From: a virus
Length of the DNA: 64,000 nt
Direction: 5' to 3' (one strand)
IMG/VR virus record: IMGVR_UViG_3300032242_001644
Coordinates: 1-64,000 of that record
Part shown: positions 1 through 64,000 of the stretch, piece after piece
How the letters are laid out: each line of letters begins with the position of its first letter
Numbering within the stretch: position 1 is the stretch's first letter
Made by a program: the position numbers and the translations under genes
Notes under the pieces: generated by a model
Told to the model about the DNA's origin: nothing
The model's database searches: none
The model's input: the letters and a program-made list of their open reading frames with translations, nothing else

Positions 1-308
1 GTCGTTCTAACCGTTTCCCTACAGTAGACTGCATTGTACTCAAACTCTATAGTGGTTTTTGCCAGAACGAAATCGTACTTCATTGTATGATTCTGCCCTG
101 TAGTTGAATATGTAGTAGAGTCAGGTTCCCCTAATCCCAACAAGTTCGGTGAGGTCATCGTGCTCATAATAGCCACAATAGCAGCATCACAGGGGTAGGT
201 TTTTATTGTGGCAGTTGTGCTGTTCTCAACAGGAGCTCCTGCTCCGCAGGCTGTCAGTAGCATGCCAGTGCTTAGTAGTGTTATAAGTGTTATAGTTAAT
301 TTCATCAT
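1..308 (-). CDS. Putative lipoprotein, running off the window edge (not in ORF track)
   Basis: Hand translation from ATG 308: MMKLTITLITLLSTGMLLTAC-GAGAPVENST..., with no stop before base 1. Signal peptide with lipobox LTAC; -10-like TATACT at 314-319. Confidence 0.7.
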   Translation of the reverse strand, partial: MMKLTITLITLLSTGMLLTACGAGAPVENSTTATIKTYPCDAAIVAIMSTMTSPNLLGLGEPDSTTYSTTGQNHTMKYDFVLAKTTIEFEYNAVYCRETVRT

Positions 309-466
309 ACACTAGTATAACACTCTATGCACAGAGTCTCTATGCTTGTTACGGTTCTTTACTGTTATTACACTCTAAACTCTACACTGATCACTGTTCG
401 GGCTGATTGAAAAAACTGCTGTGTATTTTTTTTGCCGCTAGATACCATTTGGCCATATATAAAGAT

Positions 467-652
467 ATGAAGTCATTCACAGTCAACGGTCGTACCTATA
501 CTAGATTTTATGCTTGGTTACCCACTAGAACTACTCAGGGAGAACTCATCTGGTTTGCACCTTACTATATAAGACCCATGAGATCGGGCGATGGATGTCT
601 ATTATCACATGAGGAATTCCTTGTAGAGATTTCAAGGGGACCGGTGAATTAA
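467..652 (+). CDS. Hypothetical protein
   Basis: Track ORF 407..652 starts at TTG; ATG 467 (MKSFTVNG) is the more likely start. Confidence 0.5.
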   Translation: MKSFTVNGRTYTRFYAWLPTRTTQGELIWFAPYYIRPMRSGDGCLLSHEEFLVEISRGPVN

Positions 653-761
653 CTGCGTAGATTATTATTTAAAAAATCTTTTTTGCGCGGCGCTTCGCGC
701 TCAGGACTCTTGACCCTGCCCCCTAATCTGCTTAAATATTAGTTAACTATAGGAGAATGTC

Positions 762-932
762 ATGGCTAAAATTATCAGTCAAACATTTGTTGTAACTGTG
801 AGTCAACTGGCCCGAGATGGGGAACAGGCTGCGGCTTTGGTCTCGGAAGACTTTGCTGCCAATCTAGAAGCTGTGGCGCAGGAGTTAGCGGGCTCGGCTT
901 CGGTGGTGGAAATTGTGGGAGTTGAGCAATGA
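762..932 (+). CDS. Small 56-aa hypothetical protein (not in ORF track)
   Basis: TAAATA at 733-738 and SD AGGAG at 751-755. MAKIISQTFVVTVSQLARD...LEAVAQELAGSASVVEIVGVEQ*; ATGA overlap with the next gene. Confidence 0.8.
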   Translation: MAKIISQTFVVTVSQLARDGEQAAALVSEDFAANLEAVAQELAGSASVVEIVGVEQ

Positions 933-1210
933 ACGAGCAAGAATTTCGCGATATGATTGCCGAAGATTTGGTTAGAATTGTCACCACTGATCGACAGTTT
1001 CACGTGGTAACCACACACCCCAGCATGTGCAGCTATGATGTGGAACTTAACCTAGGACATGTGGGAGTTGCGCTGGGATGGGTTCGTTGTTGGGATCTCA
1101 GTCGAGGCCAATGGCACTCAATTGACCCCGCAGCTATCTATGCATGGGAACGGCTCAATCACCCGCTGCTTGGTGTTCAAGACTCAGAGCACGATCTTCT
1201 AAATCCCTAA
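929..1210 (+). CDS. Hypothetical protein
   Basis: 93-aa ORF coupled to the upstream ORF by ATGA. Confidence 0.6.
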   Translation: MNEQEFRDMIAEDLVRIVTTDRQFHVVTTHPSMCSYDVELNLGHVGVALGWVRCWDLSRGQWHSIDPAAIYAWERLNHPLLGVQDSEHDLLNP

Positions 1211-1865
1211 TGTGAGTGGTCTGGCGATCGATTAGGCCTTGATTTCTCAGTGTTTTGTAGGCGATATTTTCTGCACCCCACTCGCCCGTTTCAGCGAGAC
1301 CTTCTTTACGCATCTTAGCAAGTCTAGCTTTCGTAGTGTCTGCCTTAGTTGGGTCTGAGTCATTTATCGCTCCTTTGATTTCTCTAGTAAGGTATCTAAC
1401 TTTCTGCGCCACTGACACGTCGTCAATGGTGGGTTCTTCATGTGTGGGAGTTTTAATCCACTTGCCCCTCAGCACAGAATAAACTGCTGTACTGTGGTGC
1501 GGTTCTTCTGCGCCCTGTATATACACTTCTACGGGCAGATTTCTAATTTGAATATTGTGCTGTTCGTTCCACAAGCCTTTCTTGGCATCGTAGAGTTCAC
1601 GAGCTTCATCAGAGGGTAGGCCCGCTACAATCAAGTGTAGATCAAGATCACTGTGATCTGTATAGGTGTGTCCTGCATTTGAGCCAGTAATGGTTATGTC
1701 CGTGATGCGCAGCCTAACACCCACGAACTTGTAAAACGCCCGGGCGATCTCAAGCAGCTTATCCTGAACTTCGGGCAACATGTCATTAGCCTCCCACAGC
1801 TTGGCATTCAACTTGGGATGAAACTTTACATATCGGCTTTCGTTTATTATGTCTTGTATGCGCAT
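1155..1865 (-). CDS. Pol-beta superfamily nucleotidyltransferase
   Basis: hG[GS]x9-13DxD motif (ITGSNAGHTYTDHSDLDLHLIV) and a third acidic residue in PVEVY; TAAATA at 1884-1889. Confidence 0.8.
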   Translation of the reverse strand: MRIQDIINESRYVKFHPKLNAKLWEANDMLPEVQDKLLEIARAFYKFVGVRLRITDITITGSNAGHTYTDHSDLDLHLIVAGLPSDEARELYDAKKGLWNEQHNIQIRNLPVEVYIQGAEEPHHSTAVYSVLRGKWIKTPTHEEPTIDDVSVAQKVRYLTREIKGAINDSDPTKADTTKARLAKMRKEGLAETGEWGAENIAYKTLRNQGLIDRQTTHIRDLEDRALSLEHQAAGD

Positions 1866-1882
1866 GATTTACAGTGTTTAGT

Positions 1883-2134
1883 CTATTTAGCCCACTGTAT
1901 GCGATAGGCTCCATATGTTTCGTTGTCAAAGAATTCAGCAACCAAGGTCACCCATCGTTGATCATCAGCTCGGTATTCTGTATCCAGAACCAACTGTACC
2001 TTGTAGAGTGGTTGATTAAAAAACCACTTGTACTGCTCGGGCTCTAGATGTCGTTCAATTACATCCCACTTTAATTCGTAAGGTTCGCCGGCCCATGCTA
2101 GCCACGAACACAGCTCAACACGATTAGAAAGCAT
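1883..2134 (-). CDS. Hypothetical protein
   Basis: 83-aa ORF overlapping the helicase stop. Confidence 0.6.
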   Translation of the reverse strand: MLSNRVELCSWLAWAGEPYELKWDVIERHLEPEQYKWFFNQPLYKVQLVLDTEYRADDQRWVTLVAEFFDNETYGAYRIQWAK

Positions 2135-3584
2135 CGTCGTCGCCGGGCATGTTATTCAACAGTTGTCGTAGCTTACTGCTGTCTACCTGTGCCCTTACAC
2201 GGCCTACTGCTACACCTTCTAGAGGATCGGCACTGCGGATTTCTCCGGTCTCGGGATCAGTTGTAGCGGTAACTGTACTGCTACGTGCTTTCAGTGCAGA
2301 TACAATACTACTATTGCGACTCTGACCACCGTGTTCACCGTTATCCTGTTCATCTTCAGGAAGATCAGTGATGCGGAGTGTTTCAATATTAAACTCCAGA
2401 TCAATCTTCATGCCCACACCACTTGATGAACGAGTCTTCATCAACTGTAGCTGATAGCGTCCCCGTTCACGCATGGCCCTTGATGTAAAGATACCAAACA
2501 CATTATCTGCTGTCTGAATCTTACTCAAGCCACCGCTAATGTGACTGTGATCAAATTCAACTTCTTCTACAGCACCACGATTCAACTGTGCCGCTGTGAC
2601 AAACACGCATTGTTTTTCCATGGCTAGATTACGCAGTTCTTCCGACACATACTTGTCCTTGACAAACAAGTTTTCCGCGGAGATCTTCTTACCGTTGGGC
2701 ATTAACAGATCCAAGTAGTCCACCAAAAGTACGTCTACTCGCTTGCCAATTTTAATTTCGTATTCTTTCAAGTAGGCACGAATATCGTTGGCAGTCTTGC
2801 CACTTGGCATATACTTGACCTGTAGCTGTCCTGATTTGCGGCCAATCATCTTGACCTTCATCTCAACATCATCAAGATTCTTAAAGATGTCACGAGTGGT
2901 AATTCCAGTGGTCATTGAGTCAATACGCATGGACACCAGTGCTTCACTAAGTTCCAATGTTAGGTATACCACGTTCAAACCCTGTAGGGCAAAGTTCACA
3001 CCTAGGTTGGCCAAGAATAGAGATTTACCTGCACCTGATCCACCTGCAAAGATGTTAAGTTCACCGCGATTAAATCCGCCAAACAGTTTACGATCCATTG
3101 TGGCCCAGCCTGTGCCTACCTGACCGTTCTTATCTTTCAATCCCATTAACCTGCCGCGAGGATCAGCAAAGTAGTCTGTACCCATATCTCGGGCTAGACC
3201 AATCTGCACTGCTTCTTTAATCAGTGCTTCCACTTCACCGTAGTTGTGATTCTCAAGTAATTCAGCTGATGCAAGGATTGCACGTTCAATGGCCTTGTGA
3301 CGTGTGAACTGTTCAAACTCATCCATGAGCCAATCCAAGTGGCCTTCTTTAAGTTCTCCGGGACTTGCCAGTGCAGTCTTACATGATGAATTAACCATGT
3401 TGAAGTCCGGCAAGACTGTGTATTTCTCTGCATACTCTTTAATAAACTGTGCGGCTTCTTGTAGCTTACGGTCAAATAGTGTTGCATCAAAAATACCTTG
3501 GCAGCGTACAAATGTTTCTGCATCTGCCAACATAAGTTCTAAGTACAGTTTCTGTACTTCATAATCATAATCTTTTATAGTCAT
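2124..3584 (-). CDS. gp41: DnaB-family replicative helicase (T4 gp41-like)
   Basis: Walker A GGSGAGKS, YLTLE, Walker B LLVDYLD, AAQLNR, KTR. Confidence 0.92.
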   Translation of the reverse strand: MTIKDYDYEVQKLYLELMLADAETFVRCQGIFDATLFDRKLQEAAQFIKEYAEKYTVLPDFNMVNSSCKTALASPGELKEGHLDWLMDEFEQFTRHKAIERAILASAELLENHNYGEVEALIKEAVQIGLARDMGTDYFADPRGRLMGLKDKNGQVGTGWATMDRKLFGGFNRGELNIFAGGSGAGKSLFLANLGVNFALQGLNVVYLTLELSEALVSMRIDSMTTGITTRDIFKNLDDVEMKVKMIGRKSGQLQVKYMPSGKTANDIRAYLKEYEIKIGKRVDVLLVDYLDLLMPNGKKISAENLFVKDKYVSEELRNLAMEKQCVFVTAAQLNRGAVEEVEFDHSHISGGLSKIQTADNVFGIFTSRAMRERGRYQLQLMKTRSSSGVGMKIDLEFNIETLRITDLPEDEQDNGEHGGQSRNSSIVSALKARSSTVTATTDPETGEIRSADPLEGVAVGRVRAQVDSSKLRQLLNNMPGDDDAF

Positions 3585-3589
3585 AGTTT

Positions 3590-3618
3590 ATTATACACTC
3601 TTTAAACGTTAATCTCAA
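3590..3618 (-). promoter_or_regulatory. Sigma70-type promoter of helicase, probably leaderless
   Basis: TTGAGA-17 nt-TATAAT, 5 nt before ATG 3584; no SD. Confidence 0.65.
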
Positions 3619-4549
3619 TATGTTTTACAAGTTCCCAGTCTCGTCTTACTCGTGTCTTTGTGTGATACAATACTGCCCCTAGAGCACTGGATGCATCACC
3701 AGGATCGGGTAAAGACCAGCGATACTTAAACGCAGGCTCCACAAACCGTTTGTTAGCCGCTGAATTCATAGCGCACCCTCCCATATAAACTAGACAATCA
3801 GTATTGACTAATTTCCTAGCTTCCATCATAATCATTCCAACTTGTCCTTCAAACGCATCTTGTACTGCGGCTGCAATATCGCATTGATCTTGTAGTGTTA
3901 GAATAGGGTAAGGCCAGTTTAATACACCTCGATGTAGGTTGTATTTTAGATTAAGTGTATTACTAACATAATCATTAACTTCTTTAAAGTACCGCTGTTC
4001 GTTACCTTGCGCCGCCATCTTTTGTAACAAGTGTTCGTCTTTAATCGGAGTAAGGCCAATTAATTTTGTAAATGCCGAATAGAACAAACCCAAACTATGT
4101 GGATAGCTACGGCTCCATACTTTCTTTATTTCACCGTGTAGGCCTTGCCAGATGGTAGCACATTCAAACTCACCTATTGCATCAAGTACAACCACAGCAC
4201 AGTGATTGAAAGGGCTAGTATAATATCCAGCGGCAGCATGACTAGCATGATGAGTAGTGTAAGTAACAGGAGCATATCCCAATCCCCATTTTTTAAGTTT
4301 TTGTGTTGGTAAATTTTCTAAACTAAATGCTGTACTGTATTGTCCGGCACGTAGCTGTCTTGCTTTCTTGAGCCAGGGATTTTCATACCAAAAGATACGA
4401 TCAGGAGCACCTTGATAATCTAATGCATATCGAATAAACTCACTAGGCAGTCGATCGTCATTAGATACACTGTGTCTTAGATATTGTCCGTCCCTAAACA
4501 CAGCTAAACTACTGCCGTGATTAAGAGCACTAATACCCCACGATATCAT
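3602..4549 (-). CDS. Carbamoyltransferase (NodU/CmcH/TobZ family), N-terminal Kae1-like domain only
   Basis: GISALNHGSS, HHASHAAAGYY, DAIGE, SLGLFYS, GGCAMN, PGDASSALGA; no C-terminal PRALG/NTSFN motifs. Confidence 0.85.
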   Translation of the reverse strand: MISWGISALNHGSSLAVFRDGQYLRHSVSNDDRLPSEFIRYALDYQGAPDRIFWYENPWLKKARQLRAGQYSTAFSLENLPTQKLKKWGLGYAPVTYTTHHASHAAAGYYTSPFNHCAVVVLDAIGEFECATIWQGLHGEIKKVWSRSYPHSLGLFYSAFTKLIGLTPIKDEHLLQKMAAQGNEQRYFKEVNDYVSNTLNLKYNLHRGVLNWPYPILTLQDQCDIAAAVQDAFEGQVGMIMMEARKLVNTDCLVYMGGCAMNSAANKRFVEPAFKYRWSLPDPGDASSALGAVLYHTKTRVRRDWELVKHIEINV

Positions 4550-4662
4550 TTGTAAATGAACGGGTCACGTTCCCTCAATTCAGCTAGTCGCTTTTTAAAT
4601 TGTTGATTGTGTTTGTATCTTGTATACGGATACAGAATAAAATCAAATATTCGTTTTAACAT
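4546..4662 (-). CDS. 38-aa basic peptide (not in ORF track)
   Basis: MLKRIFDFILYPYTRYKHNQQFKKRLAELRERDPFIYK*; ATGA overlap with the carbamoyltransferase start. Confidence 0.7.
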   Translation of the reverse strand: MLKRIFDFILYPYTRYKHNQQFKKRLAELRERDPFIYK

Positions 4663-4751
4663 CTTAATCACCCTGTCTATAATGCCATCTTTTTAAAATC
4701 TTATTGTAACTGTCAAAAACCATGCGTTTGCGGTTCAGCTAGGCTGGTTTT

Positions 4752-5759
4752 TTATGTCATAAACTGCGCACTTTTCTGTTTTCGTCTTAATAAGTTAATT
4801 CTTATAGGACCAGCTACACTTGTACTGATCGCATCGACTATGACAAATAAAGAGCCATATTTTTCTACGGCAGCACTTGGATCTTTAATCTCTGGTTCCC
4901 ATGTTGGAAACGCCACATGCCAGTCTAGTTCAATTGCTCGATCAATTAATTTGCTGCCAGCTTTGTCTTGGTCTGGAATAACAATCACAGTCTTACCTAA
5001 TCTATTAATTAGCTTGGCCTGATCATCAGAGACATCGTTATGCAGTAAGGCAACACCGTTTACAGCCAAGGCATCAAACGGACCTTCTACCACAAATATA
5101 TATTGTTGTTGATTGGTTATTGCATCTAAATTGAATACAAAATTAGGATGTTGATCTGATAGATATTTGGGCTTGCCATCTTTAATTTTACGGGCAGTAC
5201 TGCCTACATTCTTACCTTCATAGGTAAAAGGTATAATCACACGGTCTTTATAACTGTCCAACGGACTCCAATAAAAGCGACCGTTTACAGGATCATACCC
5301 TCTATCTACAACATATTGAACAACCAAAGCAAGTTGCATTTCTTGCTCTTGTTCCATGTCAATATCTAACCAATCTATCAAAGGCAATGCACCTTTGGGT
5401 AAGGGCTTTTCTGCAAAACGTAATTGGGGGGCTTGGGCAGGTGTTTGTGTATCCGAAGCTTCTGTTTTCATTGCTTCAAAAATCATCTTTCGAATATCAT
5501 CGTCAGGCGCACCTAACCATGCCATTAAATCTTTAAGTTTTTTACTAACGGGTCTGCCGGGTTTCCAGCTTGCTGTGTATCCGCAATTGAAGCAGTTATA
5601 CACAAAACCTTCATTATACTTTACACCACCACGCTGCCTAGTGTCGTGTTTTTCACCTCTATGATGGCAGCATGGTGCGTTAAAACTAGTCCAGCCGCTA
5701 GGTGTCTTTTTTGCACGTGGCGGTAAGTTCTTCTGGAATAGGTCAACAACTGAGGTCAT
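4752..5759 (-). CDS. gp61: DNA primase (T4 gp61-like)
   Basis: N-terminal Zn-binding CC-H...CFNC; TOPRIM motifs VVEGPFDA and PDQD. Confidence 0.9.
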   Translation of the reverse strand: MTSVVDLFQKNLPPRAKKTPSGWTSFNAPCCHHRGEKHDTRQRGGVKYNEGFVYNCFNCGYTASWKPGRPVSKKLKDLMAWLGAPDDDIRKMIFEAMKTEASDTQTPAQAPQLRFAEKPLPKGALPLIDWLDIDMEQEQEMQLALVVQYVVDRGYDPVNGRFYWSPLDSYKDRVIIPFTYEGKNVGSTARKIKDGKPKYLSDQHPNFVFNLDAITNQQQYIFVVEGPFDALAVNGVALLHNDVSDDQAKLINRLGKTVIVIPDQDKAGSKLIDRAIELDWHVAFPTWEPEIKDPSAAVEKYGSLFVIVDAISTSVAGPIRINLLRRKQKSAQFMT

Positions 5760-5765
5760 ACATAC

Positions 5766-5794
5766 AGTTTAATATCTGTATAATACTTTGTCAA
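5766..5794 (-). promoter_or_regulatory. Sigma70-type promoter of primase, inside the 3' end of the upstream gene, probably leaderless
   Basis: TTGACA-17 nt-TAAACT, 6 nt before ATG 5759. Confidence 0.7.
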
Positions 5795-6500
5795 GTGTTC
5801 CTGTATTATTTGTCAATTGTTTTACTCGTAATCTGGACCAAACACCAGTTACATTTAGATAACTTACCGGGGTGTTATTCAATGTTAGTGTATCAACATT
5901 TACCCAAGATCCTAAGTTTTCATCTAACGATCCTTCGATAGTGATATCACCGGTGAAGTTGGTTGTATAAAATGCAAAGGTATGTAGTCCTGCATTTGAG
6001 TTAAATTGTGGTTTTGCATCCACTGCGGTGAACACATTGTCCGGCTGCTCGCTGAGTTTTGGCCCGCCATACGCATCGCCAATAACATCGATAGTACCAA
6101 CAACTCCGTATTGACTATCCGAATACATTGGAGACTTAACACCATTTGCATCAACAGAGTAGAGACTATAGTGATAGTGTCCTGGGGTAATTTGTTCCAT
6201 TGCTTCTTCGTCTACCATGGCGAAGAATCTGCCCAATGCGGCATCATGAATTGTACAATCTTGTTGGACCAATAGTTCATTCGATTCAACTCCTACGATA
6301 TTAAATACAACCGTTAAGTTTGAAATAGGTTGTGGGCGCTCATCGCCGTTCTTAATTTGAAAATCAAGACGGTTGTCAACTCCGCGATATAATTTTAGAT
6401 TTCGTTGATACACTTTTCGATACCTCGCTGTAGTCCAGGTGCCTAGATTTGTATACACGTCGACTCGATTGGAATATAAATAACTTGGATTTAATTGCAT
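5769..6500 (-). CDS. Probable virion structural protein (beta-rich, baseplate-associated-like)
   Basis: 243 aa with beta-sandwich-like pattern; TAAATA at 6519-6524. Confidence 0.5.
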   Translation of the reverse strand: MQLNPSYLYSNRVDVYTNLGTWTTARYRKVYQRNLKLYRGVDNRLDFQIKNGDERPQPISNLTVVFNIVGVESNELLVQQDCTIHDAALGRFFAMVDEEAMEQITPGHYHYSLYSVDANGVKSPMYSDSQYGVVGTIDVIGDAYGGPKLSEQPDNVFTAVDAKPQFNSNAGLHTFAFYTTNFTGDITIEGSLDENLGSWVNVDTLTLNNTPVSYLNVTGVWSRLRVKQLTNNTGTLDKVLYRY

Positions 6501-6524
6501 GACACAGGCCCTTTAGGGTATTTA
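6475..6524. promoter_or_regulatory. Face-to-face late promoters
   Basis: TATAAATA on + at 6475-6482, antisense within the YLY codons of the minus gene; TAAATA on - at 6519-6524. Confidence 0.55.
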
Positions 6525-6528
6525 TCGA

Positions 6529-6903
6529 ATGAGAATAAGCGACAACCTACAACAAAATTTCCCCTTTATCACGGTACTCAGCTACGTTGAGCACGAATAC
6601 GTGGGCATAATAATAAACCAAGATTCCCAAGTTACGAGCATGTACGACTATAGTGCCCTTAAAACAGAAGAAGAAAAAACACGATTTCTAGAGATGGGAG
6701 ATATTTGGTGGTGGGAATCTAATCGAATGATTCCCATTAACATATTCCTTGCTAAGGAAATGTACAATTTCAAGTATATAATTAAGAACTTATCCAGCAA
6801 GGATGTAAAGGTATTATTTGGGCCTGTTACTAGCCTAAATGATATAATTGTTAAACGTGTAAAAAGACGATCAATTACACTAGTTCGTCGTACTAAAGAT
6901 TAA
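6529..6903 (+). CDS. Hypothetical phage protein
   Basis: Lone + strand 124-aa ORF filling the gap; WWWESNR motif. Confidence 0.75.
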   Translation: MRISDNLQQNFPFITVLSYVEHEYVGIIINQDSQVTSMYDYSALKTEEEKTRFLEMGDIWWWESNRMIPINIFLAKEMYNFKYIIKNLSSKDVKVLFGPVTSLNDIIVKRVKRRSITLVRRTKD

Positions 6904-7481
6904 CTAAATCCGTAACTAATTTGCTCGCAGATTAAATTCATCTGCACAGTGATTGCCACTGCATAGGCAACTGCATGAGCTTTCTTAAAATAGTATTCAT
7001 GTTCATGTTTGGGCTTTGTCCATATCTCTGCTTCTACTGTTGCCCAATCTTTTCCTATTAGATATCTCTTTGCTGGACGAATCATTGCCAATACTGCTGC
7101 CAATTGTTCCACGGATGTTGGTTTTACTTTTCTTAGAATAGAACCGTGGCCGTTGACGTGAAATAACAGATTAACAAAATCATCTTGCTCAAGTAGATCC
7201 CATAGTGGATCGGTATTCATCAACTGGATTAGATGTGCCTCATCACGTATGTCTTTATATAGGCTCACATTAAGAAAATCTATTTTAAAATAACCAGCTT
7301 CATCGGCGGCTTCATACGGAACTGCCGATAGATTAGTTTTTGCATTAACTGGAACAGTATGAAAATACACGCCTGTGTTATGAGGCACTAATTTTCCATC
7401 CTCAAGACGACTGGCTTTAACGTGCTCAAATAGAGCTAAGGCCTTTGTCCTATCTGCAAAGTCTATATCAATATCTGGCAT
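6900..7481 (-). CDS. Miniature DnaE (Pol III alpha, C-family) palm-like protein
   Basis: PDIDIDF, HNTGVY, GYFKIDFL, KPTSVEQLAAVLAMIRP and YYFKKAHAVAYA match DnaE motifs in order within 193 aa. Confidence 0.8.
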   Translation of the reverse strand: MPDIDIDFADRTKALALFEHVKASRLEDGKLVPHNTGVYFHTVPVNAKTNLSAVPYEAADEAGYFKIDFLNVSLYKDIRDEAHLIQLMNTDPLWDLLEQDDFVNLLFHVNGHGSILRKVKPTSVEQLAAVLAMIRPAKRYLIGKDWATVEAEIWTKPKHEHEYYFKKAHAVAYAVAITVQMNLICEQISYGFS

Positions 7482-7720
7482 TATTGTACTCTAGTTGTTT
7501 CAAATAATAGTAAGGGTAATGTTTCTGCAAGGAACTCAGCATACTCTTCTGAGTCTTCTTCGTCTTCAAATCCGCTAAACTTTACTGTTACTGTATTGTC
7601 TGTTTCGTCAACAAACACTTCAATATCTATGTCGTCGTCAGAAATAAACTCTTCATTCTCTGCAAGTTCGTCTGTGTCTTTGATTTCTTCAACTACTTCT
7701 TTTGCTTTTCTTTTAGACAT
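7481..7720 (-). CDS. Small, very acidic protein
   Basis: 79 aa, D/E-rich; 1-nt overlaps with both neighbours. Confidence 0.7.
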   Translation of the reverse strand: MSKRKAKEVVEEIKDTDELAENEEFISDDDIDIEVFVDETDNTVTVKFSGFEDEEDSEEYAEFLAETLPLLLFETTRVQ

Positions 7721-8427
7721 TATTGTACCTTTGCTTCCTGTAATACTTCTTTAACCAACTCAACATCACCGGGTAATGCCTTAAATCGTCTTGTCCAATA
7801 TGGTAAATCTAACATAGGAGTTATTATTTCCAACTGTTCATCATTCATTGATTTTAGCATATTTTTGCCGCTAGCACAATTTAAAATAATCCATGGACTA
7901 ATTAAACCATCCTTGATATGTTTAACTGCTCTATTTAAATTTACATATAAAAAATAGTGCTCCCATGTGGATTTGTTTTCATCTGCCCATTCCATCATAG
8001 TTTTAATAGTGCGTTGTATTGCACCATCTGCAGGTTCCTCTTTAATCAACTCCATTAGATATTGATCATACAGAGCATCTCTACACCAGTGGTCTAACTT
8101 AACACCGCTCTTAATTACCCATTCAACAAATCGTTCTGGATAGATAGGATTAGCATTAGACACAAAACTACCAAATTTTACAAACGCATTATAATAAGGA
8201 CTTTCAACAAAATCGTCAAACGTTTTCTTTTTGTTACTGCGTTGTGCAATTTCATAGAACTTCTGAAATGCCATCATGGCTGCAATTACATGTTTCTCGT
8301 TTTTACTCATGTGGCGGCGTTTGGGTTCACATACATGCACCATTAATGTTTTTTCTTTAACAAATGGTTTATTGCAGTATGCACAGGTAAAATTAGAGTT
8401 CTTTAATTTGCTTGTCATCCCAACCAT
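7720..8427 (-). CDS. C2H2/C2HC zinc-finger protein
   Basis: FTCAYCNKPFVKEKTLMVHVC; the start could be 8418. Confidence 0.75.
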   Translation of the reverse strand: MVGMTSKLKNSNFTCAYCNKPFVKEKTLMVHVCEPKRRHMSKNEKHVIAAMMAFQKFYEIAQRSNKKKTFDDFVESPYYNAFVKFGSFVSNANPIYPERFVEWVIKSGVKLDHWCRDALYDQYLMELIKEEPADGAIQRTIKTMMEWADENKSTWEHYFLYVNLNRAVKHIKDGLISPWIILNCASGKNMLKSMNDEQLEIITPMLDLPYWTRRFKALPGDVELVKEVLQEAKVQ

Positions 8428-8863
8428 GATCTTTTGCTAATTGTTTAATGTCTTTATCTGTGTACATAGATGCAAGTACATTCAAGTCATCGAGTTTATA
8501 TGCTGGATAAATGGTCTGTAAGAATTTCATTTTCTTACCACCTTGCTGTGCCTTACGTTCAAGTTTAATCCATTCGTGATAGAACGTCTTGCCTGATTCA
8601 TGACTACATAGACACAAGAGTCTCCACAACAATTTAGGATGTTGTTGTAAATCATTCCAATTTTTATTGAAGTATTCGTTTACAGTTAATACAAAATGTT
8701 CCTGTACTTCTCGACTGGCTTTGGCACTACTAATGTATCTGTTAAGAATAAAGAATTCTTGTTTCATTGCCTTGCGTTGCGTTTCATCAGCAAGGTCCCA
8801 TAGTTCGCGAACATTTTGATCTACTGCGGTTATAATTTCTTTTAGTGGTATCTTTTCACTCAT
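8393..8863 (-). CDS. Possible clamp-loader small subunit (gp62-like)
   Basis: FFILNRYIS helix, size and replication context; weak similarity only. Confidence 0.45.
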   Translation of the reverse strand: MSEKIPLKEIITAVDQNVRELWDLADETQRKAMKQEFFILNRYISSAKASREVQEHFVLTVNEYFNKNWNDLQQHPKLLWRLLCLCSHESGKTFYHEWIKLERKAQQGGKKMKFLQTIYPAYKLDDLNVLASMYTDKDIKQLAKDHGWDDKQIKEL

Positions 8864-9140
8864 TGGGTTTATCTTTGCTTAAATGATATATTAGTATAGC
8901 ACGTTCTAAGGCCGCTTGCAAGGCAGGAATATCCTTTGCATCTCTTCGAATCTCACCCCAGAGCTTGTCTTCCATTATCTGATTGTGTAACGATCTACCG
9001 TCGGAAGTTCTTGGATCGTAATTCTTATAGTCATATCCTACTTCTATTCTTGTTTTAGGATCCGACCCAACTTCTCTTGAATAGACAGTATCGCCTACTC
9101 TCTCATAAATCAGTGTTGCGCCCGGAGTAAGCCCGCCCAT
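8856..9140 (-). CDS. Hypothetical protein
   Basis: 94-aa ORF within the operon. Confidence 0.75.
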   Translation of the reverse strand: MGGLTPGATLIYERVGDTVYSREVGSDPKTRIEVGYDYKNYDPRTSDGRSLHNQIMEDKLWGEIRRDAKDIPALQAALERAILIYHLSKDKPNE

Positions 9141-9647
9141 TTAGATTACCTTGTGTAACTGTAGTACTTCACTTTGACGTGTGACTTCTTTGACAAAATA
9201 TGCACATAGTGGATTATGTCCTTCAGCAATAGGAACAGTTAATAACTGCCCGTTTTTCATCTTAGGGAAGTACCATTTAACATCTTGATAGATATTAACA
9301 ATTTCAATTGGCAAATATTCTGCTCTAAATCCTTTAATTGGATTAAACACAAATGCATCAAACCCTCGATCATTAATACTGGTTAGTGGCAGTACTTCCG
9401 GGTCTAGGCCGCAGTCTTTATCTCCTACTACCATGCACCAATCTAAGGGCATTTGCACTTCGTTGCCACCAATGCTTAATACAATTGCCGGACTGTTAAA
9501 TGATTCGAGGAATATCAACGGCATGAAAAAGAAATCAGGATCGTTAGGATTACTGTTGTCAAGTACACTATATCTGGTGTCTTCATCTACATCTTCCGGT
9601 AGATCATTTAAGTCAAACGACTCGTTGTTTAGGGTTAAAATTCTCAT
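9141..9647 (-). CDS. Hypothetical protein
   Basis: 168 aa; ATGA overlap with uvsW. Confidence 0.75.
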   Translation of the reverse strand: MRILTLNNESFDLNDLPEDVDEDTRYSVLDNSNPNDPDFFFMPLIFLESFNSPAIVLSIGGNEVQMPLDWCMVVGDKDCGLDPEVLPLTSINDRGFDAFVFNPIKGFRAEYLPIEIVNIYQDVKWYFPKMKNGQLLTVPIAEGHNPLCAYFVKEVTRQSEVLQLHKVI

Positions 9648-11101
9648 ATAGTTACCTTGGTTATTGAAAAAGGATATTTTGCATCCTTGTAAAACTTTTT
9701 ACGTTCTGTTAAGTGTCGTTTCGCATATTTTGTCCCCCCAGTGATATCCCAGATTTGTACGAAGTCTTTGTCTTCAGCTTTCCTAACGCCTCGTCCAATA
9801 CTTTGGATAACGCGAGTAAAGCTCTTTCCGGGTTCCACAAGAACCAAATTAAAGATCCTAGGAATATTAATGCCCACAGCGGCCACACCATAAGTCGCCA
9901 CAATAATATTATTACTACTTGTTTTAATTTCATCGTATGTCTCTTTTCTGTCTTTTGTTTTAACTGCACCGCTGACAAAATCTGCTCCTTCAATACGCTC
10001 ACTTAGCATATTTCCAGTTTCAATTCTATCGATTAATACAAGAGTATTGCCACTCTTGGCAATGTCTTGAATCTTTTTAGCCATCCAATCAATACGATCA
10101 ACATCTGTAGTTAGATATTTTAATTCTTCTGGGTAGCTTCTAAATTCTTTAATTTCAATTGTCTGTAGCACTTCAACGTGACATTGTGCCAGTACATCTT
10201 TACTCTGCAATTCATGGGCACTGATGCGATTTACCACAGGTCCAAGACTTGCATAGATGCTGGCAAACTCAAACTTTTCTTTAGGCACTGTTCCTGTTAG
10301 ACCCCAACGAATTGGACAGTTAGCAAGATCGCCTGTTAGGATATTCTTTAAGACATCTGCTTTTGCCTGGTGAACTTCGTCGACAATAATTGCCACAACA
10401 TCATGGAAAAATTCCGACAACTTCATTAGGTCATCGTTATCTTTACTTTTCTTGTCCATAACGTTTAAACTTTGCCAAGTACAAATTGTATGCGTTTTGT
10501 TAAGATCCTTACGGTCGCCATAGTAAACACCTACGTCTAATCCAAGGTTAACAAAATCTTCTTCAGTTTGTTCTACTAGTGATTTATTTGGAACAATTGT
10601 GATTGTGCGACCATATTTTTCACACAAGTGGCTCAAGGTTGCTGTGGTAATTGTCTTGCCAGCACCTGTGGCAATTTCTTGTAGACATTGTGGATTTTCT
10701 AGAAACTTGTTAACAGCATCATACTGATAGTCACGTAGCATGATAGGCTGTCCTTCTGCCGGATGACCCTTGGGCCAGGTCTTGCCCATGTCTGCCCAGT
10801 AGCTTTCTGTTACTTGATTGAACTCTAATTTAATAGATGTGCGTAGATCTTCTACTTCTATTTCGTAACCTTCATTGGTAATGATGTTAACACATTCTTC
10901 AAGATGACACATATAACCAGTACCGCCAATACCAAAGAAGGCAACTGTGCCATCCCAGCGACCTAGTCTATAAGATGGTTGATAACGTGCCCAAGGCACT
11001 TCGTACTTGAACTTGTTGGCCAGTTTGCGTCTAGTCTCTACACTGAGACCTTCGTACTTGACGTTTACTTCGTCTTTAATAATTAATTTACAAACTGACA
11101 A
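9644..11101 (-). CDS. uvsW: UvsW-like SF2 DNA helicase
   Basis: LRDYQ, ATGAGKT, DEVH, TGT, QSIGRGVR. Probable TTG start at 11101 with SD AGGA (track start is 11137). Confidence 0.9.
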   Translation of the reverse strand: MSVCKLIIKDEVNVKYEGLSVETRRKLANKFKYEVPWARYQPSYRLGRWDGTVAFFGIGGTGYMCHLEECVNIITNEGYEIEVEDLRTSIKLEFNQVTESYWADMGKTWPKGHPAEGQPIMLRDYQYDAVNKFLENPQCLQEIATGAGKTITTATLSHLCEKYGRTITIVPNKSLVEQTEEDFVNLGLDVGVYYGDRKDLNKTHTICTWQSLNVMDKKSKDNDDLMKLSEFFHDVVAIIVDEVHQAKADVLKNILTGDLANCPIRWGLTGTVPKEKFEFASIYASLGPVVNRISAHELQSKDVLAQCHVEVLQTIEIKEFRSYPEELKYLTTDVDRIDWMAKKIQDIAKSGNTLVLIDRIETGNMLSERIEGADFVSGAVKTKDRKETYDEIKTSSNNIIVATYGVAAVGINIPRIFNLVLVEPGKSFTRVIQSIGRGVRKAEDKDFVQIWDITGGTKYAKRHLTERKKFYKDAKYPFSITKVTI

Positions 11102-12275
11102 TTGTTGTATTCCTTTTAGCTGATGGCTTAATTTCATCGAAATAAATCATAGTAGGATGACTTGACATCAATGCTGCGGTAATATTATTGGTACTGGGAT
11201 ATATTGAATTACTTGCAAGTAACTCAATTTTAAATGTTTTTTCAAACATCCACTTCTGGGGTTTTACTTGACAAATAAAAATCTTTCCACTAGCAACTGG
11301 CTTGTTAAGATTATTTTCTTTAATCCATTCATTGAATTCAGGTCCACCTTTTTCGGTATTAGTGGGTCTAAAACAAACACGGATATCTTCTTTTTTAAAA
11401 TTTGTAAAGTTAAATTCGTTGACAAATTTTTTAACCCAATCTTTAGGTTCGGGTGTACGATCTAAAATAATAACTACAGGCCATACATTTAATTTATCCA
11501 CTAGACCATAAAAATCTTCAGTCTTTTTTATCCAAAATTCAGTGTCACTGGTTGATGCTATTTTCTTATATGCACTGTCTATTACTGTGCCTTTTAATAA
11601 GAATCCCATTTGTTTGGCAAGAAATAAATCGTGTGCTATCTCCCCTCGCTTATGAGAATCCCAATAAGCATCTGCATATTCGTTGCCATTGACTAGTAAC
11701 ACCTCGCCGTTTTCAATAACAGAATAAGGTAACAAATCATGTTCTCTAGTCCATAATTCTTCAACATAGGCAACGGCATCCATGACAGTGTCATCAATGG
11801 TAAATCCATGACGCTGTGCCTGTTCTACAAGATAGACTAAATTTATCTTGCTTATTTTTACTCGCCGAGCTAGCGTATTAGGATCCCAACGTGACGGATC
11901 CTTGCCATTGGTAAAAAACTCTTTGGCAAATATATCTTTAAACGAATATGGAAATTTAATATTAAGATGTGTATGACCTTCACTATCTTCATCTAGAAAT
12001 AAGTGCTTGGTGGTGTCAATTACACGAAATTCATTTTTCCAAACAGGTGACACTAGTAACGGCTCGATACTAATATCAGTGAATGTGCCTTTGTATTTCT
12101 TCAGCAGTTGAATAATGAACAAGCCTTGTTTGCGTGTGAGTAACTTGCTATCGTTAATAGCGGTATGAAAACTGGATAATGGTCCAATGTCTTGATGTTG
12201 AACACGAATCTCGCAGTTTACTACCTTGGCATATAGCTTTTCAATAAGGTCTTCAATATATAATGGCGTCTGCAT
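11088..12275 (-). CDS. Hypothetical protein
   Basis: 395-aa ORF upstream of and overlapping uvsW. Confidence 0.75.
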   Translation of the reverse strand: MQTPLYIEDLIEKLYAKVVNCEIRVQHQDIGPLSSFHTAINDSKLLTRKQGLFIIQLLKKYKGTFTDISIEPLLVSPVWKNEFRVIDTTKHLFLDEDSEGHTHLNIKFPYSFKDIFAKEFFTNGKDPSRWDPNTLARRVKISKINLVYLVEQAQRHGFTIDDTVMDAVAYVEELWTREHDLLPYSVIENGEVLLVNGNEYADAYWDSHKRGEIAHDLFLAKQMGFLLKGTVIDSAYKKIASTSDTEFWIKKTEDFYGLVDKLNVWPVVIILDRTPEPKDWVKKFVNEFNFTNFKKEDIRVCFRPTNTEKGGPEFNEWIKENNLNKPVASGKIFICQVKPQKWMFEKTFKIELLASNSIYPSTNNITAALMSSHPTMIYFDEIKPSAKRNTTIVSL

Positions 12276-12281
12276 TATACT

Positions 12282-12310
12282 ATAATACAGTCTCTGTTCT
12301 AAGAAAACAA
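12282..12310 (-). promoter_or_regulatory. Sigma70-type promoter, probably leaderless
   Basis: TTGTTT-17 nt-TATTAT, 6 nt before ATG 12275. Confidence 0.5.
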
Positions 12311-13126
12311 GACTTTTTGTAATTTTATTAAAGGAACACCGGCAGCAATTTCTTCAATGAGGTATTCTTTTTGGCATAGATCGTTGAACCATTCTTGTCG
12401 ATCTTTAGGTGGCGGATTTTCAATTTCACTGTAGGCAATATTCATGGGTGCAGCTAAACTACTAGCATCGCAAATAACAGGAACATCATTAATCACTGCT
12501 TGAACACTTGGTCCACTGTTATGATTTACCACACAATGATATTTTTGATAATCTAAATCCCATCCGTCATAACTAGCCGGGATTGCTTGTGGTTGCTCTA
12601 CGATTATGTTATCGGATAAACCTGTTATAGGAAATCTAGGATGTGGTCTAACTACAATTGGGCGCTGTGTATATTCACGTAATTTTGCAATAACATTGTT
12701 GACCCAATTATTGACGTCGGGTTGGCCATTCCATTGTAAACTGTCACCTCGTTGACAGGCTATTAAAATTGAGTCACCGTAATGTGTGCGATTTGTTAAT
12801 TTTATGTTTAACGAGTTAGGTCTAGATGATTCGCCAAATATACCCACTCCATTTACATTGTTTACTGCTACTCGCCAAGTGGTTCCACGTATAAGATTAC
12901 CTACTTCTAAAATGAATACAGGTTTATTAAATTTTCTATAATGCTCGTATACCTGTTGATTGGCCCGCATACGTCCAGCCCACAGTACAGACCAAATTAC
13001 CACAGCATCGGCATCAAGACTATTTTGCACAACTTCCCAACCTTGTGCTCTACAACTGTTAAGGAAGGCTGTCATTATAGGGGGCGAATTAAGTGCCGCC
13101 TGATTAGGGAAGTAGGAAATTTTCAT
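12299..13126 (-). CDS. GT-B-type glycosyltransferase (capsule-biosynthesis-like)
   Basis: VVRPHP and VVNHNSGPSVQAVINDVP motifs; paralogous to 15236..16168 and 16165..16956. Confidence 0.65.
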   Translation of the reverse strand: MKISYFPNQAALNSPPIMTAFLNSCRAQGWEVVQNSLDADAVVIWSVLWAGRMRANQQVYEHYRKFNKPVFILEVGNLIRGTTWRVAVNNVNGVGIFGESSRPNSLNIKLTNRTHYGDSILIACQRGDSLQWNGQPDVNNWVNNVIAKLREYTQRPIVVRPHPRFPITGLSDNIIVEQPQAIPASYDGWDLDYQKYHCVVNHNSGPSVQAVINDVPVICDASSLAAPMNIAYSEIENPPPKDRQEWFNDLCQKEYLIEEIAAGVPLIKLQKVLFS

Positions 13127-13128
13127 CA

Positions 13129-13158
13129 GTTAAATAATATACTCACTTAATATTTAAC
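13129..13158. promoter_or_regulatory. Inverted pair of late promoters serving divergent genes
   Basis: GTTAAATA (13129-36) ... TATTTAAC (13151-58). Confidence 0.55.
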
Positions 13159-13159
13159 C

Positions 13160-13963
13160 ATGAATCTATCAGTTATCACAACTTTCAATCAAGCAGGTTA
13201 CGACAGATATGCTCAGAAAATGATACAGACATTTTTAGCAACCTGGCCAGCCGAAGTCACGTTGTATGCCTATGCAGAAGATTGCACAGTAATTGAAAGT
13301 GCTCCAAATTTAATAGTAATTGATCTTCATCAGGCAAGTCCTGCGTTGGTTGCATTTAAACATAAATGGAAAGATGTACCAAAGGCTAACGGTGACATTA
13401 GTGGCGACATAACTAGGTCAATACGATTAGATTCTAAAAAGAGTTTTAAATGGGATGCTATTAGATTTGCTCATAAAGTATATGCAATATTTGATTGTGC
13501 AAAGAAATGTAATAGTGATACGTTATTGTGGATGGATGCTGATACAATTTGTCATAGTCCTATTTCTATAGAGCAGCTATCTCGACTAATTCCACGAGAT
13601 AAAGAATTGTGTTTCCTTGGACGTGAGGGCAAGTATACGGAATGTGGATTATATGCAATGAATTTACGCAGTGCAATGATTACTAAATTTCTAGAAAACT
13701 TTCAACGTATGTATGATCATGCTGAACAGGGAATTTTCACACTTGAAGAATGGCATGACAGTTTTGTATTTGATGAGGTTAAACGTAGTATGGCGTTAAT
13801 TGAATTAAATTGGAGTGCAGGAATTATTCGTGGTGAAGGTCATCCATTAATAAATTCAGAGTGGGGCGCATACTTAGATCACCTAAAGGGTGATAGAAAA
13901 ACACTAGGTCGTAGCAAGTCAACTGATTTAAAAGTTCAAAGAACCGAAGCGTATTGGCAATGA
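13160..13963 (+). CDS. GT-A fold glycosyltransferase
   Basis: RFAHKV, LLWMDAD (DxD), ECG, WHDS, HLKG. Confidence 0.75.
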   Translation: MNLSVITTFNQAGYDRYAQKMIQTFLATWPAEVTLYAYAEDCTVIESAPNLIVIDLHQASPALVAFKHKWKDVPKANGDISGDITRSIRLDSKKSFKWDAIRFAHKVYAIFDCAKKCNSDTLLWMDADTICHSPISIEQLSRLIPRDKELCFLGREGKYTECGLYAMNLRSAMITKFLENFQRMYDHAEQGIFTLEEWHDSFVFDEVKRSMALIELNWSAGIIRGEGHPLINSEWGAYLDHLKGDRKTLGRSKSTDLKVQRTEAYWQ

Positions 13964-14637
13964 AAAGTTTTATTATATATTTGCCAAAGTTTGAATCTTC
14001 TACAAAAACAGCACTAGCATTAAAATTGCAACTGGAAGATTTCAACATGCCAGTTGAGCTGTTCGAGGGAACCTACGGCAACGATGCAGTTAAACAAATG
14101 GACCAAGAGAGTCGAATAGTGCATTCCTGGGGAATTAAAGGTCCAGATGTTCCAATAGATGAGTCGCATGCTAGTTTTAAAAAAGTAATAAAACCAGGAG
14201 TGAAAGGCTGTTTCTATAGTCACTATAGATTATGGAAAAAATGTGTAGAACTTAATGAATCTATTATTATTTGGGAAGATGACATTGTACTAACACGATC
14301 TTATATTCCAGTAGAATGGAGTGATGTATTGATCCTTGCACTAGGGCACCAGACAAAGAGTGAACGATATATGAACTTACTAACATCTCCTGCAGGTGAA
14401 CCTGCATCAGTGGAATACACACAATCATCAATGCCGGGTTGTTGTGGATATGCAATTAAACCACAGGCTGCACAGAAGTTATTAGACACGTTTAGTAATA
14501 CCTACCTACCTGCAGATAATGCAATAAACCAACATATTTTAAAAATTGAAATTCATAATCATGTAATGGGCATTGCCTTGGTTAAGAAAGACGGAAAGAA
14601 ATCGTTAACAACCAATGTAGAAATATGGAACAATTAA
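13960..14637 (+). CDS. Glycosyltransferase family 25-like
   Basis: GCFYSHYRLWKK, IWEDD, GYAIKPQAA; ATG 13960 overlaps the upstream stop. Confidence 0.8.
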   Translation: MKSFIIYLPKFESSTKTALALKLQLEDFNMPVELFEGTYGNDAVKQMDQESRIVHSWGIKGPDVPIDESHASFKKVIKPGVKGCFYSHYRLWKKCVELNESIIIWEDDIVLTRSYIPVEWSDVLILALGHQTKSERYMNLLTSPAGEPASVEYTQSSMPGCCGYAIKPQAAQKLLDTFSNTYLPADNAINQHILKIEIHNHVMGIALVKKDGKKSLTTNVEIWNN

Positions 14638-15245
14638 TTGAAATTAGAGACGGATGGTATTGGCCAAAATCAGATATTGGTTGTTGGCAATACTTAAATC
14701 AATATTCAGATGTTCCTGTAAAATGTTTTGAATTTGTAAAAAATAAAAAGGTGATAATTCAAGCAGGTGGTAACTGCGGTTTTTATGTTAGACCTTATGC
14801 AGATATATTCGAAACAGTGTATACTTTCGAACCAGACGAGTTAAATTTTTATTGTCTTAATAAAAATATTCTATCAAAAAATGTGTTATCTTTTCAGCAT
14901 TGTTTAGGAGAAGAAACTAAACTAGTAGGCATGAGAGGAAGAAGAAATGTTGGGCGACATAGTGTTGATGTTGACAGTAAACATAAACATACTACCATGA
15001 TCACTATTGATAGTTTAAATTTAGACACATGTGACTTGATTCATCTCGACATTGAAGGTTACGAGTTGTTTGCACTAAGGGGAGCTGCAAAAACTATAGC
15101 AAGATGCAAGCCAACAATTATTTTAGAATCAGTTGACAACAATATAAAATTTAACTATACCGATGCTGATGTTATTGATTTTCTAAGTCAGTTTGGTTAT
15201 AAAGTTGTTGGTCGTGTTTACACTGATATTGTTTTTCAAATATAA
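14625..15245 (+). CDS. FkbM-family SAM methyltransferase
   Basis: IQAGGNCG, YTFEP, LIHLDIEGYELFALRGA, PTIILE. Confidence 0.85.
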   Translation: MEQLIEIRDGWYWPKSDIGCWQYLNQYSDVPVKCFEFVKNKKVIIQAGGNCGFYVRPYADIFETVYTFEPDELNFYCLNKNILSKNVLSFQHCLGEETKLVGMRGRRNVGRHSVDVDSKHKHTTMITIDSLNLDTCDLIHLDIEGYELFALRGAAKTIARCKPTIILESVDNNIKFNYTDADVIDFLSQFGYKVVGRVYTDIVFQI

Positions 15246-16168
15246 GATCTCATATGATTCCAACAGTCGCCTGCTTGTAATTCATCAAACTTCCAATGAC
15301 TCATTGCTAGTCGTTCAACCCACTGTTGTCTATCAGGCATCTGTGGGTTTTCTATTTGTGTAATATTTGTATTGGCAATATCTTTACATTGACTACGTTC
15401 AGCATCAAGAACAAATACCGGTATTCCTTCGATCGCTGCGGCTACCAAAGGACTGGAATTATAATTTACCGCTGCCCAACAATCTTTTAAATCGTCTACA
15501 AGATTTACATTTTTACTCAATATTACTTTTTCTGAAAAACGTATAGGACCGTAATACCTTGGAGATTCTATCATAAGTTTTGTACGTTTATCCCCCGGGT
15601 GAAGGCGAACAACAATTGTACGATCAGTAAATTTTCTAATTAATTGAATTGTATTTTCAGCCCAAAATTGTACATCTACGCCATCCATTGACCAGCCACC
15701 GTTTCGTTGTAGACATAACAAAATATGATTTCCTGATGTTCTATAATCTTTTAAAGAAATACCTAAATCTCTACTAATTTGTTTCCAACGAGACGGATCA
15801 ACGGGTGTGTCGCAATAAATTCCTGTGTTAGGAAACACTCCATTAAAACTGTAGCGTAGATAGTGTAATGGATTAACCGTGTTTGCATAAAGAAATAAAT
15901 TACTGTCAACTGCAATAGTATAATTGTTATTGACAGCTTGTGATTGTACCACATTATTTCTTAAAATTACGTTTTGACCAGTGCTAGAGCCAGGAGCTAC
16001 CCACCCCTGAATAACTGCAACATCAGTTGGGATATAGTTGTAATCGTCAACGTCAATCACCTTATCCCCTACTGCTTTTGCACCTTGCGAGAAGTATTTT
16101 AATAAATTTATTTTTTCTTCGTTCCGTCCGTTGGGGACAGATTTATGGTAGATGGCAAGGTTTTTCAT
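15236..16168 (-). CDS. GT-B-type glycosyltransferase (capsule-biosynthesis-like)
   Basis: IVVRLHP; AVNYNSSPLVAAAIEGIP. Confidence 0.65.
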   Translation of the reverse strand: MKNLAIYHKSVPNGRNEEKINLLKYFSQGAKAVGDKVIDVDDYNYIPTDVAVIQGWVAPGSSTGQNVILRNNVVQSQAVNNNYTIAVDSNLFLYANTVNPLHYLRYSFNGVFPNTGIYCDTPVDPSRWKQISRDLGISLKDYRTSGNHILLCLQRNGGWSMDGVDVQFWAENTIQLIRKFTDRTIVVRLHPGDKRTKLMIESPRYYGPIRFSEKVILSKNVNLVDDLKDCWAAVNYNSSPLVAAAIEGIPVFVLDAERSQCKDIANTNITQIENPQMPDRQQWVERLAMSHWKFDELQAGDCWNHMRSYI

Positions 16169-16956
16169 TGGTTAATTATGTCAAAAACCTTGCCTGATTT
16201 CATTTCGTTAACATGGAACTGTCCGTAGGCAAGATGACAGGCCCATGCATATAATTTATCACTGTCTGCATAGTAAGGAGTGTCTATCAGACTCAAGTCT
16301 TGCAGTGACACCGGACTTGCGGCATTGACCGGGGCCATGGTAAATGCCGGAATTCCATGAAAAATTGCCTCAATTGCGGCCACACTGTTGTAAGTTACCA
16401 GTGCAAAAATATCCCTGTCTAGAGCCTGTTGAAGTGTGTCATTGACTGTTCGGTCAATGCGGTTAGGAGCACGTTCACGGACAACAACTGGTCGGTCAGT
16501 GTGTTTTTTAATTTTGTTTACAGTGTCGCTGACCCACTGATTTTTGTCAATTCCGTAAAATTTACATGGTTTTTCGTCAGGTGCTGCAACCATGATTGCA
16601 CGTCCTGTTTTCTTCCAAGGTTGAAAAGTTTTATTGAACTGTTTGAAGCGATCATCAGGACGAGCAACAATTTCTCCATGCTGTAAATTATTTTTTACAA
16701 TTCGATGCCAGTATTTCCAACCATTAGGATTGGCAGAATTTTGCTCATTTCCAAAGTAGCCAGTGTCAACATAGTAGAAATCTCTACCATCCTCCCAACA
16801 CTGTTTCATTATCTTATGTTTGAGGATTCCTCGAAGTACAATCGGGTCAGTTGAGGTCAAATAATCAAAATCTTCAGTAGAGATCGAATGTGTACCACTC
16901 CCCTTGGCAAACATGTTGATGTACTCATCTTTACCATTTTTACTCAAAAAAATCAT
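16165..16956 (-). CDS. GT-B-type glycosyltransferase (capsule-biosynthesis-like)
   Basis: YVDTGYF; LVTYNSVAAIEAIFHGIP. Confidence 0.65.
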   Translation of the reverse strand: MIFLSKNGKDEYINMFAKGSGTHSISTEDFDYLTSTDPIVLRGILKHKIMKQCWEDGRDFYYVDTGYFGNEQNSANPNGWKYWHRIVKNNLQHGEIVARPDDRFKQFNKTFQPWKKTGRAIMVAAPDEKPCKFYGIDKNQWVSDTVNKIKKHTDRPVVVRERAPNRIDRTVNDTLQQALDRDIFALVTYNSVAAIEAIFHGIPAFTMAPVNAASPVSLQDLSLIDTPYYADSDKLYAWACHLAYGQFHVNEMKSGKVFDIINQ

Positions 16957-17633
16957 AAACTACGCTGTAGACAGTATTCGGTGTAAATTCTCTCACGATG
17001 CCATTCATCAGCAAAGTCTCCCTGATCAGCAAACTCATGAAAGCACGGTGTACCAAGAGTAAAGTGTACTAATTTTGCCAAAGGATTCCATTCATACTCA
17101 ATATCAAGCCAATTCCATTCATTGGGTAATTCGCCAATTAAATCATCTGTAAGCCACGTGAATCTATGTACCTGTGCTCCAGTTGCTGACTGTACAAATC
17201 CAGGTGTGACGGCAGCATTAGCGGGATGCCCGCAATTCCATAAGATGACGCTTGACCAATTCTTTCGAGGGTAGTTGTCATTTTTTGCCCCAAGGTATTT
17301 TTCAGACATTCTAGTTTCGTAGTTGTGTTTAACCACCATAACTGCTTTTGTTTCATCACGTAGCTCCCATAATTTAGTGATATCATCACGTAGGATCATG
17401 TCACCGTCTATGAAGATTGCCCACCCTTGATAGTTCATTAGGTGTGGTACTAGAAAGCGACTATAGATAAACTGATTGCTGCCGTCAGTGTGTGTTTCTT
17501 GATATTCTTTAATTGTGTTTAATGCCAATGCCGTGATACTAACTGGTGTAGATGTGTGTCTAATAATACTGTTGGAACACACATGATAGGCAATCGCTTC
17601 TCTTGGATCATAGCCGATGAATACTGGAATCAT
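16953..17633 (-). CDS. GT-A glycosyltransferase (GT8-like)
   Basis: FIGYD, SRFLVP, FIDGD, RKNWSS, EWNWL, HFTLGTP. Confidence 0.8.
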   Translation of the reverse strand: MIPVFIGYDPREAIAYHVCSNSIIRHTSTPVSITALALNTIKEYQETHTDGSNQFIYSRFLVPHLMNYQGWAIFIDGDMILRDDITKLWELRDETKAVMVVKHNYETRMSEKYLGAKNDNYPRKNWSSVILWNCGHPANAAVTPGFVQSATGAQVHRFTWLTDDLIGELPNEWNWLDIEYEWNPLAKLVHFTLGTPCFHEFADQGDFADEWHRERIYTEYCLQRSL

Positions 17634-18382
17634 TTTCTTTCAATGTCCTCTTCAGTACACTCAGTTCCGTATTGAATTTCAATTACATGTAACGGCACAG
17701 TTGTTGGATTATGTAATTGATGCCATTCACCTGTAAGTATTGTTTCTTGTTTAAAACGTTTTATACGTTCGCCACCGAAGTCCCAATTAAGTCCTGCTTC
17801 GCCTTCGGCAATAAACCAAAGTTCAGTACGATTAGCATGACGTTGCATACTTAGACTCTTACCGGGATCAACCGTAAGTTCTTTTACCTTGACAGTATTG
17901 TTATGAGTGTGTAGAACACGATAATAACCCCACGGCCGAATAGTTTTGGGGCTTTTCCACTCTTCTAAAATCCAACTTGAACTGTTAGCTTTGTTTTCAC
18001 CACCAACGCCAAATACAAATTCTAGGTTAAGATATTCGTTTAACAAATCCATTTCTGGAATATTTTCTTGTGTCCTATCCCCGCCATTGGCAAAGACAAT
18101 CTGTTCGTTGGGATATATTGCTCGTAGCTTGCGTATTGCATCTTTAGCAGAATTGTCACTGTCATCGAAGTTTATTACTTGTGTGATATCTTTCAATCCG
18201 CCTACAATAGTGGCACGTTCTTCCCAAGGTAAGAATGGCCTACCTTTTTTACGGGTAAGCCATTCATCAGAGTTTATTCCAACAATTAAGACATCTCCTA
18301 ACTTCTTTGCTGCCTGTAGATAGGCAATGTGACCGGAGTGGATCGGATCAAATCCGCCTGTAGCTAAAACTATTTTTCTCAT
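17630..18382 (-). CDS. Cytidylyltransferase-like (RfaE-II/TagD) domain fused to a mannose-6-P isomerase-type cupin
   Basis: GGFDPIHSGH (HxGH), NGGDR, SSS; RPWG, SMQRH, EIQYG. Confidence 0.85.
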   Translation of the reverse strand: MRKIVLATGGFDPIHSGHIAYLQAAKKLGDVLIVGINSDEWLTRKKGRPFLPWEERATIVGGLKDITQVINFDDSDNSAKDAIRKLRAIYPNEQIVFANGGDRTQENIPEMDLLNEYLNLEFVFGVGGENKANSSSWILEEWKSPKTIRPWGYYRVLHTHNNTVKVKELTVDPGKSLSMQRHANRTELWFIAEGEAGLNWDFGGERIKRFKQETILTGEWHQLHNPTTVPLHVIEIQYGTECTEEDIERK

Positions 18383-18390
18383 AGCAATAT

Positions 18391-18843
18391 TTACAGAGTT
18401 GCATCTTCCATTCCCGCTGTTCTGAGTTTAATCACATTAGAAAGTTGCCATTGTTTGACGTCTAGACCTTTTACAATGCCTAACCATTTGTTGCGTAGTA
18501 GAGCAAATTCATTGATAATCTTTTCAAAATCTACCACATCTGCTTCGCCTTCAACAAACCTATCAACGTCTCGACTGCTCAATGCACGTTGATAGTTTTC
18601 TAGATATTTTCTAAAATGTTGACTACGAAGTCGACGTAATTCAATGTTAAGATATTCAAGAATTGCTTCAATCTCTTGTAGTTGATTAAATCTCTGTTCC
18701 ACAATACCGGGCATACTGGCAGCGGCTTTTTCTATATTTCCCGCTATGCGAGTATCACTTTTTGCTGCCAATAATTCGGCCTCATAATATGCCACGGCAT
18801 CTGGAATATGAGAAATATCCTTGGATACCTTGTTATACCACAT
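18391..18843 (-). CDS. uvsY: UvsY-like recombination mediator
   Basis: 150-aa coiled-coil protein downstream of uvsX. Confidence 0.7.
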   Translation of the reverse strand: MWYNKVSKDISHIPDAVAYYEAELLAAKSDTRIAGNIEKAAASMPGIVEQRFNQLQEIEAILEYLNIELRRLRSQHFRKYLENYQRALSSRDVDRFVEGEADVVDFEKIINEFALLRNKWLGIVKGLDVKQWQLSNVIKLRTAGMEDATL

Positions 18844-18845
18844 GA

Positions 18846-19085
18846 TTAATCTTCGTCTTCGTAATAGTCTAAATCTTCTTCTTCTTCTGCGTCACTGCCG
18901 TCAATTGCATACTCAATAGCAGCATCAAGATGACTGTCAACGCCAATAAGTCCTTCTAGAACAGATTCTTTTACTCCGTTATCAAGTAGGACATTGATAA
19001 AATCATATGCAATATCTTTCTTGGCCTTTTCAGGTACGTGTTCAATAAATGTATTCCAAATATCTGCAATCAAATCTTCTTTCAT
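18846..19085 (-). CDS. Small acidic protein
   Basis: 79 aa with a D/E tail, between uvsX and uvsY. Confidence 0.75.
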   Translation of the reverse strand: MKEDLIADIWNTFIEHVPEKAKKDIAYDFINVLLDNGVKESVLEGLIGVDSHLDAAIEYAIDGSDAEEEEDLDYYEDED

Positions 19086-20158
19086 TATGCGACCTCCGTT
19101 TCTCCGTCAGTAATAGTTATCTCAACAGGTGTTTTTTCACCAAACTTAACAATCTCGTCCATCATGATAGTAAGACCGTCTTTCTCGTTCTTTTCCCATG
19201 CTTTACGGAACTGTTTGATAATTTCGCCATCTGCTGTAGTGTAGACAAGACTGTTACCTTCTTTCTTAAGCATCCCTTTAGCTTCAAACAAGTCGACTAA
19301 TCCGCTATACGGACTCATACCTGTTTCATATGGAATTTCAACTTGTACACTTTCAAAAGGCTTTGCGTAACGAGTTTTCATAATCTTACAGGCTGCACGA
19401 ATACCGTTAACAGTTGTAGTCTTGTTACCGTCTGCGTCTGTTTTTAACTTTAACTTACGCATGGCAATAACAATACTGCTAGCATAGATGAAACCTTGAC
19501 CACCTGAAATTTTATCATCTGGATCGAACATATCTTGACTTGCGTAAGTGTGATTTGTACAAACCATACCTACATTGTAACTACCAAACATGTTTACACA
19601 GTTACGAACAAGACTGGTCAATGCCTTAGGCTTACGGCCCATGTCACCTTTCATTTCGCCTGCTTCAAACTGATTAACGTCTGTAGGAGTCAACAACATA
19701 CCCAATGAATCAATCACAAACATAACCTTAGGACGAGTTTCCTCCGGCATCAATTTGTATTCTTTCATGAACTCACTAATAGTACGAGCAACGTCATCGA
19801 TCATAGCCATGTTAAGTTTTAACAACTTGTCTTCACTAGTATCAACGCCCAATGCCTTGAGCCATGCTTCATCTAGAGCGTTTTCGCTATCAACAAGTAC
19901 AACATAAATTCCTTGTTCTTGAGCATGTTTAATCAAGTTACCTGAGCAGATATACGATTTACCTGCACCAGACTCACCTGCTAATACTGTTACCTTACCA
20001 AGTGGAACACCTTTGTTAAAGTCTCCGCTGATAAGATAGTTCAAGGCATAATTGCCAGTACTCACCCAATCTGTTGGATCATTAAATCCAACACCTAACC
20101 CTTCAATTGATTTGGTTAGGGTCTTTCTAAATTTTGTAATATCAAATGCTTTTGTCAT
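19085..20158 (-). CDS. uvsX: UvsX/RecA-like recombinase
   Basis: GESGAGKS, DSENA, VIDSLG, DMG, NHTY, SGG. Confidence 0.92.
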   Translation of the reverse strand: MTKAFDITKFRKTLTKSIEGLGVGFNDPTDWVSTGNYALNYLISGDFNKGVPLGKVTVLAGESGAGKSYICSGNLIKHAQEQGIYVVLVDSENALDEAWLKALGVDTSEDKLLKLNMAMIDDVARTISEFMKEYKLMPEETRPKVMFVIDSLGMLLTPTDVNQFEAGEMKGDMGRKPKALTSLVRNCVNMFGSYNVGMVCTNHTYASQDMFDPDDKISGGQGFIYASSIVIAMRKLKLKTDADGNKTTTVNGIRAACKIMKTRYAKPFESVQVEIPYETGMSPYSGLVDLFEAKGMLKKEGNSLVYTTADGEIIKQFRKAWEKNEKDGLTIMMDEIVKFGEKTPVEITITDGETEVA

Positions 20159-20175
20159 AATAGATCCCTAGTGTG

Positions 20176-20206
20176 AAAGAAGTGTGGGGAGAACCCCCAC
20201 ACTTTT
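20176..20206 (-). terminator. Hairpin or intrinsic terminator after gp32
   Basis: AAGTGTGGGG/CCCCACACTT stem followed by CTTTC on the minus strand. Confidence 0.65.
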
Positions 20207-20213
20207 AAGTCAA

Positions 20214-21221
20214 TTACTCTGACTTGTTACGATTGCGAATCATTGCAAGAATGTCTTGCGCACGACTTGCTTGACCGTCACCTGCCGGAGCACTAGGCGC
20301 TGCCGCTGGGGCTGCTTTTGCTACTACTGGTTCGTCATATTCGTCGTCAACTGGAGCTGCTGTTGGCGCTACAGTACGAGCCGCACCAGCAGTAGATGCT
20401 GAGCCGCTACGACCAACTGGATCACCAGTTGCTGAACCCAATCCTGCTGGCTTGAAGTATTGACCCCAACGATCTAGGTCATATGCTTCGCCGTCAACTG
20501 ATGCTTCGAACATTTCTTTCATAACTTTCAATTCAACATCTGTAGGCTTCTTAGGCAAGAAGTCCATCAGGTTAAACAAGCCATGTTCAGCAATTGCCTG
20601 CTGTTCAATATCGCTCAATGCACGTTCACGACGGCTCCACTTACTAGTAGAGTAGTCAGCATATCCGCCTTTGCTAGTTTTAGCAATACGGAAATCAACA
20701 CCACGCAAGAAGTCTGTTGGCAATTCTTCCAACTCTGGATCCATCAATGCTGAACGGATGATCTGATAAATCTGAGGTCCGATAATAAATCTACGGATAG
20801 GGTTTGCTGGTGCGTTGTCTTCTTTCAATGGATCATCAACGATGAAACCTTGGAATACATAACTACGCTTTTTCCAATACTTACGACCCATCTCTTCTAG
20901 ACTCTTGTCTTTAAACCAACCGCGAACTTCGCTGAGGATTGGACAAGTTTCATTCCACATTTCAACGCAAGGTACTTGTACCTGCACTGGACGTGAATCG
21001 GTCTGACCTTTAACGCCCGCGAACGGAAGTTTGATCATGGCTCGTTCAGCCCAGAAGAATGTGTTGTTTGGATCTTTGTCTGGAAGAAAGCGGACTACTG
21101 CTTCTTTGTTTTCGTCCATGTTCCAGTGTGGATAGATAGCGTTGTCGCCACCTTTTGATTCGCCGGATTTACCGGTTTGTGCTTGTTGAAGTTTAGCACG
21201 GATTTCTGCGAGTGATGCCAT
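20214..21221 (-). CDS. gp32: Single-stranded DNA-binding protein (gp32-like)
   Basis: VRFLP, CVE...CPI, YWKKRSY, DF.I.K...YADYSTSKW; strong SD GGAGG. Confidence 0.88.
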   Translation of the reverse strand: MASLAEIRAKLQQAQTGKSGESKGGDNAIYPHWNMDENKEAVVRFLPDKDPNNTFFWAERAMIKLPFAGVKGQTDSRPVQVQVPCVEMWNETCPILSEVRGWFKDKSLEEMGRKYWKKRSYVFQGFIVDDPLKEDNAPANPIRRFIIGPQIYQIIRSALMDPELEELPTDFLRGVDFRIAKTSKGGYADYSTSKWSRRERALSDIEQQAIAEHGLFNLMDFLPKKPTDVELKVMKEMFEASVDGEAYDLDRWGQYFKPAGLGSATGDPVGRSGSASTAGAARTVAPTAAPVDDEYDEPVVAKAAPAAAPSAPAGDGQASRAQDILAMIRNRNKSE

Positions 21222-21278
21222 TTTTGTATGCCTCCTATAGCCTTAAATAAAAATGTGTTATGCCTAATGCACATATGT

Positions 21279-21307
21279 AGTATGCGCTTTCTATTTAGTA
21301 AAGTCAA
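21279..21307 (-). promoter_or_regulatory. Nested sigma70 and late promoters of gp32
   Basis: TTGACT-17 nt-CATACT with TAAATA (21292-97) inside the spacer. Confidence 0.6.
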
Positions 21308-21345
21308 TGATAATGCTATCTAAATCTGAATATATTTCTACCAAT

Positions 21346-21379
21346 AAAAAAGCCCTAACGCTTTCACGCTTGGGCTTTT
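21346..21379 (-). terminator. Intrinsic terminator
   Basis: AAAAGCCC...GGGCTTTTTT. Confidence 0.75.
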
Positions 21380-21639
21380 CTATATGCTGCCATTGCTAGT
21401 TCTCTAGCTTGAGCCAATCTATTCATAACATAGTCACTCAACGGAGCATCATCGTCTTCGTGTACTACTTTACCAAACTTATCAGCTTGTCGATTACGAC
21501 CAAATGTGACCTCATCGTCTATTATGAGGTCATCATTGTCATCTAGATTACTTAGCGACTGAGGCTTTAACTTCAGCTTTTGGTTCGACTTTCGTTGCAG
21601 GCTTGGCTGCTTCGCTTTTAGTGGCCTCGGCTTTCTTTT
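21364..21639 (-). other. Start-less 91-codon reading frame in the +1 frame of the 21548..21778 gene
   Basis: Ends ...LDDNDDLIIDDEVTFGRNRQADKFGKVVHEDDDAPLSDYVMNRLAQARELAMAAYRKAQA*; no ATG/GTG/TTG in its first 65 codons. Confidence 0.5.
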
Positions 21640-21778
21640 CTACTTTTGCAGTCTTGTTAGGTGCAGGTGAAGCGGTTACAGCAGGAGCGGCAGCTGGTGT
21701 AGCCGGAGCCTTAGCTGGTTCTGTAGCGAAAGCAGTTGCAGCAACCAAAGTTGCGATTAGAGTTGCGATTAATTTCAT
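21548..21778 (-). CDS. Secreted Ala/Pro/Lys-rich small protein
   Basis: Sec signal MKLIATLIATLVAATAFA; SD AAGGA; low-complexity mature part. Confidence 0.8.
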   Translation of the reverse strand: MKLIATLIATLVAATAFATEPAKAPATPAAAPAVTASPAPNKTAKVEKKAEATKSEAAKPATKVEPKAEVKASVAK

Positions 21779-21863
21779 TTTAAAGTTTCCTTTAGGTTAT
21801 ACACAAGAACCTTCCTGTGTACATATATAACGCTGTAGCTCAAGGAAACGTTTACACCTAGTC

Positions 21864-21887
21864 AAAAGAAAAGGCACCAAAGTGCCC
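21864..21887 (-). terminator. Intrinsic terminator
   Basis: GGCAC-TTTG-GTGCC followed by TTTTCTTTT. Confidence 0.6.
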
Positions 21888-21906
21888 AATCTTTAAGTTT
21901 TTAATT

Positions 21907-23631
21907 TTACATGCCTGATAGTGCTTTAATACGTGCTAGTTCTTGTATCTCTGGATTCTCAACTGCCTGTGCTGGTGCAAGTTTTTCACACCAAGAGCGA
22001 GTCGCTTGTTCAGCTTGCTCACCAAATTTCTTACCTACCATGATCGCAATACGTTCTGGCGGAGTTGCAAATGTATTAGATGAGTGATCATAATGCGATT
22101 TAATAAACTCCGCTAACTTTTTAACATCCACAGGACCTGGCTCTTCGCCCATGCTTTCTTGCGGAACTTCTGCTGCTGCCGCTGGTACGGCCGCTGGTGC
22201 TTCTGGCGCTGTTATATCACCTCCTGGGGCAGTCGCCGGCGTCTCACCTTGCTCTTCTGGTGAGTAATCACCAAAATCTAATTCTTGTAGGACATCGGGG
22301 GCATGTTCTTCAAGCCATGTGTGTACTAAGCCTCTTACATCATATGTAGAATCTTTGCTTTTTTCTACTTCTAGTTTAATTTCTTTTTCTAGAATAGGAT
22401 CATTAATAATGCCTTTTAAACTCTGGATGGCATTAAGTCCATCGTCACCCGCTGGGAATGCTTCGCTAACTAACGGCTGTAATTGTCTAATAGCGGCATC
22501 GCGTTGTTCTGGGTCTTGGATAGCACTAGTTTCACCTAGTCCCATTACCCATGATTCAAACTTGTCAAAATCAGTGACTTCAATATCTTCTTCTATCTCT
22601 TCAGAATTCATTTGTTCAGTAGATGTCATGGCGACTATGTCGTCGTAGCCTACGTCGGACGCTTCTTTCATGAGTCTGTAGATCACTGGAAATACAGATG
22701 CAATGTCCTCTTTGAAATTCTTAACTGTAAATTTGTCTGTGTAATCAGCGATTACATCTTCTGGAATTTCTTCTTGAATGTTTGCCTGGAAAGACTCTTT
22801 GTATGCTTGGTAGTGGCTTTGTTTTGCTAACTTAGCTAGGGTTTCGCGTAGCTTGTTTAAGTGGCCTTGACTGCGTTCAACGATACCATTTGTATCGCTA
22901 TTCATTAGATCGTTACGCACAACATAATTACTAAAACTTCTTAATTGAGCAATTTCTTCACTCATGCCTACAATGCTCTTGCCTATGTCGTCATATGGTG
23001 CGCCACCATTGGCCACGTGACGTTGCATGGCACGGGCACCTGCCAAGTGGATGAAAGGATATTTAAAACGCTCCCCGTCACCGTTCTCAACAAACAATGC
23101 TGAGATGTTTCTGCTTCTAGCACCAGGAGTCATTTCTTCTGGTAGTGCATTTTTATGTTTAATAATTAACCGTGTGTTTTCAAGTTTCTGAAAACTGGTT
23201 TTATTTGTACCGTACATTGCTGCTTCACTCATAATACTTTCTCCGACTTGGGCGTTGTTCTGACTTAGGAATTTAAAATCATTTTTATCTAGATTATCTT
23301 TGGCAATGTCTCTAGTGTCAAACGACAGTAGACGACTTTTTGCAAACATACGTAATTCTTTTAAGAAATCGTACCATTCATTTTTTTGTACAGGATCCAT
23401 ATCTTCTGCTAGGTTATCGCTGTAGTAAACTTTCATGCTACCGTTTTCTGCAAGACTAATACTAACATGCCCAATTGGTGTTTCACCGTGCATATAGTCA
23501 AAGTCGAAGAATGCCGCTTCCTCGGGATTGATAGTCACTTGTCCGTCGGGTGCGCCTAGTGTTAGCCCTGTAAATCTACTTCGAATTTTGTAGAATAGGT
23601 CTGTGCTAATTGATTTAATCGTGTTTTCCAT
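21907..23631 (-). CDS. Large acidic, probably head-associated protein
   Basis: 574 aa, downstream of terminase, with TAAATA; ends ELARIKALSGM. Confidence 0.55.
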   Translation of the reverse strand: MENTIKSISTDLFYKIRSRFTGLTLGAPDGQVTINPEEAAFFDFDYMHGETPIGHVSISLAENGSMKVYYSDNLAEDMDPVQKNEWYDFLKELRMFAKSRLLSFDTRDIAKDNLDKNDFKFLSQNNAQVGESIMSEAAMYGTNKTSFQKLENTRLIIKHKNALPEEMTPGARSRNISALFVENGDGERFKYPFIHLAGARAMQRHVANGGAPYDDIGKSIVGMSEEIAQLRSFSNYVVRNDLMNSDTNGIVERSQGHLNKLRETLAKLAKQSHYQAYKESFQANIQEEIPEDVIADYTDKFTVKNFKEDIASVFPVIYRLMKEASDVGYDDIVAMTSTEQMNSEEIEEDIEVTDFDKFESWVMGLGETSAIQDPEQRDAAIRQLQPLVSEAFPAGDDGLNAIQSLKGIINDPILEKEIKLEVEKSKDSTYDVRGLVHTWLEEHAPDVLQELDFGDYSPEEQGETPATAPGGDITAPEAPAAVPAAAAEVPQESMGEEPGPVDVKKLAEFIKSHYDHSSNTFATPPERIAIMVGKKFGEQAEQATRSWCEKLAPAQAVENPEIQELARIKALSGM

Positions 23632-23645
23632 GGTAATATATTTAT

Positions 23646-25238
23646 TTAAAATCCAGAACTAAAGAACGGCATTGGAAGTTGTTCTTCCGTTAATCTTTCA
23701 GACATTTTGTCATAGATTTGTGGATCCCAATCTGCTAGTACATCTGCCATACGTATGCACAATAGCATGGCCATAACTAGGTCGTCGTGCTCGCCTGTTT
23801 TTGCACCAAATCCAACACCATGCGCTACGAATGTTTTTAATTCGGACAACAGGGGTTTAGAGTATATCTGCATTCTACGTGTTTCAATTAGACTCTTGAA
23901 TTTAGAACATGCTGTAATCTTACTGCGATGTGTGGTGTTAAAGCCCTTACGGAATTTACGTATATGGCCCTTGCGTATTGGCTCACTTAGGAATAGCCCA
24001 TTAATCGATTCTTCGCCAAGGTCCTTAATGACTACCAGTGCTGCTTCACCAATTGAGTTGTTTTCAACACTGTAATAGATATTAGACGCACTGCCAGCGC
24101 CACCTTTTTCCACCATCTGATCATTAATGTATTTTGTGATATCGCGTAGATGTCGAACTTGAGATTGGATAGGTGTTAGATTATGTCGCCATTCTGCCAC
24201 CTGTTTCATTGTGGGCATTTCAAATACTTGAATAGCGGCATAGTCACCGCCTGTACCTAGACTAGGATCTAATGCCACAAGGTACGTGCATTTGGGATCA
24301 ATTTCTTTGTACCAACGAGTTTGTCCCATAGTCATAATAGGATCAACACCTTTCATTTCAGATAGGTGTATGGTGTTGATTAGTGTTTCGTCGAAGATTA
24401 AGAATTCACAATCAAACTCACGACGGAAACGTTCTTCACCAATTTTGGCACGCTCAACGTTGGCCCATGCTTCGTCACGGAAAGGATTTTCACTCCAGTG
24501 TGCAAAGAAAGGAAAGAATCCATTTACACCTAGCTCAGTTTCGTTTCCATGTTCGTCAAACTTTCTATTAGCTTCTGTCCAGATTAGAGCAAATTGATCT
24601 TCATCACTGTTTGGTGTCGATGTAATCATACACTTACCACCTGTTGACAGCGTAGGACTTAATGCTGTCCAGAATTCTTTGGCTTTTTCTGGCGGTTGTA
24701 CGAATGCAAACTCATCACAATAAATTAGTGAAAGGGATTTACCACGACCGGTATTTTCTGTTGTGGTAGTTGCTTGAATACGTGCGCCATTATCGTATTC
24801 GATAGTATTTCTGTTATATGAGTAAACACCGGCACGAATAAAGTCCGGCAAATTTTCGTAACCAAAACGGTAACGATTCATAATATCCTGCGCACCTTCA
24901 TATTTGTGAGCAGCGATTAGTACTTGACATTCTGGTATAAACATTGTATACCATAACAGATAACCAGTAGCGCAAGTAGTTTTACCCATCTGGCGCGGTA
25001 ACATGGCAATGCTATCTTTGTGATTATGATACGATTGAATTAATCGTTCTTGATATTCGTACGGCTCAAAGGGGATAGCACCTCGAACCGGGTGTTGAAT
25101 CTTTAGAAACGTTTTACAAAAATATAAAGGCCCATCTACCGGATCCATACACTTTTCAAGATGTTGAATCTCTTCTAAAGTATATTTCTGTTTGGCGTGG
25201 GCCTTTTTAATTAAGACGCCATCGAGGCTTTTACTCAT
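23646..25238 (-). CDS. gp17: Terminase large subunit
   Basis: YQ motif, PRQMGKT, LIYCDE, TSTPN, ALDPS, HDDLV. Confidence 0.93.
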   Translation of the reverse strand: MSKSLDGVLIKKAHAKQKYTLEEIQHLEKCMDPVDGPLYFCKTFLKIQHPVRGAIPFEPYEYQERLIQSYHNHKDSIAMLPRQMGKTTCATGYLLWYTMFIPECQVLIAAHKYEGAQDIMNRYRFGYENLPDFIRAGVYSYNRNTIEYDNGARIQATTTTENTGRGKSLSLIYCDEFAFVQPPEKAKEFWTALSPTLSTGGKCMITSTPNSDEDQFALIWTEANRKFDEHGNETELGVNGFFPFFAHWSENPFRDEAWANVERAKIGEERFRREFDCEFLIFDETLINTIHLSEMKGVDPIMTMGQTRWYKEIDPKCTYLVALDPSLGTGGDYAAIQVFEMPTMKQVAEWRHNLTPIQSQVRHLRDITKYINDQMVEKGGAGSASNIYYSVENNSIGEAALVVIKDLGEESINGLFLSEPIRKGHIRKFRKGFNTTHRSKITACSKFKSLIETRRMQIYSKPLLSELKTFVAHGVGFGAKTGEHDDLVMAMLLCIRMADVLADWDPQIYDKMSERLTEEQLPMPFFSSGF

Positions 25239-25253
25239 GTACGTCCTTGAATA

Positions 25254-25907
25254 TTACTTGGTTTTGTATTGCTGATACAGATTAGCCAACCCTTCTCTAA
25301 TTGACTCAACACTCTCCATACCCATTGGATTATCACCTTGCTTGTAACTATGCTTGTGCATGGTCTGCTGACGGCCTAAACCACCTGACAACTTGTTGAC
25401 CATGAAGTCAGTGTCTTGATACTCTGGATCAGGAGTCGTAGATGCATCATATGCACCTTCTTTTTCCATTTCATCTTCTTCAGATTCGTGATCAGTACTT
25501 AGTTCGATGTCATCATTGCCGTCGCCGTCGATATCAATACCTATCTCTTTTTCACCACCAAGGTCAACACCGTCAATATCGTGTGTTGCATCATGATTTG
25601 GTTCATCAGTAACAGCTGGCAACATTTCTGGTTTATCACCCATTGAGCTGATGCTGGCAATGTGCGGTTCAGAAGTCAATGCTGGCATTGCTGGACCTTT
25701 CTGGCTAATCATATCAGGATTAACTTTGGTCATTAATTTTAATAGACTTTCAATGTTGTCCATTCCTTGAGCATTTAAATTAACACTCATTGATGGGTGT
25801 GATGGAGGCATTTGGCCGCCTTCTGTCCATTGACCCATGTCACCACATTCTGCAATAACTGGTTTGTCTAGGTCATAAATTTTCTTGTATAATTCGTTGA
25901 AGTTCAT
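25254..25907 (-). CDS. Acidic, probable prohead core or internal protein
   Basis: Acidic, low complexity; located in the head module. Confidence 0.5.
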   Translation of the reverse strand: MNFNELYKKIYDLDKPVIAECGDMGQWTEGGQMPPSHPSMSVNLNAQGMDNIESLLKLMTKVNPDMISQKGPAMPALTSEPHIASISSMGDKPEMLPAVTDEPNHDATHDIDGVDLGGEKEIGIDIDGDGNDDIELSTDHESEEDEMEKEGAYDASTTPDPEYQDTDFMVNKLSGGLGRQQTMHKHSYKQGDNPMGMESVESIREGLANLYQQYKTK

Positions 25908-25918
25908 AGTACGATTCC

Positions 25919-26506
25919 TTATTCGTTTTCTGGCAGCTTGTTTTGATGCGATCCTACTGGACTAGAAGTTTTACTTCCATAGTCTGGTCCTGCATCCTTT
26001 GCGCCTGCCTTAACGTCCTTCTGACCTAGGTCTTTTTTACGTTGCTTGGATGCTTTGTCTAAATCTTTTAAGAAACTCTTATTGTATGCATCGCCAAAAT
26101 AGTTTTTAAACTTTTCGCCTTTTTCATACGGAGTATCTAATAATGCCTTTGCATTAGTTTTTGCACTTGGATCATAATTAATATCTGCTTCATTAGCACC
26201 ACGAACGCGAATGTGTGCTTCATGCATGCCAAAATCAGCTACTAACATGTTTACAATTTCTGGACTAATAATTGGATAGTCCAGATCTACTTCGTACATG
26301 GTAACAGATGCATTTTTTACTTCTGGAAAATCCATTGGACTTTCTTGTACAGGAGTAGTTTTAGTCTTTTCAAATCTGCAAACACTGTATTTTTCCAATG
26401 CGGCTTTAAATTTAGCTTCAAAGCCCTCAGGAATAGGACATGCGATTTTAATTTTAAAAGGGTAAACCTTTTTGCTTTCGGTGAGATATTCTTTTAGGGT
26501 TTTCAT
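25919..26506 (-). CDS. Probable head internal protein
   Basis: N-terminus MKTLKEYLTE resembles the T4 capsid-targeting sequence; TAAATA at 26512-17. Confidence 0.55.
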   Translation of the reverse strand: MKTLKEYLTESKKVYPFKIKIACPIPEGFEAKFKAALEKYSVCRFEKTKTTPVQESPMDFPEVKNASVTMYEVDLDYPIISPEIVNMLVADFGMHEAHIRVRGANEADINYDPSAKTNAKALLDTPYEKGEKFKNYFGDAYNKSFLKDLDKASKQRKKDLGQKDVKAGAKDAGPDYGSKTSSPVGSHQNKLPENE

Positions 26507-26517
26507 AGTTGTATTTA

Positions 26518-26994
26518 TTATTTTCCGCCCAGTTTTTTCATTAATTCGTTACGGTCAATGTGTACAAAGCCCGCACCATTAATGATGTTTTCCCCGGCGC
26601 TTTCCGGAGTATCACGGTCAATCTTAAGTTTCTTTAACTGTAGATCAACAACTTTTAACTTTTTATCAAACTTGGCTGCTTTGGCGTCAATAGCATTTTT
26701 CAGCATGCCGCCTGCTACTTCGAATATACGCCCACTATAGCGCACTTCTACATTCATGCCTAGATCCATTAGGTCATCATAGGCTGCTTCTGCCTTGTCT
26801 GCTAGTCTATCTAGTTCCTGATCGCCCATCATTTCGAGGCCATCTAAACTGGGTAAACTTTTGGATATTCTATCAACTTCCTGAAAACTCTGTTCTAAAC
26901 TACGTACATCTTCTTTGCTGTCAACAGGAACTGCTTCTACTTTAGTTGGAGTAGAATCGTCAAGATTGAATAATGTTTCTAGTTTCTTTGTCAT
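26518..26994 (-). CDS. Possible terminase small subunit
   Basis: 158-aa helical protein near terminase; position and size only. Confidence 0.4.
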   Translation of the reverse strand: MTKKLETLFNLDDSTPTKVEAVPVDSKEDVRSLEQSFQEVDRISKSLPSLDGLEMMGDQELDRLADKAEAAYDDLMDLGMNVEVRYSGRIFEVAGGMLKNAIDAKAAKFDKKLKVVDLQLKKLKIDRDTPESAGENIINGAGFVHIDRNELMKKLGGK

Positions 26995-27005
26995 AAAACT
27001 ACTTA

Positions 27006-27443
27006 TCAGCGTTTGGCACCTTGGTGAAAAATATCATTCTCATTTACGACCCTGAAGACGAGCCCTTGCTGTTTGCACCAAGCGGTTGCTGCTTCCCATT
27101 TGGCAAGATTCTTGATATATTGCTCTTGGTTGTACTTACTCTTACCAACTTGCTCTCTAAAGGTTTGACTAGCGGGTTTAACTTCGATAACTTCTGCATG
27201 TTTTTTTCCATTTTTATCTGCATACACCATGAAGAAGTCCGGAACGTAGATTGTATATCTACCAGTTAACGGATCCTGATAGGGTATTTGTATGCTTTCG
27301 CTTGCCCAATTTAATACACCGGGATTTTCATCAAGCATACGCATAAACACAAACTCCCAGGAACTGCGTGCCAAGGGAGTTTTCTTTCCTACATATTTGT
27401 CGGGATTCTTCATATCGAAGCGTCCCTGGGCGAATTTAGCCAT
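27006..27443 (-). CDS. gp4: Head completion nuclease (T4 gp4, TnsA-N-like)
   Basis: NPDKYVG, RSSWE, WASE, YVPDF, IEVKP, N.AKW.AA. Confidence 0.88.
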   Translation of the reverse strand: MAKFAQGRFDMKNPDKYVGKKTPLARSSWEFVFMRMLDENPGVLNWASESIQIPYQDPLTGRYTIYVPDFFMVYADKNGKKHAEVIEVKPASQTFREQVGKSKYNQEQYIKNLAKWEAATAWCKQQGLVFRVVNENDIFHQGAKR

Positions 27444-27829
27444 TACTGTACAATATTTCTTGTTTGGTTATATTTGTCAACACTGGCAATTTTAAATCCT
27501 AATGTAGACGAGTTGGACCTGTTGTTATTTAATATTTCTCCAACTAGTGCAGATAATTGTATACCTTCAAAATTCTTCAATGTATCTAATAATTTAAAGA
27601 CTGGCATTGAATCAATCTTTGCCTGTTTTAACAAAACCATTCCCGTGGTCTGTGCGGCCTGATCCCCAAACCCCTTACTGGTAAAAAATCCAATAACTGC
27701 ATCGACATCGGCGCCTGCAAACACCAGCGGTACTTGACCGTATTGATCAAAATATAATTTTGTACCAGCGGCACTATCATTAGGAGTTGCCCAAGGTAAA
27801 TTAGTTTTAGTTGTGCTCATCCGTACCAT
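27443..27829 (-). CDS. Hypothetical structural-module protein
   Basis: 128 aa; the start may be 27820. Confidence 0.65.
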   Translation of the reverse strand: MVRMSTTKTNLPWATPNDSAAGTKLYFDQYGQVPLVFAGADVDAVIGFFTSKGFGDQAAQTTGMVLLKQAKIDSMPVFKLLDTLKNFEGIQLSALVGEILNNNRSNSSTLGFKIASVDKYNQTRNIVQ

Positions 27830-28989
27830 CCTACATTAGTTACTCCATCCGGAATTACTCGTTGTATAATGTCACCGTTGGGGCCAATAGATGGTATCAT
27901 TGTATATCCGGGAGTACTTGGTTCAGTTACTGCTTTGGCAGTAGCAGTGGTTGTATCTTGATTATCGTTTGTATTCTGGCTCTTAGGAAATACTGAGCCA
28001 ACTAGTCCGCCAACAATGCCAACTGCCCCGGCAATGCCAACGGGACTAGTTAAAATATTAATTGCTTCATTCTTAAGACCAGCACTGGTAAGATTTCTAA
28101 GATTAGTCATGGTGTTGACCGCAGTGACCGCAGTTGACAAGAATCCCAATGGACTGTTAAATGCTGTTCCGTCGGCAACACTACCAAACACTGATTCTAA
28201 TCCAGACAACACACCACCTTGACCAGTTAGTGTTGCAGTGCCGCCACCTGCCATACTTAATGGGCTTGGTAAGTTGTCATAATGTAATGTTGCAAATCCT
28301 TTAGGTGTTCCTTTCTTAACCGCGCCGCCGGAATAGATAACACTTTCGTAGGCAATGGTCATGGTATTTTCCATTGGTGTTTGTGAATCCGATTGACTAA
28401 CCTGGCCGTGTTGCCAGGCAGTGATCATTGGGTTAACTAGTGTGTAGCCAAGGAATCTACGCTGACTCATTGTATAGATGCTGATGCTTTTAAAGAATGG
28501 TACACTGACATCATTATCAAAACCGTTTCTATACATGTTTCCTAGATAAGGATTTGGAGAATAGGCATTTAGTGGGACATTACGATCTCTGTAATAATAG
28601 CCGTAGTACAGTGCCCACATGGCATTGGTTACACCTTCGGAATCATCATGCAAGGTAAGATTAATTGGGTCGTAGCTGATCATTTTCTGCACAACTTTTT
28701 TACGGTTATACTGATTTTTAGTAACAGTTTCAATTGTGAATTTAGGAAGGTCCGCAGTCTTGATCAACATTTCTGTTTCGCCAATGTGCTTGCCCTTGAA
28801 AGTTGGGCTTTGCATGGCCATGGGATCAATTTCAAATACCACATGGTAGGAGAATTTAGTGCGGGGAGCCAGTCTATAGTTACCATCGAGATACAGTCGT
28901 TCAGCATGACGCCAATCACCTAGTTGACCTTTGGGATTAGTGATGCCTTGTGCTACGCCGGTTAAAAATTTTGTAAATGGTGAGGCCAT
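27817..28989 (-). CDS. Tail-tube-fold baseplate or tube-initiator protein (gp54/gp48-like)
   Basis: N-terminal tube-like motifs (DLPKF, YDPINLTLHDD, TIAYE); adjacent to gp19. Confidence 0.6.
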   Translation of the reverse strand: MASPFTKFLTGVAQGITNPKGQLGDWRHAERLYLDGNYRLAPRTKFSYHVVFEIDPMAMQSPTFKGKHIGETEMLIKTADLPKFTIETVTKNQYNRKKVVQKMISYDPINLTLHDDSEGVTNAMWALYYGYYYRDRNVPLNAYSPNPYLGNMYRNGFDNDVSVPFFKSISIYTMSQRRFLGYTLVNPMITAWQHGQVSQSDSQTPMENTMTIAYESVIYSGGAVKKGTPKGFATLHYDNLPSPLSMAGGGTATLTGQGGVLSGLESVFGSVADGTAFNSPLGFLSTAVTAVNTMTNLRNLTSAGLKNEAINILTSPVGIAGAVGIVGGLVGSVFPKSQNTNDNQDTTTATAKAVTEPSTPGYTMIPSIGPNGDIIQRVIPDGVTNVGWYG

Positions 28990-29018
28990 TGATGTCTCCG
29001 ATACAATTATTTATTCAT

Positions 29019-29049
29019 AAAAAAACCCGAGTAAAAACTCGGGTTCTTG
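29019..29049 (-). terminator. Intrinsic terminator after tail tube gene
   Basis: AACCCGAG/CTCGGGTT stem plus U-tract; TAAATA follows at 29008-13. Confidence 0.8.
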
Positions 29050-29066
29050 CCAGAACATAAACGTTA

Positions 29067-29708
29067 TTAAATGTTACCGCCACCTGTAGTAGCTGTACCA
29101 AGTGTTCTTGCGCCGATTGTACGACCAATACCGTCAACAACACCACCTTTATATTGGATAGCGTTATCGTAGCGCAGTGTCAATGCAACTGTTGCTTCTT
29201 CGTTAGTTGCATAGTTTAGATCACCGTAGTCAGCGGCTTGAACAAAACAGCCATACATTTCAATTGTTTCTAAAATGTTTGGAGTCTGAGCACCGTTTCC
29301 GCCGTCCATCACTTCAATTTTAGTTGTAAACTTGTAATCTTGTCCAGATGCTGCACCAGCTTGCTCATAGAAGTCTAATTGCTTCTGTAGTTGCTCACCG
29401 ACTAGACGTTGAACGTTGCCTGAAGCATCATCACGTAGAGTAAGTGTCATTGCTTCCCATGTGTGCTTACCAGCCAAATAAACCTTGCTGTTGTAAACGT
29501 CTAGGGTGATTTCTTCAAACGCAACCTTAGGACGAGTTGCATCCTTAACCTGTTTTGTTAATTCTGTAGTAACTGTGCCATTGGCACCGAAACCTTGTAG
29601 AAGTACACGGAATCTGTACTTTAGTTTTGGCATTAACAAGCCTTGCGAGCTTGAGCTTGCGTCACTTGCTAATGGTACTGTAAATCTTGATAGTGTTGAA
29701 ATTGCCAT
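29067..29708 (-). CDS. gp19: Tail tube protein
   Basis: YRFRV, AGKHTWE, LTLRDD, GCF, LRYD; follows the sheath; SD GGAG. Confidence 0.88.
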   Translation of the reverse strand: MAISTLSRFTVPLASDASSSSQGLLMPKLKYRFRVLLQGFGANGTVTTELTKQVKDATRPKVAFEEITLDVYNSKVYLAGKHTWEAMTLTLRDDASGNVQRLVGEQLQKQLDFYEQAGAASGQDYKFTTKIEVMDGGNGAQTPNILETIEMYGCFVQAADYGDLNYATNEEATVALTLRYDNAIQYKGGVVDGIGRTIGARTLGTATTGGGNI

Positions 29709-29772
29709 ATTATTATGCTCCGGATATTGTATTTACCATTTAGGTAAAGTGAGGAATTACCCCCACTTTAAC

Positions 29773-32700
29773 TTATCCCTTTAGCTCTCCTGTATTCAAT
29801 AGACGTAATGGAATGTAGATGAATTCGATTGCTTTTACTGGCTCAATCGCAATGTCAAGATACAATTCATTTCTGTCAATTCTAGTTTTTGTGTTGTTAG
29901 TTTCATCACAAACTACAGCAAAGTCATAGATAGCACGTAGACCGACTAATTCAAGCAATAGTGATTCTGCTGCTTGTTTAATTTCGTCACGTGTAATCTT
30001 ATCGTTAGGTTCAAATACATACGGCTTAGCTAGTTTGTTCAACTGGCTACGTAGATATACAACCAAACGTGCTACATTGATACGATCTAAAGCACTTGCG
30101 TTTTTAGCACGAGTCTTCTGACCATAGTTAACTAGGCCAACACCGTTGAAGAATGTAATTGGGTTAACTTTAATATCATACAATGTATTACGTTGACCTT
30201 CGTTCAAGCTAACTTGTTGGAACTCACCGCTGGCTGCGTCGATATAACCAACTGCTGTTGCGTTGGTAATACCACCACGACGTGTTCCTGCTGGAGCAAA
30301 CCATGGATAGCTAACTTGGTCACTTAGCGTGATAGTTTTTAGCATCATGTGGCTAGCTGGAACAACAATATAGTTGCCGTAGTTGTCAGTTGTGTAACCG
30401 TTTGGATAAAATGCTGCGGTGTACTCGTCGTATGTAACGATACCCTTGTCATTGTTATCCAATGCACCTGCTGCGTTTCCGCCCCAGTTGGTTAGTGTTG
30501 TAGCATCTGCTTTTAAACGTAATGGTGTATCAGCAACTACAAAAGATGTCAACTTACGATCAATGTTCAAGTTAACTAGGTTGCTCATTAGCTCTGGATA
30601 ACCAGGGCAAGCAATCAAGTTGAACACACGTAGTTCTGTTTCACGGATATCGCTAGTAGTATCAACAGTGGCTTTCAATGCAGATACAACTGCCTTACGC
30701 TGTGCTAAACGACCAAATGTACCTGAGCCATCTTCGTTAGTACCGCTTTCACTAACCCAACGATCAGTCAGGTAAGCAGCTTGGCTTTCGTTGTTGAAGC
30801 GAACGTTATCAGCTGTACGGTCAACGTGACCACGTGCAAAACGTTTTACATTGAAACCGCTACGACGTAGGTTCCATAGCAACATACCTGCAGGGTATAG
30901 TGCTGGATCTGGTGCATCTGTATCTAAGAAATCACTAATTAGTAGATCCTTAATTGTTGATGCATGTACACTCTGACCGTTAGTATCCCAACGTGCATCG
31001 GCAAACAATACACCTTCTTCAGTTGTTTGGTCTGACTTGTCAAGTAAAACATATTTCTGTAGGTCACCGCTGTAACGATAGATAGTTGGATAGTTTTCTA
31101 GATCAGCTGTGCTAATCCATATGTCACCATCAACTAGCATAGTACCGTCACTTTGTGTAGTTGGCTTGCTGGCTGCAACTTGTGGACCTGCTGGGTCTGT
31201 GGAAGGGAATATGTTTTTATAACCTTTCCATGTTGTACCATTGTGAACCATAATGTCCACTTCTTCGATCATACTTGAATACCATAGTTGACCGTCTAGT
31301 GCTTCTTCTAATGGTGCGCTTGCTGCTGCAACATAGTCAGAACCTAGTGGCTTCCAATTACTTGCGATGAAATCATCACCTTCAGCAGCATATGCACCTG
31401 CAGGAGCCATGTATAAATTAGCTGTTGCAGTTAATGCATTTGATCCGTCAAATCCAATAAATCCAATGTCTAAAAACACATCGTCGGTATCAGCAATACG
31501 AATTTCACCACCTAAGATGTGCTTAATTTCAATTCGTCCGCCAACAACGTTTGCAGTGACATTGACTAAATTAGAATTTGTAAATGCTGTTGCAATAGTG
31601 TTTGCATCACGAGCATCGCCAAAGAATTCGCCAAATGTAACAGTTACTGGGCTTGACAATGCTGCTTGGCCTTTTAAACTTTCTCTAATAGTCACTTGAA
31701 GTCCGGCACCATGTGCTGACAATGTGCCTGTACCAATTATACCGGAAGTAACGGTAGTTGCTGCACCGGCATTAACACGCTTGAATAATTTAAATGATGC
31801 TGTTTGTGGAGTAGTATCATATCCTGTATCTTCTGTATAGTTGTACTGTGCAAATACAGTATTTGTAGGGATAGATAATCCACCAATTTTGTCTAATTCA
31901 AAGATAGCAGCTTGTGGGCTGGCCAATAATGGAGCTGATTGCTCAACCCATGCTAGTGTAGTACCATTCCAACGCTTGACTCTCCAACGTGCGCCTAGAT
32001 TAGGTTCAGTTGTTTTAATCCATACGCTACCTGTAGGACGGTTGTCGCTCGCTGCCTTGAATGGAGGAACACTAGTATGTGGAGACATTTGTAATACTGG
32101 GCACTTGTATGTGCCAGCTGTCATACCAATAGTTGCTAGTAGATTAGTTGGACTACCATCTGCTAATGTAATTGTACCATTATGTGCTTCGCCAGTTGTA
32201 AACAACTGTAGACGACCGTTAACACCTAATGCAGTAACACCCGTAATAGCTAGTGAGTTAATTTTGTTAACTAAACTTTGTAGTGTTGTACCTGGATTAC
32301 TTACCAGTGTACCGTTAATTGTACATGTTGCATCGTTAGCAACTGTTGCATTTGCAGTTCCTACGATTGTAGGGAATGCATTTGTCCACTCGTTGTCACC
32401 AACTAGAACCCACTTGTTGCTGATCACACCAGTGGATGGGTTTACAATACGCTTGTTATAGAATATTTTTGGTGTTGATGTATATGTAACAACTGCATAA
32501 TCGCCGGACATGCCAACGCTGGTCTTTGGAGCCCAACCGTAGTCTTGTGTATTTTCTAGCTTGTCAGCGTCGTCAACTGTTAATACAATTGGTTTTTCGT
32601 TCATAAACGACTGACCGCCATCAACTTTTGCGGCTCCATTCCACTCAAAAATACCATAAGTAGAATTAGTAGTGTCTAACCACCATTGTCCGTTTAATGG

Positions 32701-33087
32701 ATTTGATCCAGGTGCAGCAGATTTTGCTGCAAGGTCGTTTAAGTTTACGTTAGCACGTACAACCCATGCTGAATTTGTAACACCCATCAAGCTGTAGGCA
32801 GCTTGAAGTCCGTATTCGTTTTGTTCTCCGCCGTGTACTGGGCTTCCGCTTGCTGTACGAGAAAAAGTTGGAACACCAAAAAGATCTACTAGGTCTCGTT
32901 GGCTTGTAACTTTATATGCTTTACCAGCGTTGGCTTTTAATGTGCCCTGAGCAGTACCGGTACCGCTGGCGTTTGTTTTGTCTTGCGCTGTGGCCACTAT
33001 AATCAACGGAGTTGTTCCAGCTTCTGCTGGTGTATAAAAACTCTCGTCGACTACTGTAACTTGTACGCCTGGTGATGATAGTGCCAT
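29773..33087 (-). CDS. gp18: Tail sheath protein (enlarged, 1104 aa)
   Basis: SPGVQV N-terminus; PWFAPAG..RG, VNPI, GQKT, RINVARL, FEPND, EFIYI. Confidence 0.93.
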   Translation of the reverse strand: MALSSPGVQVTVVDESFYTPAEAGTTPLIIVATAQDKTNASGTGTAQGTLKANAGKAYKVTSQRDLVDLFGVPTFSRTASGSPVHGGEQNEYGLQAAYSLMGVTNSAWVVRANVNLNDLAAKSAAPGSNPLNGQWWLDTTNSTYGIFEWNGAAKVDGGQSFMNEKPIVLTVDDADKLENTQDYGWAPKTSVGMSGDYAVVTYTSTPKIFYNKRIVNPSTGVISNKWVLVGDNEWTNAFPTIVGTANATVANDATCTINGTLVSNPGTTLQSLVNKINSLAITGVTALGVNGRLQLFTTGEAHNGTITLADGSPTNLLATIGMTAGTYKCPVLQMSPHTSVPPFKAASDNRPTGSVWIKTTEPNLGARWRVKRWNGTTLAWVEQSAPLLASPQAAIFELDKIGGLSIPTNTVFAQYNYTEDTGYDTTPQTASFKLFKRVNAGAATTVTSGIIGTGTLSAHGAGLQVTIRESLKGQAALSSPVTVTFGEFFGDARDANTIATAFTNSNLVNVTANVVGGRIEIKHILGGEIRIADTDDVFLDIGFIGFDGSNALTATANLYMAPAGAYAAEGDDFIASNWKPLGSDYVAAASAPLEEALDGQLWYSSMIEEVDIMVHNGTTWKGYKNIFPSTDPAGPQVAASKPTTQSDGTMLVDGDIWISTADLENYPTIYRYSGDLQKYVLLDKSDQTTEEGVLFADARWDTNGQSVHASTIKDLLISDFLDTDAPDPALYPAGMLLWNLRRSGFNVKRFARGHVDRTADNVRFNNESQAAYLTDRWVSESGTNEDGSGTFGRLAQRKAVVSALKATVDTTSDIRETELRVFNLIACPGYPELMSNLVNLNIDRKLTSFVVADTPLRLKADATTLTNWGGNAAGALDNNDKGIVTYDEYTAAFYPNGYTTDNYGNYIVVPASHMMLKTITLSDQVSYPWFAPAGTRRGGITNATAVGYIDAASGEFQQVSLNEGQRNTLYDIKVNPITFFNGVGLVNYGQKTRAKNASALDRINVARLVVYLRSQLNKLAKPYVFEPNDKITRDEIKQAAESLLLELVGLRAIYDFAVVCDETNNTKTRIDRNELYLDIAIEPVKAIEFIYIPLRLLNTGELKG

Positions 33088-33200
33088 TCGTGTATTCTCC
33101 TAATGGTTTGAATCTTGTATAGATATTTAGTACCATTTGGCAAAAACACCCCGCAAAGGAAGCCTAAAAAGGGGCGCAAAAGGTCAGCTATAAATACATT

Positions 33201-33542
33201 ATGCGTCCATTATGTCCATGTTGCCAGAAAAGTCCTCGTGCTATTAATTACTACAAGGACAAAAAGGTATTTTATAGAAAGTTCTGCGAGAGCTGCGCAA
33301 AGAACGGGGGTAAGGACAAGGGTACACCACGCTGGTATCAGCTAGGATACCGTAAGAAAGATTTTTGTGAAAAATGCGGTTTTAAAAGCAAACACTCTGA
33401 ACAGTTTAACGTCTTGTTTGTAGACGGGGATCTTAACAACTGTAGGCCTATTAACTTAAAAACAGTATGCGCCAACTGTCAACGCATACTGCAAAAAGAA
33501 GGTGTTAAGTGGCGGCAGGGCGATCTATTACCAGATTTTTAA
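33201..33542 (+). CDS. Zn-ribbon plus degenerate HNH protein
   Basis: CxxC pairs; VDGDLNN...NL..VCANC without the catalytic His; TATAAATA at 33189-96. Confidence 0.7.
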   Translation: MRPLCPCCQKSPRAINYYKDKKVFYRKFCESCAKNGGKDKGTPRWYQLGYRKKDFCEKCGFKSKHSEQFNVLFVDGDLNNCRPINLKTVCANCQRILQKEGVKWRQGDLLPDF

Positions 33543-34137
33543 CTGTGTTATACAGTGAGTCAATTGTTCTATTGTTGTCAATAATATGATCAAAGTCTGT
33601 TCCTGCCCAGGCTGTTTCACTAGCGTGTATACCTTCGTCTTTTAGCCACTGAATTGCCTTAGTATCACCCTTGTTGGCTTTACAGGCAATGTCATACCAG
33701 TGTGGTATTACACCACGCTGTACCCATATGATTTTCCCACCTTGTGCTTTGATAGCTCGAATTTCGTTAGGAAACCGACAGTCGCTAATGACCACATGAT
33801 CTTTACTGGTTCGGAGTTTGTTTTCTAGACTAGCAATCCAAATGTCATCATGGAAACCTTTACGACATACTTCTGTGCCCCAGAGTTGCAGCATTAATCG
33901 AGGAGTTAGTTCGGGCATGTTTAAACGAGATGCCCACCACGGATCTACTTGTTCACGCCACTCACGTGCTTCTTTAGTGCGACCTTCAAGTAGTGTTCTA
34001 TCCCAGCCGAACACTGCTGCCACTGCATCTTTAAGAGTTGATGCAAAACTTTCTCTGCGGAACTCGTGGAAATTTTGTAGGTAATCTGCTACAGTATCCT
34101 TGCCGCTACCAATAAAACCGCATACGCCTATGATCAT
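33505..34137 (-). CDS. gp1: Deoxynucleoside monophosphate kinase (T4 gp1-like)
   Basis: GFIGSGKDT, TPRLMLQLWGTE, ISDCRFPNE, HASE. Confidence 0.9.
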   Translation of the reverse strand: MIIGVCGFIGSGKDTVADYLQNFHEFRRESFASTLKDAVAAVFGWDRTLLEGRTKEAREWREQVDPWWASRLNMPELTPRLMLQLWGTEVCRKGFHDDIWIASLENKLRTSKDHVVISDCRFPNEIRAIKAQGGKIIWVQRGVIPHWYDIACKANKGDTKAIQWLKDEGIHASETAWAGTDFDHIIDNNRTIDSLYNTVKNLVIDRPAAT

Positions 34138-34156
34138 AATTGTCCTCTTTAGAACA

Positions 34157-34185
34157 AGTATAATACAGTTTTATTAAAAAGTCAA
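34157..34185 (-). promoter_or_regulatory. Sigma70-type promoter of dNMP kinase
   Basis: TTGACT-17 nt-TATACT; SD GAGGA downstream. Confidence 0.7.
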
Positions 34186-34191
34186 AGATTT

Positions 34192-34950
34192 TTAACCAAT
34201 AATCCAGCTATAGCCAATGCCGCCGGATGCCGATGTTGCTAATTCGATTGTTAATCGATCTATGTCAGCTTGGCCTTCGGCTTTCATTGCGGCACCGTTT
34301 AGACTAGTTCCGCCCTGTGGGCCAGCAATTTGACTGAACAATTCACGAGCTTGTCCAAGCATGATTTTACAATTAGCCAGTGTATAGTCTTTAATCCACT
34401 GTCCTGAATAGGTGTCGTTGATAATTGCAGCATCTGGTTTTATATTGTAGATCCATAGTAGAATCTCTTCGTCTGAACGCGGACGTTGTTGTATTACTAG
34501 TCTCTTGTTTTGTGGATTCCAAGTAAAATTAATAAACGATCCAAACATTCTACCTACTAGTTCTTGATACTGTGCAAACAATTCGTAGGTCAACAAGCCA
34601 CCCATATTTGTCGATGACAACAAATAGGTATTAGTGTAGGCTAGGTTAAACGGTTCAAATACTGTACCACCTTGTCCACCACCTGATCGTGAACCGATCG
34701 AACGTCGGAACAACTGTCGTACCTGTTGTATTTCTTTGGGCAGTATATATTCGTTCTGATCTACTTTCAGTGTTAAGAACGCATAGCTTTCTTCCACAGC
34801 ATTATCGCTACGCTGACGGAATACTGCAAGAGCACGATTAAGTGCTGTTTCATAATGTATAGGGTCTAGCTCTACATCGATCATGCCTTCACCTAGCATG
34901 GCTTTGCAGTAGTTAAACACTTCTTGTTTTGATGGATCAATTTGGCTCAT
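34192..34950 (-). CDS. gp13: Neck protein (gp13-like)
   Basis: LG...IDVEL, WIKDY..A..K, GPQGGTSLNG, C-terminal IG. Confidence 0.8.
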   Translation of the reverse strand: MSQIDPSKQEVFNYCKAMLGEGMIDVELDPIHYETALNRALAVFRQRSDNAVEESYAFLTLKVDQNEYILPKEIQQVRQLFRRSIGSRSGGGQGGTVFEPFNLAYTNTYLLSSTNMGGLLTYELFAQYQELVGRMFGSFINFTWNPQNKRLVIQQRPRSDEEILLWIYNIKPDAAIINDTYSGQWIKDYTLANCKIMLGQARELFSQIAGPQGGTSLNGAAMKAEGQADIDRLTIELATSASGGIGYSWIIG

Positions 34951-34955
34951 GCTAG

Positions 34956-34967
34956 TATTTATAAATA
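34956..34967. promoter_or_regulatory. Palindromic bidirectional late promoter TATTTATAAATA
   Basis: T4 late consensus TATAAATA on both strands between divergent gp13 and gp14. Confidence 0.75.
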
Positions 34968-34974
34968 TATGACT

Positions 34975-36339
34975 ATGCCAAGACTCAGTTTATACAAGCC
35001 CGAAAAGGGCAATAATTACAAATTTATCGATAAAACCGTTTGGTCAATGTTCCAAGTTGGTGGCACCGATGTGTTTGTTCACAAGTATTTAGGTTCAGGT
35101 GCGCCTGTTGCTGGTACTTCAAGTCCTACGATTCCGCAGTATGATGCATTGAATCCGTCAAATATTCAAGATTTGCTGTTCTTGGAAAATAGAGATCGTA
35201 CTTACGATACAAATATCTACCAGTTGCGTGGAGTGTACAATGTGCAAGATACTGATTTTAATCTAAGTCAATTTGGCTTATTCTTGCAAAACGACACAGT
35301 GTTTATCAGTTTTCACATTAACGATACTGTAGAAAAACTTGGTCGTAAAATTATAGCAGGCGATGTTATCGAACTGCCGCATTTGAAAGACGAATATGCT
35401 CTTAACGATCTAACATTTACTCTAAAACGTTTCTATGTTGTTCAAGAAGTAAACAGAGCCAGCGAAGGATTTTCAGCAACTTGGTATCCACACCTATATC
35501 GTGCCAAGTGTACACCAATGGTTGACAGTCAAGAATTTAAACAGATCCTTGATGCTGCTGCGGATACTGCAAATGATCGAGGAGTGTGGGCAGAAAATAC
35601 CACTTACTATCCCGGTGATGTTGTTAAAGGTGCAGATGGACTATATTATAATGTCATTGCAGAAGTGACAAATATTTCGCCGCCTAACTCGACCTATTAT
35701 ACATTGGCCAACAGTCTACGTGATATTGTCAGTACTTACAAGAAAGAACTAGCAATCACACAGGCCGTATTAAACCAAGCAGAAGCAGATGCTCCAAAGA
35801 GTGGATTTGATGTTACTAAATTCTTTACACTCGCTGTTGATTCTGCAGGACACCCAGCACTGGTCACTGCCGATGAAGATACCATTGATGCCAGTACATT
35901 TACCATTAGTGGCGTAGATGGTGAGGCAACTACTGTAGATGCGTCAACTGTGCTGCAAACACCCACTAAAGAAGGATACGATAAAACGTATCTTATTGGC
36001 GACGGAGTTGCGCCAAACGGTGCTCCGTTTACCAGCGGTACAATATTTCCATCTGGTAATCCAGTTGAAGGACAATTCTGTTTACGCACTGACTTCTTCC
36101 CTAATAGACTATTCCGTTATTCAGGTAAGCGTTGGATCAAGTATGAAGATAATGTTAGAATGAACATGAGTAATATTGGCGCAGACGATGCTGCTGCTGG
36201 CATAACCACAGCCAACGGTATACGTCTTACACAGAAAAGTACGTTTGTTAATAATACAGCAACTGATAATATCAACGGACATATTATTAAAGAAAGACAA
36301 AGTCTTAGCAAGGCTCTTAGACCAAAGGCGGATGAATAA
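34975..36339 (+). CDS. gp14: Neck/head-closure protein (gp14-like) with extensions
   Basis: LSQFGLF and GDVIELP motifs, gp13/gp15 context. Start MPRLSLY at 34975 (or 34969); the track's TTG 34942 is unlikely. Confidence 0.7.
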   Translation: MPRLSLYKPEKGNNYKFIDKTVWSMFQVGGTDVFVHKYLGSGAPVAGTSSPTIPQYDALNPSNIQDLLFLENRDRTYDTNIYQLRGVYNVQDTDFNLSQFGLFLQNDTVFISFHINDTVEKLGRKIIAGDVIELPHLKDEYALNDLTFTLKRFYVVQEVNRASEGFSATWYPHLYRAKCTPMVDSQEFKQILDAAADTANDRGVWAENTTYYPGDVVKGADGLYYNVIAEVTNISPPNSTYYTLANSLRDIVSTYKKELAITQAVLNQAEADAPKSGFDVTKFFTLAVDSAGHPALVTADEDTIDASTFTISGVDGEATTVDASTVLQTPTKEGYDKTYLIGDGVAPNGAPFTSGTIFPSGNPVEGQFCLRTDFFPNRLFRYSGKRWIKYEDNVRMNMSNIGADDAAAGITTANGIRLTQKSTFVNNTATDNINGHIIKERQSLSKALRPKADE

Positions 36340-36866
36340 TGTATATCTATAAATTTACACATATAGAAAACGGCAAGTGCTACATTGGACAAACTATTCA
36401 AGATCCAAATCAACGTCGTCTAGAGCATATTGCAGATAGTCGATATACTGCTAAGACATACCATTTTCATAATGCTCTACGAAAATATGGCATAGATGCA
36501 TTTACATTCGATGTAATTGATTCTGCAACATCATTAGATGATTTAAATAAATTAGAAGAAAAGTATGTATTATTATTTGATTCGATTAACAATGGATATA
36601 ATATTCGAAATCCGGGCGACAATAAAACACATAATCCCGCTAGTATCGAACGTATGAGAGAATCTCAGCGTAATGCTCATGCTAGAAGAAAAACATTAGG
36701 TACAGATACGTGGACACGTAAAGACGGCGGCCCTATGAAGGGTAAGACGCAATCAACAAATACAAAAGAAAAGATGCGAATTGCGCACTTAGAAGCAACA
36801 CATTGTAGAGGAAAAACATGGAAATTAATAGATGGAAAACGTGTTTGGCTGGAGGCTTCGGTTTAA
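36339..36866 (+). mobile_element. Free-standing GIY-YIG homing endonuclease (Seg-like) with NUMOD3-like tail
   Basis: YIYK...YIGQT, R..EH, LE..Y, GYN; KGKTQS..TKEKMR. Confidence 0.88.
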
Positions 36867-36881
36867 CACCGTTGAAATATT

Positions 36882-38501
36882 ATTCAGTTCTTTTATGACG
36901 GTCAAATTAGACGATATGTAACACAATTTATGCGCATCTTCATTGGGTTTAAGACTCAAGCAGGCGATGGCACACTGAGACAAATTCCAGTAATGTACGG
37001 TGACATGACCAAACAAGTTGCCAGCATTATTAAAGAAAACAGCGAAAACAAAATGCCCAGTGTGCCTCGTATTGCCTGTTACATCACTGGTATTGAAATT
37101 GCACGTGACAGACTAAGTGATTCAAGTTTTGTCAGCAAGTTAAACATTAGAGAACGTGCTTATACCACTGCTGCGGGCAACATTGAGTACGAAAATTATC
37201 AAGGTGGTGGCTATACTGTTGAGCGTTTAATGCCAACTCCGTACAAGTTGACAATGAAAGCAGACATCTGGACCAGCAACACTGACCAAAAGTTACAGGT
37301 CATGGAACAGATACTAATGTTGTTTAATCCTAGTTTAGAAATACAAACTACGGACAACTATATTGACTGGACCAGTCTAAGTGTGGTCGATCTAACTGGG
37401 ACAAATTTTACCAGTAGATCAATTCCAGTTGGGTCTGCCGACGATATTGATATTTGTTCTTTAGACTTTGAAATGCCTATTTGGATCAGTCCTCCTACCA
37501 AGGTCAAGAAACTTGGTGTTGTTAAAAACATTATTATGAATATTTTTGGTGAGCAAGGTGATGTTAGTGACCTGTCTAATATATTGTTTAATGATCCAAA
37601 TGCACAGGCCACATCAACTCCGGGTAATTTTGGAGTAATATTACTCAAGGCCAATAATGGTCAGCCTCATGACTATAATGTTGAAGTGTTAGATGCCAAT
37701 GAAGCAGTAAGTGAAGTAGGACTTGAAGCGCCCACTAAACAAAGTTATCGTATTGATTGGCATAAGGTTCTTGAACTGTACGGCGGTTATCAGCCAGGTA
37801 TCAGCCAGATATTTTTTAGACAACCTAGCGGCAATGAACTAGGCGGAACTTTCACAGTTAATGAAATAGATCCGTCGTTTATCGTTGTTACTATTGACCC
37901 TGATACAATACCCACTAATTCGTTAGGTGCAATTACCGCAATTATTGACCCTTATAAATTTAATCCCATTGCAACATTTGGCAGTAAAGCTGATATACCG
38001 CAAGGCACACGCTACTTAATTCTTGATGATATTAACATATTAGAAGACAGGTATTGGACCACAGAAGTTCGAAGAGTAAATGCACTTACTAGCCAATTTG
38101 ATCTTGCAGTTCCATTCTCATCACTGACTGCCTATCAGGTGTTTGTTGAAAAGACCGAAGTGATTTCATCGGTTGTTGAACACAACGGCAATGTTAGAGT
38201 TGTTCTTGATACTGCGGTTCAGAATGCCAAAGTTACAATTAAAACCATGACAGGTTATGACGGCCCAGATGCTTGGAAAAATACCGATATGACTGACACG
38301 GTGGTTGCTGCTAATTCTGTAATTGAATGGAATGGTGCCAAATGGGATGTGGTGTTTGTTCCAGGCCCAGTGGTTAATCCAATCTATACTACAAATGCAA
38401 AAACTGGTATACAGTACAAATGGGATGGAGAGCAATGGGTCAAGAGTTTCGAAGGCGAATATGCCAGCGGATACTGGCGATTCGTTCTTGACCCAGTATA
38501 A
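36882..38501 (+). CDS. gp15: Tail sheath stabiliser/terminator (gp15-like) with C-terminal extension
   Basis: IPVMYG, VPRI, PTPY, QVMEQIL..FNP. The frame extends upstream of ATG 36930 through QFFYDGQIRRY to ATT 36882; true start uncertain. Confidence 0.8.
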   Translation: MQFFYDGQIRRYVTQFMRIFIGFKTQAGDGTLRQIPVMYGDMTKQVASIIKENSENKMPSVPRIACYITGIEIARDRLSDSSFVSKLNIRERAYTTAAGNIEYENYQGGGYTVERLMPTPYKLTMKADIWTSNTDQKLQVMEQILMLFNPSLEIQTTDNYIDWTSLSVVDLTGTNFTSRSIPVGSADDIDICSLDFEMPIWISPPTKVKKLGVVKNIIMNIFGEQGDVSDLSNILFNDPNAQATSTPGNFGVILLKANNGQPHDYNVEVLDANEAVSEVGLEAPTKQSYRIDWHKVLELYGGYQPGISQIFFRQPSGNELGGTFTVNEIDPSFIVVTIDPDTIPTNSLGAITAIIDPYKFNPIATFGSKADIPQGTRYLILDDINILEDRYWTTEVRRVNALTSQFDLAVPFSSLTAYQVFVEKTEVISSVVEHNGNVRVVLDTAVQNAKVTIKTMTGYDGPDAWKNTDMTDTVVAANSVIEWNGAKWDVVFVPGPVVNPIYTTNAKTGIQYKWDGEQWVKSFEGEYASGYWRFVLDPV

Positions 38502-38911
38502 TGCATAAAGAGATAGATACTAGTATGCAAAAACATGCTGGTATCTTATTCTTATCTAAACAAACCTCCAAGGTCCTGATCATCCTTGAGGACACAAAAT
38601 GGACAGTGCCCACATTCACACGCACAGATGTGGTGTTACAGGATGCTGCTCCTATAATTGAACTCTACTACAACAAACCTGCTAAGTTAATTCCTTTAGA
38701 ATTATATGTCAGCAGTGACAGCGGTTTTGAATTTTCCACCTACGTGTGTCTTGTAGATAGTGAGTTCACAATAGAAAAATGCCCAACATATTGCTGGGCA
38801 AGTTTTGATCAATTACCTAAGAATCTTCACACTGGCTTAAAAACCACATTGACCAACAAGGTTATTAACGATAAAATTAATACCATGTTGGTCGTAGCCA
38901 AACAACTTTAA
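38501..38911 (+). CDS. Degenerate Nudix-fold protein
   Basis: AGILF..K...L...W and YCW....LP..LH pattern but no GX5EX7REUXEE box. Confidence 0.5.
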   Translation: MHKEIDTSMQKHAGILFLSKQTSKVLIILEDTKWTVPTFTRTDVVLQDAAPIIELYYNKPAKLIPLELYVSSDSGFEFSTYVCLVDSEFTIEKCPTYCWASFDQLPKNLHTGLKTTLTNKVINDKINTMLVVAKQL

Positions 38912-41900
38912 GCCTGCGCTTCGCCCCAACGTAGAATAACGTTAACTGGGGTATTTGAGCCGCTGACCTTGTACACGTTAATGGCCAATACGTCTGGACC
39001 ATTAGGGAATGTACCGCGTCCACCAATTGCGGTTGATGTCATTTCTTTCAATCCTGATAAGTCTAGCGTATCAGTATTGCCTGGGTTACTAACGAATGAG
39101 AAGACTTGCTCACCCGGCAATGCATATGCTGATCCAAACTGGAATACTGGCGTTGCACCTGCTGCAATAGTTGCATTGGATGTTTGTGTAAATGTCACAC
39201 GATAAACAGTTGTTGCACCAAACGTTCTTGTTGCGGTTGCAGCTACGGATGTACCAGCTGGGAACTGTGTATAGTTAGTTGCAATTTTAGTTCCAAGGTT
39301 GGCACCGCTTGATGTCCAAGATGCACTGGTAAAGAACAAGTAGTTGGTAATTACATAGTTGGCTGCAGAACCTGCTGCTGTCACTGTAACAGTTTGGTCG
39401 TTGCTCGCACCTGATGCACTAGTGGCGTTTGCCGCAGCACTCATAACAACTCTTGTATAACTTGTACCGCCAATGTTAATATAACTTGGAGTAATTGTTT
39501 GAATTGTTTGAGATCCAGTTATATAAGTTGCCAAAGATAACGAATCACTAGTTGCAATACCGCTTGATGCATATTGTGTATCAGTGATTAAGAAATCAGT
39601 TCTAGCAGTATTTAATGCACTTCCGTATGTTGATGTTGCCGCTGAAGTAGCAGTGATTGTAATATTATTTCCAGATCCTGCTGTAGATGTATTATTTGCA
39701 GGACCGCTCATAATAACCTGTGCATATGACACGCCACTAATTGTAGTAAAGTTAGAAACAACGCTTGAGATTGTATGAACTGTTGTAATAAATGTTGCCA
39801 CTGATAGACTATCAGTAACTGATATTGTTATACTGGATAACTGCGATTGCGTTATTAAGAAATCTGTTCTTGACGCACTTAACGCTGTATTATAACGAGC
39901 AGCCACTGAACTTGTTATTGATGCAGTAAGATTTTGTGCTCCATTTGACACTGCGGCCGGACTTGTTCCATTTGCTACCGCAGACATAACAATACGAGTA
40001 TACGGGATACCAGCTAGTGTAATATAGCTGTTAGTAATAGATACAATAGTTTGTCCACCAACTACATAACCGGGTATGTTAATACCATCTCCAGTTGATA
40101 ACGGGGTAGTAAGGCCGGAAATTATTGAATTAGCAACTAGAAAATCTGACCTTGCAGTACTAACAGCACTGTTATATACTGGACTTGTAGAGGCTGCAAA
40201 ACTAGCCGCTGTAATTGTTTGCACTACTGGATTAAATGATATCGCAGTCAATGATGCAGTAATTGGTGCAAAACTCTTGGCTGTTAGCGTGGTTGTAAAT
40301 GCGCCTTGTACTATGGCTGTTGCTGTTGATACATTACCGCCCCATGTTACACTACCGCCGGATGCAACTTGAGCAAAACTTGGCTGTCCACCAGCACCTA
40401 ACGAGTTCAATCCAGTCCAGGTGATCAATGTAGGATCAGTTGGATAGTTAATTGGATTCAAAATACCTTGAACAATAATTGCGCCGCCGCCTGACACTGT
40501 GTCAGATGTAATGGAAATACCCGATAACAATAATTGCGCACGATTTAGCAATTCTCTTACACCCAAGTCACCAGTTTGTGCGTTTGATACACTGGGTGCT
40601 AGACGAATTAAGAAAGCAGTATTAGTGCTAGTACTGGCGCTAACTCCGGTCGCTGCGTAGTTAAAAATGTATCCACGATCGCTGTCAAACTGACCGTCAA
40701 TCATGTATGCACTACCCCAGTGACTGATTAACGGAGTAATTGTATTACTGATTAGGATAACACCAGCATTTACATTATGACTTGCTGCGGGACTTCCTGT
40801 AAATGTTCGTTGGGCACCTGCTGCAAACTGTGATAGACTAGAACCGCGTGAACAACCAACTAGGCTAGTACCGTTGTTTGCTGTATATGAAATTAATTCA
40901 CTGTCAACAACTACTGTTCCTGCAGGTGGAAAGTAGTATGCATTAGTTAGTGGCAATACTGTGTCTGATGCGGTGATCGCTGCGGATAATTTATCTTTTG
41001 CACCTTCGTTGATAACTTCGTAGCGAACTGGTTGGTTACCTGAACGCATGTAAGCCTCGATGTTGTAGTTGCTGTTACGGAAACGATGCACGAATACATA
41101 ATTACCGTCGGATCCTCTAAGCATAAAATCAATAAATCCAGCACCATACCACGTGTGTTGGATACCAATCATCTGCATTTTAGTAACATCGATATTATAA
41201 CCACTATCACCTCGGCCGTCTGCTGTGTCTCTATTCCAATAGGCCTGCGGCACTATTAGATCGTTAGTTTTGGCCATTTTGGCAGAAGTTAAATCAATAG
41301 TTCCTCGATAGTCAGGACTAACTGTTAGACTTGTGTTGCTGTTAATTTGTGTTACCACATGACTCATACCGCGAATAACAACTCTATCACCTGCGGCAAG
41401 TTGTTCTGTAAATCTTGTACCAGTACCGGTGACTTGGTTTGAGTTTGCAGCAAGTGCAATAGATCCAGCTACTTGAAATGTACTTGAACGTTTTACAACG
41501 GCTAATTTTTGTCCGTCGTATTGCCAGAACATACCGTTTTGGTCGTCAAAAATACCTGCACGAACTGTTGAACCGTGCCATGATCTAACACTTATAACAC
41601 AAGGATTACCAATAGATGCTGTGGTAGCGCCCAGAGTTTGTTGTGCAATTATTGTTAAAATACGTTCGGTTAAAATACTAAACACAGTATAGTTACCGTT
41701 GTATCCCGATGTAATTACACCGCTGATGCTAATTCCGCCGTTAACTTGACAGCCGTGATCAACGTCGTCTAGAACAACAGTTATAACACTACCTACGCCC
41801 GTTCCCGAAGAAGTGATACTTGCAATGTTATAACTAGGTGCAAATAATGCACCAGTGTTATACATAACACCTTTACCCGATTGATACCGAATATACTTCT

Positions 41901-44436
41901 TACTCATACGGATTGCAGTTGCACCGTGTGTTGGGCCACCAGTTCCTAACATAACACCGCCGTCGAACGGTCTGTGAATAAAGAAACTGTCTGGTCTACC
42001 GTAAACGTATCCAGTTAACGTATTATTGATTGTACCAGCTGCTCTGGCAGTGTACAAGAATGTGTTAGATGCAGGCACTTGTTCAACAAAGAACGGACCT
42101 GCTGCTAGTTGTGCTCCTGTGTCCGAACTGGTAATTTGAATTGTAACAGTATTACCTGGTACAAATCCGTGTGGTGCTGGAAAGGTAACTTGGATAGTTG
42201 AAATTGCACTATAGGTGATTCCAGTATTGGCATTGGCTATTTGTGCTGTGGTATTTGCATTTAATGTAAATGCACTGATAAAATTAATTGTTCCTGCTGT
42301 GATAGGGGTTCCAGTTATTGAAACAGACTGTATTAATCCGCCTGTGGAAATTGCAGAAATTTGAATAGTGGCATCGTTATTTCCGTCTACAATTGTAACA
42401 ACATCATTCTGCGCATACCCTCTACCTGAAGCAACAATAGTTACAGTATCAATTACGCCGCCTGTTGTTGCAATAGCAACTGTTAGGCCAGTACCTAGAC
42501 CAACGTTGGTTGTGGTAAATGTACCATCAACGTAACCTGTGCCTGGTACTAAGGAAGCAGAGCTAAGTGATAGTACAGAATTTAATGCACTGGCTGCGGT
42601 AACAATTATTGATGCATCGTTTGTTGTACTTGCTCCACCCAACAGTGTTCCTGCGGCCGTTAGGGTATTTCCTGAAACATAACCAGTTCCTGGGTTTACA
42701 ATTTGTGCAGTGTAGGCAGTTCCATTTCTTAATATGTTAAAAACTGAATTACTACCGTTGCCGCCTGTCGGTGCAACATTTGAATATGTTTGTGTACTAC
42801 CAGTAATTGTAGTGGCTAATGAACCGCTTAACGAAACAGTGCTACCAACAACGCTGGTTACTAGCAATGATTGTCCGTCACCTCGGTCAATTACCAAACC
42901 TGGACTAATAGAAGCTGTATTGTCAATCGTAATTGAGTTGGCACCGGATGTTGCTGTTACAGTCAATGTAGTACTGGCCACGGTTCCGCCTGAACCAGTT
43001 ACTGCTGTGATCTGTGTTCCTGCAGCAATGCCTGTTCCAGTCAACGGTGCGCCCACAGGAGGTGCACTTCCGCTAAATCCAATAAAGTTTGTACCAGATG
43101 CTGAAATCAAACTAGTGGTAATAGTTCCAGATGCTCCTGCTGAGTATACGGAAAAATTAGGAATACCAACGCTGGCGCCTGTATAATATGCACCAGTTCT
43201 TAACTGAGTATAGTTTGTACTAAGTACATCACCGTTGTTTGTACCTACCTTGGACTTGGCATAGTAGGTAAATTGAGTAGCAGAAACAACAGAGTTAACT
43301 AAAAAACTTCCTTCTGCACGACTGAATCCTGATACCGAAACAGCCAATGCTTTAATAGTAAATGGTTGATTAACTGTAAAATTATGAGCATTTTGTGTTG
43401 TGACTGTGATTAAACTAGATCCAGACCCACTAGTTCCTGACGATGCATCTGTAACTACGTTAATAACTGGTTGATCACTGTTTGGAATTTCATAGATTGA
43501 TGGATAATTTCTCATCAATGCAATTGTTTGCCACTTGGTTGGCTGTAGTCCGTATTCAAAGTCAGCGTCAAGCATACTTTGTGGAATACCAACTTTCATA
43601 CGTTCCATTGCGTCACTGGCAATTGGATTTAATTTAACAACCTGTGCAGGTCCTTCAACAAATACCTGAAGAGTATCTGACAACATCATGCCGCTAGTGT
43701 CAAAATCAAAATAGATTGTTGTTACTTTATCAGCACCGTATAATGCACCAGGAAAATCACTGTCATAACTTTCGCTGGTAGTAAGTTCAATAGGATATGC
43801 AGGGTCTGCAAAATTATAAATGATTGTATTTTTAGTAGTGTTTGTTATTAACAATACATCTTCTTGGTGGTACATTCCCGGAATTTTTACATAACCACGA
43901 TTTGTTGATACTGCAGGGATCGTTGTTGTTCCACTTGTTGCACTGTTAACAATAATGCCAGATAGGGTGCTTAGTGCTGCTCCGACGCCGGTTTCTGCCA
44001 CATATCCGTTGTTGATTACTTGAGATACTGTGCTTTGTAGATAGCTAAATGCTGTATTAGATAAAATATAATTTTTTATTAAATTATTAATATAATTGTA
44101 TGTTGCTGCTTCTGGTGCTGGAGATACCAGTTCGACACCATATTGCCAGAATTTAGTAGCATTGGTAGTGGTCAACATGTTTGAACCATGACGCAAATCA
44201 CTGATGTATCCGTCAATTATTCCGCTAATCTCTTTTCTTAATAATCCAAGATCGTAAACATAATTTGCATAAGGTTGCACACTAAATGATACGTTACGTT
44301 GAATAAATGCAATTGCTTCTTCTTGTACAAACTTTTTGTTTGCATTAATTAAGAATCTTGCGTTAGGATATAAACTTGTTGTAGGTGCCGCTGTTCCGGG
44401 TACAAATTTATAAGTTGATATCTGCTTCTTTGCCAT
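38908..44436 (-). CDS. Large virion fibre/structural protein (1842 aa)
   Basis: T/S/G-rich beta repeats, DADFEYGLQPTKW, WYGAG lectin-like core; SD GGAG. Confidence 0.75.
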   Translation of the reverse strand: MAKKQISTYKFVPGTAAPTTSLYPNARFLINANKKFVQEEAIAFIQRNVSFSVQPYANYVYDLGLLRKEISGIIDGYISDLRHGSNMLTTTNATKFWQYGVELVSPAPEAATYNYINNLIKNYILSNTAFSYLQSTVSQVINNGYVAETGVGAALSTLSGIIVNSATSGTTTIPAVSTNRGYVKIPGMYHQEDVLLITNTTKNTIIYNFADPAYPIELTTSESYDSDFPGALYGADKVTTIYFDFDTSGMMLSDTLQVFVEGPAQVVKLNPIASDAMERMKVGIPQSMLDADFEYGLQPTKWQTIALMRNYPSIYEIPNSDQPVINVVTDASSGTSGSGSSLITVTTQNAHNFTVNQPFTIKALAVSVSGFSRAEGSFLVNSVVSATQFTYYAKSKVGTNNGDVLSTNYTQLRTGAYYTGASVGIPNFSVYSAGASGTITTSLISASGTNFIGFSGSAPPVGAPLTGTGIAAGTQITAVTGSGGTVASTTLTVTATSGANSITIDNTASISPGLVIDRGDGQSLLVTSVVGSTVSLSGSLATTITGSTQTYSNVAPTGGNGSNSVFNILRNGTAYTAQIVNPGTGYVSGNTLTAAGTLLGGASTTNDASIIVTAASALNSVLSLSSASLVPGTGYVDGTFTTTNVGLGTGLTVAIATTGGVIDTVTIVASGRGYAQNDVVTIVDGNNDATIQISAISTGGLIQSVSITGTPITAGTINFISAFTLNANTTAQIANANTGITYSAISTIQVTFPAPHGFVPGNTVTIQITSSDTGAQLAAGPFFVEQVPASNTFLYTARAAGTINNTLTGYVYGRPDSFFIHRPFDGGVMLGTGGPTHGATAIRMSKKYIRYQSGKGVMYNTGALFAPSYNIASITSSGTGVGSVITVVLDDVDHGCQVNGGISISGVITSGYNGNYTVFSILTERILTIIAQQTLGATTASIGNPCVISVRSWHGSTVRAGIFDDQNGMFWQYDGQKLAVVKRSSTFQVAGSIALAANSNQVTGTGTRFTEQLAAGDRVVIRGMSHVVTQINSNTSLTVSPDYRGTIDLTSAKMAKTNDLIVPQAYWNRDTADGRGDSGYNIDVTKMQMIGIQHTWYGAGFIDFMLRGSDGNYVFVHRFRNSNYNIEAYMRSGNQPVRYEVINEGAKDKLSAAITASDTVLPLTNAYYFPPAGTVVVDSELISYTANNGTSLVGCSRGSSLSQFAAGAQRTFTGSPAASHNVNAGVILISNTITPLISHWGSAYMIDGQFDSDRGYIFNYAATGVSASTSTNTAFLIRLAPSVSNAQTGDLGVRELLNRAQLLLSGISITSDTVSGGGAIIVQGILNPINYPTDPTLITWTGLNSLGAGGQPSFAQVASGGSVTWGGNVSTATAIVQGAFTTTLTAKSFAPITASLTAISFNPVVQTITAASFAASTSPVYNSAVSTARSDFLVANSIISGLTTPLSTGDGINIPGYVVGGQTIVSITNSYITLAGIPYTRIVMSAVANGTSPAAVSNGAQNLTASITSSVAARYNTALSASRTDFLITQSQLSSITISVTDSLSVATFITTVHTISSVVSNFTTISGVSYAQVIMSGPANNTSTAGSGNNITITATSAATSTYGSALNTARTDFLITDTQYASSGIATSDSLSLATYITGSQTIQTITPSYINIGGTSYTRVVMSAAANATSASGASNDQTVTVTAAGSAANYVITNYLFFTSASWTSSGANLGTKIATNYTQFPAGTSVAATATRTFGATTVYRVTFTQTSNATIAAGATPVFQFGSAYALPGEQVFSFVSNPGNTDTLDLSGLKEMTSTAIGGRGTFPNGPDVLAINVYKVSGSNTPVNVILRWGEAQA

Positions 44437-44464
44437 TTAAATCTCCATGAGTTTCTGTTTACTA

Positions 44465-45067
44465 TTAACCTAATGCTACACTTAAGGCAATCGTTAATAG
44501 TTTAATATTTGAACCGCCAACTGTTAATGTTCCGGCCACTGTGGTATTTCCTGCAACACTAACGTTGCCGCCTAGTGCTGTATCATTGCTGGTTGTCAAT
44601 GAGGTAAAATTGCCAGCAGCAGGATTTATAGTTCCTATGGCAATGTTATCAATTGTTCCTTCGTTGGTTGGATTAAAAGCAAGATCTCCAGATACACTTA
44701 ATGTTGTAAATGTTCCTGAACCGGGTGTTGTTGAACCAATGTTTACTTTGTCTATTGTTCCCACAACTGAAGAAGAATTAATTATAACTCTTCCTGATAA
44801 CGTTGTAGTTCCAGATACTGTTAATCCGGATAAGGTTCCTAAGCTGGTTAAACTGCTGTTTGTAACAGTTGAACCTAGAGAGTTAGTACTAATTAGTAGA
44901 GTATTGCCGCTTGATATAGATCCGGTTGACAGTGATAGTGTTCCGCCCAGCGTAAAATTATTAGTTAAACTGAGGTTACCGTTTGCATCAACAATAAATC
45001 CTGGGCTAACAAAGCCCGTAGCGGATCTTAACGGGTCTATTGTAAACGGACTAACTAAATTTGCCAT
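44465..45067 (-). CDS. Fibre-like protein
   Basis: SSLTSLGTL and IG.T.P..G.FT.L repeats; TATAAATA at 45089-96. Confidence 0.7.
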   Translation of the reverse strand: MANLVSPFTIDPLRSATGFVSPGFIVDANGNLSLTNNFTLGGTLSLSTGSISSGNTLLISTNSLGSTVTNSSLTSLGTLSGLTVSGTTTLSGRVIINSSSVVGTIDKVNIGSTTPGSGTFTTLSVSGDLAFNPTNEGTIDNIAIGTINPAAGNFTSLTTSNDTALGGNVSVAGNTTVAGTLTVGGSNIKLLTIALSVALG

Positions 45068-45124
45068 ATTGATCTTCCTTATTAATTGTATTTATACGTT
45101 AGGTGTGTATGCTAATTTGTTAAT

Positions 45125-45589
45125 TTAAAAGTTTTTAATGTCAATTGCATCAATCGCTTCATGTGTTGTACATGCCAATACCTCAGCTTCTAACGCATTA
45201 CTAGCGTCTCGTATTGCTTGTCTAGTTTGTAACACCTCTAGCGTTTTAGAAGTTGTATTTTCCAGCTGATCCTGCTCTCTAGCTCTTTCTAGTTTCCAGT
45301 CTAATGCCATTATCTTTTCGGCGGCTTTATTCTTAATCTGCGGGATTTTTGATTCTTTGTGTTTTTGCAAAGAATCCGCTTCTTTATCTGCATTGTATTT
45401 TGCAACCTGCTGGGCCAGTGTTTTTCCCGGCATAGTATGTACAACTACGCCGTTGATCAATTTTAATGTGGCCAATAATTCTTTTGTCGGATCGTATGGA
45501 TATGCGTAACAGGTGGTGTGTGCCTCTGTTTCATTATCAAAATAATTAGTAGCTTCGTTGGTCAGTGTATCAAATGTGAGATATTTCAT
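45125..45589 (-). CDS. Putative fibre assembly chaperone
   Basis: Helical C-terminus DWK..R...RQAIRDASN.LE; follows the fibre genes. Confidence 0.55.
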   Translation of the reverse strand: MKYLTFDTLTNEATNYFDNETEAHTTCYAYPYDPTKELLATLKLINGVVVHTMPGKTLAQQVAKYNADKEADSLQKHKESKIPQIKNKAAEKIMALDWKLERAREQDQLENTTSKTLEVLQTRQAIRDASNALEAEVLACTTHEAIDAIDIKNF

Positions 45590-45601
45590 AATTGTCCTGT
45601 T

Positions 45602-47005
45602 TTATAAATCATTAAATGGTTTTGTATCATACATCAATGGTACAATACATGGGTAGTCTGTGCTGTTGTAATTACTACCAATAATTTGAGTAGCTTGAGT
45701 TCGTACTATATTTGCTCTTGCAGCATCAGCAGTTGTATTCATTAACCAATCACTGGCTATATGTTGAAAATAAAGTCCCGATCCGCCGTCTGCGTTCTCC
45801 CCATTTTGGCACATAAAATCGCTTTTGCCAATTGGCGTAAACTGATATCCTCGACTGTTAGGATGCTCAAAGTCATAGATGGTCTTGCCATCGCTCACAC
45901 GTATCAATGCACAATATACACCAGCTTGGTAATAGTAGCTGGCACAGTATGCGAGTACGTATCTACCATCAGAGCTAACCACAAATCTAATACCGTAATA
46001 TACACCTTGGTCAATACCATAACTAGTTGTATTGCTTGAACTTATGATTCCACCTTCAGCTAGTCCAGTTGTCCCCCAACGATGTACCCAGAATCCGTAA
46101 CTAGGAATCATCTGTACAAACACAATTTTACCGTTGTCGCACATAACCGGAACACCTCGGTAGTTGTCTTCCGTTCCTCCACTGTTAGTTGGAACTCCGG
46201 TGCTTGCCGCATACGTAGTACTATAATTACCCACTGTATTAAAATATGTATAAAGATTACTCGAAGTGGCTTGAGTAAATGCTGCTGCTTGTTCTATTGT
46301 TCCGTAAAATTCTCTGTTTGAATATTGACTTAGACGAGGAACACTACTATAAACTACCGGTTTGTGAACATAGCTACCATTACTTTCAATAATGCATAAC
46401 TGATTTGTTTTGGCATTGTAGCTAACACGGCCGTATCTAGTGTTAGCATATCCTGTATTTTTTGTAGTAACAGTGGCGTATCCTTCACCTACGTTGAATC
46501 GCTGCATGCCGTACCAGGTTGCACTTCTTGGTCCAATAGAAATGCTGGTACCGTTATTAAAAATAGCATATACTTGGTCTGACTCATTAACAATTGTACC
46601 CACATCTCTAAAGGCTTGAGCACGGTATGATAATTCTGTACTCTGTCTAACAAGATCGCCAGCAAATCCCGAACCCATTGCATGACTCATGTTACCTAAA
46701 AATCCTGCACTCGGTGCACCTTGACTAAAACAATCACTGGTGCTACCTGGCAAGCCAGCAGTGTATGCATATCTGCTGGCATAGTATCCGTCACTACTAA
46801 TTGCGCCTGTACTGGTCATCTGTGCTCCGCCACCACCTCGATTAGTGTTGGTAATCATAAATCTGCCTATGCAATTATAATTATGATCGTATATAGAATA
46901 GCCCCCATAACTGCCGCCGTTATTAGACCAAACTGCAAAAGCAGCCTGTAAGTATGCATTGCTTGGTGTATAATTTGTTAGTGTATTGCCCAGTAAAGTT
47001 GGCAT
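45602..47005 (-). CDS. Putative receptor-binding or virion protein (paralogue A)
   Basis: Shares FA.WSNNG, SYNAKT, EDNYRG.PVMCDN, SSDGRYVL and STDYP with the next gene. Confidence 0.6.
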   Translation of the reverse strand: MPTLLGNTLTNYTPSNAYLQAAFAVWSNNGGSYGGYSIYDHNYNCIGRFMITNTNRGGGGAQMTSTGAISSDGYYASRYAYTAGLPGSTSDCFSQGAPSAGFLGNMSHAMGSGFAGDLVRQSTELSYRAQAFRDVGTIVNESDQVYAIFNNGTSISIGPRSATWYGMQRFNVGEGYATVTTKNTGYANTRYGRVSYNAKTNQLCIIESNGSYVHKPVVYSSVPRLSQYSNREFYGTIEQAAAFTQATSSNLYTYFNTVGNYSTTYAASTGVPTNSGGTEDNYRGVPVMCDNGKIVFVQMIPSYGFWVHRWGTTGLAEGGIISSSNTTSYGIDQGVYYGIRFVVSSDGRYVLAYCASYYYQAGVYCALIRVSDGKTIYDFEHPNSRGYQFTPIGKSDFMCQNGENADGGSGLYFQHIASDWLMNTTADAARANIVRTQATQIIGSNYNSTDYPCIVPLMYDTKPFNDL

Positions 47006-47027
47006 TTATTGATTCCTTGAATTTATA

Positions 47028-48437
47028 TTATGCATTAACATTGAACAATGCAGTGTCATACTGTACAGATGTAAACATTGGATAATCTGTTGAGTAAAAA
47101 TTAGATTGCATAAATCCAGGAACATAACTTCTGCACATGTTTGTCTGAGCAAGATCTGCGTTTTCATTCATCAATGCATCACTCAAAATACTTTGATGAT
47201 GTATTCCAGCACTGCTGTCAGCGTTGACGTTTTGCAACATCACAAAATCACTCTTGCCTATGGGAGTATAAAAAAATCCGTAACTTGTATCGTTATTTTC
47301 ATCCCATATAGTTTTGCCGTCACTTACTCGTACCAAGAACACTTTGGTTCCTGCGCCGTAATAATAGTAAGGACAATGCACTAATACATATCTGCCATCC
47401 GATGATACTTGATGTCTAATACCGTATCGTAAACCCTGTGCTACTCCCTGAGTGGTAGTAAGTGATCTATTGATTAATGCTCCAGTGTGTGTGCCGTCTG
47501 AATTCCACCGACTCATCCAAATACGATTGTTTGGAATCATCTGTATCCAAACAATTTTATCGTTATCACACATAACTGGAATACCTCGATAATTGTCTTC
47601 TCCACTATCATTGGCAGGTTTGCCAGTGGCTGCTGCATATGTTGTAACATAATTATTAGAGTTATTAAAAAATGTATACAATGGCCCACTAGTACCAGCA
47701 GCGTATGCGGTAGTCTGCTCCGTAACTCCCCTAAACAGTGACGGTGCATAATATCTCAAGCTAGGTACAGAACTATATACTGTAGGTCGAGCACCGTAAG
47801 AATCATTAACTTCTATAATACAAACTTTTTTAGTTTTTGCATTGTAACTGATGCGGCCTTGAATACTATTCATGTTATACCCGCTTTGTTTAGCAGTAAT
47901 TGTAGTATAATTCTGAGTGTTAACAACTCGCTGATGCACATACCAATTCATACTGCGTTGACCAATACGAAGGTATCCGCTGGTTGACATAAAGATTGCA
48001 TAGTCTTGATTTGTTTCGTTTACAATAACTCCGCTTTCTGCAAGGCCGGCAGCACGATTTTCATATCCTGATGATCCCATAATGTCTCCAGCACCATTTG
48101 ATCCCATGGTGAATCCAATTGACAATAAGCAGTTGCCAAGGTAACCGTTATATTGAGGCTGTCCGTAGGTTGCATTAGCTGCCGGAACATCAGCTGATGT
48201 TTGTGTGTATGCACTGCCAGCATATGTATCAGTAAATTCGTTCGCGCCAGTAGACGACATTGCGCCGCCACCGTTAACGTTGCTGTTATTCAACATAAAT
48301 CGGCCCATGCAGTGGAAGTTGTGATCATATACGGACCAACCACCTTGGCTACCATTGTTGCTCCAGCAGGCAAATGCAGGCTGCTTATATGCCTGGCCCG
48401 GAACATTTCCGCCTACAAAATTAGATAATAATGCCAT
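47028..48437 (-). CDS. Putative receptor-binding or virion protein (paralogue B)
   Basis: Tandem paralogue of 45602..47005. Confidence 0.6.
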   Translation of the reverse strand: MALLSNFVGGNVPGQAYKQPAFACWSNNGSQGGWSVYDHNFHCMGRFMLNNSNVNGGGAMSSTGANEFTDTYAGSAYTQTSADVPAANATYGQPQYNGYLGNCLLSIGFTMGSNGAGDIMGSSGYENRAAGLAESGVIVNETNQDYAIFMSTSGYLRIGQRSMNWYVHQRVVNTQNYTTITAKQSGYNMNSIQGRISYNAKTKKVCIIEVNDSYGARPTVYSSVPSLRYYAPSLFRGVTEQTTAYAAGTSGPLYTFFNNSNNYVTTYAAATGKPANDSGEDNYRGIPVMCDNDKIVWIQMIPNNRIWMSRWNSDGTHTGALINRSLTTTQGVAQGLRYGIRHQVSSDGRYVLVHCPYYYYGAGTKVFLVRVSDGKTIWDENNDTSYGFFYTPIGKSDFVMLQNVNADSSAGIHHQSILSDALMNENADLAQTNMCRSYVPGFMQSNFYSTDYPMFTSVQYDTALFNVNA

Positions 48438-48446
48438 TTATTTCCC

Positions 48447-50243
48447 TTATACTAGTTTCCAACCGTAAGTTGCACCCGAATAAACCAGTGCTACACTTAC
48501 ATTTTTTATGTTTAAAATTAAATCTTCTGCTAGTCCCATGATCAAACTAGAGTTCCTTGCAACGGTTAAATTGTTACGATCAAATGTTCCAGCTAGATCA
48601 GCAATATACACAATTGCATTTGTTGCAGGAGACGCTGGTAACGCTATTGTAAAAGGTGCCGTTGCAGTATTGGCAAAATATTTTGTACCTGCTGTTGCAG
48701 TTATTGCTGTTGCAATGGTAGTCCAAGCGCCGCCGCCGGAGGCATCAACATAGGCTTTTGTTGCCGCGTCTGAATCAGCAGAAGGAGTTGCAAGGCTTGT
48801 AATTTTAAAATTATTCATATTAACATTGCCACCAAAACTGCCTGTTCCACTTGCACTCAATGTGGTAAATGCGCCGGCAGACGGTGTTGCAATGCCTATG
48901 GGTAAATTTATAGAGCCTGTTGCTGAATTAATTGCAGTAAGTAGTGCATCAGTTGATATAGATCCAGACAGGCCAGCAAATGAAGTAACTCCGGTATTTG
49001 TTATTAACAAATTATCACCGTATGTAGCATGATTGTCTTCTACAACAACACTAACACCCGTACCTGATCTAAATTTAAAAGAACTAGTTGCAGTGTTTGC
49101 TGCGGTACTAGCACCAAAACTATCTGTAAAACCCGAATAAGCATTTACAGTAGAATTTGTTGAAATGGTTATTCTTCCGTTGGCTACTGAAGTAACAATT
49201 CCTGTTCCGCCTGCTATACGCAGATTAAACCCTGTAAGAGATAGTTCGTCATCAGTTGTAAGTGTTGGCGCTCTGCCAGTTACAGTTAGCTGATTGGTTG
49301 CCGGATTTGTGGTCAGTGTTATGCCAGTTCCGCCTACAAGATTTAATACAGATGAGTTTGAAACACTAGTATTCAACGCAGTTTGTCCTGTTACTGCAAC
49401 AGAATTAAACGCTTGATTGGCAAATGTAACTTGTTTGTTTATAGCATCAGTTGTTATTAGGATACCGTTGTTGCCTATTAGTCGAATCGTATCTCCGGGT
49501 AATGTTGCTTTAACAGTGAGCTGACCAGGTGCTTCAATTGATTTAAAATTTTGTGTTGATTGAATAATACTGATAGTATTTGCCGGCTCCGATGGCATTG
49601 TGGTAAACACTAGCTGTTGAAGAGTTGCTGCACTAACCGAGGCAGCAGTTACCCAACCAATTACTAAAATACCAGTTGATGAATTCCAAGAAGTGACTGT
49701 GGATATCGACGGCAAGTTGCTATTTGAAACTAGTTGGCCTATTAAGATAGTTCCAGTTAATTTGTCTAATGGCACAGTTATAGTCAATGCAGTAACATTG
49801 GTCACCGCGGACCACGATGTACTATTAGCAGTTGCTGGCGCATTTAATGGCACCAGTGCTATGGTTGATCTGGCATAATTACCAAAGAAGCTGACAATAC
49901 TGCCTTGCACTTCTAAACTTGCTGGTTCAACAATTAACTGGGCGTAAGAGTTTGTGGCATCTGATCTAATGTTTATCAGCGGTCGGGTTAAATTAGTTCT
50001 ACCATAGATTGTTATGGCTGTTTGTCCCGGCATTGCTACCAATGTAGCATGAATAGTTTCTCTTTCGTTTTTTCCAAACTCTACATTAATGATATATTCG
50101 ACAGATACAAAATCACCCACGGGCCAACGATCAATTGCTGTACTAGTATAAATTGCCACACCGGTACTGTGATATGCTAGATTCGTACCTCTATTCAGTA
50201 CTAATGTTGAATTTGTACCTTTTGTAAAAAATGATGTTGACAT
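48447..50243 (-). CDS. Tail fibre-like protein with gp9/gp10-like C-terminal domain
   Basis: GGTGI shaft repeats, DAATKAYVD, TIALPASP...D..GTF..NNLTV..N...GW; TAAATA at 50260-65. Confidence 0.7.
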   Translation of the reverse strand: MSTSFFTKGTNSTLVLNRGTNLAYHSTGVAIYTSTAIDRWPVGDFVSVEYIINVEFGKNERETIHATLVAMPGQTAITIYGRTNLTRPLINIRSDATNSYAQLIVEPASLEVQGSIVSFFGNYARSTIALVPLNAPATANSTSWSAVTNVTALTITVPLDKLTGTILIGQLVSNSNLPSISTVTSWNSSTGILVIGWVTAASVSAATLQQLVFTTMPSEPANTISIIQSTQNFKSIEAPGQLTVKATLPGDTIRLIGNNGILITTDAINKQVTFANQAFNSVAVTGQTALNTSVSNSSVLNLVGGTGITLTTNPATNQLTVTGRAPTLTTDDELSLTGFNLRIAGGTGIVTSVANGRITISTNSTVNAYSGFTDSFGASTAANTATSSFKFRSGTGVSVVVEDNHATYGDNLLITNTGVTSFAGLSGSISTDALLTAINSATGSINLPIGIATPSAGAFTTLSASGTGSFGGNVNMNNFKITSLATPSADSDAATKAYVDASGGGAWTTIATAITATAGTKYFANTATAPFTIALPASPATNAIVYIADLAGTFDRNNLTVARNSSLIMGLAEDLILNIKNVSVALVYSGATYGWKLV

Positions 50244-50332
50244 TTATGATCCTTTTTAGTATTTAGTTGAAAACTACCAGATCTATACTGCCTAACGATT
50301 TACACTGATAATTAAAATAAGAAGAGGTTTAT

Positions 50333-50860
50333 ATGAATAGATACACGTATGCTTTAAAATCCACAGGTCAGAATACCGGTACAATTATTGGTCTTTTTCC
50401 ATGGGGCACCATTGTTGATCCAGCAACTACAGATCACAAGAAAAGCCAAATAAGTTTTCACGAACACGGTGTTGACTTTTTACGACAGCTAGCCGGAAAG
50501 AATATTTCGGTTGTGTTATTTCTAAATCAATTTAAACCCTACATGTTACCCATGGACGATTTAAAGAATTTTGCAGATTCTGTAGAGCAGTTTGTTCGAG
50601 ATCAAGGCGTGGCTGTACTTGGCATGTATTGGTGCCCTGGCATTGAAAAGAAAGACCCGTTTGTTGTACCAAATCCCGGAATGTTTGTTCGTGTTACTGA
50701 AAATCTTGGAATTGATTGGAATAAGATCCCAGTGTTATCTGGCAGTGAAGTTGACTTATCTGCTGCTACTAAAGTTAAGGCAACACCTATTATGATAGGC
50801 TCTAAACACAACAAATATACTAGTTATTCCAATCTTGCTGATTGGATTTCTAGCATATAA
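50333..50860 (+). CDS. GmhB/HisB-like HAD-fold protein lacking catalytic Asp residues
   Basis: LFPWGTI (cf. DRDGTI), FLNQ, YWCP, PNPGMF; SD GAGG. Confidence 0.6.
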   Translation: MNRYTYALKSTGQNTGTIIGLFPWGTIVDPATTDHKKSQISFHEHGVDFLRQLAGKNISVVLFLNQFKPYMLPMDDLKNFADSVEQFVRDQGVAVLGMYWCPGIEKKDPFVVPNPGMFVRVTENLGIDWNKIPVLSGSEVDLSAATKVKATPIMIGSKHNKYTSYSNLADWISSI

Positions 50861-51600
50861 TTATATAATATATTAGCCCATTTTTCGTGCTGTTCAGCCG
50901 TGGGGTGTCTTGGAACAATATTAAATATATTGTCTCTAGGAAAATGACATGATGCCGGCCAAAATGCTGACGATCTGTCAAATGGTCGATAATATTCTTT
51001 TCCAATTAGTCCGCTAATATCCTGAGAGTGCGGTGGTAAAATATCAAAATTTAATTCATCAATTCCGTTAAACTGCAATATTTTAATTCCTAAGGAATTT
51101 GCTACACTAGTCAATGCTACACTATAGTTAACTAATAATTCTAGTTGATAAAAATCGTGTGTCCAATGTCTAAAAAAGTAATCAGCAAGATGCGGGAATT
51201 TATTTTGAATGTTTTTGTCTGATACCTCCATCGGAGTAAAACTATGGTAAGGTCCCGGTTCTTGCCCTGGGTGGTATTTTTGGCGATAAAGAGATCGTAT
51301 ATTAATTTCATATGGGTTAACGATCTCGAGTCTAGCTGGCCCCGACCACTGTATTACAACCATACCGTCAGTTCCGTAGTTAGCAGCATGTGAAGCCATT
51401 TCTTCCATTGCTATTCGAAATATACTTCCATTACTTCTACCCGGCCACCCTCGATTGGTTAATTGACTGACATTGAGTAGTTTACCTAGATGGGCAGGCC
51501 ATGCTAGAGTTTTATCTTCGAGGAGGCTTTCCCCAAATTGTGTAATTTCACTACCCCAAGTTAAACTACATCCGACTGCTAGTAACCAATCGGTTTTCAT
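50824..51600 (-). CDS. SGNH/GDSL-like hydrolase or acyltransferase
   Basis: GCSLTWG, G.SN, QWS...R, HPT..QH. Confidence 0.7.
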   Translation of the reverse strand: MKTDWLLAVGCSLTWGSEITQFGESLLEDKTLAWPAHLGKLLNVSQLTNRGWPGRSNGSIFRIAMEEMASHAANYGTDGMVVIQWSGPARLEIVNPYEINIRSLYRQKYHPGQEPGPYHSFTPMEVSDKNIQNKFPHLADYFFRHWTHDFYQLELLVNYSVALTSVANSLGIKILQFNGIDELNFDILPPHSQDISGLIGKEYYRPFDRSSAFWPASCHFPRDNIFNIVPRHPTAEQHEKWANILYNYMLEIQSARLE

Positions 51601-52346
51601 ACAGCAGTTAACGATCTGTTGTTTAGGTACATTTCAATTCCTTCCATTGTTGCAGGATCATCAAACAAACAATGAGGTCTCCACGGATTTGATACTGTAT
51701 TTTCTTCAGTAGATAAATCAAATGCAATGCTTATTCGTAATTCGTTACCTTTGTATACTGAACTTTCGTGAGGCACATAGCTAGGAAACATAATAAGATT
51801 TCCCTTAGTTGTAGGAAATACATCAGTTTGATCTATCCGGATAGGATTAATAAGTTTTAAACTTGTAGGTGCAGACGTTGGGTAATAAGTTCCACTTATA
51901 TATGTATGTGCATCAGCCATGTGGTGATGGAGACTGATCCATTGTCCGTCTCTTAACACATTTGCCCATCCATGTATATATGTTTTAATACGGGGGTATT
52001 TTAGTTCTTTAAGAAATAAAAGATAATGTTTCCTGACTATATGAAATAATTTAGTTAACTCAGGTGTCATTTCGAATCTTTCCAAATGCTCACCCCCTTG
52101 CACCGATTTGTCCCAAAAAATACTGTGTTGTTTCCAGTGTTGTGTCCACGGATACGGATCATTACTTCCCTTAGGGACTTCACTTACTAGTTCTTCTTTT
52201 GAAATATGTTCTTCAAATTTTAAAATTTGTGTTACTAGTTTATTGTAAAAATCGTCAGATCCTTCCGACCCTTTATATAACGGTATTTTTAAATTTGGTG
52301 CAAACTTAGTTAACGGAGTTTCGGAATTAAACCAAATTAGTCCCAT
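51597..52346 (-). CDS. 2OG-Fe(II) oxygenase-like protein
   Basis: WAN, HHH, ISGTYY, FPSYVPH, RISIAFD. Confidence 0.8.
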   Translation of the reverse strand: MGLIWFNSETPLTKFAPNLKIPLYKGSEGSDDFYNKLVTQILKFEEHISKEELVSEVPKGSNDPYPWTQHWKQHSIFWDKSVQGGEHLERFEMTPELTKLFHIVRKHYLLFLKELKYPRIKTYIHGWANVLRDGQWISLHHHMADAHTYISGTYYPTSAPTSLKLINPIRIDQTDVFPTTKGNLIMFPSYVPHESSVYKGNELRISIAFDLSTEENTVSNPWRPHCLFDDPATMEGIEMYLNNRSLTAV

Positions 52347-52357
52347 AATAATTTTCC

Positions 52358-54127
52358 TTATTCTTTTTCTGCGTTTAAATTGTGGGGAACAGTTATTAAT
52401 TTTCCAATTTCTGGAAGATACAAATATGTTAAATCACTTTGTCTTAGGGTATGTAATGCATCATCAATAGTTTCAACTAGGGGATCACCGCCTAGATTAA
52501 AACTAGTATTGAATAGAATAGGAACACCGGTAAGTTTATTAAACTCTTGAATTAGTGCGTAATAATTTTTGTTTTCTTCTTCAGTAACTGTCTGTATACG
52601 GCATGTTCCATCCACATGAATAATACTAGGAATTTTGTCTTCTACACCCGGCTGGCAATCAACAGCATACATCATAAATGGACTTGCATCCATACCTCGT
52701 AGATCAAACCAATCATGTACAGCTTCTTTTAAAATTGTACCGGCAAAGGGTCGAAACCATTCACGGTGCTTAACTTCGTTAACAATATCTTTACCGTCCT
52801 TTACTCGTGGATCAAATAGAATACTTCGATTACCTAATGCACGTGGACCAGCTTCGCTACCACCTTGATACATACAAACAATAGTTTCTTCACTGATTAA
52901 TTTTGCAATATCGGCAATAGATGCATCGATAATAGATTCTCCATCTACTAAGTTAATATCATATTTTCCATTCTTTTCAAAATAGTTAGGTCCATGATAT
53001 ATTGTTTTTTGTGGATGACGAGTTAGATCGTTTGACAGTTCATAGTAGACAACTTTTGCAGCGCCAATACATGTACCACCGTCGTGTGCAATTGGTTCTA
53101 CATATAGATTAACACCGTCAGGTAAATGTTTTAAATATTCATAGTTGCCAACACAGTTTAATCCAAACCCTCCAGCGATAACAATATTTTTCTCCCCTGT
53201 GCGTTCTATTGCGTCTAATATTAAACGTACAATTTGTTGTTCGCATGCCTTTTGTACTGCATAGGCAAGATCCATTTTTGTTTCAATTGAATCGTTGTCT
53301 AGTGCAGGAAATGCCACACGATCGATATGAGCACCGTTAGGATAGTTAGGTACAAATAAATTACGATTACTTAAATGTCTGCCTTCTTCTCCCATAAAAA
53401 TTGTAGGGATCTTACTATTTTCTTTACCGTATGGCGCTAATCCCATTGCTTTTCCAGCTTCAATAAATGCAAAACCACAATAATCAGTCATTGCTTCGTA
53501 GCATTTTGTAATACCTGGATGATCTGTAAAAATTACATCATGTATATCTTCGGGTTTTCCTCGATTTTCATGGGGCACTTGATATTTTGCATAAGCCGGT
53601 TGAGGTCCACGAACACCAATGTGTTTATAGTGAGTTCTAAAATTAGCAGGATAAGATGCTGAAAAAATAGTCTCTAATTCATATCCAATTACGCCGCTGT
53701 CACCTAAAGGAATAAATGTTCCGGCACCGTCTACAATTAAACATGCTGCTGTTTCAAAACCACTATTATAGAATGCGCAGGCTGCATGCATTTCGTGGTG
53801 TATATGACCAAGATCAATTACTTGGGGGTGTGTTTCGGTGTCAACTTTTTGTTCAATTAGGCCTAATTTTCTTGCAAGACCTGTGTATATATCGTCACCG
53901 GCCCAATCAAGTTTAGGTCCTTTGGATAGTGGGCTGGTATGCGCAACCACTAGATAATCTAACTTATCAGTATATTCTTTAATTTTCATCATGCCGGCTA
54001 ATGGACTGCCGTCATATTTTTTTCGGCTAAGTCGTTCTTCTTCAATGTAAAAAACTAACTCACCGTCTTTAAGTAAACAAGTAGCACCGTTATGTCCTCT
54101 TGTGATTCCTGCAATCCATTGTGCCAT
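52358..54127 (-). CDS. Full-length carbamoyltransferase (NodU/CmcH/TobZ family)
   Basis: EEERLSRKKYD, HHEMHA, DGAG, GGFGLN, GPRALGNRSIL, KHREWFRPFA, HVDGTCRIQT, NTSFN. Confidence 0.93.
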   Translation of the reverse strand: MAQWIAGITRGHNGATCLLKDGELVFYIEEERLSRKKYDGSPLAGMMKIKEYTDKLDYLVVAHTSPLSKGPKLDWAGDDIYTGLARKLGLIEQKVDTETHPQVIDLGHIHHEMHAACAFYNSGFETAACLIVDGAGTFIPLGDSGVIGYELETIFSASYPANFRTHYKHIGVRGPQPAYAKYQVPHENRGKPEDIHDVIFTDHPGITKCYEAMTDYCGFAFIEAGKAMGLAPYGKENSKIPTIFMGEEGRHLSNRNLFVPNYPNGAHIDRVAFPALDNDSIETKMDLAYAVQKACEQQIVRLILDAIERTGEKNIVIAGGFGLNCVGNYEYLKHLPDGVNLYVEPIAHDGGTCIGAAKVVYYELSNDLTRHPQKTIYHGPNYFEKNGKYDINLVDGESIIDASIADIAKLISEETIVCMYQGGSEAGPRALGNRSILFDPRVKDGKDIVNEVKHREWFRPFAGTILKEAVHDWFDLRGMDASPFMMYAVDCQPGVEDKIPSIIHVDGTCRIQTVTEEENKNYYALIQEFNKLTGVPILFNTSFNLGGDPLVETIDDALHTLRQSDLTYLYLPEIGKLITVPHNLNAEKE

Positions 54128-54136
54128 TTTTAATCC

Positions 54137-55063
54137 TTATTTGGTTGTTTTGTTAATATGTGCTTCTATACTTGCGTATAGTTTTTCAAAATCGTCATCT
54201 GATAAACTCAATGCTTGATCATTAATTCTATCTGCTAAATGTCCGTTAAAATCAGTTATACGAATCGGCGAATATCTTTTCTTAAATTCTGGTTTTTCCC
54301 ATATATTAAAATGATCAGGATATGATACATTTATTGCATAAGTACTACCCAATACCACTGTTCCCGGTATATTAAATAAGTAGGCAAAATGTTGTCCCAC
54401 GCTGTCGCATCCTATAAAGTAATCAGACAATTCAATTACAGCTGACCATTTTCTTAAATCTAAATTTTTAGGGTGTACACTAAATGTATCCCCGGGTGTT
54501 GGGAACTCACTCATACACAATACATTATAGGACTTTCTTAATCTTTCTGCAAGTTTTAAATAATCTTTTTGCTCTAAACTTCTAGATCCAGTATCTGCTA
54601 CGATGTTTATATCTCGAGTCACACTGGCACCCCGGCCGTAGGGCTGTATTACTATCGTTTTTTCTTTCCCGTGATTTTTCTTAGCAGCTTGAATTGTCGC
54701 AATCCCGTGCAATTCTTCATCTTTATTCAAATAAATTTTTGATTTTGGCAGACTGCGTATTTCAGAGTGTCCGTTGATTTGTTTATCAAATGCTTGACCA
54801 ATACTACAACGTTGATTATAATAGTCGTTATCTCTGTAAGGTTCTGTTGTTACTATCCTGCCATTTTTAATAATAGACTCAAACAGGCCTTTATGATTTA
54901 CATCGAATGCTTTGTCTTGAAGAACAGGGTGCCCAAAGAATACATCTAAACCCGACTCACAAACTATATAAAATTCATCGTGTGTTTGTGCATATAACTC
55001 TAAAGCAGGCAATGCTGACACTACTCGTCCGGTACCGCCGTTTAGAAAGAAAACATCATACAT
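54137..55063 (-). CDS. GT9 (heptosyltransferase)-like glycosyltransferase
   Basis: NGGTGR (cf. GGxGD) and FIGCDSVGQHFA...VVLGST. Confidence 0.7.
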   Translation of the reverse strand: MYDVFFLNGGTGRVVSALPALELYAQTHDEFYIVCESGLDVFFGHPVLQDKAFDVNHKGLFESIIKNGRIVTTEPYRDNDYYNQRCSIGQAFDKQINGHSEIRSLPKSKIYLNKDEELHGIATIQAAKKNHGKEKTIVIQPYGRGASVTRDINIVADTGSRSLEQKDYLKLAERLRKSYNVLCMSEFPTPGDTFSVHPKNLDLRKWSAVIELSDYFIGCDSVGQHFAYLFNIPGTVVLGSTYAINVSYPDHFNIWEKPEFKKRYSPIRITDFNGHLADRINDQALSLSDDDFEKLYASIEAHINKTTK

Positions 55064-55110
55064 AAAAAAAATACCCCTATATTCTTATGAATATTTATGG
55101 GGTATTTTTT
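55064..55110 (-). terminator. Terminator hairpin containing a late promoter
   Basis: AAAAAATACCCC...GGGGTATTTTTT with TAAATA at 55092-97 inside; the U-tract abuts ATG 55063. Confidence 0.65.
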
Positions 55111-55134
55111 GTCAACTAGCTAAATGTGGCTATA

Positions 55135-55407
55135 TTATATTGTTAATGACGACAATGTTAATTGTTGATCAAAGTTAGGTCTATCTGGCCACTCAATTTG
55201 ATTTAAATCTTCTAGGTCTTTATATGTTTCCGGAATATCTCTTAGTTTTTGTTTATACTCTTTCCAAGCATCAATTATTGCTTTGGGAGAATCAAAATTA
55301 TATTGGGTCTCAGATTCTAAAAGCATACCGTCACGTTGTGCTCTTACATCATCCCATGTTTTTTCAGGAACAATTGCTAGATTTTCTTGTAAATTATTAT
55401 CAGTCAT
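55135..55407 (-). CDS. Tail fibre assembly chaperone-like protein
   Basis: WDDVRAQRD.ML..S...W..Y.Q.LRDIP...WP..P. Confidence 0.75.
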   Translation of the reverse strand: MTDNNLQENLAIVPEKTWDDVRAQRDGMLLESETQYNFDSPKAIIDAWKEYKQKLRDIPETYKDLEDLNQIEWPDRPNFDQQLTLSSLTI

Positions 55408-55408
55408 T

Positions 55409-56473
55409 TTAATACCATATCCTTACATATCCGGATGCACCGTTTCCGCCTGCAGAATGATTCCAGCAACAGGTTGTTGTTGCCCCGCTGGTTCCGCCGC
55501 CACCGGGGAATTGTCCCGGCAGTCCCGGCATAATTCGAGCACAATTTGAGTAATCGGTTGAACTACATGTATAGTTAGTAGTGCCAGGAATATTATATGC
55601 AGACGTAGTACCACTGGCTGCTGCTGCGCCAGGATCGCCGCCGCGGCCGGCAACACCAGCAGTGTTTGTACACGAACTATTGAATTTTATATAGCCCCAG
55701 CATTGACAATTGAAGTAAGAATACTGAGCATCGCCACCAAACGCTGCACTGGCTGCGTATGAAATTTGTGTACTGCTGTTACCGTTACATCCCGGAGTAC
55801 CGCTGTTACTTCCACCTACTTGCAAATCAGCACTATAGCCAGTACATCCGGTCCAAGCGCCATTATCGGCGCAAGGGCCGCCAAAGCCACCAACACCCCA
55901 TTTTGTACCGCAATTGCTATAATACATACAACCACAGGTCATGTAACACTGACTAATACCGCCAGCGCCACCTTGAGCATCTGCGCAAAAAGATCCGTTT
56001 CGTTGAACAAAACTACACCCGCCTCTAGCTCCACAACAGCAAAAACTGTCCTGTCCTTCGCAAAATGGGGCTCCACATCCGCCAGCTCCTGCACATAACG
56101 TCAACACATCGCCTGCAACAACAGGAAAATTTCGTTTTACATAAGTTCCAGCACCTCCGCCAGGATTTATACCGCAACAGTTTGCACTTGCGCCACTACC
56201 ACCACCGCCGCCGCCACCCCATAGCTCAACAGTGACACTGGTTACACCAGTAGGTACAGTAAAGGCACAGCAACAACCAACTGGCAAATATGTGCCTTGG
56301 ACGCAGGGACATGCAGATGCGGTCATTCCACCATTTTCACCTGCTGTGAGATCTGGACTGCAACCAAATACATCAAGGGTTCGTGTATAACCAGCACCAG
56401 TTACAGTACATCCCACATTCCATGGGATTACACAACATGGTGACGATTTTAAAATGCATACTTGATACGCCAT
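55409..56473 (-). CDS. Cys/Gly-rich adhesin-like protein 1
   Basis: FTVPTGV...ELWGGGGGGG...FPGGGG...G.VRIWY; about 34 Cys in 354 aa (hand count). Confidence 0.75.
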   Translation of the reverse strand: MAYQVCILKSSPCCVIPWNVGCTVTGAGYTRTLDVFGCSPDLTAGENGGMTASACPCVQGTYLPVGCCCAFTVPTGVTSVTVELWGGGGGGGSGASANCCGINPGGGAGTYVKRNFPVVAGDVLTLCAGAGGCGAPFCEGQDSFCCCGARGGCSFVQRNGSFCADAQGGAGGISQCYMTCGCMYYSNCGTKWGVGGFGGPCADNGAWTGCTGYSADLQVGGSNSGTPGCNGNSSTQISYAASAAFGGDAQYSYFNCQCWGYIKFNSSCTNTAGVAGRGGDPGAAAASGTTSAYNIPGTTNYTCSSTDYSNCARIMPGLPGQFPGGGGTSGATTTCCWNHSAGGNGASGYVRIWY

Positions 56474-57818
56474 TTTTTTATCCTTTGTTTAAACCAAGTC
56501 TTTCAGCTTCTGCAGCAACAGCCAAACTTTCTGGACTTCCTATGATTGCTTCTGGAGGATAAGTGTTTTCTCCCTTGTACCAAACACAGTTAGGTTTTTC
56601 ACTATCCGGAACACCAATTCGAGCACTCTTAGGAAACGGAGGTACGTAATCATGCCAAAATACCGTATCAGGAGTTCGGCCAGCAGCTAGTTCTCTAGTG
56701 ATTAGATCTCTTAATAGCTGTCGATATTCTACCCATTCGGTCTTTAACGGATCTGGGGTGTCGACGTTAAACATATTGTCTGATCCCTTTAACATGTTAT
56801 TTCTAGCGGATCTAACATCATCCCAGACCATTGGGGGTTTATAGACCATGTTAATACCATTAGTTTCCCAATTGTAGGTGCAGGCCGCGATATTAAGATC
56901 AAGCAGATCAGTATCATCTGTGTGGCTCACATCCGATGAATCAACAAATACTCTATAAAATAGTGACCCTGGCACTACTTCCACGAATTCTCTATAGGGT
57001 CCTAACACTTCTTCTCTGTTATGATCAGGAAGTTCAGTCTCTTTATAATTAGTTGATTCAATATGACCTGGATTTGGGCTATCGGCCTTCCAGACTATTC
57101 TATAAATTTTTTCAGTGCTCATTATTTTTCCTTATGTTACATCCAAATTCTAACCATGCCTGTAGCACCGTCACCGCCGCAGGAACATATGCCGCAACAG
57201 CAACTTGGCCAACCCGGAGTTCCGCCGCCACCGGGAAACATACCAGTGAACCCACAAATGCCGCCAAATTTTCCGGTGCCGCGTTCATCGACGTACTGAC
57301 TGCAAAAGTCATAACCGATGTGCATGTTTCTTCCGCCAAATGGTGAGCCACCGCCCCAGCCCCAACCGTGACACCACGGTTGACCAGCATCATTACCGAT
57401 AAGACGGCCGCCGTCATATCCTCTAAGATTCAAGTCACCACCTGTGCCAGGAAACCCACCGTTTGGTGTTACGCCACTTCTACAGGTTTCAGCACATCTA
57501 CTTTCTCCGCCGTAGCCGCCTTCTGCACAGAAGTTAGTTAGACCTGGGCCAGTTACATAGGTAGTAACACCTTTTTGTCCACAGCAACAGGCACTGCTGC
57601 TGCCTGGAATGCCGCCTTGGCCGCCAGCACCTACACAGATTGTATAGCTCGATCCTGCTGATACCGATGACAGGTATTTTTTTGCATATGCGCCACCACC
57701 GCCACCGGTGCCAAAGCCGCAGCACCAGCACCATGCTCCGCCGCCACCGCCGCCACCGCCGCCCCAGATTTCAATAAACATCTGAGTAACACCAGTAGGT
57801 ACAGTAAAGGCACAGCAA
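56244..57818. repeat. Perfect 30-bp direct repeat (56244-56273 and 57789-57818)
   Basis: ACACCAGTAGGTACAGTAAAGGCACAGCAA in both adhesin genes, encoding CCAFTVPTGV. Confidence 0.85.
56478..57122 (-). CDS. Tail fibre assembly chaperone-like protein (extended)
   Basis: WDDVRSARNNMLKGSD...W..YRQ.LRDL; paralogue of 55135..55407. Confidence 0.7.
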   Translation of the reverse strand: MSTEKIYRIVWKADSPNPGHIESTNYKETELPDHNREEVLGPYREFVEVVPGSLFYRVFVDSSDVSHTDDTDLLDLNIAACTYNWETNGINMVYKPPMVWDDVRSARNNMLKGSDNMFNVDTPDPLKTEWVEYRQLLRDLITRELAAGRTPDTVFWHDYVPPFPKSARIGVPDSEKPNCVWYKGENTYPPEAIIGSPESLAVAAEAERLGLNKG

Positions 57819-57991
57819 TAACCGCTGCCAAGGTTGCCAGTACTTTGATAGCCGTTAGAGCCGCCGGTCATTTGAAAAACACAGGTGCCTATATAAGCAC
57901 CTGGTGCCAGTGTACATGATCTAACAGAGCTATATGCGCCCGATGGAGTAGCATCATTAAAACTAACAACTTGAGTTGTATAACGTCCCAT
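57137..57991 (-). CDS. Cys/Gly-rich adhesin-like protein 2
   Basis: Same motifs; about 22 Cys in 284 aa. Confidence 0.75.
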   Translation of the reverse strand: MGRYTTQVVSFNDATPSGAYSSVRSCTLAPGAYIGTCVFQMTGGSNGYQSTGNLGSGYCCAFTVPTGVTQMFIEIWGGGGGGGGGAWCWCCGFGTGGGGGAYAKKYLSSVSAGSSYTICVGAGGQGGIPGSSSACCCGQKGVTTYVTGPGLTNFCAEGGYGGESRCAETCRSGVTPNGGFPGTGGDLNLRGYDGGRLIGNDAGQPWCHGWGWGGGSPFGGRNMHIGYDFCSQYVDERGTGKFGGICGFTGMFPGGGGTPGWPSCCCGICSCGGDGATGMVRIWM

Positions 57992-58000
57992 TTTTTTTCC

Positions 58001-58834
58001 TTAATACCAAATTCTTACAAGGCCGCTGGCGCCACAGCCGCCGCAGTTGCAAATTCCGCAACAACATGTCATCGGTGCTCCGCTACCACCACCGCCTGGA
58101 AAATCTCCGCCAATTCCGCCACAGTTGGCCATATATGGGCAACATGATATATGCGACATCATAGCACCAGTGCCGCCGTTTGCTGGTGCCGATCCACCTT
58201 TATTTTCAAATCTACATCCTTTTGGGTGCCCAAATAAATGCCCACCTTCGCCGCAGGCACAAACTGCATTATTTACATAAGTGGTGGAGTTAGGACAACC
58301 GTATGCGCAATTTGGCCAATTTGATCCATAACAGGAAGCATTACATGCATTGCACGGCCCGCTTAGTGCTCCGCAGCCGCCGGTTGCACATAAACTAGAT
58401 ATGCCAGGTCCAGTAACATAACTTGTACCACCGGTTGTACCGTTTGTACACTGTCCGCATCCCATAAGGCCGCCGCTGCCAGCACAAATTGCATAAACAC
58501 TTCCGCTAGTTGTGGGTATAGTTACTGCAACGTAGGCGCCACCTCCACCACCGGTGCCCGCAGTGCAACAACAACAATTGCCGTTGCCACCACCACCGCC
58601 ACCTGCTCCCCAGATTTCAATGAATATTGAACTTATGCCTGTTGGTACAGTCCAACTACAAGACCCAACAGCAGATGTAACATCTATAGTTCGTTTTGCC
58701 TGCGTTGGCGGTGCTGCTTGATTAATTGTTAAATTACAACTGATCGTTATTCCGTTGTTTTGACACATTTGACGATCAGGAACACTGACGCAAATACAAT
58801 CAATTCTATCTGGTAATGTTTGAAAACGTGCCAT
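58001..58834 (-). CDS. Cys/Gly-rich adhesin-like protein 3
   Basis: Same motifs, including CCCC; about 31 Cys in 277 aa. Confidence 0.75.
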   Translation of the reverse strand: MARFQTLPDRIDCICVSVPDRQMCQNNGITISCNLTINQAAPPTQAKRTIDVTSAVGSCSWTVPTGISSIFIEIWGAGGGGGGNGNCCCCTAGTGGGGGAYVAVTIPTTSGSVYAICAGSGGLMGCGQCTNGTTGGTSYVTGPGISSLCATGGCGALSGPCNACNASCYGSNWPNCAYGCPNSTTYVNNAVCACGEGGHLFGHPKGCRFENKGGSAPANGGTGAMMSHISCCPYMANCGGIGGDFPGGGGSGAPMTCCCGICNCGGCGASGLVRIWY

Positions 58835-58835
58835 A

Positions 58836-61800
58836 TTATACTAACTCCTGAATTCCAATTGCAACTATATTGACCTGTGCAACGTTACTGCTTGCATACA
58901 AGTACGTATTTGGTGGAATAAGGATTCCAGTTCTTTCAAGAATACCTAATGTTGCAATCAGTGCATCGTATTCTATAAAATCAGCATACAGGGGTAACGG
59001 TGTCATTGTTAAAATATTTGTTCCACTAGCATATCCAGTACCAATTGCTATCGGTCCTCCGTTAGGAGTAGCTGATAGTATAATTTGTGAGCTGTTAAGA
59101 ACAGCCTTGACATAGTAAGCAGGAATCATATAGAACAATTGATTGCTGGTACTTGTTAGAGTAATCGCTGCACCGCCTACTGTTAATGCCAGTGTAAATG
59201 TTGTACCGCTTGCAATACTCTGTATATAGTAGGTTTGAAATGCTACAACGTTACCAGTTGTGGCGCCAGTAAACACTACCGGTTGGCCAACAATTAAATT
59301 TGTGGTACTTGATGTAGTAACCACGTTTCCTGATGAAGCTGTTGTTGTGCATACATAAGGAAGTCCAATGGTATTTGCCATTGTGATAACACCGCCAAAC
59401 ACCGTACCAGCTGTATTAGTAAATATGACTGGTTGATTAGGTAAGAAATAATTAGTGCTGCTACCAGTAGCAAGTGTAATAATATTGCTGTTTACTACCA
59501 CTGTACCTGTTGATGTAGACAGCGGTGTAACGCTACCGCCCGATGTAGACGATATTGTAAACGTAAGTGGTGTTGGTACACTCTGCACATAGTAACCGGT
59601 ATACGGCGTTAAAGCAGTTCCTGTTGGATTTACCACCTGCATGGTAAATGTATTAGTGCCAGTTGCCCAAGTAATAGCTGCACCGCTAGGTGTTAAACTT
59701 AGCGTAAATGTGTTGGCTGTTGGAATACTCTGCATATAGTAAATTGTGCCTGCTGTAATACCGCTGATAAATGTATATCCAGTGAATACCACAGCTTGGT
59801 TAACTGCTAAGAATCCAGTGTTACCCGGAGTATATAGTGTTGTGCCGTTAATTGCTGTTACTGTAATAGTTGCGCCAACAAATGTTATTGGAGCATTAGC
59901 TGCAATAGGAGCATTCATGTTAGCCAATAGCCCGGCTGTACTACCATACGCCGACATGTAACCGTTTGCTGTGGCAGTAATTGATATACTTGTTCCGGCT
60001 AGTGCATTGTTAACTGTGGTAGCTAAGGTAAATGTTGTTACACTTGGTATTGTAGCCACATAGTATGTGGTGTAAGGCATTAGGCCGGTTCCGCCACTGA
60101 ATACCGAACCAGTGAATACCATTGACTGGCCCACTGACAAGTTAGCAGTTGATGGTTGAACATATACACCGCCATAAGAGTTGGTTAATATTGCAACTTG
60201 GCCACCCCATGCTTGTGCCACTGTAAATGTTGTTGCACTATTAATGGTCAATACATAATAAGTAACACCGTTGTTTAAACTACCAATTGCTGCACTGAAT
60301 ACAATTGGCATGCCAATTGACAGTGCGCTTGTACTTAAACATGTAATCAAGTTAGTACCAATTGCAGTACCTGTAACTAGTGTCAAGTTACCAACAGTTA
60401 ATACGTTACTACTTGTTGTAGTGGTAATAATTGGTAATACCTGTGATTGATACACGTTGTTGGCAGTGACGTTGGTTAACAATGGAACCATCATCATGGC
60501 AGCATTTGAACCACCGTTTGTACCAACGCTGATTGCAGCGCCACCTGGTGTAGCAGCTACACTGAATGAACCACTGACGCTATCACCAACCTGGGTTGTT
60601 ATGTAATAAACTGTACCAGATGTAATACCAGTTCCAAATACAGCATTACTGCTGTTAAGAATACCATAGAATACAACGGCTTGGTTAATCTGTAATTTAC
60701 TTGTAGATTGATATAGAGTAGCACTACCAGTAGCGGTAGTTAACGGCAATGCTGTACCGTTGGCAAATTGATATGCTGCTGTAACACCCAAACTTCCCGG
60801 AGGAGCTAACGATACAGATATACGACGCTCGTCGTAAACATTGGTTACATAGTAAACTCTGGCTGCAACGAGCGGGCCAATTGATGTACTCAATGAGAAT
60901 GGCATACCAACATACATGGCAAATGTACTGTTAACCACGGCCAGCATGTTGTTTCCGTTCATTGCCGCGGTAGCGGTCATTGTAAATGTTCTTGGAACTA
61001 GTGTAGAACCGGTTGTGTTGTCAATTACCCAAGATCTGTGTGGGCCAACTTGTACTGACATGTTACCAGTTGTTGCTGTCAATGTAACTGCTGTGGAGTT
61101 TTGATATGCTGTGATGGTAAATGTAGTGCTTGTTGGTACAGTTAAAATATAGTATGTAGTAGCAGCGGATGCATTGCCAAATACTGCACCGTTGAACACT
61201 ACTGGTTGATTGACCTGTAGGAATGTTGTGGCCTGTTGTACGTTGATACTACCTGTTGTGCTAGTCTGTACAAATGCTGTACCGTTAAATGTAGCACTGA
61301 TAGTAAATGTTGTACTTGTTGGGATAGTTAATATATAGTACACAGTACCAGATACTAAGTTTCCTAAACCACTACTAAACACCACTGGCATACCAATTGC
61401 CAGTGTTGATGTACTAGCACAAGTAACTGTATTACCGGTGGCGCTTGTTGCCGTTACGGCAATATTAGCTGTAGTATATGTATAAGGAGCACTGCCAGTA
61501 CTGGCTGTTACAAATAACGGAGGTACCGGCATCACACTAGACATTAACATAGATCCAGATGCAGCGGCTGTTAATCCAATTGGCAATATTCCCTGTCCAA
61601 GTTGACCACTTGCACCTGCTGCCTGTGTTGATCCGCCAATTAATGCTATGGTAAATGTGTTGTAACTAGGAGTACTTTGTATGTAATATGTTTGTCCAGC
61701 TGCCAGTGCTGCTGGGATACCAAACGTAGTTCCAGTAAACTGTACAGGTTGTCCTGTTGTTAAGTTTGCTGTAGATTGATAAACATTTAATGTAGTGATA

Positions 61801-64000
61801 CTGGTCACTAATGTAGTTGCAAGTATTGGGCCACCCAATGTAGCAGAAATATTAAATGTTACGCTGCTTAAAATAGCATTTACATAATAGGTTGTACCTG
61901 CAGTAATGCCACCGAGTGTATTGTCAAATACAACTGGCATGCCCACTGATAATGTTGTAGTAGAAGTACAGGTTAAAGGATAACTAGGGCTAGTTGCACT
62001 AGTTGCTGTTACTGCAATAGCTGCTGTTTGATAGGCCAGTGTTGTGATAACGTTGTTAGTTAGTGCAATACCAGTAATGGCTGTACCACCTGAGATTGAT
62101 AATACAGTTGGGCTTGCGCTACCTGGTTGGATAGGAGTTGCACTCAGTGTGAACAATACTAGACTTTCAATAGATCTAACATAGTAGGTAGTACCCATGG
62201 TAATACCAGTATATGTAGTTGCAGCCTGTGTTAACTGGAATTGCATTGCCTGGCTTAGATACAAGATAGACGTAGCCTGTTGCAAATTCATCGATCCAGT
62301 TGCTGTAGTCTGTATGAATACAGGGCCGCCGCGTGTTGCAGACACAGTGAATGTGGTTCCTGATGGAATCGATGCAACATAATAAACCACGTTTGCCTGC
62401 AAGCTGCCCATACTGCTGCTGAATACCACTGGCATACCCACCGCCAATGCATATGTGCTAGCAATGGTAATTAAGTTTGTTGTAACTGCTGTGGCTGTTA
62501 CAGCATATGTGTACATGGATAACTGGTTACTGCTGACGCTACCGCTGATCATTGGAATTGGTTTTGGACCAATACTGGCAACCATTGTACCGGTAGTACT
62601 GGTTAGTGCAAATGTAGAACCACCAAGTGTTGTTGAAATAGTAAACGATGTTGTTGTTGGAACTGATGCAACATAGTAGGTCGTACTAGTTACACCAGCT
62701 GTAACACCACCAAACGCACTGCCTGCAAATGTGATTGGCTGTCCAACTGACATGTTGTTAGTTGCTTGAGATACAGTCATTGACGTTGTACCAGATTGTA
62801 GAGCAAAAGGTGTACCACCGTAGGTTGCTGAAATCTGGAATGCAGTACCGCTGTCAATAGTTGCTACATAATACACTGTTCCAGCAACAATATTTTGTCC
62901 GCCCGTTGTAAACACAACTGGCTGACCCACTGATAATGTTGCTGTACTAGAACAGGTAATTTGATATGGTGCTACGCCACTTGTTGCACTAGTACTAATT
63001 GCAGAAGTAGTGTATGCGTTGGTAGTTGCTGACGACGAACCAATATTAATTGTTGGAACAATTAACAACATCGATCCAGTCATTGTACCAGTTGCCACTG
63101 TTGGTGCAAAGAATGCACCTCCAAATGTTGTTGAGATCTGGAATGATGTGTTAGAAACAATGTTCTGCACATAGTAAATCTGACCTGCTGTAATACCGCC
63201 AATTGTTGTTCCTGTGAACACAATTGGTTGATTAATCTGCAGTGCAGTAGTTGCATGATAGAAGTTTGCTGTTAAACCGCTGGTAGCTGTTAATGGATAT
63301 AAACTACCGTTAGGTGTAGTGGATATTGAGAACGTTGTACTGCTAGCAATGTTTAGTACATAATAAACTGTGTTGGCAACAATAGTTGAAAAACTAGTAT
63401 CAAAAACAATTGGTTGACCAGTGGCCAATGTAGTTGTGTTTGAAGTGATTAATCCAGTAGTTGCTGTGGCAGTTACTGCTACGGCCGCTGTTGTCAATGC
63501 TGTAACACTAGTTGAAGCAATAGTCAACGGTACTGGAACTTGCGTTGTAGTTGTTACCATTGTACCACTAGATGTAACCAACGTTACTACTGAGCCGCCT
63601 GGCTGTGTTGCCACTGTAAATGTTGTCGTACTTGGAATGGTAGAAACATAGTAAGGAATGTTAGTAGCTACGTTACCAAATGTTGTACCAGTAAACATAA
63701 TTGGCTGGTTCAACTGTAAATGAGTTGTAGCCTGTTGCATGGTCACTGCACTAGCACTGGTACTTAGAGTAAATGCGGGGCCGTTTAATGTTGCACTAAT
63801 GTTAAAAGTTGTAGTGCTGTAGACGTTTAAAACATAGTAAACTGTACCAGATACAATAGTTCCTACTGCGCCACTGAATACAACTGGCATTCCAGTTGTT
63901 AGTGTGTTTGTACCACCGGCTGCTGTGGTAAGATAACCGTTAGCACTGGTTGTTGATGCTGTTGCACCAGTTATAGATATCGATTGTGTTGTAAAAACGT
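58836..64000 (-). CDS. Giant Thr/Ser-rich repeat fibre protein, 5' end outside the window
   Basis: Frame open to base 64000; 20 repeats of L..GQP.VF...G....YY[VIM]......F..S.T..G; C-terminal IEYD...G.LERTGI domain. Confidence 0.8.
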   Translation of the reverse strand, partial: VFTTQSISITGATASTTSANGYLTTAAGGTNTLTTGMPVVFSGAVGTIVSGTVYYVLNVYSTTTFNISATLNGPAFTLSTSASAVTMQQATTHLQLNQPIMFTGTTFGNVATNIPYYVSTIPSTTTFTVATQPGGSVVTLVTSSGTMVTTTTQVPVPLTIASTSVTALTTAAVAVTATATTGLITSNTTTLATGQPIVFDTSFSTIVANTVYYVLNIASSTTFSISTTPNGSLYPLTATSGLTANFYHATTALQINQPIVFTGTTIGGITAGQIYYVQNIVSNTSFQISTTFGGAFFAPTVATGTMTGSMLLIVPTINIGSSSATTNAYTTSAISTSATSGVAPYQITCSSTATLSVGQPVVFTTGGQNIVAGTVYYVATIDSGTAFQISATYGGTPFALQSGTTSMTVSQATNNMSVGQPITFAGSAFGGVTAGVTSTTYYVASVPTTTSFTISTTLGGSTFALTSTTGTMVASIGPKPIPMISGSVSSNQLSMYTYAVTATAVTTNLITIASTYALAVGMPVVFSSSMGSLQANVVYYVASIPSGTTFTVSATRGGPVFIQTTATGSMNLQQATSILYLSQAMQFQLTQAATTYTGITMGTTYYVRSIESLVLFTLSATPIQPGSASPTVLSISGGTAITGIALTNNVITTLAYQTAAIAVTATSATSPSYPLTCTSTTTLSVGMPVVFDNTLGGITAGTTYYVNAILSSVTFNISATLGGPILATTLVTSITTLNVYQSTANLTTGQPVQFTGTTFGIPAALAAGQTYYIQSTPSYNTFTIALIGGSTQAAGASGQLGQGILPIGLTAAASGSMLMSSVMPVPPLFVTASTGSAPYTYTTANIAVTATSATGNTVTCASTSTLAIGMPVVFSSGLGNLVSGTVYYILTIPTSTTFTISATFNGTAFVQTSTTGSINVQQATTFLQVNQPVVFNGAVFGNASAATTYYILTVPTSTTFTITAYQNSTAVTLTATTGNMSVQVGPHRSWVIDNTTGSTLVPRTFTMTATAAMNGNNMLAVVNSTFAMYVGMPFSLSTSIGPLVAARVYYVTNVYDERRISVSLAPPGSLGVTAAYQFANGTALPLTTATGSATLYQSTSKLQINQAVVFYGILNSSNAVFGTGITSGTVYYITTQVGDSVSGSFSVAATPGGAAISVGTNGGSNAAMMMVPLLTNVTANNVYQSQVLPIITTTTSSNVLTVGNLTLVTGTAIGTNLITCLSTSALSIGMPIVFSAAIGSLNNGVTYYVLTINSATTFTVAQAWGGQVAILTNSYGGVYVQPSTANLSVGQSMVFTGSVFSGGTGLMPYTTYYVATIPSVTTFTLATTVNNALAGTSISITATANGYMSAYGSTAGLLANMNAPIAANAPITFVGATITVTAINGTTLYTPGNTGFLAVNQAVVFTGYTFISGITAGTIYYMQSIPTANTFTLSLTPSGAAITWATGTNTFTMQVVNPTGTALTPYTGYYVQSVPTPLTFTISSTSGGSVTPLSTSTGTVVVNSNIITLATGSSTNYFLPNQPVIFTNTAGTVFGGVITMANTIGLPYVCTTTASSGNVVTTSSTTNLIVGQPVVFTGATTGNVVAFQTYYIQSIASGTTFTLALTVGGAAITLTSTSNQLFYMIPAYYVKAVLNSSQIILSATPNGGPIAIGTGYASGTNILTMTPLPLYADFIEYDALIATLGILERTGILIPPNTYLYASSNVAQVNIVAIGIQELV

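What the first reader, a model, noticed from the sequence alone, without database searches (positions are those of the whole stretch)
36337..36932. Homing endonuclease appears to have captured the gp15 start codon; gp15 may restart at ATT via a looped-out SD
Seen: the gp14 stop overlaps an ATG (TAATG 36337-41) that now starts the GIY-YIG ORF. After its TAA (36864-66) the same frame reads CAC CGT TGA AAT ATT ATT CAG TTC TTT TAT GAC GGT..., giving QFFYDGQIRRY with no Met. Removing 36342-36884 restores a coupled M-QFFYDGQIRRY gene, similar to the FY...IRRY N-terminus of gp15 proteins. A GGAGG (36851-55) lies inside the endonuclease's last codons, followed by hairpin TTCGGT-TTAAC-ACCG-TT-GAA (36857-76) that would bring it close to ATT 36879/36882. 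Inference: the element supplies a non-AUG, structure-assisted initiation site for the essential gene it interrupted, so it cannot easily be lost.
Basis: partly seen in the sequence, partly recalled or inferred. Interest (0 to 1): 0.72.

Follow-up and report, generated by a model that had tools for sequence, protein, structure and literature searches.

The report
Homing endonuclease replaces gp15 start codon
A selfish endonuclease gene sits exactly between the start codon and the second codon of an essential phage tail gene; about 130 related uncultured phages indicate that the tail gene is then read from an ATT/ATC/ATA codon positioned by a GGAGG-plus-hairpin module, which persists even after the endonuclease gene decays.

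Summary
The gp14 stop overlaps an ATG (TAATG, 36337-41) that opens a 175-aa GIY-YIG endonuclease ORF (36339-36866). Behind it, gp15 (T4 tail sheath stabiliser family) runs in frame from ATT ATT CAG with no ATG/GTG/TTG.

About 75 distinct IMG/VR junctions share one layout: GGAGG, an abutting 7-bp hairpin, exactly 7 nt, then ATT/ATC/ATA (ATG only twice), then gp15 codon 2. Seven stem sequences keep this geometry through compensatory changes (covariation beats 500 of 500 shuffles).

In 46 of 71 contexts the endonuclease ORF has shrunk to 0-69 codons. The GGAGG-hairpin-spacer module always survives, and the remnants are almost always in frame to the stop in the hairpin loop. The 15 N-terminal gp15 codons stay under purifying selection (pN/pS 0.21), and no downstream start codon is conserved.

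Best reading: split-Shine-Dalgarno, non-AUG initiation at ATT 36882-84, probably fed by termination of the upstream ORF. This is inferred from comparison, not shown by experiment.

Unexplained: 17 junctions have no in-frame near-cognate codon at all ("A-TCG").

The parts
34969..36339 (+). gp14-like neck/virion protein gene. Its stop TAA 36337-39 overlaps the next ATG. The 5' end is uncertain (ATG at about 34969/34975; the ORF listing gives TTG 34942).
   Evidence: PHROG 11591 virion structural protein, 3e-81. The C-terminal ...LRPKADE* motif is conserved in relatives.
36337..36341 (+). TAATG stop-start overlap. In empty-site relatives this is the gp14 stop and gp15 start; here it starts the endonuclease.
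   Evidence: Empty-site alleles.
36339..36866 (+). Free-standing GIY-YIG homing endonuclease gene, 175 aa.
   Evidence: Pfam GIY-YIG 1.3e-6; NUMOD3 only weak and below the curated cut-off. PHROG 314/5123 homing endonuclease. 62 homologous loci at the same junction.
36342..36884 (+). The inserted cassette (543 nt) relative to the empty-site allele: the endonuclease ORF minus its ATG, plus an 18-nt tail ending in ATT ATT.
   Evidence: Contigs in runs X4 and X7 join 36341 to 36885. L001 has the same flanks with AGT in between.
36851..36855 (+). GGAGG Shine-Dalgarno sequence for gp15, inside the last codons of the endonuclease.
   Evidence: Near-invariant in 66 junctions: three positions invariant, the other two conserved in at least 90%. 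Retained in all deletion scars.
36856..36874 (+). Hairpin directly abutting the SD. Core CGGT/ACCG pairs 36859-62 with 36868-71; loop TTAAC 36863-67 holds the endonuclease stop TAA 36864-66; closing pair is C36856-G36874.
   Evidence: Core stem is in the MFE of 63 of 66 family members; window -4.2 kcal/mol. Compensatory changes across 7 stem types; covariation 0.308 against 0.179 in shuffles, 0 of 500 as high.
36875..36881 (+). 7-nt A/U-rich spacer between stem and start codon; contains the alternative ATT 36879-81.
   Evidence: The 7-nt length holds in all 28 representative stems. The endonuclease stop is 18 nt from codon 2 in 57 of 71 contexts; the 19-nt forms carry the extra base as a stem bulge.
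36882..36884 (+). ATT, the proposed gp15 initiation codon. It occupies the place of the ancestral ATG.
   Evidence: The codon at this position in the family is ATT 14, ATC 16, ATA 14, TCG 22, ATG 1. Further stem types have ATC, ATT or ATG.
36885..38501 (+). gp15 (tail sheath stabiliser / tail terminator) coding sequence from codon 2 to the stop.
   Evidence: Pfam T4-gp15_tss 1.4e-26. PHROG 11196/227. PDB 4HUH/4HUD.
36930..36932 (+). First in-frame ATG: an internal Met of gp15, not a conserved start.
   Evidence: No SD upstream. This residue is I or L in many relatives. The first in-frame ATG is at least 36 codons downstream in 33 of 69 hairpin-type lineages.

Best explanation
A free-standing GIY-YIG homing endonuclease cassette has been copied between the ATG and codon 2 of gp15. 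The endonuclease now uses gp15's old ribosome-binding site and its start codon, which is coupled to the gp14 stop.

The cassette's own 3' end gives gp15 a replacement initiation region. A strong GGAGG sits inside the last endonuclease codons, followed directly by a hairpin, which removes 19 nt from the effective SD-to-start distance. Seven nucleotides later comes a near-cognate AUU (36882-84), which is read by initiator tRNA.

Ribosomes that finish the endonuclease ORF, or its remnant, at the UAA in the hairpin loop probably feed this weak start by termination-reinitiation. AUH codons give roughly 0.1-3% of AUG output in E. coli, which may be enough for a protein needed at 6 copies per virion.

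Shown: the anatomy, the empty site, conservation, covariation, retention of the module after endonuclease decay, and purifying selection on the N-terminus. Inferred: that AUU is the codon used, that the hairpin acts by shortening the spacing, and that coupling takes place.
For: 1. Precise insertion. The empty-site joint 36341|36885 is present in two sister samples. The window's three nearest gp15 relatives (99% aa over residues 26-250 for L001) are all endonuclease-free and start with ATG.

2. All 47 distinct endonuclease-free junctions have ATG (one has TTG) directly before the FYDGQ(I/V)RRY codons.

3. Of 71 distinct hairpin-type contexts, only 1 has ATG at the ancestral position. 44 have ATT, ATC or ATA, and 5 more have an in-frame ATC one codon upstream.

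4. The geometry GGAGG | stem | 7 nt | start | codon 2 is constant in 28 representative stems of 7 sequence types. 5 of 7 pairs show double-sided changes. The covariation score is 0.308 against 0.179 +/- 0.024 in shuffles (0 of 500 reach it), and slid controls give 0.01-0.08.

5. Endonuclease-bearing junctions without a hairpin all have a canonical ATG or GTG 6-9 nt after their SD. Two hairpin junctions (L082, L116) keep ATG at exactly the position of the window's ATT.

6. In 46 of 71 contexts the endonuclease ORF is reduced to 0-69 codons by different deletions, yet every one keeps GGAGG + hairpin + spacer. Starred (well-supported) branches of the gp15 tree force at least 17 changes of the scar state, and full-length versus scar among hairpin alleles needs 19 changes.

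7. 25 remnants are in frame from the gp14-coupled ATG to the loop TAA. Only 2 read past it, and both stop before codon 2. One in three would be in frame by chance.

8. The 15 N-terminal codons of hairpin-type alleles have pS 0.84 and pN 0.17 (ratio 0.21), with no stops or indels in 62 distinct sequences. T4 gp15 shares the motif from its residue 3.

9. Precedents: split SD with an intervening hairpin in T4 genes 38 and 25 (PMC3014915); AUU starts of infC and pcnB, and AUA/AUC/AUU at 0.1-3% of AUG (bioRxiv 10.1101/063800).
Against: - There are no expression, proteomic or toeprint data. The phage is uncultured and no RNA run holds it.
- The window's own hairpin is weak. The extended stem has two U-U mismatches; the full 61-nt context folds differently, with z = -0.5.
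- 17 distinct junctions (AAA-TCG, ACA-TCG) have no in-frame codon within one mismatch of AUG, so AUH initiation cannot be the whole story for the family.
- ATG, GTG and TTG are almost never found at the start position even though ATT, ATC and ATA interchange. A simple 'decayed but tolerated start' does not predict this.
- The host, and therefore its use of SD sequences, is unknown.
Confidence: 0.65

Rival explanations
1. Geometry-defined initiation that hardly depends on the codon. The SD-hairpin module fixes which triplet sits in the P site (A site = codon 2), and initiation proceeds even on UCG, or on a four-base AUCG with the C looped out, or on AUC followed by an immediate +1 slip. AUU in the window would be only the mildest case.
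For: In 17 distinct junctions the only in-frame codons after the nearest stop are ACT/AGT, AAA/ACA and TCG. An out-of-frame ATC always abuts ('ATCG' + codon 2). The distance from stem to codon 2 is the same 10 nt as in the AUH classes. Their gp15 ORFs are intact, with pN/pS 0.18. There is a single gp15 copy in a 221-kb contig of this class. The class also occurs in a scar with no upstream ORF (L153). TCG never varies, although Ser codon 2 in empty alleles is AGT, AGC or TCA.
Against: I know of no precedent for a 4-base or non-cognate start in bacteria (own knowledge). TCG may simply be Ser codon 2 of an MS(D/Q/E) N-terminus, with very weak initiation on AAA/ACA. The 17 junctions share ancestry, so the constancy of ATCG is weak evidence. 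For the window itself, ordinary AUU initiation is sufficient.
Confidence: 0.1
2. Recoding from the upstream ORF. Translation starts at the captured ATG 36339, runs through the endonuclease or its remnant, and reaches gp15 by bypassing or frameshifting at the UAA in the hairpin loop, as in the MobA/gene 60 cassette.
For: The features resemble the gene 60 bypass cassette: a stop codon in a stem-loop, an SD, an AU-rich gap, a homing endonuclease partner and 'hit and run' remnants (bioRxiv 10.1101/2022.08.31.505936). The remnants are strongly biased to stay in frame from the ATG to the loop TAA (25 against 2).
Against: The take-off and landing codons do not match: GTT (or TCG) against ATT/ATC/ATA. 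At least five scars have no ATG or ORF upstream at all, with the gp14 stop abutting AAGGAGG. The offset between the endonuclease stop and gp15 is 18 or 19 nt, so no single frameshift fits. The window has a second in-frame stop, TGA 36873-75. A 175-aa endonuclease fused to a tail terminator is implausible. The frame bias is also explained by coupling, or by avoiding ribosome traffic across the start.
Confidence: 0.1
3. gp15 starts at the first canonical codon, ATG 36930, and lacks 16-17 N-terminal residues.
For: It is the first ATG in frame, and Met is common at this position in relatives.
Against: There is no SD upstream. The skipped FYDGQIRRY motif is the most conserved part of the N-terminus from this clade to T4 and stays under purifying selection in non-ATG alleles. 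The Met is replaced by I or L in many hairpin-type alleles, and in 33 of 69 the first in-frame ATG is at least 36 codons downstream. This reading would not explain conservation of GGAGG, the hairpin and the 7-nt spacing.
Confidence: 0.06
4. The endonuclease lies in a self-splicing intron (or other RNA-level excision) that restores ATG-CAG in the mRNA.
For: GIY-YIG endonucleases are often intron-encoded, and the insert length (543 nt) is a multiple of 3.
Against: No Rfam intron match even at E <= 10. The ORF fills 525 of the 543 inserted bases, which leaves no room for a ribozyme core. The bases at the boundaries (G|T ... T|C) do not fit group I or group II splice sites. Scars of 13-60 nt cannot be introns, yet they keep the same non-ATG start.
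Confidence: 0.02
5. The allele is defective (gp15 not made) and persists only by super-Mendelian homing or complementation in mixed infections, or ATT is an assembly error.
For: Empty-site and deleted alleles co-occur in the same study.
Against: The same architecture is found in 117+ IMG/VR stretches from many samples and in diverse gp15 lineages, and it persists long enough for the endonuclease to decay in at least 17 independent lineages while gp15 stays intact. The window allele is the 16x main contig in its sample, with no variant at these bases.
Confidence: 0.03

Closest known systems
Split ribosome-binding sites of phage T4 genes 38 and 25 (Nivinskas/Malys; reviewed in PMC3014915)
   Same: The SD lies 22-27 nt from the start codon, and an intervening hairpin brings them to a functional distance (5 and 11 nt in T4). 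Here 26 nt is reduced to 7. Both involve late structural genes of T4-like phages, and both are supported by phylogenetic conservation of the stem.
   Different: The T4 cases use AUG and are not linked to a mobile element. Here the start is AUU/AUC/AUA, the SD and half of the stem lie inside an upstream ORF whose stop is in the loop, and the module arrived with a homing endonuclease.
AUU start codons of E. coli infC and pcnB
   Same: A conserved near-cognate AUU serves as the sole start of a needed protein, giving low output.
   Different: Those are chromosomal regulatory cases (IF3 autoregulation). Here the non-AUG start replaced an ancestral AUG when a mobile element inserted, it varies among AUU, AUC and AUA, and IF3 dependence is untested.
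MobA homing endonuclease + gene 60 ribosomal bypass cassette of T4-like phages (bioRxiv 10.1101/2022.08.31.505936)
   Same: A homing endonuclease cassette interrupts an essential gene and carries an RNA module (stem-loop with a stop codon, SD, AU-rich stretch) that rescues translation of the interrupted gene. The module persists after endonuclease loss ('hit and run').
   Different: Gene 60 is rescued by peptidyl-tRNA hopping between matched GGA codons within one polypeptide. Here there are no matched codons, scars without an upstream ORF exist, and the rescue is most simply a new initiation site.
Free-standing seg/mob homing endonuclease genes of T4-like phages (SegB, SegG, MobE)
   Same: A GIY-YIG gene sits between or within conserved genes, shows presence/absence polymorphism among close relatives, and is expressed from neighbouring signals.
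   Different: As far as I know, the described ones lie in intergenic space or split a gene into two ORFs that each have normal starts. This one takes the host gene's start codon and leaves it a non-AUG start.

Membership tests
GIY-YIG free-standing homing endonuclease gene | GIY-YIG catalytic domain with GIY, YIG, Arg, Glu and Asn motifs | tested here: met
   Pfam PF01541 1.3e-6 over residues 1-88; PHROG 314, 7168, 5123 homing endonuclease down to 1.6e-26. YIYKF...CYIGQT...R...E...N is visible in the translation.
GIY-YIG free-standing homing endonuclease gene | Presence/absence polymorphism at one precise site among close relatives, with no intron around it | tested here: met
   Empty-site joint 36341|36885. 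L001-L003 are empty at 94-96% gp15 identity. 62 homologues lie at the same junction. No Rfam intron.
GIY-YIG free-standing homing endonuclease gene | Site-specific cleavage of the empty allele and homing in mixed infection | not testable with these tools
   The only indirect evidence is the patchy distribution on the gp15 tree: 17 changes of module presence against 44 in shuffles.
T4 gp15 tail sheath stabiliser / tail terminator | Sequence membership, including the N-terminal FY..(F/I)RRY motif | tested here: met
   Pfam PF16724 1.4e-26 from residue 6. PDB 4HUH/4HUD at E 2e-4, aligned from T4 residue 3. Synteny with gp14-like, sheath and other tail genes.
Split Shine-Dalgarno initiation region (T4 gene 38/25 type) | SD more than 15 nt from the start, with a hairpin between them that restores a 5-11 nt effective spacing | tested here: met
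   GGAGG 36851-55 to ATT 36882 is 26 nt. The stem 36856-74 leaves 7 nt. The same holds in 28 of 28 representative stems.
Split Shine-Dalgarno initiation region (T4 gene 38/25 type) | The stem is conserved as a structure (compensatory changes) | tested here: met
   5 of 7 pairs have double-sided changes, and 0 of 500 shuffles reach the covariation score. Within the closest clade alone the signal is weak (27 of 500).
Split Shine-Dalgarno initiation region (T4 gene 38/25 type) | Destabilising the stem lowers translation | not testable with these tools
   Needs reporter assays.
Non-AUG (AUU-type) bacterial initiation | Near-cognate codon at the position of the start, with no canonical start able to give the conserved N-terminus | tested here: met
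   Window: only AAT, ATT, ATT lie between TGA 36873-75 and codon 2. Family: ATT/ATC/ATA in 44 of 71 contexts.
Non-AUG (AUU-type) bacterial initiation | The protein N-terminus is fMet/Met decoded at that codon | not testable with these tools
   No proteomic or ribosome profiling data. No RNA holder is listed.
Non-AUG (AUU-type) bacterial initiation | The feature holds for all members of the clade | tested here: not met
   17 distinct AAA/ACA-TCG junctions have no in-frame near-cognate codon.
Group I/II intron with endonuclease ORF | Ribozyme core and splice-site bases | tested here: not met
   No Rfam hit at E <= 10. Only 18 non-ORF bases lie in the insert. The boundary bases do not fit.
Gene 60-type translational bypass | Matched take-off and landing codons flanking the gap | tested here: not met
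   The last sense codon is GTT (GCT in a few), while the landing position is ATT/ATC/ATA/TCG. Scars without any upstream ORF exist.

The most novel reading that the evidence does not exclude
The SD-hairpin module fixes the ribosome so rigidly (A site on gp15 codon 2) that initiation no longer needs a cognate or near-cognate triplet. In about a quarter of lineages the P-site triplet is UCG, preceded by A ('AUCG'). That would imply either a four-base start codon read by initiator tRNA with one base looped out, or near codon-independent initiation. In addition, strong start codons (ATG, GTG, TTG) appear to be selected against at this site, perhaps because restoring them recreates the endonuclease target.
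Probability: 0.12. Interest if true: 0.9.

Novelty: new variant of a known kind. Interest (0 to 1): 0.76.

Why it matters
This finding shows a homing endonuclease doing more than sitting between genes. It takes the start codon and ribosome-binding site of an essential structural gene, and it pays for this with a portable replacement initiation module (strong SD, bridging hairpin, non-AUG start).

Natural deletion series in dozens of lineages act as a mutagenesis experiment. The endonuclease is dispensable, the module is not, and the upstream reading frame must end in the hairpin loop.

Three things follow:

- It gives a large, sequence-diverse natural set of split-SD, non-AUG initiation sites for testing the rules of bacterial start selection, including a subclass that fits no known rule.
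- It explains a class of 'start-less' essential genes that gene callers will truncate or miss in jumbo-phage metagenomes.
- It extends the MobA/gene 60 idea that selfish nucleases travel with RNA devices that repair the damage they cause.

Tried and rejected
- Megablast of 35900-37400 against GenBank phages gave no match. Only distant (<=38% aa) jumbo-phage gp15 homologues were found.
- The Rfam scan at E <= 10 found no intron; the only hit was a chance AilA thermometer match (E 0.78) inside gp15.
- Single-sequence folding of 36840-36900 gave z = -0.5, and the MFE is a different fold that uses upstream endonuclease codons deleted in the scars. I rejected this as the conserved structure.
- Covariation within the closest clade alone was weak (27 of 500 shuffles), because the search pattern fixed the core. 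Targeted scans for broken core pairs solved this.
- The NTG just after the stem as start of a mini-ORF with a +1 frameshift: rejected. NTG is absent in several variants (TCG, TAA, GAG), it is often followed directly by a stop, and it belongs to the extended stem.
- Hopping from Tyr, Ser or Val codons: it fits some variants but not all (L111; alleles with no ORF).
- A phage-encoded initiator tRNA with an altered anticodon: a 221-kb relative of the TCG class has 41 tRNA genes, 3 with CAU, 2 Ile-GAU and an odd 90-nt UAU prediction. None has clear initiator features together with a non-CAU anticodon. Inconclusive and dropped.
- The genome-contig scan with the hairpin pattern returned only random bacterial matches, none followed by the gp15 motif. 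No host clue.
- No RNA holder is listed for the stretch.
- A late-promoter (TATAAATA-like) reading of the spacer: no consistent box.

Full report
**Anatomy.** The window is part of an 86-kb IMG/VR contig, estimated 24% complete, so it is a fragment of an uncultured jumbo T4-like phage.

- The gp14-like gene ends at TAA 36337-39 and overlaps ATG 36339-41.
- From that ATG runs a 175-aa ORF (to TAA 36864-66) with a GIY-YIG domain and only a weak, sub-threshold NUMOD3 match (E 0.0082, below the curated cut-off). It hits homing-endonuclease PHROGs.
- The same frame continues CAC CGT TGA AAT ATT ATT CAG TTC TTT TAT GAC and then runs to 38501.
- From CAG onward this is a T4 gp15-family tail sheath stabiliser (Pfam 1.4e-26). 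T4 gp15 residue 3 aligns to the Q at 36885, so the FY..RRY motif belongs to the extreme N-terminus of the family.
- No ATG, GTG or TTG lies between the in-frame TGA 36873-75 and ATG 36930.

**The empty site.**

- IMG/VR holds 79 gp15 relatives. The three closest (94-96% aa) have identical upstream sequence and read TAATG AGT CAG TTC or TAATG AAT TTT, with no endonuclease.
- All 47 distinct endonuclease-free junctions start with ATG (one with TTG) directly in front of (x)xFYDGQ(I/V)RRY.
- Logan contigs from two sister samples of the same study join 36341 directly to 36885, skipping 543 nt.
- The probable source sample reproduces the window without a single difference. It also holds a minor contig with an internal deletion of the endonuclease.
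- On a gp15 tree (residues 26-250) the window sits in a well-supported (starred) four-row clade with three empty alleles. The cassette is therefore a recent arrival in this lineage.

**A family of occupied sites.** Homologues of the endonuclease (42-87% aa) sit at the same gp14|gp15 junction in 62 IMG/VR loci. A search with the nucleotide motif around the endonuclease stop found 117 stretches, about 65 of them distinct junctions, all at this site.

In 71 distinct contexts the codon directly before gp15 codon 2 is:

| Codon | Contexts |
|---|---|
| ATT | 14 |
| ATC | 16 |
| ATA | 14 |
| TCG | 22 |
| ATG | 1 |

The remaining 4 contexts were mis-parsed by the motif finder.

Endonuclease-bearing junctions that lack the hairpin (ten 3'-end types) all give gp15 a normal ATG or GTG 6-9 nt after an SD, often overlapping the endonuclease stop. 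One of them (the L128 type) reads GGAGGC-AGAATAATG, so the hairpin looks like a 17-nt insertion into that arrangement.

**Geometry and structure.**

- Alignment of 66 junctions shows a near-invariant GGAGG (three positions invariant, two conserved in at least 90%), followed directly by the stem (window C36856 to G36874). The core is CGGT/ACCG and the 5-nt loop holds the stop.
- Exactly 7 nt follow, then the start-position codon, then codon 2. Variants that are one base longer carry the extra base as a bulge in the stem.
- Because my search pattern had fixed the core, I scanned for junctions with a broken core base. All the hits were compensated (C-G to U-A, G-C to A-U, and fully paired outer stems), and all kept 7 nt + ATC/ATT.
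- Two more stem types (L095 with ATC; L082 with ATG) bring the total to seven stem sequences with one geometry.
- On 28 representative stems, 82.7% of cells pair and 5 of 7 pairs show double-sided changes. The covariation score is 0.308 against 0.179 +/- 0.024 in shuffles (0 of 500 as high) and 0.01-0.08 for slid partners.
- With the stem formed, the SD-to-start spacing drops from 26 nt to 7 nt. This is the principle shown experimentally for T4 genes 38 and 25 (PMC3014915).
- In the window the stem is weak (-4.2 kcal/mol for the SD-to-codon-2 segment), and single-sequence folding is uninformative.

**Natural deletion series.**

- Only 24 of 71 contexts have a full-length endonuclease. 46 have remnants of 0-69 codons with many different deletion end-points: for example a 5-codon ATG...TAA, 11-19-codon remnants that keep the first 4-7 and last 4-5 codons, or no ORF at all with the gp14 stop abutting AAGGAGG.
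- Every one of them retains GGAGG, the hairpin, the spacer and the non-ATG start, and gp15 is intact at 450-540 aa.
- Starred (well-supported) branches of the gp15 tree force at least 17 changes of the scar state. Full-length versus scar among hairpin alleles needs 19 changes, close to the 23.5 seen with shuffled labels, so the two states are barely clustered.
- Of the remnants that keep the gp14-coupled ATG, 25 are in frame to the loop TAA and 3 stop far upstream. Only 2 read past the loop, and both stop before codon 2, one with its TAG overlapping the ATA start.
- Random deletions would be in frame one time in three. Either the upstream ORF must deliver terminating ribosomes to this place, or it must not run across it. 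Both readings imply that gp15 initiates here.

**Is the N-terminus translated?**

- In 62 distinct non-ATG alleles the first 15 conserved codons have pS 0.84 and pN 0.17 (ratio 0.21, against 0.12 in empty alleles), with no stop or indel.
- The Met at 36930 is I or L in many alleles. In 33 of 69 the first in-frame ATG lies at least 36 codons downstream.
- Large contigs carry a single gp15 copy.
- Downstream initiation, pseudogenisation and a second copy are therefore all unlikely.

**Mechanism.** The best-supported reading is de novo or reinitiating translation at the codon 7 nt after the stem. In the window this is ATT 36882-84. ATT 36879-81, at 4 nt, is a less likely alternative. The start is directed by GGAGG across the hairpin.

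In E. coli, AUA, AUC and AUU give 0.1-3% of AUG output, and other codons give 0.01-0.1% (bioRxiv 10.1101/063800). gp15 is a six-copy virion protein (established knowledge of T4), so a weak start on an abundant late mRNA is plausible.

Rejected or unlikely alternatives:

- Splicing: no ribozyme, no room for one, and scars too short to be introns.
- Gene 60-like bypass: no matched codons, scars without any upstream ORF, variable frame offset, and a second stop in the window.
- Read error.

**What does not fit.**

- Seventeen distinct junctions read ...(A/C)A-TCG + codon 2. Only ACT/AGT, AAA/ACA and TCG lie in frame after the nearest stop, and an ATC lies one base out of frame.
- These alleles are intact, under purifying selection (pN/pS 0.18), and include a scar with no upstream ORF. 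No known initiation rule explains them.
- ATG, GTG and TTG are almost absent from the start position although the three AUH codons interchange. This suggests selection against a strong start, or against re-creating the endonuclease target. I could not test either idea.

**Novelty.** Full-text searches found no description of an endonuclease at the gp15 start, or of a homing cassette supplying a non-AUG start. The nearest concept is the MobA/gene 60 bypass cassette, which also shows 'hit and run' remnants.

Homing endonucleases, split SDs and AUU starts are each known. Their combination into a portable, start-codon-replacing module that outlives its endonuclease appears to be new. The TCG subclass could be something more.

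Noticed in passing
L137's record (G001, 221-kb IMG/VR contig), about 5.6-18.5 kb; loci L260-L289: A relative of the TCG class carries an array of 41 tRNA genes. It includes three tRNA(CAU), one of them with a U1-U72 mismatch; two tandem tRNA-Ile(GAU), one of odd shape; and a 90-nt class-II-like prediction with anticodon UAU.
   Followed up: partly
window 36348-36357: The first codons of the endonuclease (TAT AAA TTT) form CTATAAATTT, which resembles the T4 late-promoter box TATAAATA. Many deletion remnants keep exactly these codons just upstream of the SD (for example L158). A promoter role was not tested.
   Followed up: no
L128-L133 (IMG/VR): In a sister form of the cassette the endonuclease ends ...GGAGGCAGAATAATG, overlapping a normal gp15 ATG. 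The hairpin of the window type therefore looks like a 17-nt insertion into this sequence, with both cassette ends mimicking the gp14 stop/start overlap.
   Followed up: partly
window 36313-36898, run X1 contig record 3: The probable source sample also holds a low-depth 329-nt contig with an internal replacement/deletion of the endonuclease (36366 joined to 36789, with 65 other letters between) on a diverged gp15. This is a scar allele of a related phage in the same sample.
   Followed up: no
window 34942-34977: The start of the gp14-like gene is ambiguous. The ATGs at about 34969/34975 are more likely starts.
   Followed up: no
L152 and L180 (IMG/VR): An out-of-frame remnant ORF reads through the hairpin and stops at a TAG that overlaps the ATA start of gp15 (ATAGAT). 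This is a stop/start overlap on a non-AUG start.
   Followed up: no
window 37497-37578: Weak Rfam match to the AilA 5' UTR thermometer (23.9 bits against a gathering score of 81; E 0.78) inside the gp15 coding sequence. Almost certainly chance.
   Followed up: no
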